A stretch of 64,000 bases of DNA, from assembly GCA_965285935.1 (NCBI GenBank), contig OZ260661.1:138818001-138882000 (forward strand), read 5' to 3'. A program made the translations under genes and the position numbers. Under the pieces are notes generated by a model. It ran no database searches. It worked only from the letters and a program-made list of their open reading frames with translations, and was not told where the DNA came from. This document shows positions 1-64,000 of the stretch, in pieces (positions within the stretch are counted from its first letter, which is position 1; each line of letters begins with the position of its first letter). Source of the stretch: Ophelia neglecta. Lineage: Eukaryota.

Positions 1-39
1 AGGCAAAGTACCCATAATGCTTGGTACTTAAACTCACTT

Positions 40-361
40 GGGCTGTTTTTTTTTTTTACGTTGCTTTCTACATTTATATGGTCATATCGCCACGGTGTCT
101 ACTTGTAACAGTTGGCTCAATGCAATCTCTATAGTGGCCTGCCTCACTTGAGTACCTGCCGTAGACACCAGTCAGTGAACCCCACCCAGTCACATTATAC
201 TGACACCGGGTTGACCAGTCCTGATACTACCCCGAAATGCCGGGCGCCTGGCAGGAGAGCTATTAGTACCTCAATGTACGTCTTGGGTTTGACGCGATCG
301 GGATTTGAACACAGATCTTCCACTTGCGAGGCGGACACCTTAACCACTCGGCCACGCCACC
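40..361 (-). mobile_element. Full-length tRNA-derived SINE (Meta-domain type)
   Basis: Minus-strand head has A box TGGCCGAGTGG and B box GTTCAAATCC. Central block GGACTGGTCAACCCGGTGTCAGTATAATGTGACTGGGTGG resembles the MetaSINE core; A-rich tail. 11-bp TSD TAAACTCACTT at 29-39 and 362-372. A second copy lies at 27105-27522. Confidence 0.88.
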
Positions 362-1908
362 TAAACTCACTTCATGATAGTACACTATTAATCGAAGGCC
401 GAGTGGTTTTGAGTGGTTGTGGGTTGGGGGTGTGGTGGAAAGTGGTGGAAGGAGGTGAAGGAGCAGGTTCTTTTAAAGGGAGGACTAAGGAGGGGGAGAC
501 TGGGTGATAGTAATGGGTACTCATACACCGGCCTACCATGTACAGGTATTTATTTTGGATCTTTCGGGACTAAATTCTGAATGACATTGGGGAAAGATTA
601 TTAGTTTCAAGCAAACAAGTATGAGACGTGATGTCTTATGCAGCATATTTATAAAAACTTACCCTGCATGCCGAAAAGTCAATCTTCGATTGAACGGGGT
701 GTTCAGCCTGTAAGTATTAGACAAGGGTTTAAGAAAATATGATGTATTGCGTATTTTCTAAAAATGCCGACCAGGTGTAAAATTATGAATTCTTAAACAT
801 CTAATTTATTAAGGTAGTCTTGGATAGCCTATTGTCAACATAAAATTTCAGATTGTCACTTTTTATTAAAATTCATGTCTATAAAGTTATTATTGTAGTA
901 TCCATTTACCCTATCATCTTTTACCCAAAATTAGAATATTTACGTTATTTACGTTCTACACAATAGTGAAAAATGAAAAACCTTTAGAGACACAAAAGAG
1001 ACTTATTTCATAATAAATTCAAACATGCAGTAAATACCAAACTGAACTGGCAGAAGTGGAGACATAAAATAATCATTTTACTTTTAGAATTTTAAAAATA
1101 TCATTAAAGGTAGGCCTAATTAAACGCCAATCGAGACATATTAAAATTGAACATGCCAGCGCACCTACAAGATATGTCGGCTACATCTTGATATTTCCTA
1201 ACTTAAGGAATAATGTAAACAAGCCTGCGCCAGTATAAATATTATGTAGAGTGATAACTCTGTTAGAATCCACTGGTGTAATAATTGTTTTGTGACTATA
1301 TGGTTTATATCCTACTTATTCAAATGTACGATCTGCCGTGTAAGAAGGTGGTGCTTTTAAAAAAAGATTTTGTTTTGGGATTGTTTCTAGGCGCTTCATT
1401 TCTTTCCAGGGCATTTTGTTTTTCTGATAAAAATGTTAATTTTACAGTAGTCAACAAAACAACTATGAGCTCCCGGCTTATCGCGTTTTTCTTTTTCTTG
1501 CGTCACAATGAAGTGTGGATTCCAAAAGTTTAGCTTTTCAAATATTAAGAAGCAGATTCATCAAAGAAGCGTGAACAATATGGAAGGTAGAACAGGGTTT
1601 TTGACCACATAAAATATACGGACAAATTGTGCAGACAATAATTACATGCAATTATTTATGACCATGTTACTAGAAATGATAACACAGTGGAACTACTAAC
1701 GTTAGACTAAGATGTCTGTTTCATCTCATTCACAGGGAACACTATTTCTCAATAGAATATTTAATGTAGATTTCAACAAAGACATTTTGCTTAACGTTGA
1801 TGGCGGTTTTGTCAAAACATTCAGATCGTGTGACATTGTTGATTATCATTAGGTAGGAACCTCACTCACATCGACCTGTGAGAGTTAATATGGAAAGCAT
1901 CTATCATA

Positions 1909-3078
1909 TTACAGACACAGCGAACGAGGTAATTGTTCGTGTGTTACGCCACTCACACCCCTCGCGCCTACATCCCCCATCTGATCTCTTAAATGCATAT
2001 AATTAACACGTACTGGAGTATACAAAAAGACCTGATCCGACATATAGTTGGTAGTTTGAAAAAGTACCTGATCACCATTTTCCTCGATTCCGATCTTCTT
2101 AGGCTTGAAAACCTGCTGCAGTGATAGCATTTGGCCGCGAAAAGGGCGTATGCAGGTCAACTCTATAGCCTTTTCGAAATCTTTAATGAGAAGATTCTGT
2201 TTTCAAGAAAATGCCTAAATCTTATACGACCGTTTCTAACGCTCTTAATACCATAAAGAAGCTTATGTCAAATATATTATAAACTGTTAAAGCAAATGGT
2301 TGTTTACGAACCTATGGGGTATTTGAATATTAGCAAGGCCATCGATAGTCTTTGACTAAAGTCGATATTCTCTATGGGAATGCTGACAAGGCGTGAGACA
2401 AAGTCTAGTAGATCTGAGCCTTCACTTCCGGGAGGTATATTTGTTACCAGAAGCTTTTGGTTATCTGGTACATGTGCAAAGCTGACTGCAGGAGCAAGCA
2501 TTTCAACTTGAACGTTATTCCCCTTGGGCTTCTGGCGGACGCTTGCCACTCTTCTGGCAACTGAGTACAGAAATATAATTTGAAAATATAAATACTAATT
2601 ATATTCATCGTGTTGCTAATTATCAATGTTGACAAAATTGATGAAAAAATTAATATAAACACGGCAATCTAGGATCTCTGTAGTTACCTTCGACAGACTT
2701 GTACGTTATGGTCACACAGTGGTTTTTCATTACATCGTCGCAATAGAAATCCTCGATTGAATCACCTCCAGACCTGTGTTCGCTCTCGAACCAAAGCTGC
2801 AGGTAGTCCATGTCCATATCTGTTGGAATACCAGTTACCACTACCGCCAGACTTTGTCTTTGGTCAGCATAGTCTAGAAATAATGTTATTATCATCTCAT
2901 GAGAAAAAAAAGGTTTATGATTACTATACAATAATAAACCATTCAACTACATATATTTACACTTTCAACATTACCTTTACAGAACAAACGAAATTAAAGA
3001 ACGATCAGAAACAAAAAACTAAAGTTAGCAATACCGTTGTTAAATTTGCTCACTTCCTTTTCTTGTTTCTCTCGGGGC
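1909..3078 (-). CDS. Second (duplicated) RRM block: linker, RRM1', RRM2' and truncated RRM3'
   Basis: SLAVVVTGIPTDMDMDYLQLWFESEHRSGGD..ITYKSVE parallels SLAVVVTDIPPEIDTDYLELWFESKNRSGGD..ITYKSVE of block 1. Exon sizes are 44/186/249 versus 44/183/258 with identical phases. Confidence 0.82.
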
Positions 3079-6000
3079 CTTTGACGGAAATACAATTAAA
3101 ACATATCGTAGCAAATCTCTTTTTCGTATTGCAAAATTCACAATATTAATAGGCCAAACACTCTACCCATTTAATGCTACAATGTAAAGTGTAAACAAAT
3201 ATTCATCTTACACTAATGAACACAAGAAAAGCGATAGAGGAATTACTGTAAATATATTACTGAAAACAACACAAAGAATATTTTACCTCTCCTGAGTATT
3301 ATCATATTTAGATGGAGCTTCTAAAGGACATTCGCCTTTATAGGTCTGAAGAACGTATTCAGTATGACTGCATGAAACTCCCAAGCTGTCATAAAATATT
3401 GAGAGTCGCACTTGACGTCCCTTAATGGTGTGACGCCTTTCCAAAACGTTTTGGAAAACTGTGAAAGAAATTGTGTTTATTCGCTTGGTTTTATAAATGT
3501 CGCACAGTCAGGTTTCTGGGTATAATTTGGTATATGCGCAATGTTGGTTACTTATCCTCGCGGGAATCAATGAGTGGATAACTTTAATAATAGTAATTGA
3601 CGAAAACAAATAGGTCACACATATTTTCAAAGTATTAAATGCAAGATCTAAAAGGTCCAAAGGTATAAAACATGTTTAGAAGATTATTAGATCTAAGGTA
3701 AATTTGAGTTTTGTACAGGCTATAAATAAGGCATTTTTCTAAGGTATATCATTCATATACAATATCAAACATTTAAACCACCAGACAAAAGATCTAATTC
3801 AATTCGGTAAAATACGATGCTATGAAACTAGCTTTGAAAGCTACTTGTGATGTTGGGCTCCTTTACGAAGTTGTATAATTAAAAAATACATAAATGTAAA
3901 AAAACACGTGGTTAACAAATATTCTTATGTATAACTTAAATTTTCGAAGCCTTTTGTGCAAGAGAAATCGGAGGGATTCGTGTGAATGCAATAATCAGTC
4001 TTGCTTGCTCAAACACTAAAGGCGTGCTTGGTACGTATGTTCAATGAAATATTAAACTGTATCGCACCCTTCCAGGAAGTGTTTGAATGTGTCTCAAACT
4101 GGCGACTTTTTGGCAATATGATAATCGTAGAAAATCCAAACGTTAAATATTTCATTTCAATTTTCTGATCCGGTGTCGGTATGAACATAACAGAAGACCA
4201 AGATATTTTCCTTGAACCTACCCTCGGACTGCTCAAAATGGATTAAAGCATAGTCCTCATCAAGATGGGGATCATATTTCACAATTCTTCCTCCTCCATT
4301 TCTCCCGCTTTCGAAGTAGTAAATAACTAGATCTTCGTCCAGGCCTTTGACGCCATTTACTTGGACAGCCTTTGACTTCGAAACAGGCTGAATTGACAGT
4401 ATCTTTCCCCGATACGGTCGCAACTGGTAGGACCTTGCCATCATCATGAATTCTGTACATCAAAGAAAATATAAGATACAATACAGGAAACATTACATTA
4501 CATAAAACTAAATTTACTATAATCCACCCGGTGGTCGGAAATTAATTGTGGTATTTTTTCTTAGGGTAAATATGAGTTTCTCGGTTAACAGACACTGTAT
4601 TATAACTATGCGACAATCCAGTTGAATGTCTCCATACTCTAATTTTATAATAACCTTTACATGTATTTGAATAAAACTTCTAGTCCTGTAATTTCCATCT
4701 CAATTGGCAGTTTATTTTATTCTTAGAACTGACTTCGTTTTGTCCCAAGCGTCCACTCGTTATTTGGCAAAACGTACCAGTTAGTAATGTGTTGAGTGAC
4801 GTTTGGCTAAAACATGAACATGGGAACGGAAAGAAAAAAACAGTGGATTCCCGGTAGACAAAACCAAATCATTGACAAAGAAGAGGGCACCAAATCGGTC
4901 CGAAATTATCAGGTACTAGCGGCACATAAAAATATTAACTTCCAGCTCAACATTAAACAAAATAAAACATTTGAAAACAAAAGTTGACTTCACTGGAGAT
5001 GCACACCGCAACGCTACCCCATGAAACTCAAGAATGCTCACCAGGGGTGCAATTAGTTTATGCATAGCCAGATCTTTTTGTACTTCCGTGATATAGAATG
5101 ACCTTGAGAATTGTTTGCTCGACAACTTGTTAGCCAAATAAAAATTGGTGAGTTAATTAATTGGATTAATTTTCAGATAATAAAGAACGGAAAGGACGTA
5201 ATTTTTTTTTAAACTACACAGTTTATGGGAATTCACCCCTAAAGACATGCTAATGTTTATTCCTTACCATAGTTTAAGTTCATTCAACATTTCGGAAACA
5301 ATTTTTAATGGATAAACACTCTTTATTATATTTACAAACCTATTGGGCATTTAAATTTCACCAAGACTTTGTCGGGATTCATTCCACGCACAAGGCATTC
5401 AATGGGGCACGTTTGGTAGCGGACGAGGAAGTGTTGTAAATGTTGAATACTGCTTCCAATGGGTACGTTTGTAACAAGAATCAATCTGTCATCAATACAA
5501 CCCTCCACGTGTGTAACAGGGGGATCAGTGGTAAGCAATGCAACTTTAATTTGGATTCCTTTTGGGCACTGGACCGTTGCAGCCACTCGCTCTGCGACTG
5601 AATGGATAAAGGAAACGCAAGGGCAATAAGAAAAGCTGTCAACAAATATAAACCCTATGAGCTGTGACGGGGTATTGCTGTTTTGTTTTATTGCTGTAAT
5701 GAAGTTAAATATAACTGGCAATAATATATAGAAGTAACGTTCAACGCACGAGAAAATGGCTGTTATTTCACGGTAGAATTATTGCTAGTATAACGGAAAA
5801 GTAATGTTGTAAAGCAAGACCAAAAATCTTATTAAGGCACCAGATACCTTAACTATGAGACCATAAAAGTTACCTTCGACAGATTTGTAGGTTATAGCGA
5901 CAGAGTTGTTTATAGTAATTTCGTCACTGTAGAAATCCTCCATAACGTCGCCTCCTGATCTATTTTTACTTTCAAACCACAGTTCTAGGTAGTCTGTGTC

Positions 6001-7718
6001 TATTTCTGGCGGAATATCGGTAACCACGACGGCTAAACTTCGTGTGCTAGAAATGTCTGCAATTAAACCCATGTCAAAATAACATTAAATATTCTCAGCT
6101 AACTATCCGCTTTCTTATCAATATTTCCCAAGAGGCACTATCTGTTAATAATAACTCTTATATATTGAAACTAAAATGCATTGGTATTACACAGGTTGTA
6201 TACATGTATTCTAGTGGTTACATAACTTAAGGGCTACTAATATTAATTATACCAATAAGCGAAACCGTAGCATCCAATACATAACCAACAGAAATAATTT
6301 TTACCTTACCTGCTTCTATACTAATATCTTCAAACTGTATATCCTGATTAAACCTAACGTCAAATGACACAGGAATAAAATAGATAATGTTTAGTACGCA
6401 TATGTACAACGAAAAGAGATGTGGGTTCTTAGAAGAAATGGGTGAGTTAATCAAAATTGACTGTACCTACCGCTTTAAAATATCATCAAATACGGGTCTG
6501 CTTGTTGGAACAAATGATAGACAACTCTCCATGACATTCTCCGTATCTTGTAACTTATCGCGAAGGGCACTGTACGTCTCAGATTGCTCGGGTAAATGAC
6601 GTTCACTGAGCAGATCTGCGATGCAGCGTTTTAAATCGTTTGATGAACGTGTATCTGACTTGAACTCCTTTTGAAATGGATATTCTAGGTCAGGATTCAG
6701 AAGACAGAATAAAATGCATCCATAAGCCCACACATCAATCCTTTTAAGATCAGAAAGACTCGCTGTTTTCAAATAGCCGAGAATTGTCTCTGGAGCTTGG
6801 AATGGAATGGTTCCTCTATCAACTCGAGAGGTCTGAGACGCCAGGGCCGTGCTTGTCTGGATGTTGTATGATCTGGCTTCTCCAAAATCTGTTATCTTGC
6901 AGTTGATGATGGTATCATCATTTACAATCCCATCTTTTGTATTGCCCACAAGGATATTTGATGGCTTCAGGTCTCGATGAGCGATATTGTTTTCGTGAAG
7001 GTACGAGAGTCCTTGGGCAGTATTCTTTGCAATAAGTCTTATTATGTCATACTCTTCTTCAAATGACACCACTGCATCACATTCATGCAACATCTTTAAA
7101 AATTTAGCGAGGTTTGTTACTTTGACCTGTATGCTATATGGATTAAAATCAAATGAGACATATTCCAACATAAGAGCAAATGGTTCCGCAACAGCTCCCA
7201 ATAAAGACACCACATTGGGATGAGAGAGTTCTGAAAGAACTTTCAGCTCTTTCACAAAACGTTCAAAAAACTCTCCTTCTTCTCCAGTTATGATATTTTT
7301 CAGAACGCACTTCTTGGCTGAAAATGGGTGCTATACTTTACAAATGATATGGTGAAAGATATAATATTTAGGGTTGAAAAAATGCCATGCTCATCTATAC
7401 GGGTTCATACATACTATGTTCTGTATTATACGTGCCGGGTATATATAACCGTGGTGTAAAGTGCTCACCTGTATCTGATTGAAATGACACTAGTTCGACC
7501 TTGCCATAGGCACCAGTTCCGATGAACTCTTCAATATTAAGCTCATCTAGTCTCCAGATCTTTAGTCCAATATCTTGCAAAGCTTTCGCGTGAGATTCAA
7601 GTCTTCCTTGAATTGCTTTAGACTTGAGTTTTATTTTCTTCTTTTCCATTTCTGCAATAAAAAATGAAGCTGCTGTTACAGAAGGTGAAGCATTCAAGGA
7701 GCGGTTGCGACTGGCCAT
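1909..7718 (-). CDS. Protein kinase fused to five PARP14/PARP10-type RRM-like domains (~911 aa, 11 coding exons)
   Basis: Exons (minus): 7718-7469, 7317-6471, 6353-6310, 6056-5874, 5597-5340, 4452-4222, 3458-3287, 3078-3035, 2873-2688, 2560-2312, 2180-1909. All introns are GT-AG with compatible phases; total 2736 nt with no internal stop. The last exon is provisional (alternative donor CAG|gtactt near 2067). Confidence 0.8.
3287..6353 (-). CDS. First RRM block (linker plus RRM1-RRM3, PARP14 N-terminal-like) of the kinase-RRM gene
   Basis: AVVVTDIP..DYLELWFESKNRSGG; DRLILVTNVP..VLVKFKCPI; KAVQVNGV..DLVIYYFESGRNGGGRI..ALIHFEQSEVFQNVL..VRLSIFYDSLG. These match the (Y/F)FE-x-x-R-(S/N)GGG and YxSLG signatures of PARP14/PARP10/NMI-type RRM-like domains. 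Confidence 0.85.
6471..7718 (-). CDS. Kinase-domain exons of the kinase-RRM gene
   Basis: IGTGAYGKV (G-loop), CVLK (VAIK lysine), FVKE (alphaC Glu), HPNVV, LMLEY, HRDLKPSN, DFG, RGTIPFQAPE, DVWAYG and subdomain XI Arg (PTSRP) are all present. Phase-1 intron 7468-7318 joins SDT-A-KKCVLK. Confidence 0.93.
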
Positions 7719-8635
7719 TCTTGTAAACAGCTAAGGAATGTAGCTTTTTGTTTTGGAATTCGAGGTTTGCCCCCGTAGACTTTTTTCACCAGCCAAGAAA
7801 ATTTGATTTTGAACATGTGACACTCTTCAAATGCGGCAAATTTATAGTAAATGTTTATAGCTGGTGCCTGAAAATATCTGAAAAAGTTACAAAGTTACAA
7901 CGGTATCAAGCTTTATTAATATGCGTCCATTTTAGATTTGTTTAAGAAACGGCTTTAAGAAAAGGCGAATTTACTAGTTTCCTTATGCGGCTTCAGCGGA
8001 CGACTTTCTGTCTAGAGAGGGGCTAGTAACAGGGTTATGTAGAGGGTTTAACTTGTGTAAGCAATATTCTAAGTGCAAGAACATGCCTTGTAGATCCCGG
8101 CGAGATCTTTGCAACTCTGATCTCACCTGCAGAGCACATCGAGACTAAATAACTGTCTGCTGGCACGGCCATATTTGTCACTGGTGTGCACATCCCATTT
8201 GCGGTTGTTTTGCAGTTTCACTCCCAAGGATTATGCATTCGCTCACGTGCCCTATTGGCTGAGCGTCCAGGCAGAGTGGCTCTGGCGATGATTTATTCTT
8301 TGTAAATGAAATAATTATTTCTTTCGACTTTTCAGCTTTTAGTCTCATATTATTTTCGTTTGATCAATTAAGGATTTCTCCGCCTTAAGTGGAATTATAG
8401 ACCCTTACTGTACTGATGATACAAGCAACCGCCATTCGCTTGACCGCCATTTGTATACACTAAATACTCGTATATTGAAACCATGAGATGTTGATTCAAC
8501 TCACGCATTTGTCCAATAAACAAATCATACATGTTTGAGCTCTATGACTCTGCGATAATAAAAGCATAATCGGTGAACGATCGCCGTTACAGGGAGAATG
8601 CATATCGGATGAATCAGTAGTTGAGTCCACATTAG

Positions 8636-8798
8636 NNNNNNNNNNNNNNNNNNNNNNNNNNNNNNNNNNNNNNNNNNNNNNNNNNNNNNNNNNNNNNNNN
8701 NNNNNNNNNNNNNNNNNNNNNNNNNNNNNNNNNNNNNNNNNNNNNNNNNNNNNNNNNNNNNNNNNNNNNNNNNNNNNNNNNNNNNNNNNNNNNNNNNN
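8636..8798. other. Assembly gap (163 N)
   Basis: Run of n characters. Confidence 0.99.
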
Positions 8799-10689
8799 AT
8801 TTACATACATGGGCTTTAGAATTGTAAGTGCCCCTGTTGGATAATTTCGGAAGTAGGCACGGAGGCTTATCAGACAATCATGATACAGAACGAGACTTGC
8901 CCTCACTTGACCACGAAAAAAGGAACAGCATATAGTAGAATTTATGTCAAGAAAGGCCTACTTCTTTAATTCATATAGTTGAAAAAGAAAATTAGTGTAC
9001 TATAATATAAATAATTATATTAATACAATATGAATTATAATATAATAAAATAACACCTTTAATGATGCTAGATGTGCCATCATAACAATGATGATAGTAA
9101 TCAAAATTATACAAATAATGAAAATAATTATGCTTTAATACGTTTGATTAACGGATTTTGGATTAAAAGCATAGTCGTGGGAGCTTGGAGGGCGGGGATT
9201 TTCAGTCACTTCCATGACCTCCGCCTCCTCCTAGCCTCGGCACCTCCACCACATTTAACCAATGGCCTATTCACATGGCGTAAATATAGAATAAATGTCT
9301 ATAGTTTATACACTGAATGAAGGGGTAATGTAATGTTTAGCGTAGGGTAAGGTTGAGGGACAGTGTTAATAGGGAAGTGTTAGGATCTATAAGGTTAGGC
9401 TAAGGGTGAGAAAGGTTAGTAGAGAAAATGTTTATCATTTTTCTCGGATTATCATTAATCTAGAACAACATGGGTGGGAATAGGTTTCGGGTTTACTAAA
9501 TGCCTTTTTGTGTGTGTAGAGATGAGTTCGACTGTATTCACCTGCACAGTGGCATGTTATATCATATAGAAACTTTCCTTCAAATCTAATGATGCAGCCC
9601 TCTACAGGCCAGAGGTTTGCTTCACTTTAAATATGTACCTTATATTGCAAGGCAAAAGTTCTCTGTTAATGTTCAAAATTCATACGCCAACTTAATTATG
9701 AAGATGCCCTTGTCTTTTGTTCTTGAACTCAATTCCAACTCCCTCCACTCGTTATATCTTAAAACAAATGTTTTCCCCGAAAATGAAAGTTGTGGGAAAA
9801 TACCCTGAATACCAAGAAACCTGAGAATAGATTACTCTGGTTTTTCACAATGGGTAGAGCATTGGTATTTTTTTCATTTCAACAGATCCCAAAGCCGAAT
9901 GGGGGTCTGCTGCCAAAGGTCTCAAAAAGGGCATGCATTTTCCGCAATTTGCAATAAAGCCATATTTACTGGGAGAAGAAACTGTTTTGGGCTCTTTTAT
10001 CGCCTTTAACTCTACAGACACAAAAAGGCATTTAGCAAACACAAACCCCCACCATTTACCGCAAAATCGGTAATGGTAAGATTAACCCCCAACCCCTCTG
10101 ATTGCTGAGCTATAGCCAAAACAAATGGCAGCGGCGGAGAACATGGCCCAATGCATATCCCCCACTTTTTTCAAGAAAATGATGGGGGCAAAAAGATATT
10201 TATCACTGTATAAAATGAACCTTTTGATACCTTCTGATGCTTGGAAATGGTCAAAATGCCAAAATAGCAAAGCATTTCAGAAAAAAGGACCCTTAGCTAG
10301 TGATTTTTTGTGGAAACGGACTTATAGCTAGGGAAAATCCCCCCCCCCCCCAAACGACCCTTCCTGGCGGCACAAAGCTATAGAAAAATATAGTATGATG
10401 AAATATGCCAAATGAGAGCGGAAATTAGTGGATTTCTCACATTAATCCATGTCAAAGATATACATTTTCATGTCATTTTCGCTACGCTAATCTTCTAAGG
10501 TAAAGACACTAAGGCTGACACCCAACCACAAGGTCGTTATCTGCGGTTTACGGTATCGGGAAAATAAGCTCGGTGGGAAAATGTTCATTAGGCCTATAGG
10601 TCAATAGTTATCTGAGCGGATAAGTGGCAGAATACTTCAAATGTGGATACAAGTATGAAATTTCTCACAGTTGTCAAATCCAGCAAGAT

Positions 10690-12930
10690 TTTTAGTAGTG
10701 GCTAACAAACCATCAGGTGGCCAGTTCTCACTCCAGAGAAAAAAATACCACATATACTCCTGGTTACCATAGGAACGAGGTTATGTTTCGCTAAGTAGAG
10801 ACTATTTTCGCTGTCTATTTTTCATTCAATGTTGAATAACTTTTTACTTCTTGATTTTTGCTGCAACATGTAGTTTCGAAAAATGTTGCATAGGTCATTA
10901 GCTTTCCAACGGTATATTAGACACGAAGTGTTGGGCGAAATAGTTACCCAGGTAACGGTCTGAATATACCTATTCCTAGAGCTAAAATTGGCTTTTGTTG
11001 GATTTTGATAGACATTCAGATGTTATAAGGACAGAAATTTTACTTCCGAAGATATATAGGAAGATGAACCTCCCCATGGCACAAAAACTATGTAAGCTGG
11101 ACACTTCCGCCTTATGAGACATTTTGATTTGGCCTTGGTTGCCATGGTAACGGGCACCAAACATCCAAAAGGTCAGGCCTAAATTTAATTGCTGCTCCCA
11201 GAATCAGGTAAAATCGAACAAGATTGTCGTTAGTGGTTAACAAACTATCAGGTGGCTAGTGCTTACTTGAGGGATAAATACCACATATACTCCTGGTTAC
11301 CATAGGAACCAGGTACGGGTTTGCTCAGTAGGTTCGAGTTTTGTCATGTATTTTGCAATAAGTGTTGAATAACTTTTTGGCACTTGATTTTTGCGTACGT
11401 GTAAGAAATGTTGCATAGGTCATTAGCTTTCCAAAGGTATACTACACACAAGGTTTAGGGAGCAATCATCATCACCTAGGTAACGCTTAGAGTATACATA
11501 TTCCTATAGTCAAAATTTGCCTTGTTTGTTTAGATCCTACACTCTGCCATAATATGGAGAGAAATTATATTTCCAAAGAGGTTTGTAAAAATGAGTCCCC
11601 TAACGTTTAAGAATGAAGTGAAATTTCTCTTGATGAGAAATTTGATTTGGCTTTGGTTGCTATGGTAACGGGCACCAAATTTGAAATGACTGAATATGAT
11701 ATCTGGTAAAAGCATATGGTAAAATTAGTGGAATTGTGGATAGAGCGTAATAAACTGTAAGGTAGCTACTATTCCCCTGAGGAGTGATAAATTATTTTTT
11801 ACTCCTTGTTGCCATGGTAACAACAATCGGGATAACAACATTAGCTGTTTTTAGAGTATGTAGATCTGATAATGTTCACCTAACGCAAGGAGAATTAAAA
11901 ACCATAGGCGGATCAAAACTATGCAATGTATGGAGAGGCAGAATTACTGTAACAGGAGACTTGTTACCATGGTAACAGTGTCTCAATTTGAAATTTTAAA
12001 GCTTTATACTGATTTCTATAATTTCAATAATTTTGCTTTGCCTTTCTATACAGCACTCAAACATATTATATATGTAAAGTGTAACTTTTAAGAAATATGA
12101 AAGATTGGTATTTTCTTCTGAGCAATTCGGCACTCCCTAGTTCATTCAACCATGGTTACTAAGGAGGTCCTTAGCATAGCATGTGCCATCCTTTTCAAAT
12201 TTATACAAGTTAATAGGAACCTACAGAGTGCAAGTGATCTAAAGAAAACACAAAATACCCTTGGGTAACATATGTTTCCATTCTGATAAAATTAATGTGC
12301 CTTTTTGTAAATCAAATAATAAGTTTGATTAAATAATAATCTACTGATGCATTCAATGATTCTCTGTCATTTTTTGTAAAGCCTGTTCTTCTATTTTCCA
12401 TTGTATGCACAAATGCAATTATCATCACGTAGCCAGTGATTATAGTAGGCTGTGGGTTTTTGTGGACCTTATTTGGCAAAAAAATGACCTCGTTTCTATG
12501 GTAAAAAGGAGTATATGTGGTATTTTCTCTCTCAAGTGAACACTAGCTAGCTGATGGTTTGTTAGCCACTACTAAAAATATTGCCCAACTTTACCAAATT
12601 CTGGGAGCAGCAATTAAATTTAAGCATTAGCATTGCTTATCGGAAGTTTGGTGCCCGTTACCATGGCAATCAATGCCAAATCAAAATGTCTTGCTCTGTC
12701 AGGAGGTACATTTTCCTATTCATCTTTTGAAATAAAATGTCAAAATAACTGCCAAAATTCAACAAAGGCAAATTTTGGCTATAGGAATAGGTATATTCTA
12801 AGCGTTACCTAGGTAACGATTGTGGCCAAAACCTTGTGTGTAGTACACCTTTAAAAAGCTAATGACTTTTGCAACATTTCTTATAACTAAATGTTGTATC
12901 AAAAATCAAGGGCTAAAGAGTAATACTGTT
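10690..12930. repeat. Composite repeat: two direct ~0.5-kb modules plus inverted pieces; probably a non-autonomous DNA element
   Basis: TAGTGGYTAACAAACYATCAGGTGGCYAGT module near 10697 and 11231, with its reverse complement near 12534-12574. Many GTTRCYATGGYAAC-like palindromes. Ends not resolved. Confidence 0.6.
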
Positions 12931-13089
12931 ATACACCCATTGGAGGTCCATGTCGGAGTTATCCCAAAGCCATGTGCATCAGTATTGCTATCAAAACAGT
13001 TTCGTCCATCAACAGTATTTACAAAAGCACCATCTGTTGGACTGACCAGGAGAAATAAGCTCACGCTGTACCCTGTATAAAGCAAGCAC

Positions 13090-13300
13090 CCTGATCAAGC
13101 TGTTTGCCAAACCCCGTTCTTAGCTGACCAGGGACGCCTTGCTTCCAGGCAAGCACTCTCCATCGATCAAGCAGTCTGTCCGGCCACGCTTTCGCCTGGT
13201 CAGGAACGCCTTGCTTCCAAGGAAGAACCTTCCACTGATGAAGCTGCATGTTAGACCCGGCTTTCGGCTGGCCAGGGATGCCTCGCTCCCACGCACAAGC
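13090..13300. repeat. Three diverged 72-bp tandem units
   Basis: GAT(C/G)AAGC anchors at 13093, 13165 and 13237, each followed by a CAGG(G/A)A(C/T)GCCT block. Confidence 0.7.
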
Positions 13301-15294
13301 AACCACAACCGGTCAGCCGGCAGCATTTTACCCCAACGTGGATTCCGAAAGGCATAGACCTTTTTTAAAATGTCCGAGTTTCAGACATATGTCCGATGAA
13401 ACAGACAGCCATGTATTTATGATTTATTATTTATTACAACTTGATGTGGGTGACAACCCGCTTAAACGAACTTGGTATGACCCTTACATGAGAACATTCA
13501 ATAGCCAGAAGATAGTTAAATACTACTTAAAGTATAAATATAATTAAATATTAACAAATATTTTACAACTCCCGCATTAAATTCTGTCCAGGCTTAAGCT
13601 TAACCAGCATATCTTGAATACTACTTGTCACCAACTAGCAGTATACCGATAGACATGGTCATTTATAAAAACTGGATTTCAATTATACAAGCAGAAAATC
13701 AACTGCTAAAATTGTCACTCTTAGCTAGAGAGAAAATACATAAATGTCTACAATATAGGAATTATTCGATTTGGTTTCATATTAATATCCAAGGAACATT
13801 TTGGCTTTGAAAACAATGTCTAGTGATTCCCCTATACATATATTTCGCGTTGGCCACTGGAACAGACAAAGACATGGGATCCATGATTTGAAATAAGAAG
13901 CCTGTGACCTTTCTTGAAAAAACGAACACGACAAGTTATTCTCGCGTCCAGACAATTTTTTCGGATCTTTCACATTATGGGAAGCTCAAAATGGCACGTG
14001 CATGCTCCTGGGCACAGCACATGTACGACGCCCAGATTGTTAATTAATTTCGTGACAAGCCGGCTGAATCAACACTTACCCGTTCGCACGAACGACCAAC
14101 CCTTGACGCATTTAGATAGACACTAGTCACAAGGCCCGTTTGTCAGAAGGCCCAGTATTGTAAGAAAATCATTTTAGTTCCAGTTGAAACTAGATTGGTC
14201 TGGACCAGCAACCAGTCCTGAATCGAACACGTATTTTACTCTAATATGATATCGGTAGACAGCGGAGTATGAGTATTTTGGCATAAGCTTTTGCTGTTAA
14301 CTGAAAAACACATGACCATAGTATGATCTTTCAAAGTCAACAGAGACCCAAGGTGGAAACACAAAGTAAAAAGCCTAACACTAGTACCGGTCTGGGACTT
14401 TATAGTACATATCGTAACTATATAGGTCAATGAGTGAACCATTTCAGTGGTATGGGAATTTAAAGATCAGAAATTCGTTAGCTCATGTTTTCCATAATTG
14501 TTCCAATATCGTTTTTTGAGATATCAAGTTCAACATAGAATGTTGTGTCCGTTTTACATCCTATGCTGCAGCTCACTAGCTGCGGTTTCCACTGACCTCT
14601 CCACCCAGATCGCAATATTGAACCTTTCCGTAGAGACCTATTTACCCGTCTCCCTATATTTCGTTATTTTTGTGTTTATGGTATACAGAAGAAAGCACTG
14701 GTTTGCAGAGACAACATCCAGCTGGATTGTGGCCGGACATTTACGTCGCGGACATTTTGGTCCAGGACTTTTGGCCCCAGCCACATTGGTCCCCAGCTTT
14801 TTATGTTATAGCAGTAGTAAATTTGGAGAAAAAAATATCAAATGAAGCTATAGTAATCTCACATGTGTACTGACACCGGCTGAGCCGGTGTCACCACTCA
14901 TACTCTCATTTACCTCATTTTCTCAGAAAAAAAAACAGGTAACGGTTACACCATGACATGGATTCAGCCAATCAGGTGCATGCCTTAAGTAATTATCATG
15001 GCAGTTGGTCATTCAATAGTTTATTATATTTATTTTTTATATCGAGGTATTTATGTGTTTTCCTAGAAATTTGGTAAAATTGCACCTTTGAGAAATTACT
15101 TGCTAAAATAAGAAGTAAATTTAATCTACAGTGTTTAATTGGGGTGAGCACTTTCATGTGCATTTGCTGAAATCGAGCTGTTGAAGGTGGGTTTAAATAT
15201 TTATTAACCAATCGCTAAAATGATTGCAAGAAAATCATATCGATAAGATGTCCCAACGAGTTATTTTTATATGTTTCGAATTGCCGCTCAAAAG

Positions 15295-15850
15295 TCATTG
15301 ACTGCTGCTATTGAGCAATACATTACACCCATGCTACATATCAAAGCAAAAGTCCCGTCCCGATTCAGTATAAATTATCATTTTCATATTTGACCCATGT
15401 CTAACTTGGCTATTACATGTACGTTTACATGTTTGTGGGAATGCACCTATATAGAAATACTATATATATTGAATTATACCATATTTTCCTACCTTTTCCA
15501 ATAGGAAAGTTATATTACAAAACAAGCTAGGAAGTGCTTATATGATATAGCTGCAAAAATTGAATTCATAAGCGTGCTGACCCTAGCGCATCTGGTCTCA
15601 CCACGAATACCATTATTAACCTGCTGTTTTTCAGAAATAAATTCAATTCATTGACTACTACTATTGAATCGTACAGTATACAGTCACACTCCTACAAAGC
15701 AAAATACCTGTCCAAATTCAGAAAAAATATGATTTTCCTAATTTACCCATGTATAGCATGGCTATTATATGTTCATTATCCACATATAAAGGAATGCTTT
15801 AAATATTGAAATATATTCTATTTTCATACATTTTCCAAGGGAATATAAGT
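15295..15850. repeat. Old tandem duplication, period ~353 bp
   Basis: TCATTGACT(G/A)CT(G/A)CTATTGA..CAAAGCAAAA..ACCCATGT..GGCTATTA recurs at ~15295 and ~15648. Confidence 0.6.
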
Positions 15851-18500
15851 TTTATAACAAGTTAGGAAATTAATTTGAGGTAATAAGGCCCGAAATAATG
15901 ACAGGACAAAATATTGTTTTTACCTAAAAATCCGCAGAAGTCGATAATTGGATTTGACTCACGTTTGAACCTGAAATTGGCAAATATCATCCACTTTGTA
16001 TCATTCCCAAAAAACTGCTCAATGTAAGCCATGCACTCTCAAAGTCAAAACTATGTAGAATATGTTTGAAGAAAAAAAACACCTTTAGATGTCTGAAATA
16101 AACGGTTTCTAAATGGTGCCTGTTATTGAATGCAAAAAGATAAGTTGTGTTACAGTGCATGCTAGTTACACAAGGCCTAATTCCCTGAATATACTTTTCA
16201 TGATCACTACAGTTTATCTATATGAAAATTACTGTAATGCTTTTACAACTTCCCATTTGATTGATGATCACAGTATTCCCTTATGTGTCATTATCTCTAT
16301 AATGACAATTTCCGTGAGTCAGCAAGGAGTTATCTGTTTAGGCATCGGTTTATGTAGACAACATATATAATACAATAACTTTGTCCTTGTTCAAAATACA
16401 AAGTATTTAGCGAGACAAATTAATTTTAAAAATGTTCCTGTAGTTGTTGAACCCAGCAGGTGTTTGTTTACCCCATTAATTAGGTTTTATGATACAGATA
16501 GTGACATTGTCTGCAAGGTAGCCACCCCTAGGGACTAGAAAGAGTCTAGTGTGCAGAAATCTTGAAAATACGATACAAGTACAGCGCAACGATCGGCCCT
16601 ATAGCGGTCGTCAATGTGAAAAACACACACATTGAGCCAGGGAGGGGGATGACTGTCAGAAAAATGAATTGGCATTTCGTGTTCACAAGTTAAAATGAGG
16701 CTCAAAGCCTTTCTATTTCCACATTGAAATGGAGCTCTGATCTTAAAATAAGGTCAAAGTTAGGTCAACAACAAGAATGTATCATTGATAGCTGCTTACT
16801 TGTACTGTATTAGTGGTACAAATTGTACACCATACTGTAATATTGTATCATATAGGCTGTCCCATTGCACCATTGTGCTTTTCTATGTCCAACGCGTTCC
16901 AAACAAAACGTAAACCGGCTGAATGATTGGTTGTTAAAATGTCTAATATCTCAGTAAATAAAGACATGACCAACGCTCTTATAGACAACTCGTCTTCTTT
17001 GAACTATTCAGCTTCTAAAAAACCTGAACACAGTGTCTCGCTTTATTTAGTATTCTTTGTTCGTGACAAACTGCCTCCTTCATATTTTAAAATTATTGCT
17101 TTCTACTGCATCACAAGGGTGCAAAAGAGTTATTTGTTGTATATACTTGATATAGATCTACATGTTTTACATTAATGTTTCAGATATGCCTAATAGGTTT
17201 CGCCATGTGTCAACACCGCAATACACATATGCAGAATATGCTATGTGCTGTTCTTGTACAATGAACAAAAATAGCTCTCAGTTAAACATACATGTGACAG
17301 TTGCACGTACAGTTGAACATTGGCTGGGAGGCACAAGCGATTGATTTGACAAATGGTATGCTGGTGACATCTCGCGGAAACTGTAAACGCGCTACGGCAC
17401 CTAAAAGGCATGCCCAGCGACCCACACAATTTGAACAACTACAAATTATAAATATGCAATAAGTCACACATTTCAGGTATTTTCGCGTCTCTTGATATAT
17501 AATTCTTATATAATTCAATACCATCGACGCCTCTTTCTTTCGTAAGGGTAATTTCGGTGGTTATACTTGTGGCATGGTATAAACCATGGGGCTTAAGGGG
17601 ACGCCTGTTTATCCTTGAAATGTACTCTTGTTTTTTCTGACACCAACAGGTGTTGTTAACCCCATCAGTCATGTTTTATCACTGCTCAATAGTGACATTG
17701 CCAGCAAAATAGCTATTCCCTGTGATTCGAGGATTCTTTTACGCGGAAACCCTATTAATACGATGACAGGGATATAGCGCAACGTACTCTCACGCCATCG
17801 TTGGCACTCTTTTTTCGAAATAGGTCTTTCATTTCCGGTCTTTTCCCGCCTTCCCGTGTACCTTCTGCAGCACACGAATTTAAAACGTCAAAGTGAGGTT
17901 CTTACCGGGAGATTTCCGAAGACTCATATAGTATACGAAATCATGCCGTTACATGCCTTTTCAAAAATACTGACTAAATGGTACCAGTGTAGATCAACTA
18001 AAGCACGGAGCCGAAAAATGTTAAATGACTTTTAAAACTGCAAATTCCCAAACACCATTGGTGCTCTTGCTGATTGTCATTTTATATTAATGAATACAGC
18101 TTACAAACGGTGTATTCCATGGATAAGCACCGCCCCATTGATTTATAACACAATACATCTATTCACTCGTCCATCCACTCCCCTGACCCACGCCTAAACT
18201 GACCACGAGACACAGGAGTCTTATGGGAAGCGTGCATTTATTTATGGACAACACAAATTTTGATCTGTTTTTATACTCATCGGACGATATTTTTCTGACA
18301 AAAATTTAATTCAGCCAAGAGGTCAGTAACTGTTATGACACAGAGGAGTCAAAAACAATTATTCGATTTTATTAGAATATTATTCAGAGAAAAATATATC
18401 TTCCGAAGGGACTGGCATACAAAAGCCAGTTCCGTGAAGCATCTTACTCCACCACACAGTTTGCTCTAGTCTGCAGTTGATACCATTGAGACCGCAATGG

Positions 18501-20010
18501 TTACTGGGGGACAGTGAAATAACGTAAGAGGCAAAGGGCAAAAGAAGTAGGCAAAGTAAGTTTATAAACTGCCATTGCAGGGATCACTCTGGAGTGCGAC
18601 ATTACGCCATTGGCGCACCATTGTTTTAAATGACGCGTTGTTTTGCCACGCCGTGCCAAACTGGCGCAATTAGGACATTGCGGCCCAAGACAAAATTTTT
18701 TCTCAAGTAGTGTTTTTTATTGCTAGAGCTGGCCAGCAAACATTATTTTTTAAATTTTTCTTCCCCCCCCCCCCCCCTACATTATCAAATGGTCGGCCCC
18801 TTAGCTATCCTATGAATATATTATATTATTGAAGGTCTATGTTTTACACTTCTCGTATAGAGACGCCCAATAGGTTTTTGCCTAGTGTCAACACGGCAAT
18901 ACACACCTACACATATTTTCAGACCATTATGTGTGCCATACTGCAATACCGGGTATCATTTAAGCTTAACGGATAAAAAGTTAGATATGGCGTGGGAGGC
19001 GCTCGCGCCAACCTACACCTTCAAAATATTTGCGAGCAGATCCCCCGGAGTCCACAGAAACAAATATATTTTTATGACGTTATTAATAGTCAGAAATACT
19101 TACCTAATCCAATGTAACTACAGCCTAACGGCCGGACCAGATGAGAACTGTAATGATATTCACCCACTTGCTTATATATAAGCAAATGCTTGACGACTAT
19201 GAAGGGATAAGCTCGTAGGTTTATGCAGTTTCCTTGACTTCCATTTTACAGAAGATTGACATCAAACACGATCGACCTGAATTTAGGCATTGATATAGGC
19301 AATATGGCAGCTGGTATCCGCACATGCGCTTACGTACTGAGGTTACACCATGGTTTAACCACGCACAATTCCTGGGCGACGGTAATTTCAGACTTGGCGA
19401 AGTCTCGTACGGAAGTGACTTTTTGGGGGAATGGAAAACCAGCTCTGAGCAGTATGAACATTTCTATGGCGGACTGGAAAACCAGTTTACTGAGTAGTGT
19501 AAAATCATATTTCAGTGGGACTGGGAAACCACCAAGGAGAATGTGACAAGAAGCAGAAGGGAGCAACAGAGAGACATTTCCAGCGGCGATGGCTCAATCT
19601 TTTTCCTTGGCTAAGATATAATGAAAAAGAAAACCCTATGTGGTGTAGTACTTGTTACTGGGTACCATTGTAGCCTCAATCCTCATGATAGGCCTAGCTG
19701 TTTAAAACCACTAAGATACACAAATCAACCGTTTTAATCATTTATGCAGATATCAAAAGGTCCACAATATCCTTCTAGGTTCGAAAACAGTGCAATCAAA
19801 TAAAAAGTGGGCAGTGGCTTCATACAACGAGTGGAAGTCAGCCAGGGACACATTCATTGGTTATCCTTCAAGTGCCAGACGGTTGCGTTCGGCATTGTTG
19901 TCGCCGTGATTTATATCTATGAATGAACGCCCTTAAGAAAGTCTTAGCTGTGGATATGAATTCGTGGATACAATGCACCGCGACGACACTACCGTGATGC
20001 AACCAAAAGT
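18501..20010 (-). pseudogene. Possible decayed ankyrin-repeat/SOCS-box gene remnant
   Basis: 18690-18501 reads TTRHLKQWCANGVMSHSRVIPAMAVYKLTLPTSFALCLL..* (SOCS-box-like). An upstream exon-like segment FQSAIEMFILLRAGFPFP..CNLST ends at a GTAAGC donor (19333). Ankyrin-like scraps LWLHHG and KDIVDLLISA occur in shifted frames. Confidence 0.33.
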
Positions 20011-20809
20011 TATTAAATAAGTGTAACTGGCAAAATCTAATTGTGATTGTCATTGGATGATAACATGATAACATAGACCCCTAGAAGACAGATTCATTCA
20101 GACAGTGTATTTTTCCATGACAAGGAAGTGAAAAGGTGTTTGAAGATAGATAATAAAAAAGAAAAAAGGTAAAACATGTGTTACGTTTGTTTTTGATGGC
20201 CATAGGCCAGAAACAATTGACAAAATGGACTGTCCAGCGAACGTTTGTATCAATTTTTTCATCCTTTTTTTCCTGAAACGAACATTTTTTTACTTTTCCA
20301 AATGTGCAAGACAAACATTTCTTTCTCAAGAATTTTTTTTTTGCCAGAGCTGGCCAACAATCTTCTTTTTTTCTAAATTTTTCTCACCCCCCCCCCCCCC
20401 CACCCCCCCTACATTATCAAATGGTCGGCCCCTTAGCTATCCTATGAATATATTATATTATTGAAGGTCTATGTTTTACACTTCTCGTATAGAGAAGCCC
20501 AATAGGTTTTTGCCTAGTGTCAACACGGCAATACACACCTACACATATTTTCAGACCATTATGTGTGCCATACTGCAATACCGGGTATCATTTAAACTTA
20601 ACAGATAAAAAGTTAGATATGGCGTGGGAGGCGCTCGCGCCAACCTACACCTTCAAAATATTTGCGAGCAGATCCCCCGGAGTCCACAGAAACAAATATA
20701 TTTTTATGACGTTATTAATAGTCAGAAATACTTACCTAATCCAATATAACTACAGCCTAACGGCCGGACCAGATGAGAACTGTAATGATATTCACCCACT
20801 TGCTTATAT

Positions 20810-20876
20810 GGTGGTGATATGACCGATCAGTGTCGAAAGCCACGTAAAACCCCAAACAACAACAACAACAACAACA
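20810..20876 (+). mobile_element. 5'-truncated SINE tail with (AAC)n
   Basis: GATATGACCGAT..GAAAGCCACGTAAAACCCCAAAC matches the 3' end of the SINE at 27473-27522. 16-bp TSD ACCCACTTGCTTATAT at 20794-20809 and 20877-20892; empty site in repeat copy 1 (~19162). Confidence 0.88.
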
Positions 20877-22513
20877 ACCCACTTGCTTATATAAACAAAT
20901 GCTTGACGACTATGAAGGGATAAGCTCGTAGGTTTATGCAGTTTCCTTGACTTCCATTTTACAGAAGATTGACATCAAACACGATCTACCTGAATTTAGG
21001 CATTGATATAGGCAATATGGCAGCTGGTATCCGCGCATGCGCTTATGTACTGAGGTTACACCATGGTTTAACCACGCACAATTCCTGGGCGAGGGTAATT
21101 TCAGACTTGGCGAAGTCTCGTACGGAAGTGACTTTTTGGGGGAATGGAAAACCAGCTCTGAGCAGTATGAACATTTCTATGGCGGACTGGAAAACCAGTT
21201 TACTGAGTAGTGTAAAATCATATTTCAGGGGGACTGGGAAACCACCAAGGAGAATGTGACAAGAAACAGAAGGAAGCAACAGAGAGACATTTCCAGCGGC
21301 GATGGCTCAATCTTTTTCCTTGGCTAAGATATAATGAAAAAGAAAACCCTATGTGGTGTAGTACTTGTTACTGGGTACCACTGTAGCCTCAATCCTCATG
21401 ATAGGCCTAGCTGTTTAAAACCACTAAGATACACAAATCAACCGTTTTAATCATTTATGCAGATATCAAAAGGTCCACAATTTCCTTCTAGGTTCGGAAA
21501 CAGTGCAATCAAATAAAAAGTGGGCAGTGGCTTCATACAACGAGTGGAAGTCAGCCAGGGACACATTCATTGGTTATCCTTCAGGTGCCAGACGGTTGCG
21601 TTCGGCATTGTTGTCGCCGTGATTTATATCTATGAATGAACGCCCTTAAGAAAGTCTTAGTTGTGGATATAAATTCGTGGAAACAATCCACCGCGACGAC
21701 ACTACCGTGATGCAACCAAAAGTTATTAAATAAGTGTAACTGGCAAAATCTAATTGTGATTGTCATTGGATGATAACATGATAACATAGACCCCTAGAAG
21801 ACAGAGTGATTCAGACAGTGTATTTTTCCATGACAAGGAAGTGAAAAGGTGTTTGAAGATAGATAATAAAAAAGAAAAAAGGTAAAACATGTGTTACGTT
21901 TGTTTTTGATGGCCATAGGCCAGAAACAATTGACAAAATGGACTGTTCAGCGAACGTTTGTATCAACTTTTTCATCCTTTTTTTCCTGAAACAAACATTT
22001 TTTTCTTTTCCAAATGTGCAAGACAAACATTTTTTTCTCAAGTATTTTTTTTTTGCCAGAGCTGGCCAACAAACTTCTTTTTTTCTAAATTATTCTCACC
22101 CCCCCCCCCCCCTACATTATCAAATGGTCGGCCCCTTAGCTATCCTATGAATATATTATATTATTGAAGGTCTATGTTTTACACTTCTCGTATAGAGAAG
22201 CCCAATAGGTTTTTTGCCTAGTGTCAACACGGCAATACACACCTACACATATTTTCAGACCATTATGTGTGCCATACTGCAATACCGGGTATCATTTAAA
22301 CTTAACGGATAAAAAGTTAGATATGGCGTGGGAGGCGCTCGCGCCAACCTACACCTTCAAAATATTTGCGAGCAGATCCCCCGGAGTCCACAGAAACAAA
22401 TATATTTTTATGACGTTATTAATAGTCAGAAATACTTACCTAATCCAATGTAACTACAGCCTAACGGCCGGACCAGATGAGAACTGTAATGATATTCACC
22501 CACTTGCTTATAT

Positions 22514-22574
22514 GGTGGCGATATGACCGATCAGTGTCGAAAGCCACGTAAAACCCCAAACAACAACAACAACA
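22514..22574 (+). mobile_element. Same truncated SINE insertion, copied by tandem duplication
   Basis: Same TSD at 22498-22513 and 22575-22590; shorter (AAC)n tail. Confidence 0.88.
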
Positions 22575-25500
22575 ACCCACTTGCTTATATAAACAAATGC
22601 TTGACGACTATGAAGGGATAAGCTCGTAGGTTTATGCAGTTTCCTTGACTTCCATTTTACAGAAGATTGACATCAAACACGATCGACCTGTATTTAGGCA
22701 TTGATATAGGCAATATGGCAGCTGGTATCCGCGCATGCGCTTATGTACTGAGGTTACACCATGGTTTAACGACGCACAATTCCTGGGCGAGGGTAATTTC
22801 AGACTTGGTGAGGTCTCTTGCGGAAGTGACTTTTTGGGGGAATGGAAAACCAGCTCTGAGCAGTATGAACATTTCTATGGCGGACTGGAAAACCATTTTA
22901 CTGAGTAGTGTAAAATCATAGTTCAATGGGTCTGGGAAACCACCACGGAGAACAGACAAGACTCGTTGATTTGGGCCATTTACATACCCTGAACCGTTGC
23001 CTGCTTCTCGGATTTAACTACACCTGAACGGTGATAAACAAATATCCCTTATATATACTTATTATAGGTATAGAGACGCCCAATAGACTATTGCCTAGTG
23101 TCAACACGGCAATATACACACCTACAAATATTTTCAGACCATGGTGTGTGCCATACTGCAATACCGGGTATCATTTAAACATAAAGAACGCACCATTTGT
23201 TTTTTTTTTGGGGGGGGGGGGGGCGACAAATTTTTTTTAGTGGAACAAAAAATTTCTAGCTTTGGACAAACATACAATTTATTTTTTCCTATCTGGGAAG
23301 CAAACAATTTTTTTTCTAACAAAATCTCTATCAAATATTTTATCCGTAGCCTTGATTACACTTTTACATAATGGAAGTGTTCGCGTTTATAGTTGGCAGG
23401 AGGCTTTGGTTTGGAAATCTTTTTGAATTCCAGCTTTCGCAGAATGGTATCTCTGCAAGGTACCACTGGTTTAGATGGTGAACTGCACTACAGAAGTGGC
23501 CCTGGTGGCCATAGGTTACTCACTTCAGCTTATACCTGCAGGGAATATATGGGATAAGATAAGTATAGGCATCTGATACAAATATATACCATTAAAGTGT
23601 AAGAAAAGTTGACTTTTTCATCAAATCAATTGTAATTTGACTTGATAGGCGCATGCGCCTATAAGAGAGACATTTATAAAAACTCAGGCCGGCAAAGGAG
23701 GTCATTCAGAGAACTTGGCCCGGAAAAGAAATAATGTAAAAGTGGAAAAGAAATCCCTGGCTTATACTTGCTTAAACTATTTCTCTCCTAGTGATTTATT
23801 TGCACAATAAATAAAAATTAAAGTACACCCAGCTATTCTTTATACTTTCAGAATAAATGCTTACCATAATGTTACTAACAACTCCGCTGTGTTATGCATG
23901 TGTACTATTTCCGTATCCGCTATCACGATGAGTGATGAATTTTTTTTGCTGAACCTAATGAATGATAGGGTAGAGGCAACCGAGGATGTAATTTGCCAAG
24001 AGTCTAATTCGCCAAGAGCCAGAGGCAGATGAACTTGCAGCCGGAGAGTCACGGGGCGAGTCTGGGGAAGAAGAGCAAGGTCAGCAGCTGATTTCTCAAG
24101 CTGATAGATGGGGGAGTGGTGCTTGGGCCTATATTTATTCTAGATAAATAATGTAAGCAAAGGCGGATCAAAGAAAAAGAAACCATTGAAAGATTGAACG
24201 CCGATATGGAATTTAACACGAGAAAGAAGAGAAGGGGAAAATACTAACAACAACAAAGAGGAGAAAAGTTTGTCGCACTATGTGAGGGACGAAAGGGTGA
24301 AAGAGAACGCGATAACGCCGAAAAGGTCAGAACCAAATTCTTTGATGTCAACAAAAGTCTGGTTTATAAATAAGAATGCCCCCGAAGGTCCGATGATGCG
24401 AAAGGTTAATTGCGCAGTGTTCCAATATGCGAAATTTGCCCTTTGATTGTGAATGGATGTTATTCGGCCAGCAATTCTAATTACAACCCAGGTAATGTAG
24501 AGGTCCATCACGTTAGTTATTTAATTATATAGCAGCAGTTTTTCGATAACTCTAAACTAATGAAGTTTGGTACAGAAGTAGACACAGTACAAGGCGCTGG
24601 TCATTTATTATAGAAGGGGCGGGGTGTTTATAATATATACCTGAGGGAGGCTGCCACAGAGTCTACGCAGCCGGAAACAGGGAGTTGTTCAAGAATAATA
24701 ATGCAGAACACCTGATTGACTGTAGAGGGTGGCTAGGGGGGGGGGGGGGTTGTTCTGCTCCCAGATCTCACTTTTGACATTTCCCAGTTCCATGTGAAAT
24801 ATATTGAAATTTCCCAGTTCCCAGGGAATTACTTCGTTCCCGGTTCCGGGAGACTTTTGTGACTAAATCCCGATTCACACAAATAGAAAGACAGTTGTGT
24901 ATTCATTATCAGAATCGTATTTCTTACAATCAAAATCATAATCCAAGCCCATGTAAGTGTCATAGTAGCTCACTATTTTGTGACGTGACATCCTGGGCGT
25001 GACATTCCCAGCTTCAAACCGCAATCACAGTTCGCAGGTTTTTAAATGAGCCATCACGGGGGTCAAACAAATCGGTCATTCCCAGTTCACATATATGATG
25101 AACGGGATTTCCTGTTTCCCATGTATCTTCTGAGCCCGATCCCGAATCACAGGAAATACGTAATTTGCCAGTTCACGGACATATCAAAGTTAAATTCCCG
25201 TTCACAGTTAATTAAAAGAGCCGATTCCGGTGGTCGGAATTTCCCCTTACTCCCCCGCAATGTAGACGCAGCTGAAACAAAATATTTGTTTTATATACTG
25301 AAAATAAAATGCAGCTTATTAGCATTACATTTCATTTGACAAAAACCAAATTCTAAAATAATAGTAGGCGTAAAGGACTTGAAAAACGGGAGTGGATACC
25401 TGGTACACACTGAAAAATCACTGATCATGAACAGTCCGTTAAATAGGTCCAAAATCATCAGAAACCAACAGCTGCAAGCCCATACACGTCAATCTACAAA

Positions 25501-26267
25501 GAGTATATAAAAGGGTAAGACAAGTAAAAAATGCAAACGTAAAATTGATATCACTTGCAATGAGAATTATTCGACCGTTTTCCATGACGCGAGTCAGAAC
25601 ACAAAACAAGTCATTGATCAACGCAGGACAGAGATGAAACATGCATTTGGAAGTTGTGTAACAAAACGGTCCAAAGCCTCCATCAATTATCCCTACTTCG
25701 TATACCTGTAACATTTTCCCCACTTTTAAAATATAGTTTTAAAAGTCAATCTGAAAACCGAAAATTTGGGGGTTTGCGTCACTGTGGAAAGACCCCCCCC
25801 CCCCCGCCCCTCTGTTGCTGGAATACGAGAAAGGATGATACAAACCCTCTTTTAAGGCCACAAGTGGCAACGCGACTATTACATCACCTTTTCAAAACTA
25901 TTATCATAAAAAATAAATGAAATTGCCATTCATATAGCGCCGTTTCCATTCTTCATGTTCCAAAGCGTCGCAAATAACATTGACATGGAAATGAAGATAC
26001 ACACTGTTCCATTTGTTGACTATCCACACATTTCATTTGGAAATATAGTCCCATCTAACCCATGTAACAAATAGAATCTATGCGGCTGGAGAAAAACGCT
26101 TGGCTAGGGAAAACTGATAAAAACGTATTATATGTCTTCATGTATGCCCAGGTCCACTCCGAGTCGGTATATGTCTTCAGTGTAGCAGCCTAGCAAGCAC
26201 TGCTCTGACTAGTAAGAATGGTTCAAGTTGTCCTAACATAATCTTCTTCATTTTTTCGCAATCCTAC

Positions 26268-26385
26268 CTTCTGAATAACGGACCTTAGGAACAACGGACT
26301 TTTGGAATAACGGACCTTCGGAACAACGGACTTTCGGAACAACGGACCTTCGGAATAACGGACCTTCGGAAAACCGGGATGCCCC
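26268..26385. repeat. 15-bp tandem array, likely the subterminal repeat/TIR of a DNA transposon
   Basis: (GGAA(T/C)AACGGAC(C/T)TTC)n, about 6 units, ending CCGGGATGCCCC. A similar 15-bp-unit terminus is at 28660-28738 and a looser one at 14731-14795. Confidence 0.7.
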
Positions 26386-26399
26386 CAACTCTGGCATGG

Positions 26400-26754
26400 T
26401 TTCGCGATCCCCGCAGTCCATACGTCCGACTCCTGAGCACCGCATTATATTTCCTTCGGATTGGCCTTATAAGGTCTTCTCTTGCTGCAGTTCTCAGTGG
26501 CTGAACTGTTCTGCTTCGGTCGACAATGTCTTCGTCACTTTCATGATGATGTAGCGCTGGTTGCAGGATAACTATTCTGGCATTTTGGTCATCTAAGTCA
26601 AACACGTTTGTTTGGCAAGGGGCATGACAGTTTGCACGCCAATAACGCCAGTGAATCGCATTTCTGGTGGTGTTGTATTAATGGTATCTGTAACCGTAAT
26701 GAACTAAAACACTAAAACCTTTCCACCACGGTTTCCTGGGGTAATATAAGCCAT
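26400..26754 (-). pseudogene. FLYWCH-type zinc-finger N-terminus of a MULE-like transposase (frameshifted fragment)
   Basis: MAYITPGNRGGKVLV / YGYRYH*YNTTRNAIHWRYWRANCHAPCQTN..HHH fits the FLYWCH pattern (RGG.vL..GYrY...W.C....C.A......H.H); contains a frameshift and a stop. Confidence 0.62.
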
Positions 26755-26873
26755 GGCTCAAGCGGGGCCTGTTTCGCCGATTACTGATAATCTAAACAAA
26801 TAGATGTATAATATGAATTTTTCAATTATTCGCAATTACATAATACTTAAAGTCTATTTGTTTTAGATTTACA

Positions 26874-27100
26874 GTACAAAATGTATGATGCCAATTAGTG
26901 AATATCGTGTTTTGCTTCAAAGATTGAAACAAAAGTCTGTTGAAATATACAAAAGTCTTCGTCAGCCGAAGCCAGGAAGGTACCAAGAGCCGTTTAAGGG
27001 ATCAAAGAGATGGTGTGTGAGATTTCATAACCGGCACGGACTTGTAAGAAGAGCTGTTACTTCAACAGGGCAGCAAATTCCCGCGCATGTTCAAGAAGAT
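26874..27100 (+). pseudogene. pogo/Tigger transposase fragment (CENP-B-type HTH)
   Basis: FKGSKRWCVRFHNRHGLVRRAVTSTGQQIP matches the FKAS.GW..RF..RHGL..R..T...Q..P HTH motif; cut off by the adjacent SINE. Confidence 0.8.
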
Positions 27101-27104
27101 GAGG

Positions 27105-27522
27105 TAGATCGGGGTTCGAATCCCGATCGCGTCACACCCAAGACGTAAAAGTAGGCACTGATAGCTCCCCTGCCAGGCGCGGTATTTCGGGGGTAGTATC
27201 AGGACTGGGCAACCCGGTGTCAGTACAACGTGACTGGGTGGGGCTCCCTGTCTGGTGTCTAGGGCAGGTACTCCAGTGAGGCAGCACTTTACAGAGGGCA
27301 TTGAGCCCACTGTCACAAGTAGGTGTCGTAGCCTGATTATAAATACAAACCGATCCTTATTTCATATTACATAACATGTATGGTCCCTTTGGACAGTTCT
27401 CGGTTGTCAATAAATAGTTCATGCAAATGGCGTCTCGGAGTAGTGATTAAGCTTCACAGTAGGTACCATGGCGATATGACCGATAAGCGTTGAAAGCCAC
27501 GTAAAAACCCCAAACAACCAAC
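27105..27522 (+). mobile_element. 5'-truncated Meta-type tRNA SINE interrupted by a solo LTR
   Basis: B box GGTTCGAATCC; colinear with the SINE at 40-361; (AACC)-type tail. Confidence 0.85.
27324..27458. mobile_element. 135-bp solo LTR
   Basis: TGT...ACA termini; 5-bp TSD GTAGG at 27319-27323 and 27459-27463; internal AATAAA; absent from the uninterrupted SINE copy. Confidence 0.72.
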
Positions 27523-29458
27523 CGCATTCACTAGAAGTCATTTGCTATGAGGGGTTGAGCATAAATCACTTTTCTAGTTTCTGTGAAAGTTGTATGACCC
27601 TGGGGCCCTGTTCCTTCTCCCTCCGATTGTGGACATTTGAATTACTCAGATACTTTGTTCTTTAGAAAAGCCAGTTAGTTGGTTTTCAACTTCATACTTG
27701 GTGTTATTTCATGCAAATTAACCAGTCATTAGACCAGTCATTAGACCACTTATATTTAATAAAGTGATTCTCAGGCATTTGATTTCAAGAAAATAGGCCA
27801 GAAGGGATATTCCTGACCCCATTCCTTCACCCCAACCTCATCCATCCCCCCACCCAATGTAAGTCTCCACCGAACCCCATGTCCTAGTATTTAAATGACC
27901 ACCTGCTTAATGATCTACTGTTACTTATTTTTGTTCTGGATCTGCAGTTGAATCTGATCACAAAACCACTACGAGAATCACTCCCGGGAATCACTGTTAA
28001 AATTAAATACCTGTTAAGACTTTAATATATCAATTAAACTCAGTAAAGCTATTTATTTCACTTGGAGGACCAACAGTACTTTGACATGAGCATATATCTA
28101 TATAGGTATCGGTATAAGATTTGTTCCAATCCAATCATGCAATGATGTCAAACACACCATACACGCCACACACCACACGCATACGGCATTTACTTGCATA
28201 AAGTAGGTATGTACCGATTGGCGGAAAACGCGGAATTTTGCGGAAGTGTGGAAATATATTTTCTGACCCTATAATGCGATTTAAAAGTGCAAAGTAACTT
28301 TTACTTGTCATCATCTATCTATCTGCTGCATTTATAACATGAATGTAACCTATCTGTCTTCTCAGGAAAAAAAATCCGTGAAATAAGTCTTTTTTGGTAG
28401 TCTCCGTTCAGCTATACCATTCTGGCCGCTTATGCATTGGACAATGTTAGTCAGCGTGGATTCTAGCGGTATAAGCTACATCTATGTATGTAATTACTCC
28501 TCAGCCTTTACGCTAGTAGCTAATATTTTCTTTGCCATCGATATCTCACAATTTAATGCTTCTGTTTCTTTTGTTCTCACGTTGAAGTACCATAATAGTA
28601 GGCCTATGGGGCCACTCAGGCTGTGAACAAGATTATTGGATGTTCCAGACTACGAAAATGGGTGTCTGGTCAAAACGTCCCCGGTCCGGAACGTCCCCGG
28701 CCAAAACGTACCCGGTACTTAGGTCAAAACGTACCCATCTGAAGAGATGAAATGAAATACTAAAAACAATTTTTGTTGTAAGCTATACGTAGTTTTTGCG
28801 TACAAAAACGCTGAACAGACGTATATATTCAAAGTTGGATCGATTTTTTCCTCAAAAGTCCCCAGAACCCAATTTTTCAGTGGTTGTTCACTACGACTTA
28901 TATTACCATCTATACCAAAACCTAGAGTACCCCGCCATAACTTTTATTCTAGAGTGGAAATAGTGAGAATTGGTGAACTAAAATACCGGCTTTTTTTTTT
29001 CTTGGGGCCATCATGATAACCCAGAAGCAGATATGGAGTTTTTTTCTGTTGCATATAGTAGCAGACATAATTGACTTTCTTTGTAGCCTTAATTTGTATG
29101 AAAATAATAAAAACTGCTCGGCGTAGGCTCCATTTTATTTGTGAAGGTTTCATGCATATTTTCGAGAAGCCATGAGATCTTTTTCTGACGTCAGGTCGTG
29201 GCCCGATGTTCAATGTTTTGTAACACATTTGAGTGGGCGGGTCAATGAATATGGAAGTGCATCACACAAAAGAAATATGTGTAACTCAAGAGTTAGGCTA
29301 CCAAGCTGATAGCGCGCGATTCGTTGGCAGAAACGACAAGCTGATAGCTTGTTAGGCTATAGCTTTGTCATGGAGGGCCAAACCATACATAACTTACTAT
29401 TGGTATGGAGTGGCATTGAATAGAATATTACAACATTACATACTGGCGCAGACATTAC

Positions 29459-31564
29459 GGTGTCCAGTCAACTCGTGCGGGTGCTAACTCGCACGGGCCA
29501 CAACTCGCGCGCGTGCCAAGTCGCTCGAGGTTATTTTCACAGTTATTGTGTTTGGTTGGTTTACTGCATTGCCGTGGATAAATAGCTCTTGCTATTTGCC
29601 GATGATTGTGTATTGATATCTGATACACCGCATGGCCTGCAAGAGTGTCTGGACTCATTGAAAAAATTCTGTGATGAATGGGCACTCATTGTAAATAAAA
29701 TAAAAACGAAAATACTGGTATTTGGTAATGGGACTAGAATTTCAAACAAAAAGTTCTATTACAACGGTGACTTGCTTGAAAATGTTGACAGTTTTGTGTA
29801 TTTAGGGGTGACGCTATCTATGACTACTGCATGGAAAAAGGCCAAGGATAGGTGTATCAAACAGGCACACAAATCACAGTATTTACTTGAAAAGAGGTTA
29901 TACTACCTGAAACTGCCAATTTCGGAAAAGTATAAACTTTTCGAAACTTTTGTCGAACCGGTTTTGTTGTACGGGGCGGAACTATGGGGTCACACCCCAT
30001 GTATTGATATTGATAGGGTACAGTTGGCTTTTATCAAGAAACATCTTCACTTGAAAAAGACAACTCAAACTGACATGGTTTACTTGGAGCTTGGCATAGT
30101 CCCGCTCTCTTTCAAGCGGCACTGCAGAGTTGCAGCGTACTGGGCCTCCTTGGTAGACCCAAATTCTGGGGACAAACTCTCTGTTAAGGTTTTCAGGCGC
30201 ATGCGTACTCAGAGGCACAGCAGTTGGTGTCTAGGCGTCAGGGACATTTTGTTCAAATATGGGTTTGGTAGCTATTGGTTGTCGGAAGCCGTAGGAAGTA
30301 AAAAGATGTTCATGAAGTTGTTTCAGGAAGCAGGGGAGATTGACAGCATGTTAGAATGCTATTACCGATGTCTTGGTTCCTCCAAGTCTGTTTTCTTTAG
30401 GAATTTGGTTCTCGACGTCCCGTTCAAAACCGGGGCGTGGCATTTGTATTGGTTGGGTGTAAGGAACGCATGCGAGATTAGTCGTTTTCGTTTAAGAAAC
30501 TGTTACATCGGTGTTGAAACTGCGACCTGGAAGGACCAGCCGATCGATGGCGAATTGTGTGAAATCTGTGGGGTGGATGATACGGAGTTACACTACATAC
30601 TGGAGTGTCCGCAATTTGATGAGCTAAGAAAATCTTATCTTGACCCTTTCTACTTCAGTGAGCCAAGTGAAGACCAATTGAGGGAGCTTTTTCTATGCAA
30701 GGATCAACGGATTTTGAACAATCTGGCTATTTATTTAAGAAAAGCTAACACTATTAAACGTGAAACTTACTATTGTTTAAAAAGGACACGAGATGATAAA
30801 GACATCGGATTGCACGACACTTTCGTTATTTAGTTGGAGCTACTGAAACTTACTGTTTATACTTCCATACACCTACTTATAATATTTGTGCTTTATACTT
30901 GCAACTAGTAAATTTGAAAAGTGTAAATTTAATGTAGATTTTTTTAAGTATCATTAAGTATACATTGAAAGATATTTAATTGTCGGATTTACATTTTCAC
31001 AAACCTTCTGCTTAATGCTATTTTTATAGCTAACAGTTCATTTTGTGTGAGAGCTTAACCATCCTGTATATGGAGGATAGCCAATAAATTCGTATTCGTA
31101 TTCGTATTCGTATATCTGGTGTTAAAAAGAACACGTTGTTTTGGTTGTGGAGGGTGTAACAACTAACTTGTGGTAATTTTACCACCATATAGATCGCGAG
31201 AATTTCTAAATATATATACGTATTACTGCTCATTCCCATGTCACAGTGCTTTCTAAACTCAGTAATTAGGAATAAAATATGTAGGGCGACTACGTATAGC
31301 ACTCGAAGGCGAGTTAGCTAGTCACCATAGGACTTCGTCGGCAAACAGGTCGACTTGGATAAAGGGTGACTACGCTTAGGGGCGAGTAATGGTTTCTATT
31401 TATTTATTTCATATTTACAAATCATAATAGGAGTTATGGATGTCTACATGTCAACATGTCAAACATACTAAACTATATTAAAACAAGCACGCGCGAGTTG
31501 CCTGCCGCGCGAGTTGGCATAGAACGTCGTGCGAGTTGGCGCCCGCGCGAGTTGACCCGGGACC
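29459..31564. mobile_element. Non-autonomous DNA transposon with 8-bp TSD and GG-start TIRs (MULE/Merlin-like), hosting a LINE
   Basis: Left end GGTGTCCAGTCAACTCGTGCGGGTGCTAACTCGCACG versus reverse complement of right end GGTCCCGGGTCAACTCGCGCGGGCGCCAACTCGCACG. TSD GACATTAC at 29451-29458 and 31565-31572. Confidence 0.8.
29586..31113 (+). mobile_element. 5'-truncated non-LTR retrotransposon (RTE-X-like); RT C-terminal ORF 29589-30833
   Basis: LLFADD, KTK, FVYLG RT motifs; C-terminal CEIC..HYILEC; AATAAA followed by an (ATTCGT)n tail. Clade assignment is tentative. Confidence 0.88.
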
Positions 31565-32687
31565 GACATTACTTCCTGATAGTAGCAGCAGCAGTGGTAG
31601 TAGTAGCACGATCGTAAGGTTATTCCCACATATCCTTGTCCCAAACATATCAATAATGGTTAAATATATACTGTGTGTCAAGGTGTTGCGTAAGGGAGCG
31701 TTCAATATTTATGGCCGGGGGGGGGTAAATTTTTGAAATGAGTACGTCAAAAAAAATTGCTCCCCCCTGGAAATAGGTGGGGAAAAAAATTGCCCCCCCC
31801 CCCTCAGAAATAGGTGGGAAAAATCGCCCCCCCCCCCTTGGAAATAGGTGGAAAAATAATTGCCCCCCCCCCCCCATCAAAGACAGGCGGCAGATATCAG
31901 GCTTATGACATTATTCATTTTTATTCTATACATTTGAACACATTTGCAGCTAGATAATAACAACATCTATGATCTATACAATTTTCACCACTGGGTTTGT
32001 CGGAATATTACAATATTAATACATATAATAGTCACTAAAAGTTCTTTTCCTGATGGTTGGACCTGAGCTTCGGTCGAAAATGTTATCACTCTTTTTGAGT
32101 GACTATTAAAGGCTGTAATATGAAATATATTGAGATGTGTTCATTACCCACAAAATGATATAGCGAAACTTTTGTATGTTTTTAATGTGATTGTTTGTAA
32201 AAGTTGTACTATGTATCATTGCACATCATGTCAATACATCTATCACATATAAGAAAGTTGGTGAGACAGCAGATACATTGATCAACTGGCCCCATTGGGG
32301 GTGGCCCAATGGAACATCCTCATTCAAACGTCCTCGTAATTCCAGTTATTATACTTGAATTTTATTTCAATTGGATATATGTATCACTGTGCAATTGCCG
32401 GCTTTATTCTTTAAAGTTTTGTTTGTGCTGTATTGGTGCATAAAACTTTCTGTTTAAGAACTTTTGTTATTTGTATTAGGACAGGTTCTCATACATACTG
32501 AATTTTATATTATATGTTCAGTATTTTTCAGTTTACTAGTCGATTTGTTTAAGTGTGCATGTCTGGTCAGTGTTGCGTGAAATTTTGTTCTTTTGTGTCA
32601 GGCTGTTGCACAGCAGATACTTTAGTGACTCATTTTGTGTTTGTCAATGTTTTTTTTTACTGATTCATGATTTTTTAGAATGCTAGT

Positions 32688-32934
32688 CAGGGGTCTACAC
32701 TAACTATTGCCCGACATCCCGGGGCACTCAAATCTGCTTGCGGGCACAAAGGTTTTAGTTACTAACTTCCCGCCGGGCAACCTGCTAAAATTCCACAAAT
32801 AGCTGATTGTTGGATATCTTGTATGTTTTATATGTACAAATATTTTGGGACAGAAAGCCTATGGTGCGGGCAAGTAGATTCCTGCTGCTTCTAGCCCTCA
32901 GGGCAAGTGCTGAGAAAAGTTAGTGTAGACCCTG
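32688..32934. mobile_element. hAT-like MITE
   Basis: TIR CAGGG(G)TCTACACTAACT / AGTTAGTGTAGACCCTG; GCTAGT(C) on both flanks (degenerate 8-bp TSD). Confidence 0.72.
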
Positions 32935-33028
32935 GCTAGTCCTGTGTCAATGGGAACATCTTGTCATATTGTACGTTTCTAGAAGTCCTAAATCTGTTAT
33001 TATCTCATTGTTTTGATAAGTATTGTAT

Positions 33029-33418
33029 TGTAATGAAGTTGGCCTGGGCAGGCCATGTGTTGGCCCACGTTGCCTGGAGGCCAGGGGAGAGCGATGTGCT
33101 CTGGTCGGCGTCTGACTCTTGAATGGTGAGATGCCGCTTGCTTTTACATTGGGCTTATGGGAGCCATATAAAAGCATTTGCACCAATGGTCACGAGGAAA
33201 GACAGGACATTAATCAAAGCCGGAGCAAGAAATCGCGTAGGACATAAGGAAAAATAGTGACACAGGATTGTGAAAAATACGGACTTTATTCGAGAAACTA
33301 AGGTTTGTGGCTCATTTGGAGCCTTATTTTTGTATTTAAAGTTAATAAAAATTGTATACCTGTTTTCATGTGTTGAGTTACTCTGTCGCACAAAGCCCAA
33401 CCGGCAAACATTGTCACA
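33029..33418 (+). repeat. Gypsy 5' LTR
   Basis: TGTAATGAAG...TTGTCACA; contains TATAAAA and AATAAA. About 13 substitutions versus the 3' LTR by hand count. Confidence 0.97.
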
Positions 33419-33419
33419 T

Positions 33420-33437
33420 TGGTGCCGTGACCAGGAT
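33420..33437 (+). promoter_or_regulatory. Primer-binding site, tRNA-His type
   Basis: TGGTGCCGTGACCAGGAT directly after the 5' LTR, complementary to the tRNA-His 3' end (..GTCACGGCACCA). Confidence 0.85.
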
Positions 33438-34224
33438 TTAGTCTCTGCTCATTCAATGAGTATGCTAATTTTTCGAACTTTGTCTGGCTTTGTGTGAGAG
33501 AGTGGCTTTATCTCGGACTTGCCGGGAAATTTGTGACAGTTTGCGGACTTGGTGAAATGTCTGCCGCGATTGATGGTTGCTAGTGAGCAACTTGTAGAAT
33601 TGGTTGTTGACTTGTGACAGTTAGCGGACTTACGTGAAAGTCCGTTGCGATTGATAGTTGCTGAGTGAGCAACTTTTAGAATTGTTTGTTGTTTGTTTTG
33701 TGGGACTTGGCTTCATGTCTGATTCTGATAAGCCTCGCAGTGATGGGAAATTGGTAGACGGTGAAGGGTACTGGCAGGGTAGGGGCGAGTGCGACCCGCG
33801 TGACCCTAGGAGCTACCCCGAGTCTTATTTCAATGCTCAGTCTATAGGTAAAAACTTGCGGTGTTACAGTGCTGCATTGACTACTGCAAGTATGGCCGCG
33901 TGAGGGGACTGAGGTATTCCCGTGGCTGTAAAGCCTGTCGTGGAGGCTGGCGATAGTGATTAGCGATATCGCGCGAAAGTGTTGTTGTTAGTTTTAAGGT
34001 GTTAATTTAGTGAGTTGTGAAACTCACTAGTGAATTGTTTTGTTGCATGTATTTTTGTTACAGCTGTAAGGTAAGTCATTGATTGTCGTTGCATGTGTAA
34101 TATTTTATTGTCGAAGTGGTGATTTGTCAGCGCTTCGTGTGATCTGTGTGGTGGCACTTGCCGGCTCGTTCTGGCCGTGTGAAGGGTGTGTTGCCACTAG
34201 TTAGTTTTTAAGTTGTATTCGGTG

Positions 34225-36094
34225 ATGGCGGATCAGCCAGGAGGGGTAGGTGAAGTCCCTTGGCTGAAGGAAGGAGAAGAGGGGCGAAGTGAATCGCCAG
34301 ACCTCGGGCTTCTCCGATTGTTTGGCTATGATAGGGAGTCGGTGCCTCACGGAAAATATGAGTACACCGAGGGGTCCAGCCGGGCGGAGTCGTTGAGAGA
34401 GATACGGGGTATGAGTCGAGAAGCCCCATGGTTGTGTCGAGGCCTCCTCGGGGTTTGAAGTCCCCAGGAGTGAGGTTCAGATTGGATGGGGATAGCCCCG
34501 GGCTTGGTCGTGAGCCAGCCGGGGAAATTGCTGAGTCACCGAGCTGGGTTGAGTCGAGTAGAGTTGGCGGGTTTTCCGAGCCTCGAGCAGACAGGTGGTC
34601 CCAGGCACGGCGTAGAGACAGGCGTCCCGCTGAGAGGCTGAGACAATCAGGCGCCGGCGGGAATGTCGGGTCCTTTGATGTGGTTGGTGACTCAGCGCCC
34701 TATGAAGACCAGTGGCGTAGTGACAGGCTGAGAGGCCGAGACAATCAGGCGCCGGCGGGAATGTCGGGTCCTTTGATGTGGTTTGCGACTCAGCGCTCCA
34801 TGAAGGCAAGTGGCGAGGTGACAGGCGACCCGCTGAGAGGCCGAGACAATCAGGCGCCGGCGGGAATGTCGGGTCCTTTGATGTGGTTGGTGACTCAGCG
34901 CCCTATGAAGACCAGTGGCGTAGTGACAGGCGTCCCGCTGAGAGGCCGAGACAATCAGGCGCCGGCTGGAATGTCGGTTCCTTGGACGTGGGAGGTGGCC
35001 CGCTACATGACAGCTGGTGGCGTGAAGAGCCTGGCGGTGGCCGGGGCTTTGGTGCCGGTGGTAGGGGACCTCCCGGAGGAGCGGAAGGTCTCGAAGGGAG
35101 CTTTGTGTCTCCTAATATGACAAGTGGGTATCGTGTCCCTCCTTCGCCGAGGGCCAGGTATGAACGGGATGTGGTTCCCGCGCCAAAGTTTGATGGCACT
35201 GGTAGTTTTAAGGATTTTCTAATCCAGTTTGAATTGGCTGCCAATGCAAATGGCTGGGACGAGCGCTTGTGTTTGACTAAGCTGGCCGTCTCATTGAAGG
35301 GAAAGGCCTGCTTTATTTTGGGGGTGATGGGCCCCGAGCAGAGGTCTACTTATTTGGCGCTGAAACGCGCGTTGATAAACTTTTTCGAGCCGGAAAATCA
35401 GTGGGAGATCTACCGGGCTGAATTGAAAGGGCGCGTGAAAAGGCGAAATGAGTCTGTTACTGAGTTGGCCCATAATATTTTGCGGTTGAGACAAAAGGCT
35501 TATCCCCGTGCTGATGTAACTATGCACAGTGAACTAGCAAGGGATAGCTTTGTGGACGCTTTGAATGATAATAATCTCGCTTGGGCGGTCTACTTGAGAC
35601 GCCCCCGGGATATCGACGAGGCTGTACAACTCACGTTGGAGTATGAGGCCTTTTTGAAGGGTCGGTCCGGTGGACGGGCCGGAAACCTAAGGTACATTGG
35701 CGCCAGAGAAGGAGGTCCCGGTGGGACTCCTTGGCGAGGAACCGGTGACCAAGTTGGAGGCCCGGCGGAGGGCAGGCCACAGGGTAATGGTGCCCGGGGA
35801 CGTGGTAACTTGTCTCGCCGGTGGGGTCGTCCGACAAATGGAAGGGCTGGTTCTGGTAGGGCTGCGAGTGATGGTTTTGGCCCAGGTAAAGCCGAGTGTT
35901 GGTATTGTTCGTCGGACCAGCATTTGAAAAGAGACTGTGAGATCTTAAAAACTCATATGAAGGAGTTACATAATATACGAGCCAAAAGGGGCTCGAAGGG
36001 GTCGGACTCCGGTGAGGAGAATAAGGGCCCAAGTAAGGCAAAAAGTGATGCCGAAAGTAGAACTGCCGGTGCGGCTGCACAGGCGGGAAACTAA
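34225..36094 (+). pseudogene. gag: Gypsy gag (frameshifted N-terminus; capsid and zinc knuckle)
   Basis: PKFDGTGSF..FE..A..NGW capsid motif; CWYCSSDQHLKRDC CCHC knuckle; N-terminal region split over frames. Confidence 0.9.
34617..34990 (+). repeat. ~105-bp (35-codon) tandem repeat in gag, ~3.5 units
   Basis: GAGACAATCAGGCGCCGGC(G/T)GGAATGTCGG recurs four times; translation DRRPAERPRQSGAGGNVGSFDVVGDSAPYEDQWRS. Confidence 0.9.
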
Positions 36095-36127
36095 GGGCAG
36101 TCGAGGGCGAGGCCCGCCCGTCGGCTG
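36085..36127 (+). promoter_or_regulatory. -1 ribosomal frameshift signal (gag/pol)
   Basis: G GGA AAC slippery heptamer before the gag TAA, 6-nt spacer, then hairpin CAGTCGA-GGGCG/CGCCC-G-TCGGCTG. The -1 frame runs into the protease. Repeated at 46182-46224. Confidence 0.85.
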
Positions 36128-38826
36128 ATATCGGAGTACAGGTGTACCGAAGAGAGAGGGCTGAGCTCCCTGACTCGCAAACTGAGGTTCTCCGGGATCT
36201 ATGTAATATTGAATCCAGTAGTATAGATAGTACAGCTATGGGCATGTGTACTGAGCCTTTTGTCAGAGGTTTGGGTGACCAAGAAAGCTTATATTTGAAA
36301 GCAGTGGTGAACCGAAGGGCTTCGGTAAACTGCTTGTTAGATACGGGGAGCACAGTCTCAGTGATGCATACTGCTGTGTATGAATCAATTTCTGATATGT
36401 ATAGACCCGAGTTAAAAGCCAGTGTTTTGACACTGAGGATGGCCAATGGAGATGGCCTGGCTCCCTCGGGGGAGGCCGAATTTGACTTTGTATTTGAAGG
36501 AAATATGGAAGTCAGACATCGTGTCATTGTAGCGGAAATTGGGGTGCCAATAATATTGGGCCTTGATTTTCTGAGTGGGCATGATTGTAAGATTGACCCG
36601 GCCAATAACATGATAGTATTGAGAGGTCGGCAGTTGTCTTGCGCTCAGGAGGCGCAAATCCCCGCTCTGTTCAGGTTGATTGCCAGCGAAACGGTGGCTA
36701 TACCGGGTGATAGCCAGGTGCTACTCCGGGCGAGAGTTGACCGCGCTGGGGTGTACAGAACAACGGTGAACAGGGTGACAAACAATTTGTAGGGAAGCAC
36801 GGGATAGCAGTAGCGAACGCTGTGGTGGACCCGTGTAGGGAGGATTTGGTGTTAAGAGTGTTAAACCCATCTCCGGTCCCGCGAACTGTGTGTAAAAACA
36901 CTAAGGTAGCTATGGGGTTTCAGGAAAAGCCAGGAAGGGAAGTCTGCCTGGGTAAGGAGACTCCCGGCGGAGGGTCAGTAAGGACCCTTGGAACCCGGCG
37001 ACGGATAGTGGTATTATACACTTTGGCCCGTTCCCTAAATATTTGCCAATGATTCTAGATGAGTGTGTTCCGTTCATGAAAAACGAGCGAGAACACAGCG
37101 GTGTGCGTCAGTTGTTGTGGCGAAGGCAGGCGGCCTTTGCCGAGTCGCCAAGCGACTTGGGACGCACCCATCTGGCAGAGCATGTGATAGATACCGGAAA
37201 TGAGCGTCCGGTGAAAAGCCGTCCTCACCGTATGGCCTTGGCCAAGCGGGAGTTGGAGGATAAGGCCGTGCACGACTTGGTAGACAAGGGGATATTAGTG
37301 GAGTCCCACTCGCCGTGGGCCTCGCCCATTGTCTTCATAGAAAAACCAAATGGAGATGTAAGGCTGTGTGCCGATCTCAGAAGGGTTAATGCCCGGACGG
37401 TAGCTGACTCCTACCCCCTGCCAAACATGCAGGATTGCTTAGACGCGCTTAGCGGAGCTAGGTACTTCTCGGTGATTGATTTGCTATCGGGCTTTTATCA
37501 AGTGCCGATGGCAAAGAAAGATGCCGAAAAAACGGAGATTTGCATTTCTAATGGCGGATTATGGGAATTTTCGGTCATGTGTTTTGGCCTAAAAAACGCC
37601 CCATCGACTTTTGAAAGGATGATGGAGAAGGCTTTGAGCGGACTCCACTGGAAAACGTGTTTGGTGTACGTCTATGACGTCATCACGTTTGGTGCATCGT
37701 GGTTTGAACACTTGCAGCGCCTTGATGAGGTTCTGGGTCGCATTATTGAAGCGGGATTGAAAATATCCCCAGGGAAATGCTATTTGTTCAGGCCCCGTGT
37801 CCGTAAACGTAACTGAGGTGCGGTCGTTTGTGTCGAGGGTTTGCTGAAGAGGCCATAAATGCCTTGAAAGTGGCGTTAACCACCGCCCCAGTGTTGGGTT
37901 ACCCGGTGCAGGGAGCCCAGTATGCACTAGATTGTGACGCCTCGGGGGTGGCCCTAGGGTCTGTATTGTCGCAAGAAATTGAAGGGCAGGAAGTTGTGCT
38001 TGCCTACCACAGTCGTGTCCTAAGCAAGCCAGGGCGCAATTACTTTGTAACACGGCGTGAGCTCTTGGCTATAGTTGATTCCGTGAAGCATTTTCACCAC
38101 TATTTGTATGGGGTCCGTTACACGGTTAGAACCGACCATGGAGCCCTTGTCTGGCTTCTTGGCTTTAAGAACCCAGAGGGCCAGCTTGCTAGATGGCTGG
38201 AGAGGCTCAGTCAGTATGTGTTTGACGTTAAATATCGCCCAGGGCCCAGGCATCGAAATGCCGACGGTCTGAGCCGCCGGCCCTGTTCGAAGGAAAAACC
38301 CGACTGTGAATACTGCCTACGGCAGGAGACCCGTGGAGAGGTCGGGGAGGTCGAAACCCAAGGGGCTGACCGAGCGGTGGTTCGGCAGATAGCCCTAGTT
38401 GAGCCCTTCACAAAGGAAGTGGTGAAGGAAGCCCAGTCTGAAGATCCACTTTGAAACGGGTGATAGAGTGGATCTCAGCTGGGGAGAGACCAATGTGGAT
38501 GAGCATTTCAGCCGAGGGCTATGCACTGAAAAGTTATTGGTCGCAATTTGACAGATAAGTCTTGAAAAACGAAGTGTTGTATCGTCAATGGGTGCATGAC
38601 AGCAGCCAGTCTGATAAACTTCAGTTGGTATTGCCGTTTAAATTGTCAGAACAGGCTTTGATGAGCCTGCACGCAGATCTTACGGGAGGTCACCTGGGCG
38701 TGGCAAAGACAGTGTCAAAGGTACAGGCCCGGTTTTATTGGGCTGGCTATCAGAGGGATGTAGAGGCCTTTTGTCGAAAGTGCCAGGTTTGCCAGTCGCG
38801 TAATCGGCTGCCAAAGCAGCGGAAAA

Positions 38827-41800
38827 TTGAGTTGTTCAAGTAGAATCACCCTGGTGTTGATCCTTGACATCTCCTGAACATTTCAGCAATTTCTCCTGAA
38901 CTTGTTTATATTTTATTGTGAAACTGGTGTCATGGACTTATGAATGGAAACTGAGTGTCGGTGTGGATATTTTGTGTGATTTTCACTAAGGATCATTTAA
39001 CACGGCTTTGTGAGGCTGAAATCGACACAATGTGTGTTGGAACCTATTCACTGACCCATGGAGGGCAGAAAATTCAATACAGCAGAGATCAGCTGTTGCT
39101 TGTAGGCAATAGAGTGGCTGGATCCAAATCATATGGTCTGAGGAAATCAGCGAAAACTGCTATTCGTGATGCCAAAATTAATTGCAGGACTGGTGGACGA
39201 AGACTGAGCCGGAGACGCCTAATCCCCACGATCAGCAATAGGACAGCAATAGGCTGTTATGATGATTTTATTCTGGGATTCGGTGACTGCAGAGTGCTAT
39301 GTCAGGCCCAGTCTGGCCACAATGAAAGAAACCTCGTATATGTCCCCATCATTCAACCCATACCCACCATTGTGAGCATTAGACCTTGTCAGCAAGAGGA
39401 GTTGTCCAGCCCCTATTTAATTCACTTCCCCAACCTGAAGCAGATTAAGTGTGATTCGAATCTTAAGCACACTGATGATGACTCTTGTGTAAACTCTCCA
39501 GACAAACAAAATATATCATTGTGTCTGATGAATGCAAGATCTGTTAGAAACAAAAGTACATTGATAAATGACCATATAACATCGAACAGTCTGGATGTGG
39601 TGGCTATTACAGAAAATTGGTTGAAGGCAGGAGATTCTGACAATTCAGTTATTGGTGATCTTGTCCCTGTGGGATATGTATTAAAACACATTCCTAGAGC
39701 CAATGGCTATGGCGGTGTAGGCTTGATACTGAGAGACAACATTGAGTGTGACATTATCCAAAAACATAAACCAAAGACTTTTGAGGTTATGGAGGTATTG
39801 TTGAGGGTGGAATTACCTACATATGTCTTTGTGATATATAGACCACCCCCATCTCGTAGGAATGGGCTGACTGTGAATGAATTTCTTTGTGAATTTGGTT
39901 GTTTTATTGAGGAGAAGGTACTTTGTCCAGGGAAAATCGTTATCTTGGGTGACTTTAACTTTCATGTTGATGACAAAAATGATGCTTATGCAAGCCGATT
40001 TTTAGACTTGCTTGATTCTTGTGACTTGCAACAACATGTTACACAACCATCCCATTCGAATGGTCATACTTTAGATTTGATTATTACCAGAAAGTTTGAT
40101 AATGTTATAGGTGATGTAAACATTGCATGCCCATTGTCTGATCATTATGCTATTCATATGTACCTTACTAATTGCTCCAAACCAAGGCCTAAACGCAGGG
40201 AGGTTAAATTCAGGAAATTAAAAGCTCTGGATTTGCAGGGTTTTAGGAATGATATACAGATCAAATTTAGTGACTCTGTTTTTAACTCAGGTATGGATAT
40301 TGGCACTCTGGCTGCTGGGTATGACCTGGTAATTGGTTCCACACTTGATAAACATGCCCCAGTACAGTAACAAAGATAGTAACAGTAAAGCCAGATACAC
40401 CATGGCACAACGAAACCATCGGTGAAGCTAGGCGCAATAAGCGCAGGTGTGAGCGCACATGGAGGAGAACAAAACTCACTGTACATAAGGAGATATGTAG
40501 GGTCCAGGCTAATAAGCTGACGGCTATGATTGAGTCAGCTAAATCAGAGTATTTTGTAGATAAAATACAATCCAACCCTGGGGATCAAAAAGCCTTGTTT
40601 AAAATTCTTAATGGACTGTTGCATCGTGACAAGGAGACTCCTCTGCGTTCTCACCGGTCTGCTAAGGATTTGGCTGACCGCTTTGTACGGTTTTTCTCTG
40701 ACAAAATTGAGAGAATTCAGTCCAAGCTTCAGCAGGTACGTGTAAACATGGGTCATCTCAACATGAACCATCCGCACATATTTTCAATGGTTCTAAGATG
40801 GATGTTTTCTCTCCAGCTAGTGTAGGGGAAATTAGGAAAATTATTATGAAATCTCCAGCGAAGTCATGTGAACTGGCCCCCTTCCAACTTGGTTACTGAA
40901 GGATATGATTGATGGTGTCCTTCCGGTTATTACCACAATTGTAAACAAATCACTTAGCACAGAAATTGTTCCACATTTGCTGAAGAAGGCAGTTGTCAGG
41001 CCATTGCTTAAGAAAGCTGGTTTGAATAGGGAAAACCTAGGCAACTTCAGACCAGTCTCAAACCTCACATTCTTGTCCAAGATAGTGGAAAGAGTGGTTG
41101 CTGCTCGGTTAATTAACCATATGGCAGACAATGATTTGCATGAATATTACCAATCGGCATACAAACAGAAACATAGTGTTGAAACAGCTCTCTTGAAGGT
41201 TCAGGATGACATCCTAGGGGCACTTGATCAGCGCTCTGGGGTTTTTTTTGGTCCTGCTTGATTTATCGGCAGCCTTTGATACAGTCGAACATTCAGTTCT
41301 GTTAGGCCGCCTGCAACGGAGGCTTGGTATCACCGGCACTGCACTCGAGTGGTTTCACTCTTACTTATCTGATAGATTTCAGTGTGTCACAATTAACAGT
41401 CATTCATCAAACCCCAGCCCTTTGTCTTGCGGTGTGCCACAGGGTAGCGTCTTAGGTCCACTTCTGTTCTCGGTGTATACCTTGCCCCTTGGTGATATCT
41501 TAAGGAACCATCGCATGAACTATCATTTTTATGCCGATGATTCGCAACTGTATGCCTTTTTTAAGGCCCCAAATGAAATCTCTGTAAGAGATGACTTGGA
41601 GAAGTGCATTGCTGATGTGCGCCATTGGATGGCAGAGAGCTTCTTGAAGCTTAATGATGAGAAAACTGAGTTTTTAGTGTTAAAATCTAGGTTCGAGTCA
41701 GACCTGAACTCTGTGGCGGAAGTAAAGATTGGTCAATCCTTAATAGAGTCTTCTCCGTCAGCACATAATATTGGTGCAATTTTTCAAGCCAACGGATCAT

Positions 41801-42600
41801 TGGAAATTCAGATTAACCGGGCATGTAAATCAGCTTTTCAGCATCTGAAAAATGTATCCAGAATCAAGAAGTATCTCACTAAGGATGCCCTTTTGACTAT
41901 TACACATGCCTTTATAACTTCAAGAATAGACAATTTGAATTCGCTCTATGTAGGGCTGCCTGATGTACTTGTGGAGAAATTGCAGCGGGTGCAGAACTCA
42001 GCTGCTCGTATGTTGACAAATTCTTCATACAGTTGCCATGTCACCCCACTCCTGGCCAAACTACATTGGTTACCTGTAATTTTAAAGTATGTCTTCTTGT
42101 TTTTTTAAATGTCTGCATGATCTGGCCCCCATATATCTCAAGGATCTCATTTTTCCGTATGTGCCAAACCGATCTTTCAGATCTGAGGGCCAACATTTAT
42201 TGGTAGTGCCAAAATATAAAACGTCCACATATGGCCAGAGACGTTTCTCAGTTGCTGCCCCAAAATTATGGAACAGTCTACCTGCAGAAATAAGGTGCTG
42301 TAACACATAAGATTCTTTTAAGAGGGCACTCAAAACACATTTTTTTAGAATTGCATTCCCATAATTTTTAAATTCAGTCTAATTTGTTTTAGTATAGTTT
42401 TTTATTGTGACTGATATTTCTTACCTGTCTTTTTTATTTTAACTATGGAGTTTGGATTTGTGTGTATTATAATGCTTATACTTTATTTCAACTATGTAGT
42501 TGGGTCTTATGTGTGATGGAAAATATTTTTATGTAAAGCGCTTTTGAACAGTTGACTCTGGAAAAAGCGCTATATAAATTGAATAAATAATAATAATAAT
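38827..42600 (+). mobile_element. L2-clade LINE (APE plus RT, frameshifted) inserted in Gypsy integrase, copy A
   Basis: NARSVRNK, ITENWL, IYRPP, GDFN, LDLI, SDH (APE); [32 protein letters not shown] (RT). L2-type tail TGTAAAGCGC..AAAAGCGCTATATAAAT with (AAT)n. Removing it restores PKQRK-TRLQKYLVGRPMERL. Confidence 0.93.
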
Positions 42601-42986
42601 AAAACGAGGCTTCAGAAATATCTGGTAGGTCGGCCTATGGAGAGGCTGGCTGTGGATATTTTGGGTCCTTTTCCGCAAAGTGACAAGGGCAACAAGTATG
42701 TTTTAGTGATAGGAGATTACTTCTCGAAATGGATGGAGGCATTTCCCATGCCTAATCAAGAGGCTACGACAGTGGCCGATATATTGGTTAAAGAAGTTTT
42801 GTGTCGATTTGGTCTGGCCCGTATTTTGCACAGCGACCAAGGCCGACAATTCGAGTCTGCCGTGTTTTTGCGGGTATGTGAGATATTGGGGATAGATAAG
42901 ACCCGTACCACAGCATATAGGCCCATGAGTGACGGTATGGTCGAAAGATTTAATCAGACTTTAGTGGGAATCTTGGCAAAAATCTG

Positions 42987-44647
42987 CACAGACTGGGCAT
43001 CTCCGGAAAACTCTGGCACCTAATAAGACACACTCGTTAATTCCACCATGTCTGTTATGGTGAATGGCGCTCTCTCGCCAGACTTCTCCATTTCCCGTAG
43101 CATAAAACAGGGAGGGATGCTATCCATGTTTCTGTACACAGTATCGTATTTTGACATCCACACATACGTGGGACAAACCGGTGATGGGTTAGTAGTGGAG
43201 GGTGTGGATGTTGGTTCTCCGACCCTAGCGGATGACACTGCCTTAATGTCTTCCACTGCATTTGGGCTACAACGTATGCTCGATGCAGCAGCCTCCTATT
43301 CAAGAAGGTGGCGCATGAGATTCTCCGCTACCAAGAGTAAAGTGATCGTCTTTGGAGAAACAAAATTGGCCAATTCTAAGAACAAAGGACTTCGACATTG
43401 GTACCTTAACTGTGAGGCGCTGAGTGAAACCACGAATGAAATACACGTCGGAGTTAAACTCTGCTCGTATTTATCCTCGTCAGAAAGGACTGCGGAAGCG
43501 TGCAAGAAAGCAAGACGACAGATGGCAGGGATGGCTGCGGCCGGCATCCGCCCGACGGGCCTCAACCCACTGACGTCCGCAGGACTGTGGGCCAAGATAT
43601 GTATCCCATCTTTCCTTCATGGAGCGGAGCTCTGGAATAATCTTACTATACAAGAAGTTTTAGAATTGGAGAGAACTCAAAAATATATCGCAAAACACAT
43701 CCAGGGGTTTCCAATCAGAATGCACGATGAAATATCAAGGGGCATGCTTGGCTGGCCATCATTGCAGAGTATCGTAGACACTAAGAAACTCATGTTTTTA
43801 TGTAAGCTTTGCCATATGCAAATATATCATCTGGCATATGATGTGTTTAACTTCAGATTACAATCATATCTAGAACGGTCTCATAGGAAAGCAACGGTTT
43901 CTGGGTTTTTGCCTGATATTGTCAATGTATGTGAAAGATATGATTTGCTGCAATACCTTGAGTCCTACTGTGTAAGTGGTATTTTCCCAAACAAATCGGA
44001 ATGGAAAAATATTGTAAGAACAAACATTTTTGATGTAGAAGTATATGAGTGGCAGTGTGCAATGGAAAACAAGCCAGGGTGTCTTGTGTATAGTTGTGCG
44101 TTTGGCGAAGACCTGAGCCCCGTGTTTTTATATCAGTTTGCTAGAAGAAATATTGAGCTACAGAATCGTGTAATAAATCTCCTCAAATTGTTTTTTCTAT
44201 ATAACATGGATTAAATTGTATATTGTGTATTATGTGCGTGTCTTATTGAGTGCCCGTTCAGTCATTTGTTTTGTGACCATGGGTGTCACGTATTATCTGA
44301 TGTGCGGGAATCATTTTGGCAGGATGTGTGTGATGAAATTAACGTGGATGACTTCGTAAAGCTAGATAGTATTAGTGACATTGAGCTGATCGTCACGTTA
44401 TTAGGGAGTAAATCTTTTATTACGTTGAATGATGATGACTTAAATGCTTTGCTGAGACTCGTATGTGTATGGTTTGGTACTTACGTTAAGAGTATGTATA
44501 ATTACGAATATGTGAATTAACTGCTTAAGACTCTGCATTGTGGGTGATGTGACTTATGTACATAGTTGAGTTTATATTTGTGACTGTCTAGTTTGTATTA
44601 TGCTCTCATTAAGTTGAGGAAAATAAAATAATCAATCAATCAATCAA
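42987..44647 (+). mobile_element. 5'-truncated LINE (RTE-X-like RT, ORFs 43048-44214 and 44266-44520)
   Basis: IKQGGMLS, PTLADD, KSK, HVGV RT motifs; AATAAA and (TCAA)n tail. Clade tentative. Confidence 0.87.
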
Positions 44648-45108
44648 TATTTTAGGAGTTTCTCGGGTTAGGGAGTCGTAGAGCGATAGATTGCTTGTTA
44701 TGCTCTTAGAGTAACTAACCATAAATGTGGAAATTGGATTCGAGATTAGTCGGGAAATTAAGAAAGCAATGTATAATGAAGGGGTGGTCGCAAAGCCAGC
44801 GCTGGGCCGGCTGGGATATTTGCTATGGGCTTAGGCTACGGTGGTCAGCAGAGTTTAATTGGTTGTATTGTGAATAATAGAATTGTATTATAGATAATAG
44901 AGCGCTGGTTAGGAATCGATATTGTCCTGTATAACTGTGGTCTAAGAAAAATAAAGATTCAGTCTAGGAGTAAAGATGTAGTCGACAAGTCAAGCCCTGT
45001 GTTCTGTTGTCACTAGTAGCGGTCCACTCGTTGCTACACCAAAATAGCCACGGGAGAACTCGTAACCAAATTTCAATTCTTTGTGGGCTAAACCAGGTGT
45101 TTACCACA
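44648..45108 (+). mobile_element. 3' part of an unrelated LTR
   Basis: Non-coding; contains AATAAA (~44950); ends TTACCACA exactly where Gypsy copy B begins; no match to the host LTRs. 5' end missing. Confidence 0.5.
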
Positions 45109-46191
45109 AGCTGGTGGCGTGAAGAGCCTGGCGGTGGCCGGGGCTTTGGTGCCGGTGGTAGGGGACCTCCCGGAGGAGCGGAAGGTCTCGAAGGGAGCTT
45201 TGTGTCTCCTTATATGACAAGTGGGTATCGTGTCCCTCCTTCGCCGAGGGCCAGGTATGAACGGGATGTGGTTCCCGCGCCAAAGTTTGATGGCACTGGT
45301 AGTTTTAAGGATTTTCTAATCCAGTTTGAATTGGCTGCCAATGCAAATGGCTGGGACGAGCGCTTGTGTTTGACTAAGCTGGCCGTCTCATTGAAGGGAA
45401 AGGCCTGCTCCATTTTGGGGGTGATGGGCCCCGAGCAGAGGTCTACTTATTTGGCGCTGAAACGCGCGTTGATAAACTTTTTCGAGCCGGAAAATCAGTG
45501 GGAGATCTACCGGGCTGAATTGAAAGGGCGCGTGAAAAGGCGAAATGAGTCTGTTACTGAGTTGGCCCATAATATTTTGCGGTTGAGACAAAAGGCTTAT
45601 CCCCGTGCTGATGTAACTATGCACAGTGAACTAGCAAGGGATAGCTTTGTGGACGCTTTGAATGATAATAATCTCGCTTGGGCGGTCTACTTGAGACGCC
45701 CCCGGGATATCGACGAGGCTGTACAACTCACGTTGGAGTATGAGGCCTTTTTGAAGGGTCGGTCCGGTGGACGGGCCGGGAACCTAAGGTACATTGGCGC
45801 CAGAGAAGGAGGTCCCGGTGGGACTCCTTGGCGAGGAACCGGTGACCAAGTTGGAGGCCCGGCGGAGGGCAGGCCACAGGGTAATGGTGCCCGGGGACGT
45901 GGTAACTTGTCTCGCCGGTGGGGTCGTCCGACAAATGGAAGGGCTGGTTCTGGTAGGGCTGCGAGTGATGGTTTTGGCCCAGGTAAAGCCGAGTGTTGGT
46001 ATTGTTCGTCGGACCAGCATTTGAAAAGAGACTGTGAGATCTTAAAAACTCATATGAAGGAGTTACATAATATACGAGCCAAAAGGGGCTCGAAGGGGTC
46101 GGACTCCGGTGAGGAGAATAAGGGCCCAAGTAAGGCAAAAAGTGATGCCGAAAGTAGAACTGCCGGTGCGGCTGCACAGGCGGGAAACTAA
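45109..46191 (+). pseudogene. gag: Gypsy gag, copy B (5'-truncated)
   Basis: Near-identical to 35012-36094 (offset 10097). Confidence 0.92.
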
Positions 46192-49100
46192 GGGCAGTCG
46201 AGGGCGAGGCCCGCCCGTCGGCTGATATCGGAGTACAGGTGTACCGAAGAGAGAGGGCTGAGCTCCCTGACTCGCAAACTGAGGTTCTCCGGGATCTATG
46301 TAATATTGAATCCAGTAGTATAGATGGTACAGCTATGGGCATGTGTACTGAGCCTTTTGTCAGAGGTTTGGGTGACCAAGAAGGCTTATATTTGAAAGCA
46401 GTGGTGAACCGAAGGGCTTCGGTAAACTGCTTGTTAGATACGGGGAGCACAGTCTCAGTGATGCATACTGCTGTGTATGAATCAATTTCTGATATGTATA
46501 GACCCGAGTTAAAAGCCAGTGTTTTGACACTGAGGATGGCCAATGGAGATGGCCTGGCTCCCTCGGGGGAGGCCGAATTTGACTTTGTATTTGAAGGAAA
46601 TATGGAAGTCAGACATCGTGTCATTGTAGCGGAAATTGGGGTGCCAATAATATTGGGCCTTGATTTTCTGAGTGGGCATGATTGTAAGATTGACCCGGCC
46701 AATAACATGATAGTATTGAGAGGTCGGCAGTTGTCTTGCGCTCAGGAGGCGCAAATCCCCGCTCTGTTCAGGTTGATTGCCAGCGAAACGGTGGCTATAC
46801 CGGGTGATAGCCAGGTGCTACTCCGGGCGAGAGTTGACCGCGCTGGGGTGTACAGAACAACGGTGAACAGGGTGACAAACAATTTGTAGGGAAGCACGGG
46901 ATAGCAGTAGCGAACGCTGTGGTGGACCCGTGTAGGGAGGATTTGGTGTTAAGAGTGTTAAACCCATCTCCGGTCCCGCGAACTGTGTGTAAAAACACTA
47001 AGGTAGCTATGGGGTTTCAGGAAAAGCCAGGAAGGGAAGTCTGCCTGGGTAAGGAGACTCCCGGCGGAGCGTCAGTAAGGACCCTTGGAACCCGGCGACG
47101 GATAGTGGTATTATACACTTTGGCCCGTTCCCTAAGTATTTGCAAATGATTCTAGATGAGTGTGTTCCGTTCATGAAAAACGAGCGAGAACACAGCGGTG
47201 TGCGTCAGTTGTTGTGGCGAAGGCAGGCGGCCTTTGCCGAGTCGCCAAGCGACTTGGGACGCACCCATCTGGCAGAGCATGTGATAGATACCGGAAATGA
47301 GCGTCCGGTGAAAAGCCGTCCTCACCGTATGGCCTTGGCCAAGCGGGAGTTGGAGGATAAGGCCGTGCACGACTTGGTAGACAAGGGGATATTAGTGGAG
47401 TCCCACTCGCCGTGGGCCTCGCCCATTGTCTTGATAGAAAAACCAAATGGAGATGTAAGGCTGTGTGCCGATCTCAGAAGGGTTAATGCCCGGACGGTAG
47501 CTGACTCCTACCCCCTGCCAAACATGCAGGATTGCTTAGACGCGCTTAGCGGAGCTAGGTACTTCTCGGTGATTGATTTGCTATCGGGCTTTTATCAAGT
47601 GCCGATGGCAAAGAAAGATGCCGAAAAAACGGAGATTTGCATTTCTAATGGCGGATTATGGGAATTTTCGGTCATGTGTTTTGGCCTAAAAAACGCCCCA
47701 TCGACTTTTGAAAGGATGATGGAGAAGGCTTTGAGCGGACTCCACTGGAAAACGTGTTTGGTGTACGTCTATGACGTCATCACGTTTGGTGGATCGTGGT
47801 TTGAACACTTGCAGCGCCTTGATGAGGTTCTGGGTCGCATTATTGAAGCGGGATTGAAAATATCCCCAGGGAAATGCTATTTGTTCAGGCCCCGTGTCCG
47901 TAAACGTAACTGAGGTGCGGTCGTTTGTGTCGAGGGTTTGCTGAAGAGGCCATAAATGCCTTGAAAGTGGCGTTAACCACCGCCCCAGTGTTGGGTTACC
48001 CGGTGCAGGGAGCCCAGTATGCACTAGATTGTGACGCCTCGGGGGTGGCCCTAGGGTCTGTATTGTCGCAAGAAATTGAAGGGCAGGAAGTTGTGCTTGC
48101 CTACCACAGTCGTGTCCTAAGCAAGCCAGAGCGCAATTACTGTGTAACACGGCGTGAGCTCTTGGCTATAGTTGATTCCGTGAAGCATTTTCACCACTAT
48201 TTGTATGGGGTCCGTTACACGGTTAGAACCGACCATGGAGCCCTTGTCTGGCTTCTTGGCTTTAAGAACCCAGAGGGCCAGCTTGCTAGATGGCTGGAGA
48301 GGCTCAGTCAGTATGTGTTTGACGTTAAATATCGCCCAGGGCCCAGGCATCGAAATGCCGACGGTCTGAGCCGCCGGCCCTGTTCGAAGGAAAAACCCGA
48401 CTGTGAATACTGCCTACGGCAGGAGACCCGTGGAGAGGTCGGGGAGGTCGAAACCCAAGGGGCTGACCGAGCGGTGGTTCGGCAGATAGCCCTAGTTGAG
48501 CCCTTCACAAAGGAAGTGGTGAAGGAAGCCCAGTCTGAAGATCCACTTTGAAACGGGTGATAGAGTGGATCTCAGCTGGGGAGAGACCAACGTGGATGAG
48601 CATTTCAGCCGAGGGCTATGCACTGAAAAGTTATTGGTCGCAATTTGACAGATAAGTCTTGAAAAACGAAGTGTTGTATCGTCAATGGGTGCATGACAGC
48701 AGCCAGTCTGATAAACTTCAGTTGGTATTGCCGTTTAAATTGTCAGAACAGGCTTTGATGAGCCTGCACGCAGATCTTACGGGAGGTCACCTGGGCGTGG
48801 CAAAGACAGTGTCAAAGGTACAGGCCCGGTTCTAATGGGCTGGCTATCAGAGGGATGTAGAGGCCTTTTGTCGAAAGTGCCAGGTTTGCCAGTCGCGTAA
48901 TCGGCTGCCAAAGCAGCGGAAAATTGAGTTGTTCAAGTAGAATCACCCTGGTGTTGATCCTTGACATCTCCTGAACATTTCAGCAATTTCTCCTGAACTT
49001 GTTTATATTTTATTGTGAAACTGGTGTCATGGACTTATGAATGGAAACTGAGTGTCGGTGTGGATATTTTGTGTGATTTGGGAGCATTTTCTTCTTGTAA

Positions 49101-52100
49101 ATTTGAAAAATTCTGGTGAAACTGTTTATGGATGGCATCTCTTGACAGCTTTTGAACAGCTCTGTCAGTCATGCTACCTGTGGGTCTTTTGCTAATGACA
49201 GCTATTAAAACTCAAAGTGACTGGCACCCTTTCGATGGGCTAAGTAGAGTTTTCACTAAGGATCATTTAACACGGCTTTGTGAGGCTGAAATCGACACAA
49301 TGTGTGTTGGAACCTATTCACTGACCCATGGAGGGCAGAAAATTCAATACAACAGAGATCAGCTGTTGCTTGTAGGCAATAGAGTGGCTGGATCCAAATC
49401 ATATGGTCTGAGGAAATCAGCGAAAACTGCTATTCGTGATGCCAAAATTAATTGCAGGACTGGTGGACGAAGACTGAGCCGGAGACGCCTAATCCCCACG
49501 ATCAGCAATAGGACAGCAATAGGCTGTTATGATGATTTTATTCTGGGATTCGGTGACTGCAGAGTGCTATGTCAGGCCCAGTCTGGCCACAATGAAAGAA
49601 ACCTCGTATATGTCCCCATCATTCAACCCATACCCACCATTGTGAGCATTAGACCTTGTCAGCAAGAGGAGTTGTCCAGCCCCTATTTAATTCACTTCCC
49701 CAACCTGAAGCAGATTAAGTGTGATTCGAATCTTAAGCACACTGATGATGACTCTTGTGTAAACTCTCCAGACAAACAAAATATATCATTGTGCCTGATG
49801 AATGCAAGATCTGTTAGAAACAAAAGTACATTGATAAATGACTATATAACATCGAACAGTCTGGATGTGGTGGCTATTACAGAAAATTGGTTGAAGGCAG
49901 GAGATTCTGACAATTCAGTTATTGGTGATCTTGTCCCTGTGGAAACATTCCTAGAGCCAATGGCTATGGCGGTGTAGGCTTGATACTGAGAGACAACATT
50001 GAGTGTGACATTATCCAAAAACATAAACCAAAGACTTTTGAGGTTATTGAGGTATTGTTGAGGGTGGAATTACCTACATATGTCTTTGTGATATATAGAC
50101 CACCCCCATCTCGTAGGAATGGGCTGACTGTGAATGAATTTCTTTGTGAATTTGGTTGTTTTATTGAGGAGAAGGTACTTTGTCCAGGGAAAATCGTTAT
50201 CTTGGGTGACTTTAACTTTCATGTTGATGACAAAAATGATGCTTATGCAAGCCGATTTTTAGACTTGCTTGATTCTTGTGACTTGCAACAACATGTTACA
50301 CAACCATCCCATTCGAATGGTCATACTTTAGATTTGATTATTACCAGAAAGTTTGATAATGTTATAGGTGATGTAAACATTGCATGCCCATTGTCTGATC
50401 ATTATGCTATTCATATGTACCTTACTAATTGCTCCAAACCAAGGCCTAAACGCAGGGAGGTTAAATTCAGGAAATTAAAAGCTCTGGATTTGCAGGGTTT
50501 TAGGAATGATATACAGATCAAATTTAGTGACTCTGTTTTTAACTCGGGTATGGATATTGGCACTCTGGCTGCTGGGTATGACCTGGCAATTGGTTCCACA
50601 CTTGATAAACATGCCCCAGTACAGTAACAAAGATAGTAACAGTAAGGCCAGATACACCATGGCACAACGAAACCATCGGTGAAGCTAGGCGCAATAAGCG
50701 CAGGTGTGAGCGCACATGGAGGAGAACAAAACTCACTGTACATAAGGAGATATGTAGGGTCCAGGCTAATAAGCTGACGGCTATGATTGAGTCAGCTAAA
50801 TCAGAGTATTTTGTAGATAAAATACAATCCAACCCTGGGGATCAAAAAGCCTTGTTTAAAATTCTTAATGGACTGTTGCATCGTGACAAGGAGACTCCTC
50901 TTCGTTCTCACCGGTCTGCTAAGGATTTGGCTGACCGCTTTGTACAGTTTTTCTCTGACAAAATTGAGAGAATTCAGTCCAAGCTTCAGCAGGTACGTGT
51001 AAACATGGGTCATCTCAACATGAACCATCCGCACATATTTTCAATGGTTCTAAGATGGATGTTTTCTCTCCAGCTAGTGTAGGGGAAATTAGGAAAATTA
51101 TTATGAAATCTCCAGCGAAGTCATGTGAACTGGCCCCCTTCCAACTTGGTTACTGAAGGATATGATTGATGGTGTCCTTCCGGTTATTACCACAATTGTA
51201 AACAAATCACTTAGCACAGGAATTGTTCCACATTTGCTGAAGAAGGCAGTTGTCAGGCCATTGCTTAAGAAAGCTGGTTTGAATAGGGAAAACCTAGGCA
51301 ACTTCAGACCAGTCTCAAACCTCACATTCTTGTCCAAGATAGTGGAAAGAGTGGTTGCTGCTCGGTTAATTAACCATATGGCAGACAATGATTTGCATGA
51401 ATATTACCAATCGGCATACAAACAGAAACATAGTGTTGAAACAGCTCTCTTGAAGGTTCAGGATGACATCCTAGGGGCACTTGATCAGCGCTCTGGGGTT
51501 TTTTTTGGTCCTGCTTGATTTATCGGCAGCCTTTGATACAGTCGAACATTCAGTTCTGTTAGGCCGCCTGCAACGGAGGCTTGGTATCACCGGCACTGCA
51601 CTCGAGTGGTTTCACTCTTACTTATCTGATAGATTTCAGTGTGTCACAATTAACAGTCATTCATCAAACCCCAGCCCTTTGTCTTGCGGTGTGCCACAGG
51701 GTAGCGTCTTAGGTCCACTTCTGTTCTCGGTGTATACCTTGCCCCTTGGTGATATCTTAAGGAACCATCGCATGAACTATCATTTTTATGCCGATGATTC
51801 GCAACTGTATGCCTTTTTTAAGGCCCCAAATGAAATCTCTGTAAGAGATGACTTGGAGAAGTGCATTGCTGATGTGCGCCATTGAATGGCAGAGAGCTTC
51901 TTGAAGCTTAATGATGAGAAAACTGAGTTTTTAGTGTTAAAATCTAGGTTCGAGTCAGACCTGAACTCTGTGGCGGAAGTAAAGATTGGTCAATCCTTAA
52001 TAGAGTCTTCTCCGTCAGCACGTAATATTGGTGCAATTTTTCAAGCCAACGGATCATTGGAAATTCAGATTAACCGGGCATGTAAATCAGCTTTTCAGCA

Positions 52101-53964
52101 TCTGAAAAATGTATCCAGAATCAAGAAGTATCTCACTAAGGATGCCCTTTTGACTATTACACATGCCTTTATAACTTCAAGAATAGACAATTTGAATTCG
52201 CTCTATGTAGGGCTGCCTGATGTACTTGTGGAGAAATTGCAGCGGGTGCAGAACTCAGCTGCTCGTATGGTGACAAATTCTTCATACAGTTGCCATGTCA
52301 CCCCACTCCTGGCCAAACAACATTGGTTACCTGTTAGGCAGCGAATCAATTTTAAAGTATGTCTTCTTGTTTTTTTAAATGTCTGCATGATCTGGCCCCC
52401 ATATATCTCAAGGATCTCATTTTTCCGTATGTGCCAAACCGATCTTTCAGATCTGAGGGCCAACATTTATTGGTAGTGCCAAAATATAAAACGTCCACAT
52501 ATGGCCAGAGACGTTTCTCAGTTGCAGCCCCAAAATTATGGAACAGTCTACCTGCAGAAATAAGGTGCTGTAACACATTAGATTCTTTTAAGAGGGCACT
52601 CAAAACACATTTTTTTAGAATTGCATTCCCATAATTTTTAAATTCAGTCTAATTTGTTTTAGTATAGTTTTTTATTGTGACTGTGATATTTCTTACTTGT
52701 CTTTTTTATTTTAACTATGGAGTTTGGATTTGTGTGTATTATAATGCTTATACTTTATTTCAACTATGTAGTTGGGTCTTATGTGTGATGGAAAATATTT
52801 TTATGTAAAGCGCTTTTGAACAGTTGACTCTGGAAAAAGCGCTATATAAATTGAATAAATAATAATAATAATAAAACGAGGCTTCAGAAATATCTGGTAG
52901 GTCGGCCTATGGAGAGGCTGGCTGTGGATATTTTGGGTCCTTTTCCGCAAAGTGACAAGGGCAACAAGTATGTTTTAGTGATAGGAGATTACTTCTCGAA
53001 ATGGATGGAGGCATTTCCCATGCCTAATCAAGAGGCTACGACAGTGGCCGATATATTGGTTAAAGAAGTTTTGTGTCGATTTGGTCTGGCCCGTATTTTG
53101 CACAGCGACCAAGGCCGACAATTCGAGTCTGCCGTGTTTTTGCGGGTATGTGAGATATTGGGGATAGATAAGACCCGTACCACAGCATATAGGCCCATGA
53201 GTGACGGTATGGTCGAAAGATTTAATCAGACTTTAGTGGGAATCTTGGCAAAAATCTGTAGCTCCCATCAAAAAGACTGGGATGAGAAAATTCCGTTTGC
53301 CATGATGGCATATCGAGCCTCTAACCATGCCACCACCAAACAGACCCCGAATGCAATGATGTTGGGTCGGGAGGTGGAATTGCCCATAGATATTCTTTTT
53401 GAGAGAGATGTGGATGATCCTGAAGAGACCACTGAGTATGTTGAGCGCTTAAGGGAGCGCCTGGCTCGGGCCCATGAGTTTGCCCGTGACGAAATGCACC
53501 TAGCGTTCGAGCGCCAAAAACGAAATTACGATCACCGGGCGAATGAGCAAACGTATAGCTTGGGTGACGTAGTCCGCGTGTATTACCCGGTGAAAGTCAA
53601 AGGTATGTCCCCCAAATTGAGGAGCCCTTATCAGGGTCCGTATGTAATTGTCAGAAAAATTTCTGACTTATTGTACTTGGTACAAAAATCGCAGAACCAC
53701 AAGGGTCAGGTGATGCATCATGACCGTATGAAGTTATATACGGGAGAGCCAACACTGTTGGTCGAGAGGGTCCAGCAGGCCTTGGGGTGTGCTCCTGTAG
53801 GGGCCGTCGGTCCGGACGGAGGCCGAGATCGTTCCCCCAGTCCCTCGGCGAGTGTAGCAATGAGCCCACCGACACCCGTTGATTCCGGGCCAAGTGATGG
53901 CTCGGATGACGAAAATGACAAAAGTTTGACACCGACTGGCGTGAGACGAAGTGCGCGGCAATGA
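46182..53964 (+). pseudogene. pol: Gypsy pol, copy B, with complete integrase C-terminus
   Basis: Same lesions as copy A plus a TAA near 48833. Integrase core 52909-53964 has D,D(35)E and YQGPY motifs. Confidence 0.93.
48924..52872 (+). mobile_element. L2-clade LINE, copy B
   Basis: Same insertion junctions as 38827-42600; retains ~170 bp (49079-49250) missing from copy A. Confidence 0.93.
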
Positions 53965-54047
53965 AAGGTCCCGCAGTATTTAAAAGGTTATGTACATTGA
54001 AAGGCATGCGAAACCTGTCTTGATGTTTGAGTCCTGTAAAAGTATTG

Positions 54048-54080
<33 letters not shown>

Positions 54081-54085
54081 TGATT
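54048..54085. repeat. (GATT)n microsatellite
   Basis: ttgattgattgattgatt... run. Confidence 0.9.
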
Positions 54086-54177
54086 GTGCTATGTGATAAA
54101 TGTGCATTTGTGTACTATGAATGTAATGAGTGTCGCATGAGTGTCATGTGTAGTGAATGTTGTGTTATTGTTGTAGA

Positions 54178-54841
54178 ATGAGATGCTTTACCTGCCGGGC
54201 GGAGTTCCCAGACTGGGACAGTCTGAGGAAACACAAAGAGGAATGCCATGGGAGCCATGACCAGGCCCAGAGGGACCGAAGGTGCGAGAAAACGTCCGTA
54301 CGGTCAGCCGGGGACTACCGGCCATGGGGGACCAGCGGTTGCCCGCCTACGCCGGGTCAGCGCAGAGGAGATGTGCCCTCTCAGAGGCTGCCCAGTTAGG
54401 GATGAAGATGACTGGGGAATATTTAGACATTTGCGTGGCCATCATGCCCTTTCAGAGGAGTCGGCCTTCCGGCTGGCCAGGCAACCTCTTGCTCCTCCGG
54501 TCCTACGAGTTCCCGCGAGTTCAGAGCTTCCCGTTGTGCAGCAGCCAGTCGCCGCGCCAGCTGCACCCGCTGCCCAGCAACTCCTCGACCACCGCCTTCC
54601 GGAGCACAATAGTTTCCGCCAACACCACAGAGACGAGAGATGTCATGGGCGAGGCGTTTCTCCAAGCAGGGGTAACAGGCCCTCTCCACCCAGAGCTACC
54701 GCTGGAGGAACCGGAGCAGAACCAGAGGATTGACGAGGTCTCGACGGCAGCCTGCTTCCTGGCCTCCACCCTCGCCGACTCGGTACCAGAAGCGGTGAGG
54801 ATGGTTTCCTGCTTCCGGAACCAGATATTTTCTTAGGATAG
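54178..54841 (+). pseudogene. Extra Gypsy 3' ORF with two C2H2 zinc fingers (frameshifted)
   Basis: MRCFTCRAEFPDWDSLRKHKEECH (C-x2-C-x12-H-x4-H), then in the +1 frame CPLRGCPVRDEDDWGIFRHLRGHH (C-x4-C-x12-H-x4-H). Acceptor-like TTGTTGTAG ends at 54176, just before the ATG. Confidence 0.68.
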
Positions 54842-55118
54842 GACACTAGTGCCCCGAACTGTAGCGTCCAACCGGAACATTTTCTTGTGCTACTCGGATT
54901 AACTTGATTGTGTATATATATCGGACTGTGGCGTCTTTCAAGGAACATTTTTATCGTGCCACCATAGCCGAATATAGTTAGTGTATATAGTAGGTAGGAC
55001 ATATTTATCTTTGTATTTATTACAGGTCGTTATGTTAATTGTTAAACTGTTTGTATAGGACTCTTGCCAACTCCATTGACCTTTCCGTCGCTAGCCGCCT
55101 GAGGACAGTCGGGCGACT

Positions 55119-55128
55119 GGAGGGGGGC
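55119..55128 (+). promoter_or_regulatory. Polypurine tract
   Basis: GGAGGGGGG immediately upstream of the 3' LTR. Confidence 0.8.
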
Positions 55129-55130
55129 TC

Positions 55131-55520
55131 TGTAATGAAGTTGGCCTGGGCAGGCCATGTGTTGGCCCACGTTGCCTGGAGGCCAGGGGAGAGCGATGTG
55201 CTCTGGTCGGCGTCTGACTCGTGAATGGTGAGATGCCGCTTGCTTATACATTGGGCTTATGGGAGCCATATAAAAGCATTTGCACCAATGGTCACGAGGG
55301 AAGACAGGACATTAATCAAAGCCGGAGCAAGACATCGCGTAGGACACAAGGAATAATAGTGACACAGGATTGTGAAAAATACGGACTTTATTCGAGAAAC
55401 TAAGGTTTGTGGCTCATTTGGACCCATATTTTTGTATTTAAAGTTAATAAAGATTTTATACCTGTTTTCATGTGTCGAGTTACTCTTTCGCACAAAGCCC
55501 GACCGGCAAACATTGTCACA
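55131..55520 (+). repeat. Gypsy 3' LTR
   Basis: 390-bp direct repeat of 33029-33418. Confidence 0.97.
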
Positions 55521-55542
55521 GTATGATAATAATGGATTAAAC

Positions 55543-56901
55543 CAGACATTGGGCGAATACACTTGAAATGTATTCGAATACGAATACGAATACTGAATAA
55601 TCTCACGAATACGAATACAGCAGTTTTCAAATGTATTTGAATACAAATACGAATACTTTCAAAAGTATTCATCAATACATTCATGAATATTTTGGGTTTT
55701 GTATGCCAATAAATGGATTATATATTAATTAGAGTATATAGAAATTTAATATTAATTAAAATATATATTATTGATTACACTACCTGATATAGAAGGTATA
55801 ACAAAAGCTGTATTAAATGCCTGAGCAAATTACACTATGCTATGTACTAGGAGAAAAATAAACACTAATAAAATATTATTGGCCTTTCTACATATACTGT
55901 CCCATGTATTTAGTGCATTTGTCAATGACATGTATTTTACAAATTTAGTATTACTTTTTAGAAACATGAGATTGTCAGACAAAGTTTTTGTCTGACAATC
56001 TGCACCTTTCGGGGCAGAAAACATTGTATGTGCCTTGTATCTTCCTGTTGTATTGTCTTGATGTTTGAAGTGGCTAGCCACAACAGATGCTGCCATGGTT
56101 TCACCTGAGGGCTAAAAATTCAGCTAATGTGTACTGTTCGTCTTGGGGGTTGAACACTGATAATGATGAGATGGCTCAGCCGTAAATATACCTTCAATAA
56201 CATGGTCACTCATCAAATTTAGCCAATCACCACACACCTACCGGTATTAAGGATGTACAAAAGTGCCATATGTGTGTGTGAAAATCTACATTCAAGTCCA
56301 ATTCACTGGTCTCCAGTATTAATTGAAATTGAACCTGTGACCAAGGAGACAGAAGCATTTGGTAAAGCTTATAACTGATCTTGTCAACGCGACCAGGGTA
56401 CAAGGCATCCCCCTTATTCCTGGACTTAAGACAAATGATTTTATTTAATTTCATACTATCAACCATTGTCTCACCTGATCATTTGGTAAGTCTGCTAAAT
56501 ATCATATTGTCAGACAATGTCAGTCATTGTCACACCTCAATCCAATCATCACACTGATCAATGGGACTTTCAAAACTACCAAACTAACACAGCAGTCTCA
56601 ACTATCTGTTTTAGGTTCCAGCTAGCATGGAACTTAAGTTAGATGTGGAAATTTTAAGATCAGTTAATTCAATTAATTAAGTTTTTCTTGAAAAGGGTTC
56701 TAAGGGGAAAGTTATATATAAATATTTATCATTGTAATCACAAACGTATTCAGGAATATGAATACATTAATTTTGAAATGTATTCGAATACGAATTTATA
56801 TTGGCTTTTTTCAGAATGTATTCAAATACGAATACGAATACAGCATTTTTGTATTCGAATACATTTGAATACGAATACTGAATACGAATACCCCATGTCT
56901 G
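55543..56901. mobile_element. Non-autonomous hAT element with (GAATAC)n subterminal repeats
   Basis: CAGACAT...ATGTCTG termini; 8-bp TSD GATTAAAC at 55535-55542 and 56902-56909. Confidence 0.88.
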
Positions 56902-59056
56902 GATTAAACAGGACTGCATGGCTTATAAACAATGTGCACATTTATAAATAAGAAATAAATCATTCTCCACCTTATGACTTGTTCTGAATTCGGAGTCCTG
57001 AGTTTGATGTATCATTTCATGCCAAAAGAGTTGTATCTACCTGCTATTCATGTGTCAGTACTGTATAAATTCTAGAATTTGTCTAAGTATGATCATTTGC
57101 ATTAGCAGTTTCACTACACACTTTTGTATAATATATATTTCTATAAAATAGCTACACAAAAGTGTCAATAAGAAATACGTAATAAAACGCTTCCACTGTA
57201 AAAAGGGTTAAAACAATTTGTCCCCCCCCCCCTCTGTGAATAGATTAAAAAAAAAATGTCCCCCCCCCATGGAAATGGGTTGAAAAAAAACTGTCCCCCC
57301 TAATTTACCCCCCCCCCGGCCATAAATAATGAACGCTCCCTAAGTACAGCCAAAACAAAATGATATGGTTGTGGCGGGGCTACCGACACGCTTGGGGGTT
57401 TAAGACATACATGTACTGGAAAGCAGCAATAATCATCTTTATTAAATGACTTGTCTATCAATTTATCTGGACATGAATTTATGAATAAAAAATGAGATCC
57501 AAAAATCAATACAATAGATTTAACCTTTTTATTGTGTACATTTAATATGAACATGGACTACATTCATTGTCACATGTCCAGTACAACATATTCAGCATTA
57601 TGAAAGAAAGCTGTGTGTTCAATATTTACTGGTGAATACAAGTGCTTGACAACTCTCTGAATTTAATAATCAAGAAAGTTTCGTGGTACAGCGTTTCATC
57701 ATATCGTATTTCATTTAGATATAGCCATGCTGCGTCTTAGGTATAATTAGTAGGCCTTGTTTCCAATATTTTTCTTTCACATTTAAACGAAAATTATCCT
57801 TTTCCTTGGATCCGATAATATATATTAAATTAGCAACGGACCACAAGGTGACAAAAAAGTAGATTGATATTGAGGTGACATGGACTAATCTATGCAATGT
57901 CAACAGTTAATCTTGCATTGTATTGTACACAAAATAGCACTGAATAATTTCCCAATCAATTTAACAAGAGCCAATAGTGAGAGCACCTCCCATACTCTAA
58001 AGTAAGGTAAGGTCTTGGGAATTTTGTTTCGTGAATTTAAAAGATATGGATTTTTACTCGAATTAAAATCTAGATTCTACTGCTAGAACAACATCTAGAG
58101 CATTTTTATTCATTTGTCGATATTAAATTTCCCAAGTCAAAAAAATTGCAAAATTTGGTGAAATAAATACCAACTGAACATTAAGTGTAAGCAAAATAAC
58201 CAGAAAAAACTTAGGCACATATACATTATCAATAGCCCCCTCCCCCCCCCCCCCCCCCCTACTCTGACCGCCTGATCTAGACACATTATCTAACTACTAA
58301 GCAACAGGATTCTTTATACTAAATACAATAAGGAATTAAAGCTAACTTTGGATGTCTATCCAGCATTTTCTTTATTTCAAACAAATGGAGAAGCTCATTT
58401 GTTTTTAAATGAAATTGATCCAAATTCCAACAATGTCTATTTCACAGTGTTCTACATGGATTATAGACGGTTCTTTACATTTCGGTTTTATTAATGGGAT
58501 TATCCACAAAGGTTACTCAACAAGTGCCAACAACTAGCAAACCACTGGAATTTCAACATGTGTTTCACCTTTTCATACACGATGCATGTGATAGTATGTA
58601 CATCTATAGTAAATATCAATATAAGGGGTCATAAAAATATTGCCCTTCTTGAAAATATCGCCAAAGGAACGTGTATCTGTCTCAAAAATAGTTATATAGA
58701 AGTAAAACACAAGTTTGCATAAGGATTTATCCAAGAGGCAATAGGCAAAACCTTAAAACTAACATACTACAGTACCAATTAAAATGTCAACTTGATTATT
58801 ACTCTAATATATTTTTTCTTTAACAATCTAATACATTTTTTTCTTTTAAAATAATAAAATGACTTCCAATTCCCATATGATTATGTGCAAATGTTATATT
58901 AAATTTTCAAAGATATATTTCAGTTAATATATAATGCTATTCAATTGATGACAATGCTAATTTAATAAGCTTTCTCTACTATACATACTAAGTAGTATAA
59001 GTACTACTTGTACTAAGTAGTATAAACAAATCTTTATTTATATTAATAACCGCATC

Positions 59057-62000
59057 TTATGAAAATGTGATATGGTATTCAGGATAAGCCTGGGTATCAT
59101 TAAATATCACATACATTGATGGGTTACTAACATTATCCACAACCGAGTCATACAGGATTGCTCCAGATTTCACTGGAGGAACTTTCATTCCACCAGACCC
59201 AGTAGCAATGTCTCCAGTCAGCACTTTACACATATAAATGTGCTTATGGCCGGTTTTAGGATCAGGACGAGAATAGGTACTGGAACACGAGTAGGATGCG
59301 TTTTTGGCAAAGTACACTCCGTTACCAAGGGCTACGGCTGTAAACGAAAATTTTTAAGTTCAGCAACTGGTTAATGATTGAACAGTATCACAGTCTACTC
59401 TAAAACAATCCAATAGCTACAACATTAAGCTTTCTTCTTTAAGGAGATTTGATCTTTTGTTTTTAAACAAGAAACAATTCAAAATGATAAATCATAAAGA
59501 AATAATCCCGATTGTCTGCATTAAAATGAAGACAGTTGCCATATATGCGTAGCCCCATTTTTCAGTTTCTGAAACCTGATGACTTAAAACAATACAAGAT
59601 TGCAGGCAATTATTCTTTCTATATAATAGTTTAAAAATAACACTGCACCAATTGGGTGTTTATTGTAAAATTGCTATTACTTAGCATTTGGAAGAAAGAG
59701 TTTCCAAATGCCATTATAGTTCTCATACAAGGTATCAATTATAGCAAGTACCATTTTTTCCACAGTAACTCCTATTGAAACCATATCTGTTGATGCTTTC
59801 TAAAGTGTCGGCACTGGTGCCATGCCAGAGGATATTCTCGACACTTCCCGTTGGGTTGGCTTTCATCATACTGTCCCTGTGCACAGCGTACTGCTGGAAC
59901 AAGCTGGTGTTCTGAACCCTCTCGATCTGTTTGATAAAATGTTATTTTGCCATATACTGTAATGGTAAAATGTTCATGGGGGATTAAATTTACACCTTTG
60001 GAAAAAAGACAATTGGACATTTTTTGTTTCTTGGCAAGAATTATGCATGCGATTATGATTTTCATGAGTTTAAATTTAAGACTGATTGTATTGGTTCCAA
60101 AAGTCTCGAATTTGTCGAGAATATAAAACTTCCATTAAACTACTTGTTAGCAAATAGTTATCAATAGATATAACAAAATGCCTTTTATCGGGAATGCACA
60201 ATAATGAATACTGTAATAGTGGAAATGATTGCAGGGGGAAATTTTTGCGAATTTGAAAAGTTTGCATTTTTAGGGACCTTAATTGTGTTAAGCTTCGACA
60301 AATCAGGTATTGCAGTACTATGTACATAAAACCAGATCATAAAAATTGCATTTTTAAATTTGCATTTGTGTTTATTTTTTTTGCGCAAAGTTTTGGTTTA
60401 AATATTGCTTTACATAATTTTATGTTTAGAGGTTAGAATAAAATCTGTGCACCTTCATCAAATAAACCAATATTAAACATTGACATCAGGAAAGAAAAGA
60501 TGGCATATCTCTATAAAAGGAATTGTATCTGCATTTACTAGGTTGAATAGGGTTTTTTTCCAGCCAGTTGCATGACCATGATACTACTTCACAAACATGA
60601 CAATGTTGAGTAGCAGTATAATCTAATCCCATTCGTCAAGCTGAGCAGGTAGACCAGAACAATTCAAATATATCCAAAATAAGCTGGCTGTACAATGTAA
60701 GACCCTTTTACTTACGATTCACAACTATTTCTATTATTGCTCATTCGGACATATTTATTTTAAGAAAGGGTTATTACAAAATACTAAAGCAAGGCAATTA
60801 ATAATGGTCACATGGCTTAGTATACAAAGAACTTTTGTCATTTGCAATAATTGATAAAACATTTAGGATTATACCAGTAAATCTGATTCCAAAAACCTGC
60901 TGTAAACAGGGGCAAAGAAATAGGCTATTTCCATGTTTTAATGTACTAGGCTCTTTTGTGTTCTCCGACCATGCAGCACATCTCCGTATTAACCCATTTA
61001 CTAAAACTTTTGTCATATCAGACTTATGGCATTGACTTTTACCTTCTTGTAGCTTAAGTTCTATATGTCAAGTGGACAAACTGACAACATACATTATCTT
61101 GGCCTTAACACCAATCAATTGCATAAGCATTTTACTCTTTAACCTACCCTTATCTAGAGTTTTTTATTACTGGCTTATGGTTTTTAAGCTAGACTGTACT
61201 TTAAAGCATGTAAATGATATGTAAGAGGATACCTCGCCTTAAACAATTGAAAGTATGATCGATTGACGTGCTTACATTTATTTTTATTATTTTGGGTGGC
61301 TGCTTTACTTACACTAATTATGTTGTTAATGTGCCCCCCAGCAGTAGCCTTCAATTTATTCTCCACATCTTGGTACTCAGCAGAACTTGTCTGAAGAGCC
61401 ACCAGTTCAAAATGCTTGTTTGGGTCGACTGTGGTCCAGTTTGGCGGTACTTCCACACCACCTCCTGCAATGTAAAAAAACAACGCTGATGTAATAGTAT
61501 TGGCCTCCACAACTGAAATTGATTTTATTTTATTTTGTTTTTGTTGAAAGAAGTATATATATTAACAGTTGCATTGATATAGGGCTTAATGATGTAAATG
61601 ATTATAGCATGTTGTACACTGTGTGATTTATACTATATACCATTATTGTGGCAAAAAGGGCAAAGTACATTAATGAAATGACTTGAAAGAATAAATATAT
61701 AAATCTTAATAAACTAGTTAATTAATATCTGTACCAAAAACTTTACTTGGTTATATAAACTTAATATGTAGTGGTTATTATACTGATTATACAATCTGAC
61801 AATACGACTGCATTGTCATATGTTAGATAATTTAAGCTGACCCATACTAGCAGTACCACATGATGTTAAATTGCAATAAAGCTATCGATTTATTACCATC
61901 TGTTTGGTGCCAGAGGACATGGTCCAATACATATCCCCCCAAATATTTCTCCGAAAAAGGGGGGGGGGGGCAAGCTTAACCTTATTTCCAATATTGATTT

Positions 62001-62519
62001 TAAACAGGCATTTTAGAATCCTGGCTAACACCCTGGTGGGAATCATTAGGTCGAAATTTAGAAAGTACTTGACTTTCTTGATTTTATAACCTGAGAATTT
62101 TACTGTCAGAAAATAGCAGCCTATTTGAGGTCCATGCACAGTGCTTGCTCACCCACAAAGTAAAATAGGGCTATATTGTTAAGGCTATATACACGCTTCT
62201 ACACAAAATTAGAAATTGTTCTAATGATATCAGTTGAGGGGAAATATATATATATATATATATAAGAAAACCTAGATACCTAACTATTTATAGTAAATCT
62301 TTATAACTGACCTTTTGCTTTTCTGATGACTTTAACTCTCGCCCCAGCACTGCCACTCTGGGTTTCTACCATTGCTTTGAAGTCTATCTTGAACTTTTCA
62401 CCATCCTGCTCTGTCCATTGTATGTCCGGCAGTTTAGAATCAAAAGCCTCCTCAATCTTAGAATTAATTTCTTCTGGATATTCTTCGTAATCACCACTAT
62501 CCTCATAGTACCACTGAAC
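59057..62519 (-). CDS. PARP14-like mono-ADP-ribosyltransferase, last four exons (WWE plus catalytic domain); 5' part lies beyond the window
   Basis: Exons 62519-62312 (VQWYYEDSGDYEEYPEEINSKIEEAF..FKIDFKAMVE, WWE), 61464-61313 (VPPNW..SAEYQDVE), 59926-59752 (IERVQN..ILWHGT..GFNRSYCGKN) and 59337-59057 (ALGNGVYFAKNASYS..YDSVVDNVSNPSMYVIFNDTQAYPEYHITFS*). GT-AG introns, phases consistent. Confidence 0.93.
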
Positions 62520-64000
62520 CTATGATCAAATCAACTACCTGAATATTGACCACAGCAAGAACATTGCTTGATCGGAAATACATTAATGTAAAAACGTGAA
62601 GAACGAATGTAACAAATAGTTGTATGGCATTATTTCCTATGTCTTTGCAATGCATACTTGTGTGGTTTATTAAAAGGATACACTAGAATTGCACAGATAG
62701 CCTGTTAGCCCCACCAAAGATCAAACAGTAAGTGAACAAGGGCCCGCTGAGGCCAGGAGTCCCCTGCTGCAGGATCATGTATGAAAAGGTCAATGTCAAC
62801 AGGTCATATTACTCATATAAGATGGTTATCCTGGTCCAAATATTTTCAAGATTGGATAATTATTTAAAAAGTTGAAAATTTACCCAAAAATCTGGTTCAG
62901 AAAAGTCGTAGATCTCTTTTTTTATTTGTGCCATTGAATTCCTTGACCTCAGTTTGGTAGTAGCAGACATATTGTCACAAGTAACAACTAATTGATTATA
63001 AACAAAGACCATGTGTGTTTTTGAGTGGCTGCTTGGAGATCTGCTCCGGAAACAAAAAACAGCTCCAGAGGCCAAGGTTCATAGGTTAAAAAAATGGGAT
63101 ATTAAAAATGTGTTGGCGTACCGCAGTAATGAAGCCAATCACCTCAATTATATACTATTTTACTATACTATTCAATACTCCGCTATGAATGTCCTGCCTT
63201 AAACTTGTTTATTGCTTTTCTTTAGAATGGAGATGGCTAGGGGATAGTGTGTTAAGCTCAGGGCGGCAGGGCACAAGGATACTCCAATGACAAATTTCTT
63301 TATTAATCGATGGATTTTTGTATCATTCGAGCTTAGGGTTTACCCTGATATCAATGTACAACCAGGTTGATATTCAAAGCATTCATACAAAGTTGGGAGT
63401 ATGTTTTTGTGTGAGTTGGGGGGGGGGGGGGTGTCATTAACAATTTTAATTATGGAGTTAAACGGTTGCCAACAAAGATGCGTCCTCAAAGATGTGTCCT
63501 CTTGTGGGAGTCATATCAGGTGGCTAATATGTGTGTAAAGTTCATCCTGCCTAAATCCGATAATTATCGCATCATCACCGACATACATATTTTATTCCTT
63601 CTAATGCACATGAAACATTAAATGAGATCAAATTTGAGCATAATATTAGATTCACACCATAGCATTTCATGTAATGCTTCTTTGACAGTTTTCAAATTTC
63701 GGCATGTTAACATTCATATTTTGTTTTTAACTGAAATGGAAGATCATGGCCAAATTGAGAAATGCATGTTTGCCTTTTGCTGCATATATCACTAACAGCT
63801 TCATGGCTAAAAATAATACCTTCAATCAATTTTCAACTGGTAAAACAACAGAATTGTAGATGCATGTCCAAACCACTGTCACTGTTAGTTTTTTGAATCT
63901 ATGAGTTCCTACATAATTGCTTGTGTATTGGCATAGTCACTAGTCGTGTCCATGTACCAATCCAACGTTTCCATCTAATTAATGTATTCTCGGAAGTGGT

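Follow-up and report, generated by a model that had tools for sequence, protein, structure and literature searches.

Can a protein kinase and an RRM array of the PARP14 type be encoded by one gene, and if so, where did such a gene come from? The question is raised by the minus strand of a 64,000-nucleotide stretch of Ophelia neglecta DNA (contig OZ260661.1, positions 138,818,001 to 138,882,000; hereafter the window), in which a first-pass annotation had described 11 GT-AG exons spliced in phase, without a stop, from position 7718 to position 1909. We recovered all of these borders, phases and open frames by exon-by-exon translation, and the phases are compatible throughout, with GCC, CGG, GAC, GTC, GAA, GTT, AGG, GAC, GTT and GAG as the ten junction codons. 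The exons sum to 2718 nt, that is 905 codons plus TAA; the open frame stands as proposed, and this count replaces the ~911 residues first given for it. Independent genomic contigs, from three runs covering the locus, confirm the sequence; they read straight through the introns and show no spliced joints.

The kinase occupies the first two exons. Exon 1 (E1, 7469-7718) begins with the ATG at 7718 and encodes a variable N-terminus and the glycine loop GTGAYG before ending in a phase-1 donor; exon 2 (E2, 6471-7317) supplies the rest of the domain and closes with a phase-2 donor (cg|gtag). Every catalytic motif claimed for the kinase is present (GTGAYG, CVLK in beta3, HRDLKPSN, DFG and APE), and exon 2 alone matches the Pfam Pkinase model PF00069 with 121.8 bits (E 4.4e-35; cut-off 31.7 bits). 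These motifs are also kept in related copies elsewhere in the genome: HRD and APE in 23/23 kinase exons and DFG in 22/23, the beta3 lysine in all RRM-linked copies, and an E1-like exon with G.G..G in 15 of the 16 paralogous loci where one was detected. The closest relatives of known structure are CaMKK2, CDK2/7 and ULK1 at about 1e-13. These matches are distant and unspecific, the 60 listed include no RIPK, and we rejected an assignment to the RIPK family by sequence. No eIF2-alpha kinase was among the best of them. A CARD-linked paralogue of the kinase matched no solved structure at 1e-12. Pfam searches of this gene's exons found no CARD, death domain or RHIM, and no dsRBD match in any of them. 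In the databases, relatives of the kinase carry the names 'ULK1-like' or 'STY46'.

Behind the kinase lie five complete RRMs, the number originally proposed, and a truncated sixth, arranged as two tandem units of the RRM triplet type of PARP14 and PARP10. A phase-1 intron after beta3 (...EG|) splits each RRM; profile and similarity searches were run exon by exon, and every RRM spans two exons. In the first unit, exon 4 (E4, 5874-6056) carries beta1-alpha1-beta2-beta3 of RRM1 with the motif FESKNRSGG, exon 5 (E5, 5340-5597) alpha2-beta4 of RRM1 and beta1-beta3 of RRM2, and exon 6 (E6, 4222-4452) alpha2-beta4 of RRM2 and beta1-beta3 of RRM3, with YFESGRNGGG and an RNP1-like DYALIHF. Exon 7 (E7, 3287-3458) completes RRM3 (alpha2-beta4, YDSLG) and continues into an unconserved linker with a phase-2 donor. 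The second unit opens with exon 7b (E7b, 3035-3078; phase 2 to phase 1, peptide PREKQEKEVSKFNN), a candidate 44-nt exon that restores the frame, the carried-out G giving a GAC codon. It is followed by exon 8 (E8, 2688-2873; RRM4 beta1-beta3, FESEHRSGG), a paralogue of exon 4 at 66% identity, and by exon 9 (E9, 2312-2560; RRM4 alpha2-beta4 and RRM5 beta1-beta3), a paralogue of exon 5 at 36%. The conserved part of exon 10 (E10, 2068-2162) encodes alpha2-beta4 of RRM5 (IRPFRGQMLSLQQV) and a beta1-like stub, and ends at a conserved AG|GT in phase 0. The PARP14 type of these domains is borne out by the Pfam model RRM_PARP14_3 (PF23085; cut-off 24 bits), which three half-domain exons match above cut-off (E4 27.2, E6 26.3 and E8 24.5 bits). 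Exon 7 covers profile positions 55-80 (E 0.012), and exons 5 and 9, with RRM2 and RRM5, gave weak generic RRM-like matches only.

Whether the two halves belong to one message depends on the short exon between them. Because exon 2 ends in a phase-2 donor and exon 4 begins at a phase-1 acceptor, the 44-nt exon 3 (E3, 6310-6353; phase 2 to phase 1, peptide RFNQDIQFEDISIEA) is needed as a bridge. At 10/10 loci examined, whose proteins differ by more than 30%, we found this exon at exactly 44 nt, with AG/GT borders, an open frame and a related peptide. The first-pass annotation had seen in it a linker between kinase and RRMs; it does bridge the two, but it is not specific to the kinase, being part of the repeated RRM unit and occurring twice. 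The second copy (E7b type) is kept in 6/7 long-form paralogues, where 143-188 nt separate it from the E8-like exon that follows, and an E7-like exon is present in paralogues as well.

The locus could instead hold two adjacent genes that were duplicated together, a stand-alone kinase that stops at the in-frame TAG (6469-6467) and, behind it, a gene of RRMs alone. This TAG overlaps the GT of the exon 2 donor, as had been claimed, so that without splicing the kinase would stop at this point, and in the window copy an ATG at 6072 shares the frame of exon 4. However, 6 of the 12 loci checked lack an in-frame ATG before their first RRM exon, and the 44-nt exon holds no conserved ATG. Its constant length and open frame at all ten loci would be needless in an untranslated exon, and an exon of the same type lies inside the array, between E7 and E8. 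The distance from kinase to RRMs is only 0.33-1.9 kb, and the roughly 330-740 nt seen in most leave little space for a terminator and a promoter. We consider two genes improbable. The single ORF first proposed, with kinase and PARP14-type RRM array in one reading frame, is supported by the fitting phases and the conserved bridge, the splicing itself being inferred from comparison.

The arrangement is far from unique in this genome. The kinase exon has 70 matches, at least 43 of them intact at 61-68% identity, and there are 87 matches to E4, 85 to E5 (all beside kinase exons) and 64 to E6. An E4-like exon follows 0.35-2.1 kb downstream on the same strand in 42/43 intact kinase copies of at least 61% identity, on chromosomes C1, C5 and C9. 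The complete exon order is kept among paralogues, and RRM exons of family members share 55-81% identity. In a tree of the kinases, the RRM-linked copies of this genome form one supported split (97/94), adjoined by the kinase of a second organism (L029). The kinase of another locus, L025, groups with CARD-linked kinases, so the linkage to RRMs may have arisen twice or be ancestral.

Neutral evolution, which the first-pass annotation had named, together with lack of expression, among the outcomes that would tell against its reading, is not what the own-genome paralogues display. Median dN/dS, approximate because dS is near 1, is 0.18 for the kinase and 0.18, 0.36, 0.24, 0.18 and 0.38 for E4, E5, E6, E8 and E9. 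Both halves, kinase and RRM exons, are by this measure under purifying selection. These values also bear on whether, within an expanded family, the window copy has become a pseudogene (decaying or unexpressed), or is a functionless duplicate of the assembly. A copy 99.94% identical to it lies 57,253 bp away, its C-terminal tail is unconserved, and a few family members are broken (e.g., C5:115617080 and C9:17613263). Yet all 11 exons of the window copy are open, its splice sites and catalytic motifs are intact, its dN/dS against its paralogues is 0.12-0.56, and its sequence is the one confirmed by independent contigs. We rejected decay on the intact frames and dN/dS, and hold this explanation to be very improbable.

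The 3' end is less settled than the rest of the model. In the eight paralogous frames compared, conservation of the E10-like exon stops at ...Q|GT, and the sequence beyond is unrelated. In the window copy, the conserved AG|GT at 2068/2067 is followed by a read-through of 159 nt (2067-1909) to the TAA at 1911-1909. This read-through has no similarity to any paralogue and may be an unconserved C-terminal tail or intron. Of the last exon first drawn to 1909, the RRM5 part to 2068 therefore stands and the remainder is doubtful. Given the conserved phase-0 donor at 2068, the TAA is probably not the true protein end, and the donor suggests at least one further exon. No conserved exon was found within 9 kb after it by tblastx and blastn against paralogues.

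One way to continue the message would be to splice from the 2068 donor to the PARP14-like gene (RRM, KH, Macro, PARP) that lies 6.8 kb downstream, so that the cassette would be the 5' part of a longer gene. Several observations agree with this. Besides the conserved AG|GT in the eight frames, the next large exon of the paralogues at C1:139.5 Mb (KH_DTX3L plus Macro) opens with a phase-0 acceptor that is conserved, and its first 50 codons contain no Met. At L025, matches to kinase, RRM, KH_PARP14_1/2, Macro and PARP are colinear over 16 kb, and in L029 Macro lies directly behind the RRM exons. In the downstream gene, no in-frame ATG occurs in the first RRM exon, whose best acceptor is in phase 0. 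However, that gene also has phase-1 acceptors and a 29-nt ATG mini-exon, a possible start of its own; the window copy shows nothing conserved within the 9 kb after the donor; and most of the family lies in the C5 and C9 clusters, with neither a Macro nor a PARP exon close by. We judge the longer gene to be unlikely for the window copy, if clearly less so than two genes. If it were real, the kinase would be an addition to an ADP-ribosyltransferase, not a substitute for one. A related possibility arises from some paralogues, in which the kinase-RRM cassette stands ahead of KH-Macro(-PARP) exons or of full PARP14-like exons; because of this order, the kinase may add to a PARP14-like body there and not take the place of its ADP-ribosyltransferase.

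Between window positions 1909 and 7718 there is no Macro match; the nearest on the same strand belongs to the next gene, 19.4 kb downstream, at C1:138800208. No PF00644 match falls inside the gene either; the nearest are at C1:138788561, in the downstream gene, and at window positions 59204-59353 (minus strand; C1:138877204-138877353, 28.3 bits), the PARP catalytic exon of an upstream PARP14-like gene whose Macro and RRM exons lie beyond the right end of the window. The nearby PARP14-like gene of the first-pass annotation is thus real, and the gene is in fact surrounded by such genes, within a cluster of Macro, PARP, KH and RING-DTC genes at C1 136-140.5 Mb.

The further proposal, an effector swap of recent local origin in which the PARP14-like neighbour was the donor, is not supported. 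The neighbours' RRM exons and those of this gene share only 36-44% identity, versus the 55-81% found among family members, and the fusion is common to 42/43 paralogues on three chromosomes and to L029. We rejected this neighbour as recent donor on both grounds. Judged from these comparisons, the fusion is old: it is older than the expansion of the family, and the neighbouring gene is not its source.

Outside this genome, the second organism L029 has an E1-like exon, the kinase (47% identity), E4-, E5- and E6-like exons and then Macro, all colinear. Enumeration of bridging exons in L029 and L025 gave many in-frame chains and no single answer. Two contigs of other species (L037, L038; kinase 39-42% identity) showed no RRM exons. 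None of 211 database relatives of the kinase contained a match to an RRM exon in word-based and exhaustive searches, a negative of weak weight because eukaryotic multi-exon proteins are scarce in the database. Ten long relatives among the database kinases had no recognised C-terminal domain, and a homologous-protein search with exon 6 returned no candidates. We found no published description of a kinase paired with PARP14-type RRMs, nor any mention of a kinase partner in the PARP14 literature consulted. The claim that no described family makes this pairing is consistent with these searches.

Several known systems resemble parts of this gene. PKR (EIF2AK2) consists of two dsRNA-binding domains and a kinase. 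The likeness is one of concept only: domains of a nucleic-acid-binding type share a polypeptide with a kinase, and ligand-driven clustering is conceivable. The order is reversed here, with the kinase first, the domains are RRMs and not dsRBDs, and there is no sequence kinship to the eIF2-alpha kinases. PARP14 (ARTD8/BAL2), with its relatives PARP10 and DTX3L/PARP9, is another such system. PARP14 and PARP10 have three N-terminal RRMs (PMC10450202, PMC13224862), and the RRMs of our gene likewise come as a triplet unit and match the model of the third PARP14 RRM above cut-off. It also sits among PARP14-like and DTX3L-like genes, and some of its paralogues continue into KH and Macro exons. Unlike PARP14, it has an N-terminal protein kinase, a duplicated triplet with five RRMs, and no Macro, WWE or ART domain. 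RIPK2 pairs an N-terminal kinase with a C-terminal CARD (PMC9573974). Here too a Ser/Thr-type kinase precedes a C-terminal recruiting module, and the nearest paralogues without RRMs (36-44% identity; L022, L024, L026) have CARD exons behind the kinase. The recruiting module of our gene is an RRM array instead of a death fold, and its kinase sequence does not allow assignment to the RIPK family. From the side of the kinase, exon comparison indicates a swap of the recruiting domain, since the sister kinases carry CARD.

Taken together, we consider it likely that this gene is an intact member of a large lineage-specific family, produced by an old fusion, in which a RIPK2-like kinase of innate-immunity type uses an RRM array as its recruiting module; the family is probably one of innate-immunity signalling. 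Under RIPK2-like logic, the array would take the place of the C-terminal CARD. Its ligand would be single-stranded nucleic acid or else a partner encoded by the surrounding PARP14/DTX3L-like genes, and binding would gather the kinase domains, which could then trans-autophosphorylate and relay the signal onward. The sensing step is pure inference, since the RRMs of PARP14 itself have no demonstrated ligand (PMC13224862, PMC10450202). Far more tentatively, and with considerable doubt, the more than 40 copies may represent a marine-invertebrate class of cytosolic nucleic-acid-sensing kinases. In these, PARP14-type RRMs would replace the CARD of a RIPK2-like kinase as detectors of viral or aberrant RNA or ssDNA, and the kinases would cooperate with the ADP-ribosylation and ubiquitin machinery of their PARP14/DTX3L-like neighbours. 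PKR-like logic would then have been invented independently, and the targets of PARP14-type RRMs would become open to functional study for the first time.

PARP14, PARP10 and DTX3L all possess these RRMs, whose ligand and role are unknown (PMC13224862, PMC10450202). Dozens of copies that place the RRM triplet on a different and easily assayed output, a kinase, constitute a natural experiment; their many sequence variants could help find the binding target of the array, and the family suggests that the array is a portable module for targeting or sensing. Tandem duplication has produced here a large expansion of immune type, one that automatic annotation would probably break up or call a generic kinase. 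The family also connects RIPK-like kinase-CARD signalling with macro-PARP/Deltex ADP-ribosylation, two antiviral toolkits usually kept apart.

The kinase-RRM gene runs on the minus strand from 7718 to 1909. We rebuilt its exon model from the raw sequence, checking splice sites and phases by script. Ten exons were evident at first (E1 7718-7469, E2 7317-6471, E3 6353-6310, E4 6056-5874, E5 5597-5340, E6 4452-4222, E7 3458-3287, E8 2873-2688, E9 2560-2312, E10 2162-1909), with the phase broken between E7 and E8; enumeration of AG...GT mini-exons supplied a 44-nt exon at 3078-3035 (E7b) that restores the frame. With this addition the in-phase, stop-free model of the first-pass annotation holds: the 11 exons total 2718 nt (905 codons plus TAA), with no stop in any single-exon translation or among the ten junction codons. 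Both 44-nt exons (6353-6310 and 3078-3035) carry out a G that completes a GAC codon. A run of 163 N bases (8636-8798), either an assembly gap or masked sequence, lies about 0.9 kb upstream of the start codon.

Domain searches were run exon by exon. E2 is a protein kinase (Pfam Pkinase, 4.4e-35), and the motifs GTGAYG (in exon 1), CVLK, HRDLKPSN, DFG and APE are all present. E4, E6 and E8 each score, as single exons, above the curated Pfam cut-off of RRM_PARP14_3, and E7 corresponds to the C-terminal third of that model. All of the RRMs are split at one position, after beta3, in phase 1 and at a Gly codon, so that the array reads as a first unit of 44-nt exon, RRM1, RRM2 and RRM3 followed by a second of 44-nt exon, RRM4, RRM5 and a stub. 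Because the 44-nt exon heads both units, it, the 44-nt linker of the first-pass annotation, is part of the repeat and not specific to the kinase. The N-termini of PARP14 and PARP10 likewise carry an RRM triplet (PMC10450202, PMC13224862), resembling the triplet unit found here.

The three sequencing runs that hold the locus (X1-X3) are genomic contigs that read through the introns, and the case for a single gene rests on comparison. The kinase donor is in phase 2 and the first RRM acceptor in phase 1, which calls for a bridging exon whose length is 2 mod 3. In ten of ten loci this exon is exactly 44 nt long, is bordered by AG and GT, and encodes a related peptide in an open frame, 114-315 nt past the donor, and the second 44-nt exon is kept in six of the seven long-form loci. 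Half of the loci (6/12) lack an in-frame ATG in the stretch from the preceding stop to the first RRM exon, nor is an ATG conserved in the 44-nt exon. Among paralogues, median dN/dS is 0.18 for the kinase and 0.18, 0.36, 0.24, 0.18 and 0.38 for E4, E5, E6, E8 and E9, values that are approximate at a dS of about 0.8-1.1; by this measure both halves are under constraint. The catalytic motifs are also retained (HRD 23/23, DFG 22/23, APE 23/23, and the beta3 lysine in all RRM-linked copies). Together these observations make two genes very improbable, and the single kinase-RRM frame proposed earlier is supported as the predicted product of one gene. A single X3 contig has T>A at positions 2836 and 2860, both of which fall within exon 8. 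Depth in the exon 4 and exon 8 bins is about twofold in X1 and X2 and less so in X3, a pattern that extra mapping of contigs from close paralogues or alleles would produce.

In the 762 Mb of the animal's own genome, the kinase exon has 70 matches, among them at least 43 intact copies at 61-68% identity on chromosomes C1, C5 and C9 and a further group at 36-44%. Searches with E4, E5 and E6 gave 87, 85 and 64 matches, on the same strand and a few hundred bases to a few kb downstream of those kinase exons; cross-referencing shows that 42 of the 43 intact kinases are followed, at a distance of 0.35-2.1 kb, by an E4-like exon. The order E1, kinase, E4, E5, E6, E7, E8, E9, E10 recurs in six fetched loci (L016, L018, L019, L020, L027, L028), and three others have a one-unit form (L015, L017, L021). 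By these comparisons, the gene is a family member and not a one-off. Positions 1-8635 have a duplicate 57,253 bp away (L014, G000:C1:138760748-138769382), with 99.94% DNA identity over 8.6 kb (5 mismatches, no gaps), a kinase exon that is 100% identical and all other exons identical as well. Either a unit of some 57 kb, holding a PARP14-like and a kinase-RRM gene, underwent segmental duplication very recently, or the copy is an assembly duplicate.

The local layout is PARP14-like gene, retrotransposon nest, kinase-RRM gene and PARP14-like gene, repeated 57 kb further on. The first-pass annotation saw in the neighbouring PARP14-like gene a plausible local donor of the RRMs. The neighbours' RRM exons are only 36-44% identical to those of the kinase-RRM gene, versus 55-81% among family members, and the neighbouring gene is therefore rejected as a recent donor. 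Two near-identical Gypsy-type LTR retrotransposon copies occupy 29589-55000 on the plus strand, where GC reaches 0.45-0.55. Each has gag, protease, RT, RNase H and integrase frames (about 34.4-38.5 kb with 42.6-43.0 kb, and about 45.0-48.6 kb with 52.9-54.0 kb) and is interrupted by a LINE-like element with endonuclease and RT frames (39.0-42.1 and 49.2-52.5 kb). Together, the elements make up much of the 51 kb that separate the kinase-RRM gene from the PARP14-like gene upstream.

Outside this genome, the relatives that exhaustive searching with the kinase exon brought up share no more than 48% identity with it, and none of the 211 proteins retrieved as kinase relatives matched an RRM exon. 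Those with names belong to a nemertean, a sea cucumber and cnidarians; their annotations read 'ULK1-like', 'STY46' or uncharacterised. The closest relative (47% kinase identity) is encoded on an ENA contig, 70.8 kb long, from a different organism (L029), which carries on one strand E1-like, kinase, E4-, E5- and E6-like exons, then a Macro-domain frame and an ankyrin frame; the linkage of kinase to RRMs therefore predates the expansion in this genome. In the kinase tree, whose root is unsure because the outgroups are long-branched, 17 RRM-linked kinases of this genome form one supported split (97/94) that L029 adjoins.

A CARD exon stands behind each of the 36-44% kinase paralogues examined, at L022 3561-3899 (+, 4e-11), L024 5878-6309 (-, 5e-3) and L026 3932-4228 (+, 1e-5). 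Paralogues in this identity range lie at C7, C17, C5:5.2 Mb and C5:16.9 Mb. The CARD-linked copies make up a multi-copy RIPK2-like kinase-CARD family, sharing the kinase plus CARD architecture of RIPK2 (PMC9573974). This resemblance is one of design. Assignment of the kinase to the RIPK family by sequence was rejected, its best solved-structure relatives being CaMKK2, CDK and ULK1 (about 1e-13); a CARD-linked paralogue had no match among solved structures at 1e-12.

Clustering with the CARD-linked kinases in the tree (99/94) is the kinase of L025 (G000:C1:137157001-137167000 with C1:137149218-137149394), which lacks a plain DFG. Here Pkinase, a 292-codon unassigned frame, RRM_PARP14_3, KH_PARP14_1, KH_PARP14_2, Macro and a PARP catalytic match are colinear on one strand, giving the appearance of a complete PARP14-like gene with a kinase at its head. 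Behind the kinase-RRM cassettes at C1:139.5 Mb come a large exon with KH_DTX3L and Macro and then RING and Deltex-C (L030 5840-8776, minus; L031 2095-4455 and 5312-6097, plus). These KH-Macro exons, of 787-979 codons, open with a phase-0 acceptor that is conserved and lack Met in their first 50 codons, and a kinase-RRM-KH-Macro(-RING-DTC) protein is possible there. Dozens of Macro exons, most of the genome's 83 matches, lie at C1 136.2-140.5 Mb with PARP catalytic, KH and RING-DTC exons and the C1 kinase-RRM genes; this region is a very large macro-PARP/Deltex-type gene cluster.

The last exon as first modelled reaches a TAA at 1911-1909. Conservation among E10-like frames stops at a shared ...(Q/K)|GT, at 2068/2067, beyond which the frames are unrelated and meet stops at varying distances. 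We read this site as a conserved phase-0 donor, which fits the phase-0 acceptor of the C1:139.5 Mb KH-Macro exon. Paralogues on C5 and C9 have three fn3 exons 1.2-3.2 kb past the E10-like exon on the same strand (L019 7094-7414, 7952-8182, 8767-9057; also L016, L027, L028; Pfam fn3 8e-11 to 2e-5). They are phase 1-1 with GTAAAT donors, so joining them to the phase-0 donor would need an intermediate exon, and they are either further exons of these genes or a co-duplicated neighbour. In the window copy, coding sequence resumes 6.8 kb further along with the first RRM exon of the downstream PARP14-like gene. This exon lacks an in-frame ATG and offers a phase-0 acceptor, so that with the donor at 2068 the protein might run on into this gene. 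We consider this rather unlikely, since nothing conserved was found within 9 kb past the donor, and the exon also offers a phase-1 acceptor and has a candidate 29-nt ATG mini-exon just upstream.

The comparisons establish an intact, constrained and predicted catalytically competent kinase in one frame with five PARP14-type RRMs, with CARD-bearing sister kinases and loci interleaved with macro-PARP and Deltex-like genes. We did not find a kinase paired with PARP14-type RRMs in the literature, and among the partner domains tabulated in a wide survey of PARP architectures (macro, WWE, RRM, U-box and others) there is no kinase (PMC4245714). The RRMs of PARP14 itself are uncharacterised (PMC13224862). 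In the kinase-RRM proteins, the array would serve as a recruiting or sensing module, its candidate ligand being nucleic acid or a PARP14/DTX3L-like partner, and clustering driven by that ligand would switch on the kinase. RIPK2 is activated through CARD-CARD recruitment and PKR through binding of dsRNA; by the proposed analogy, an RRM ligand would take the place of either. We rate the kinase-RRM proteins as a probable variant of the modular innate-immune signalling proteins built by domain shuffling.
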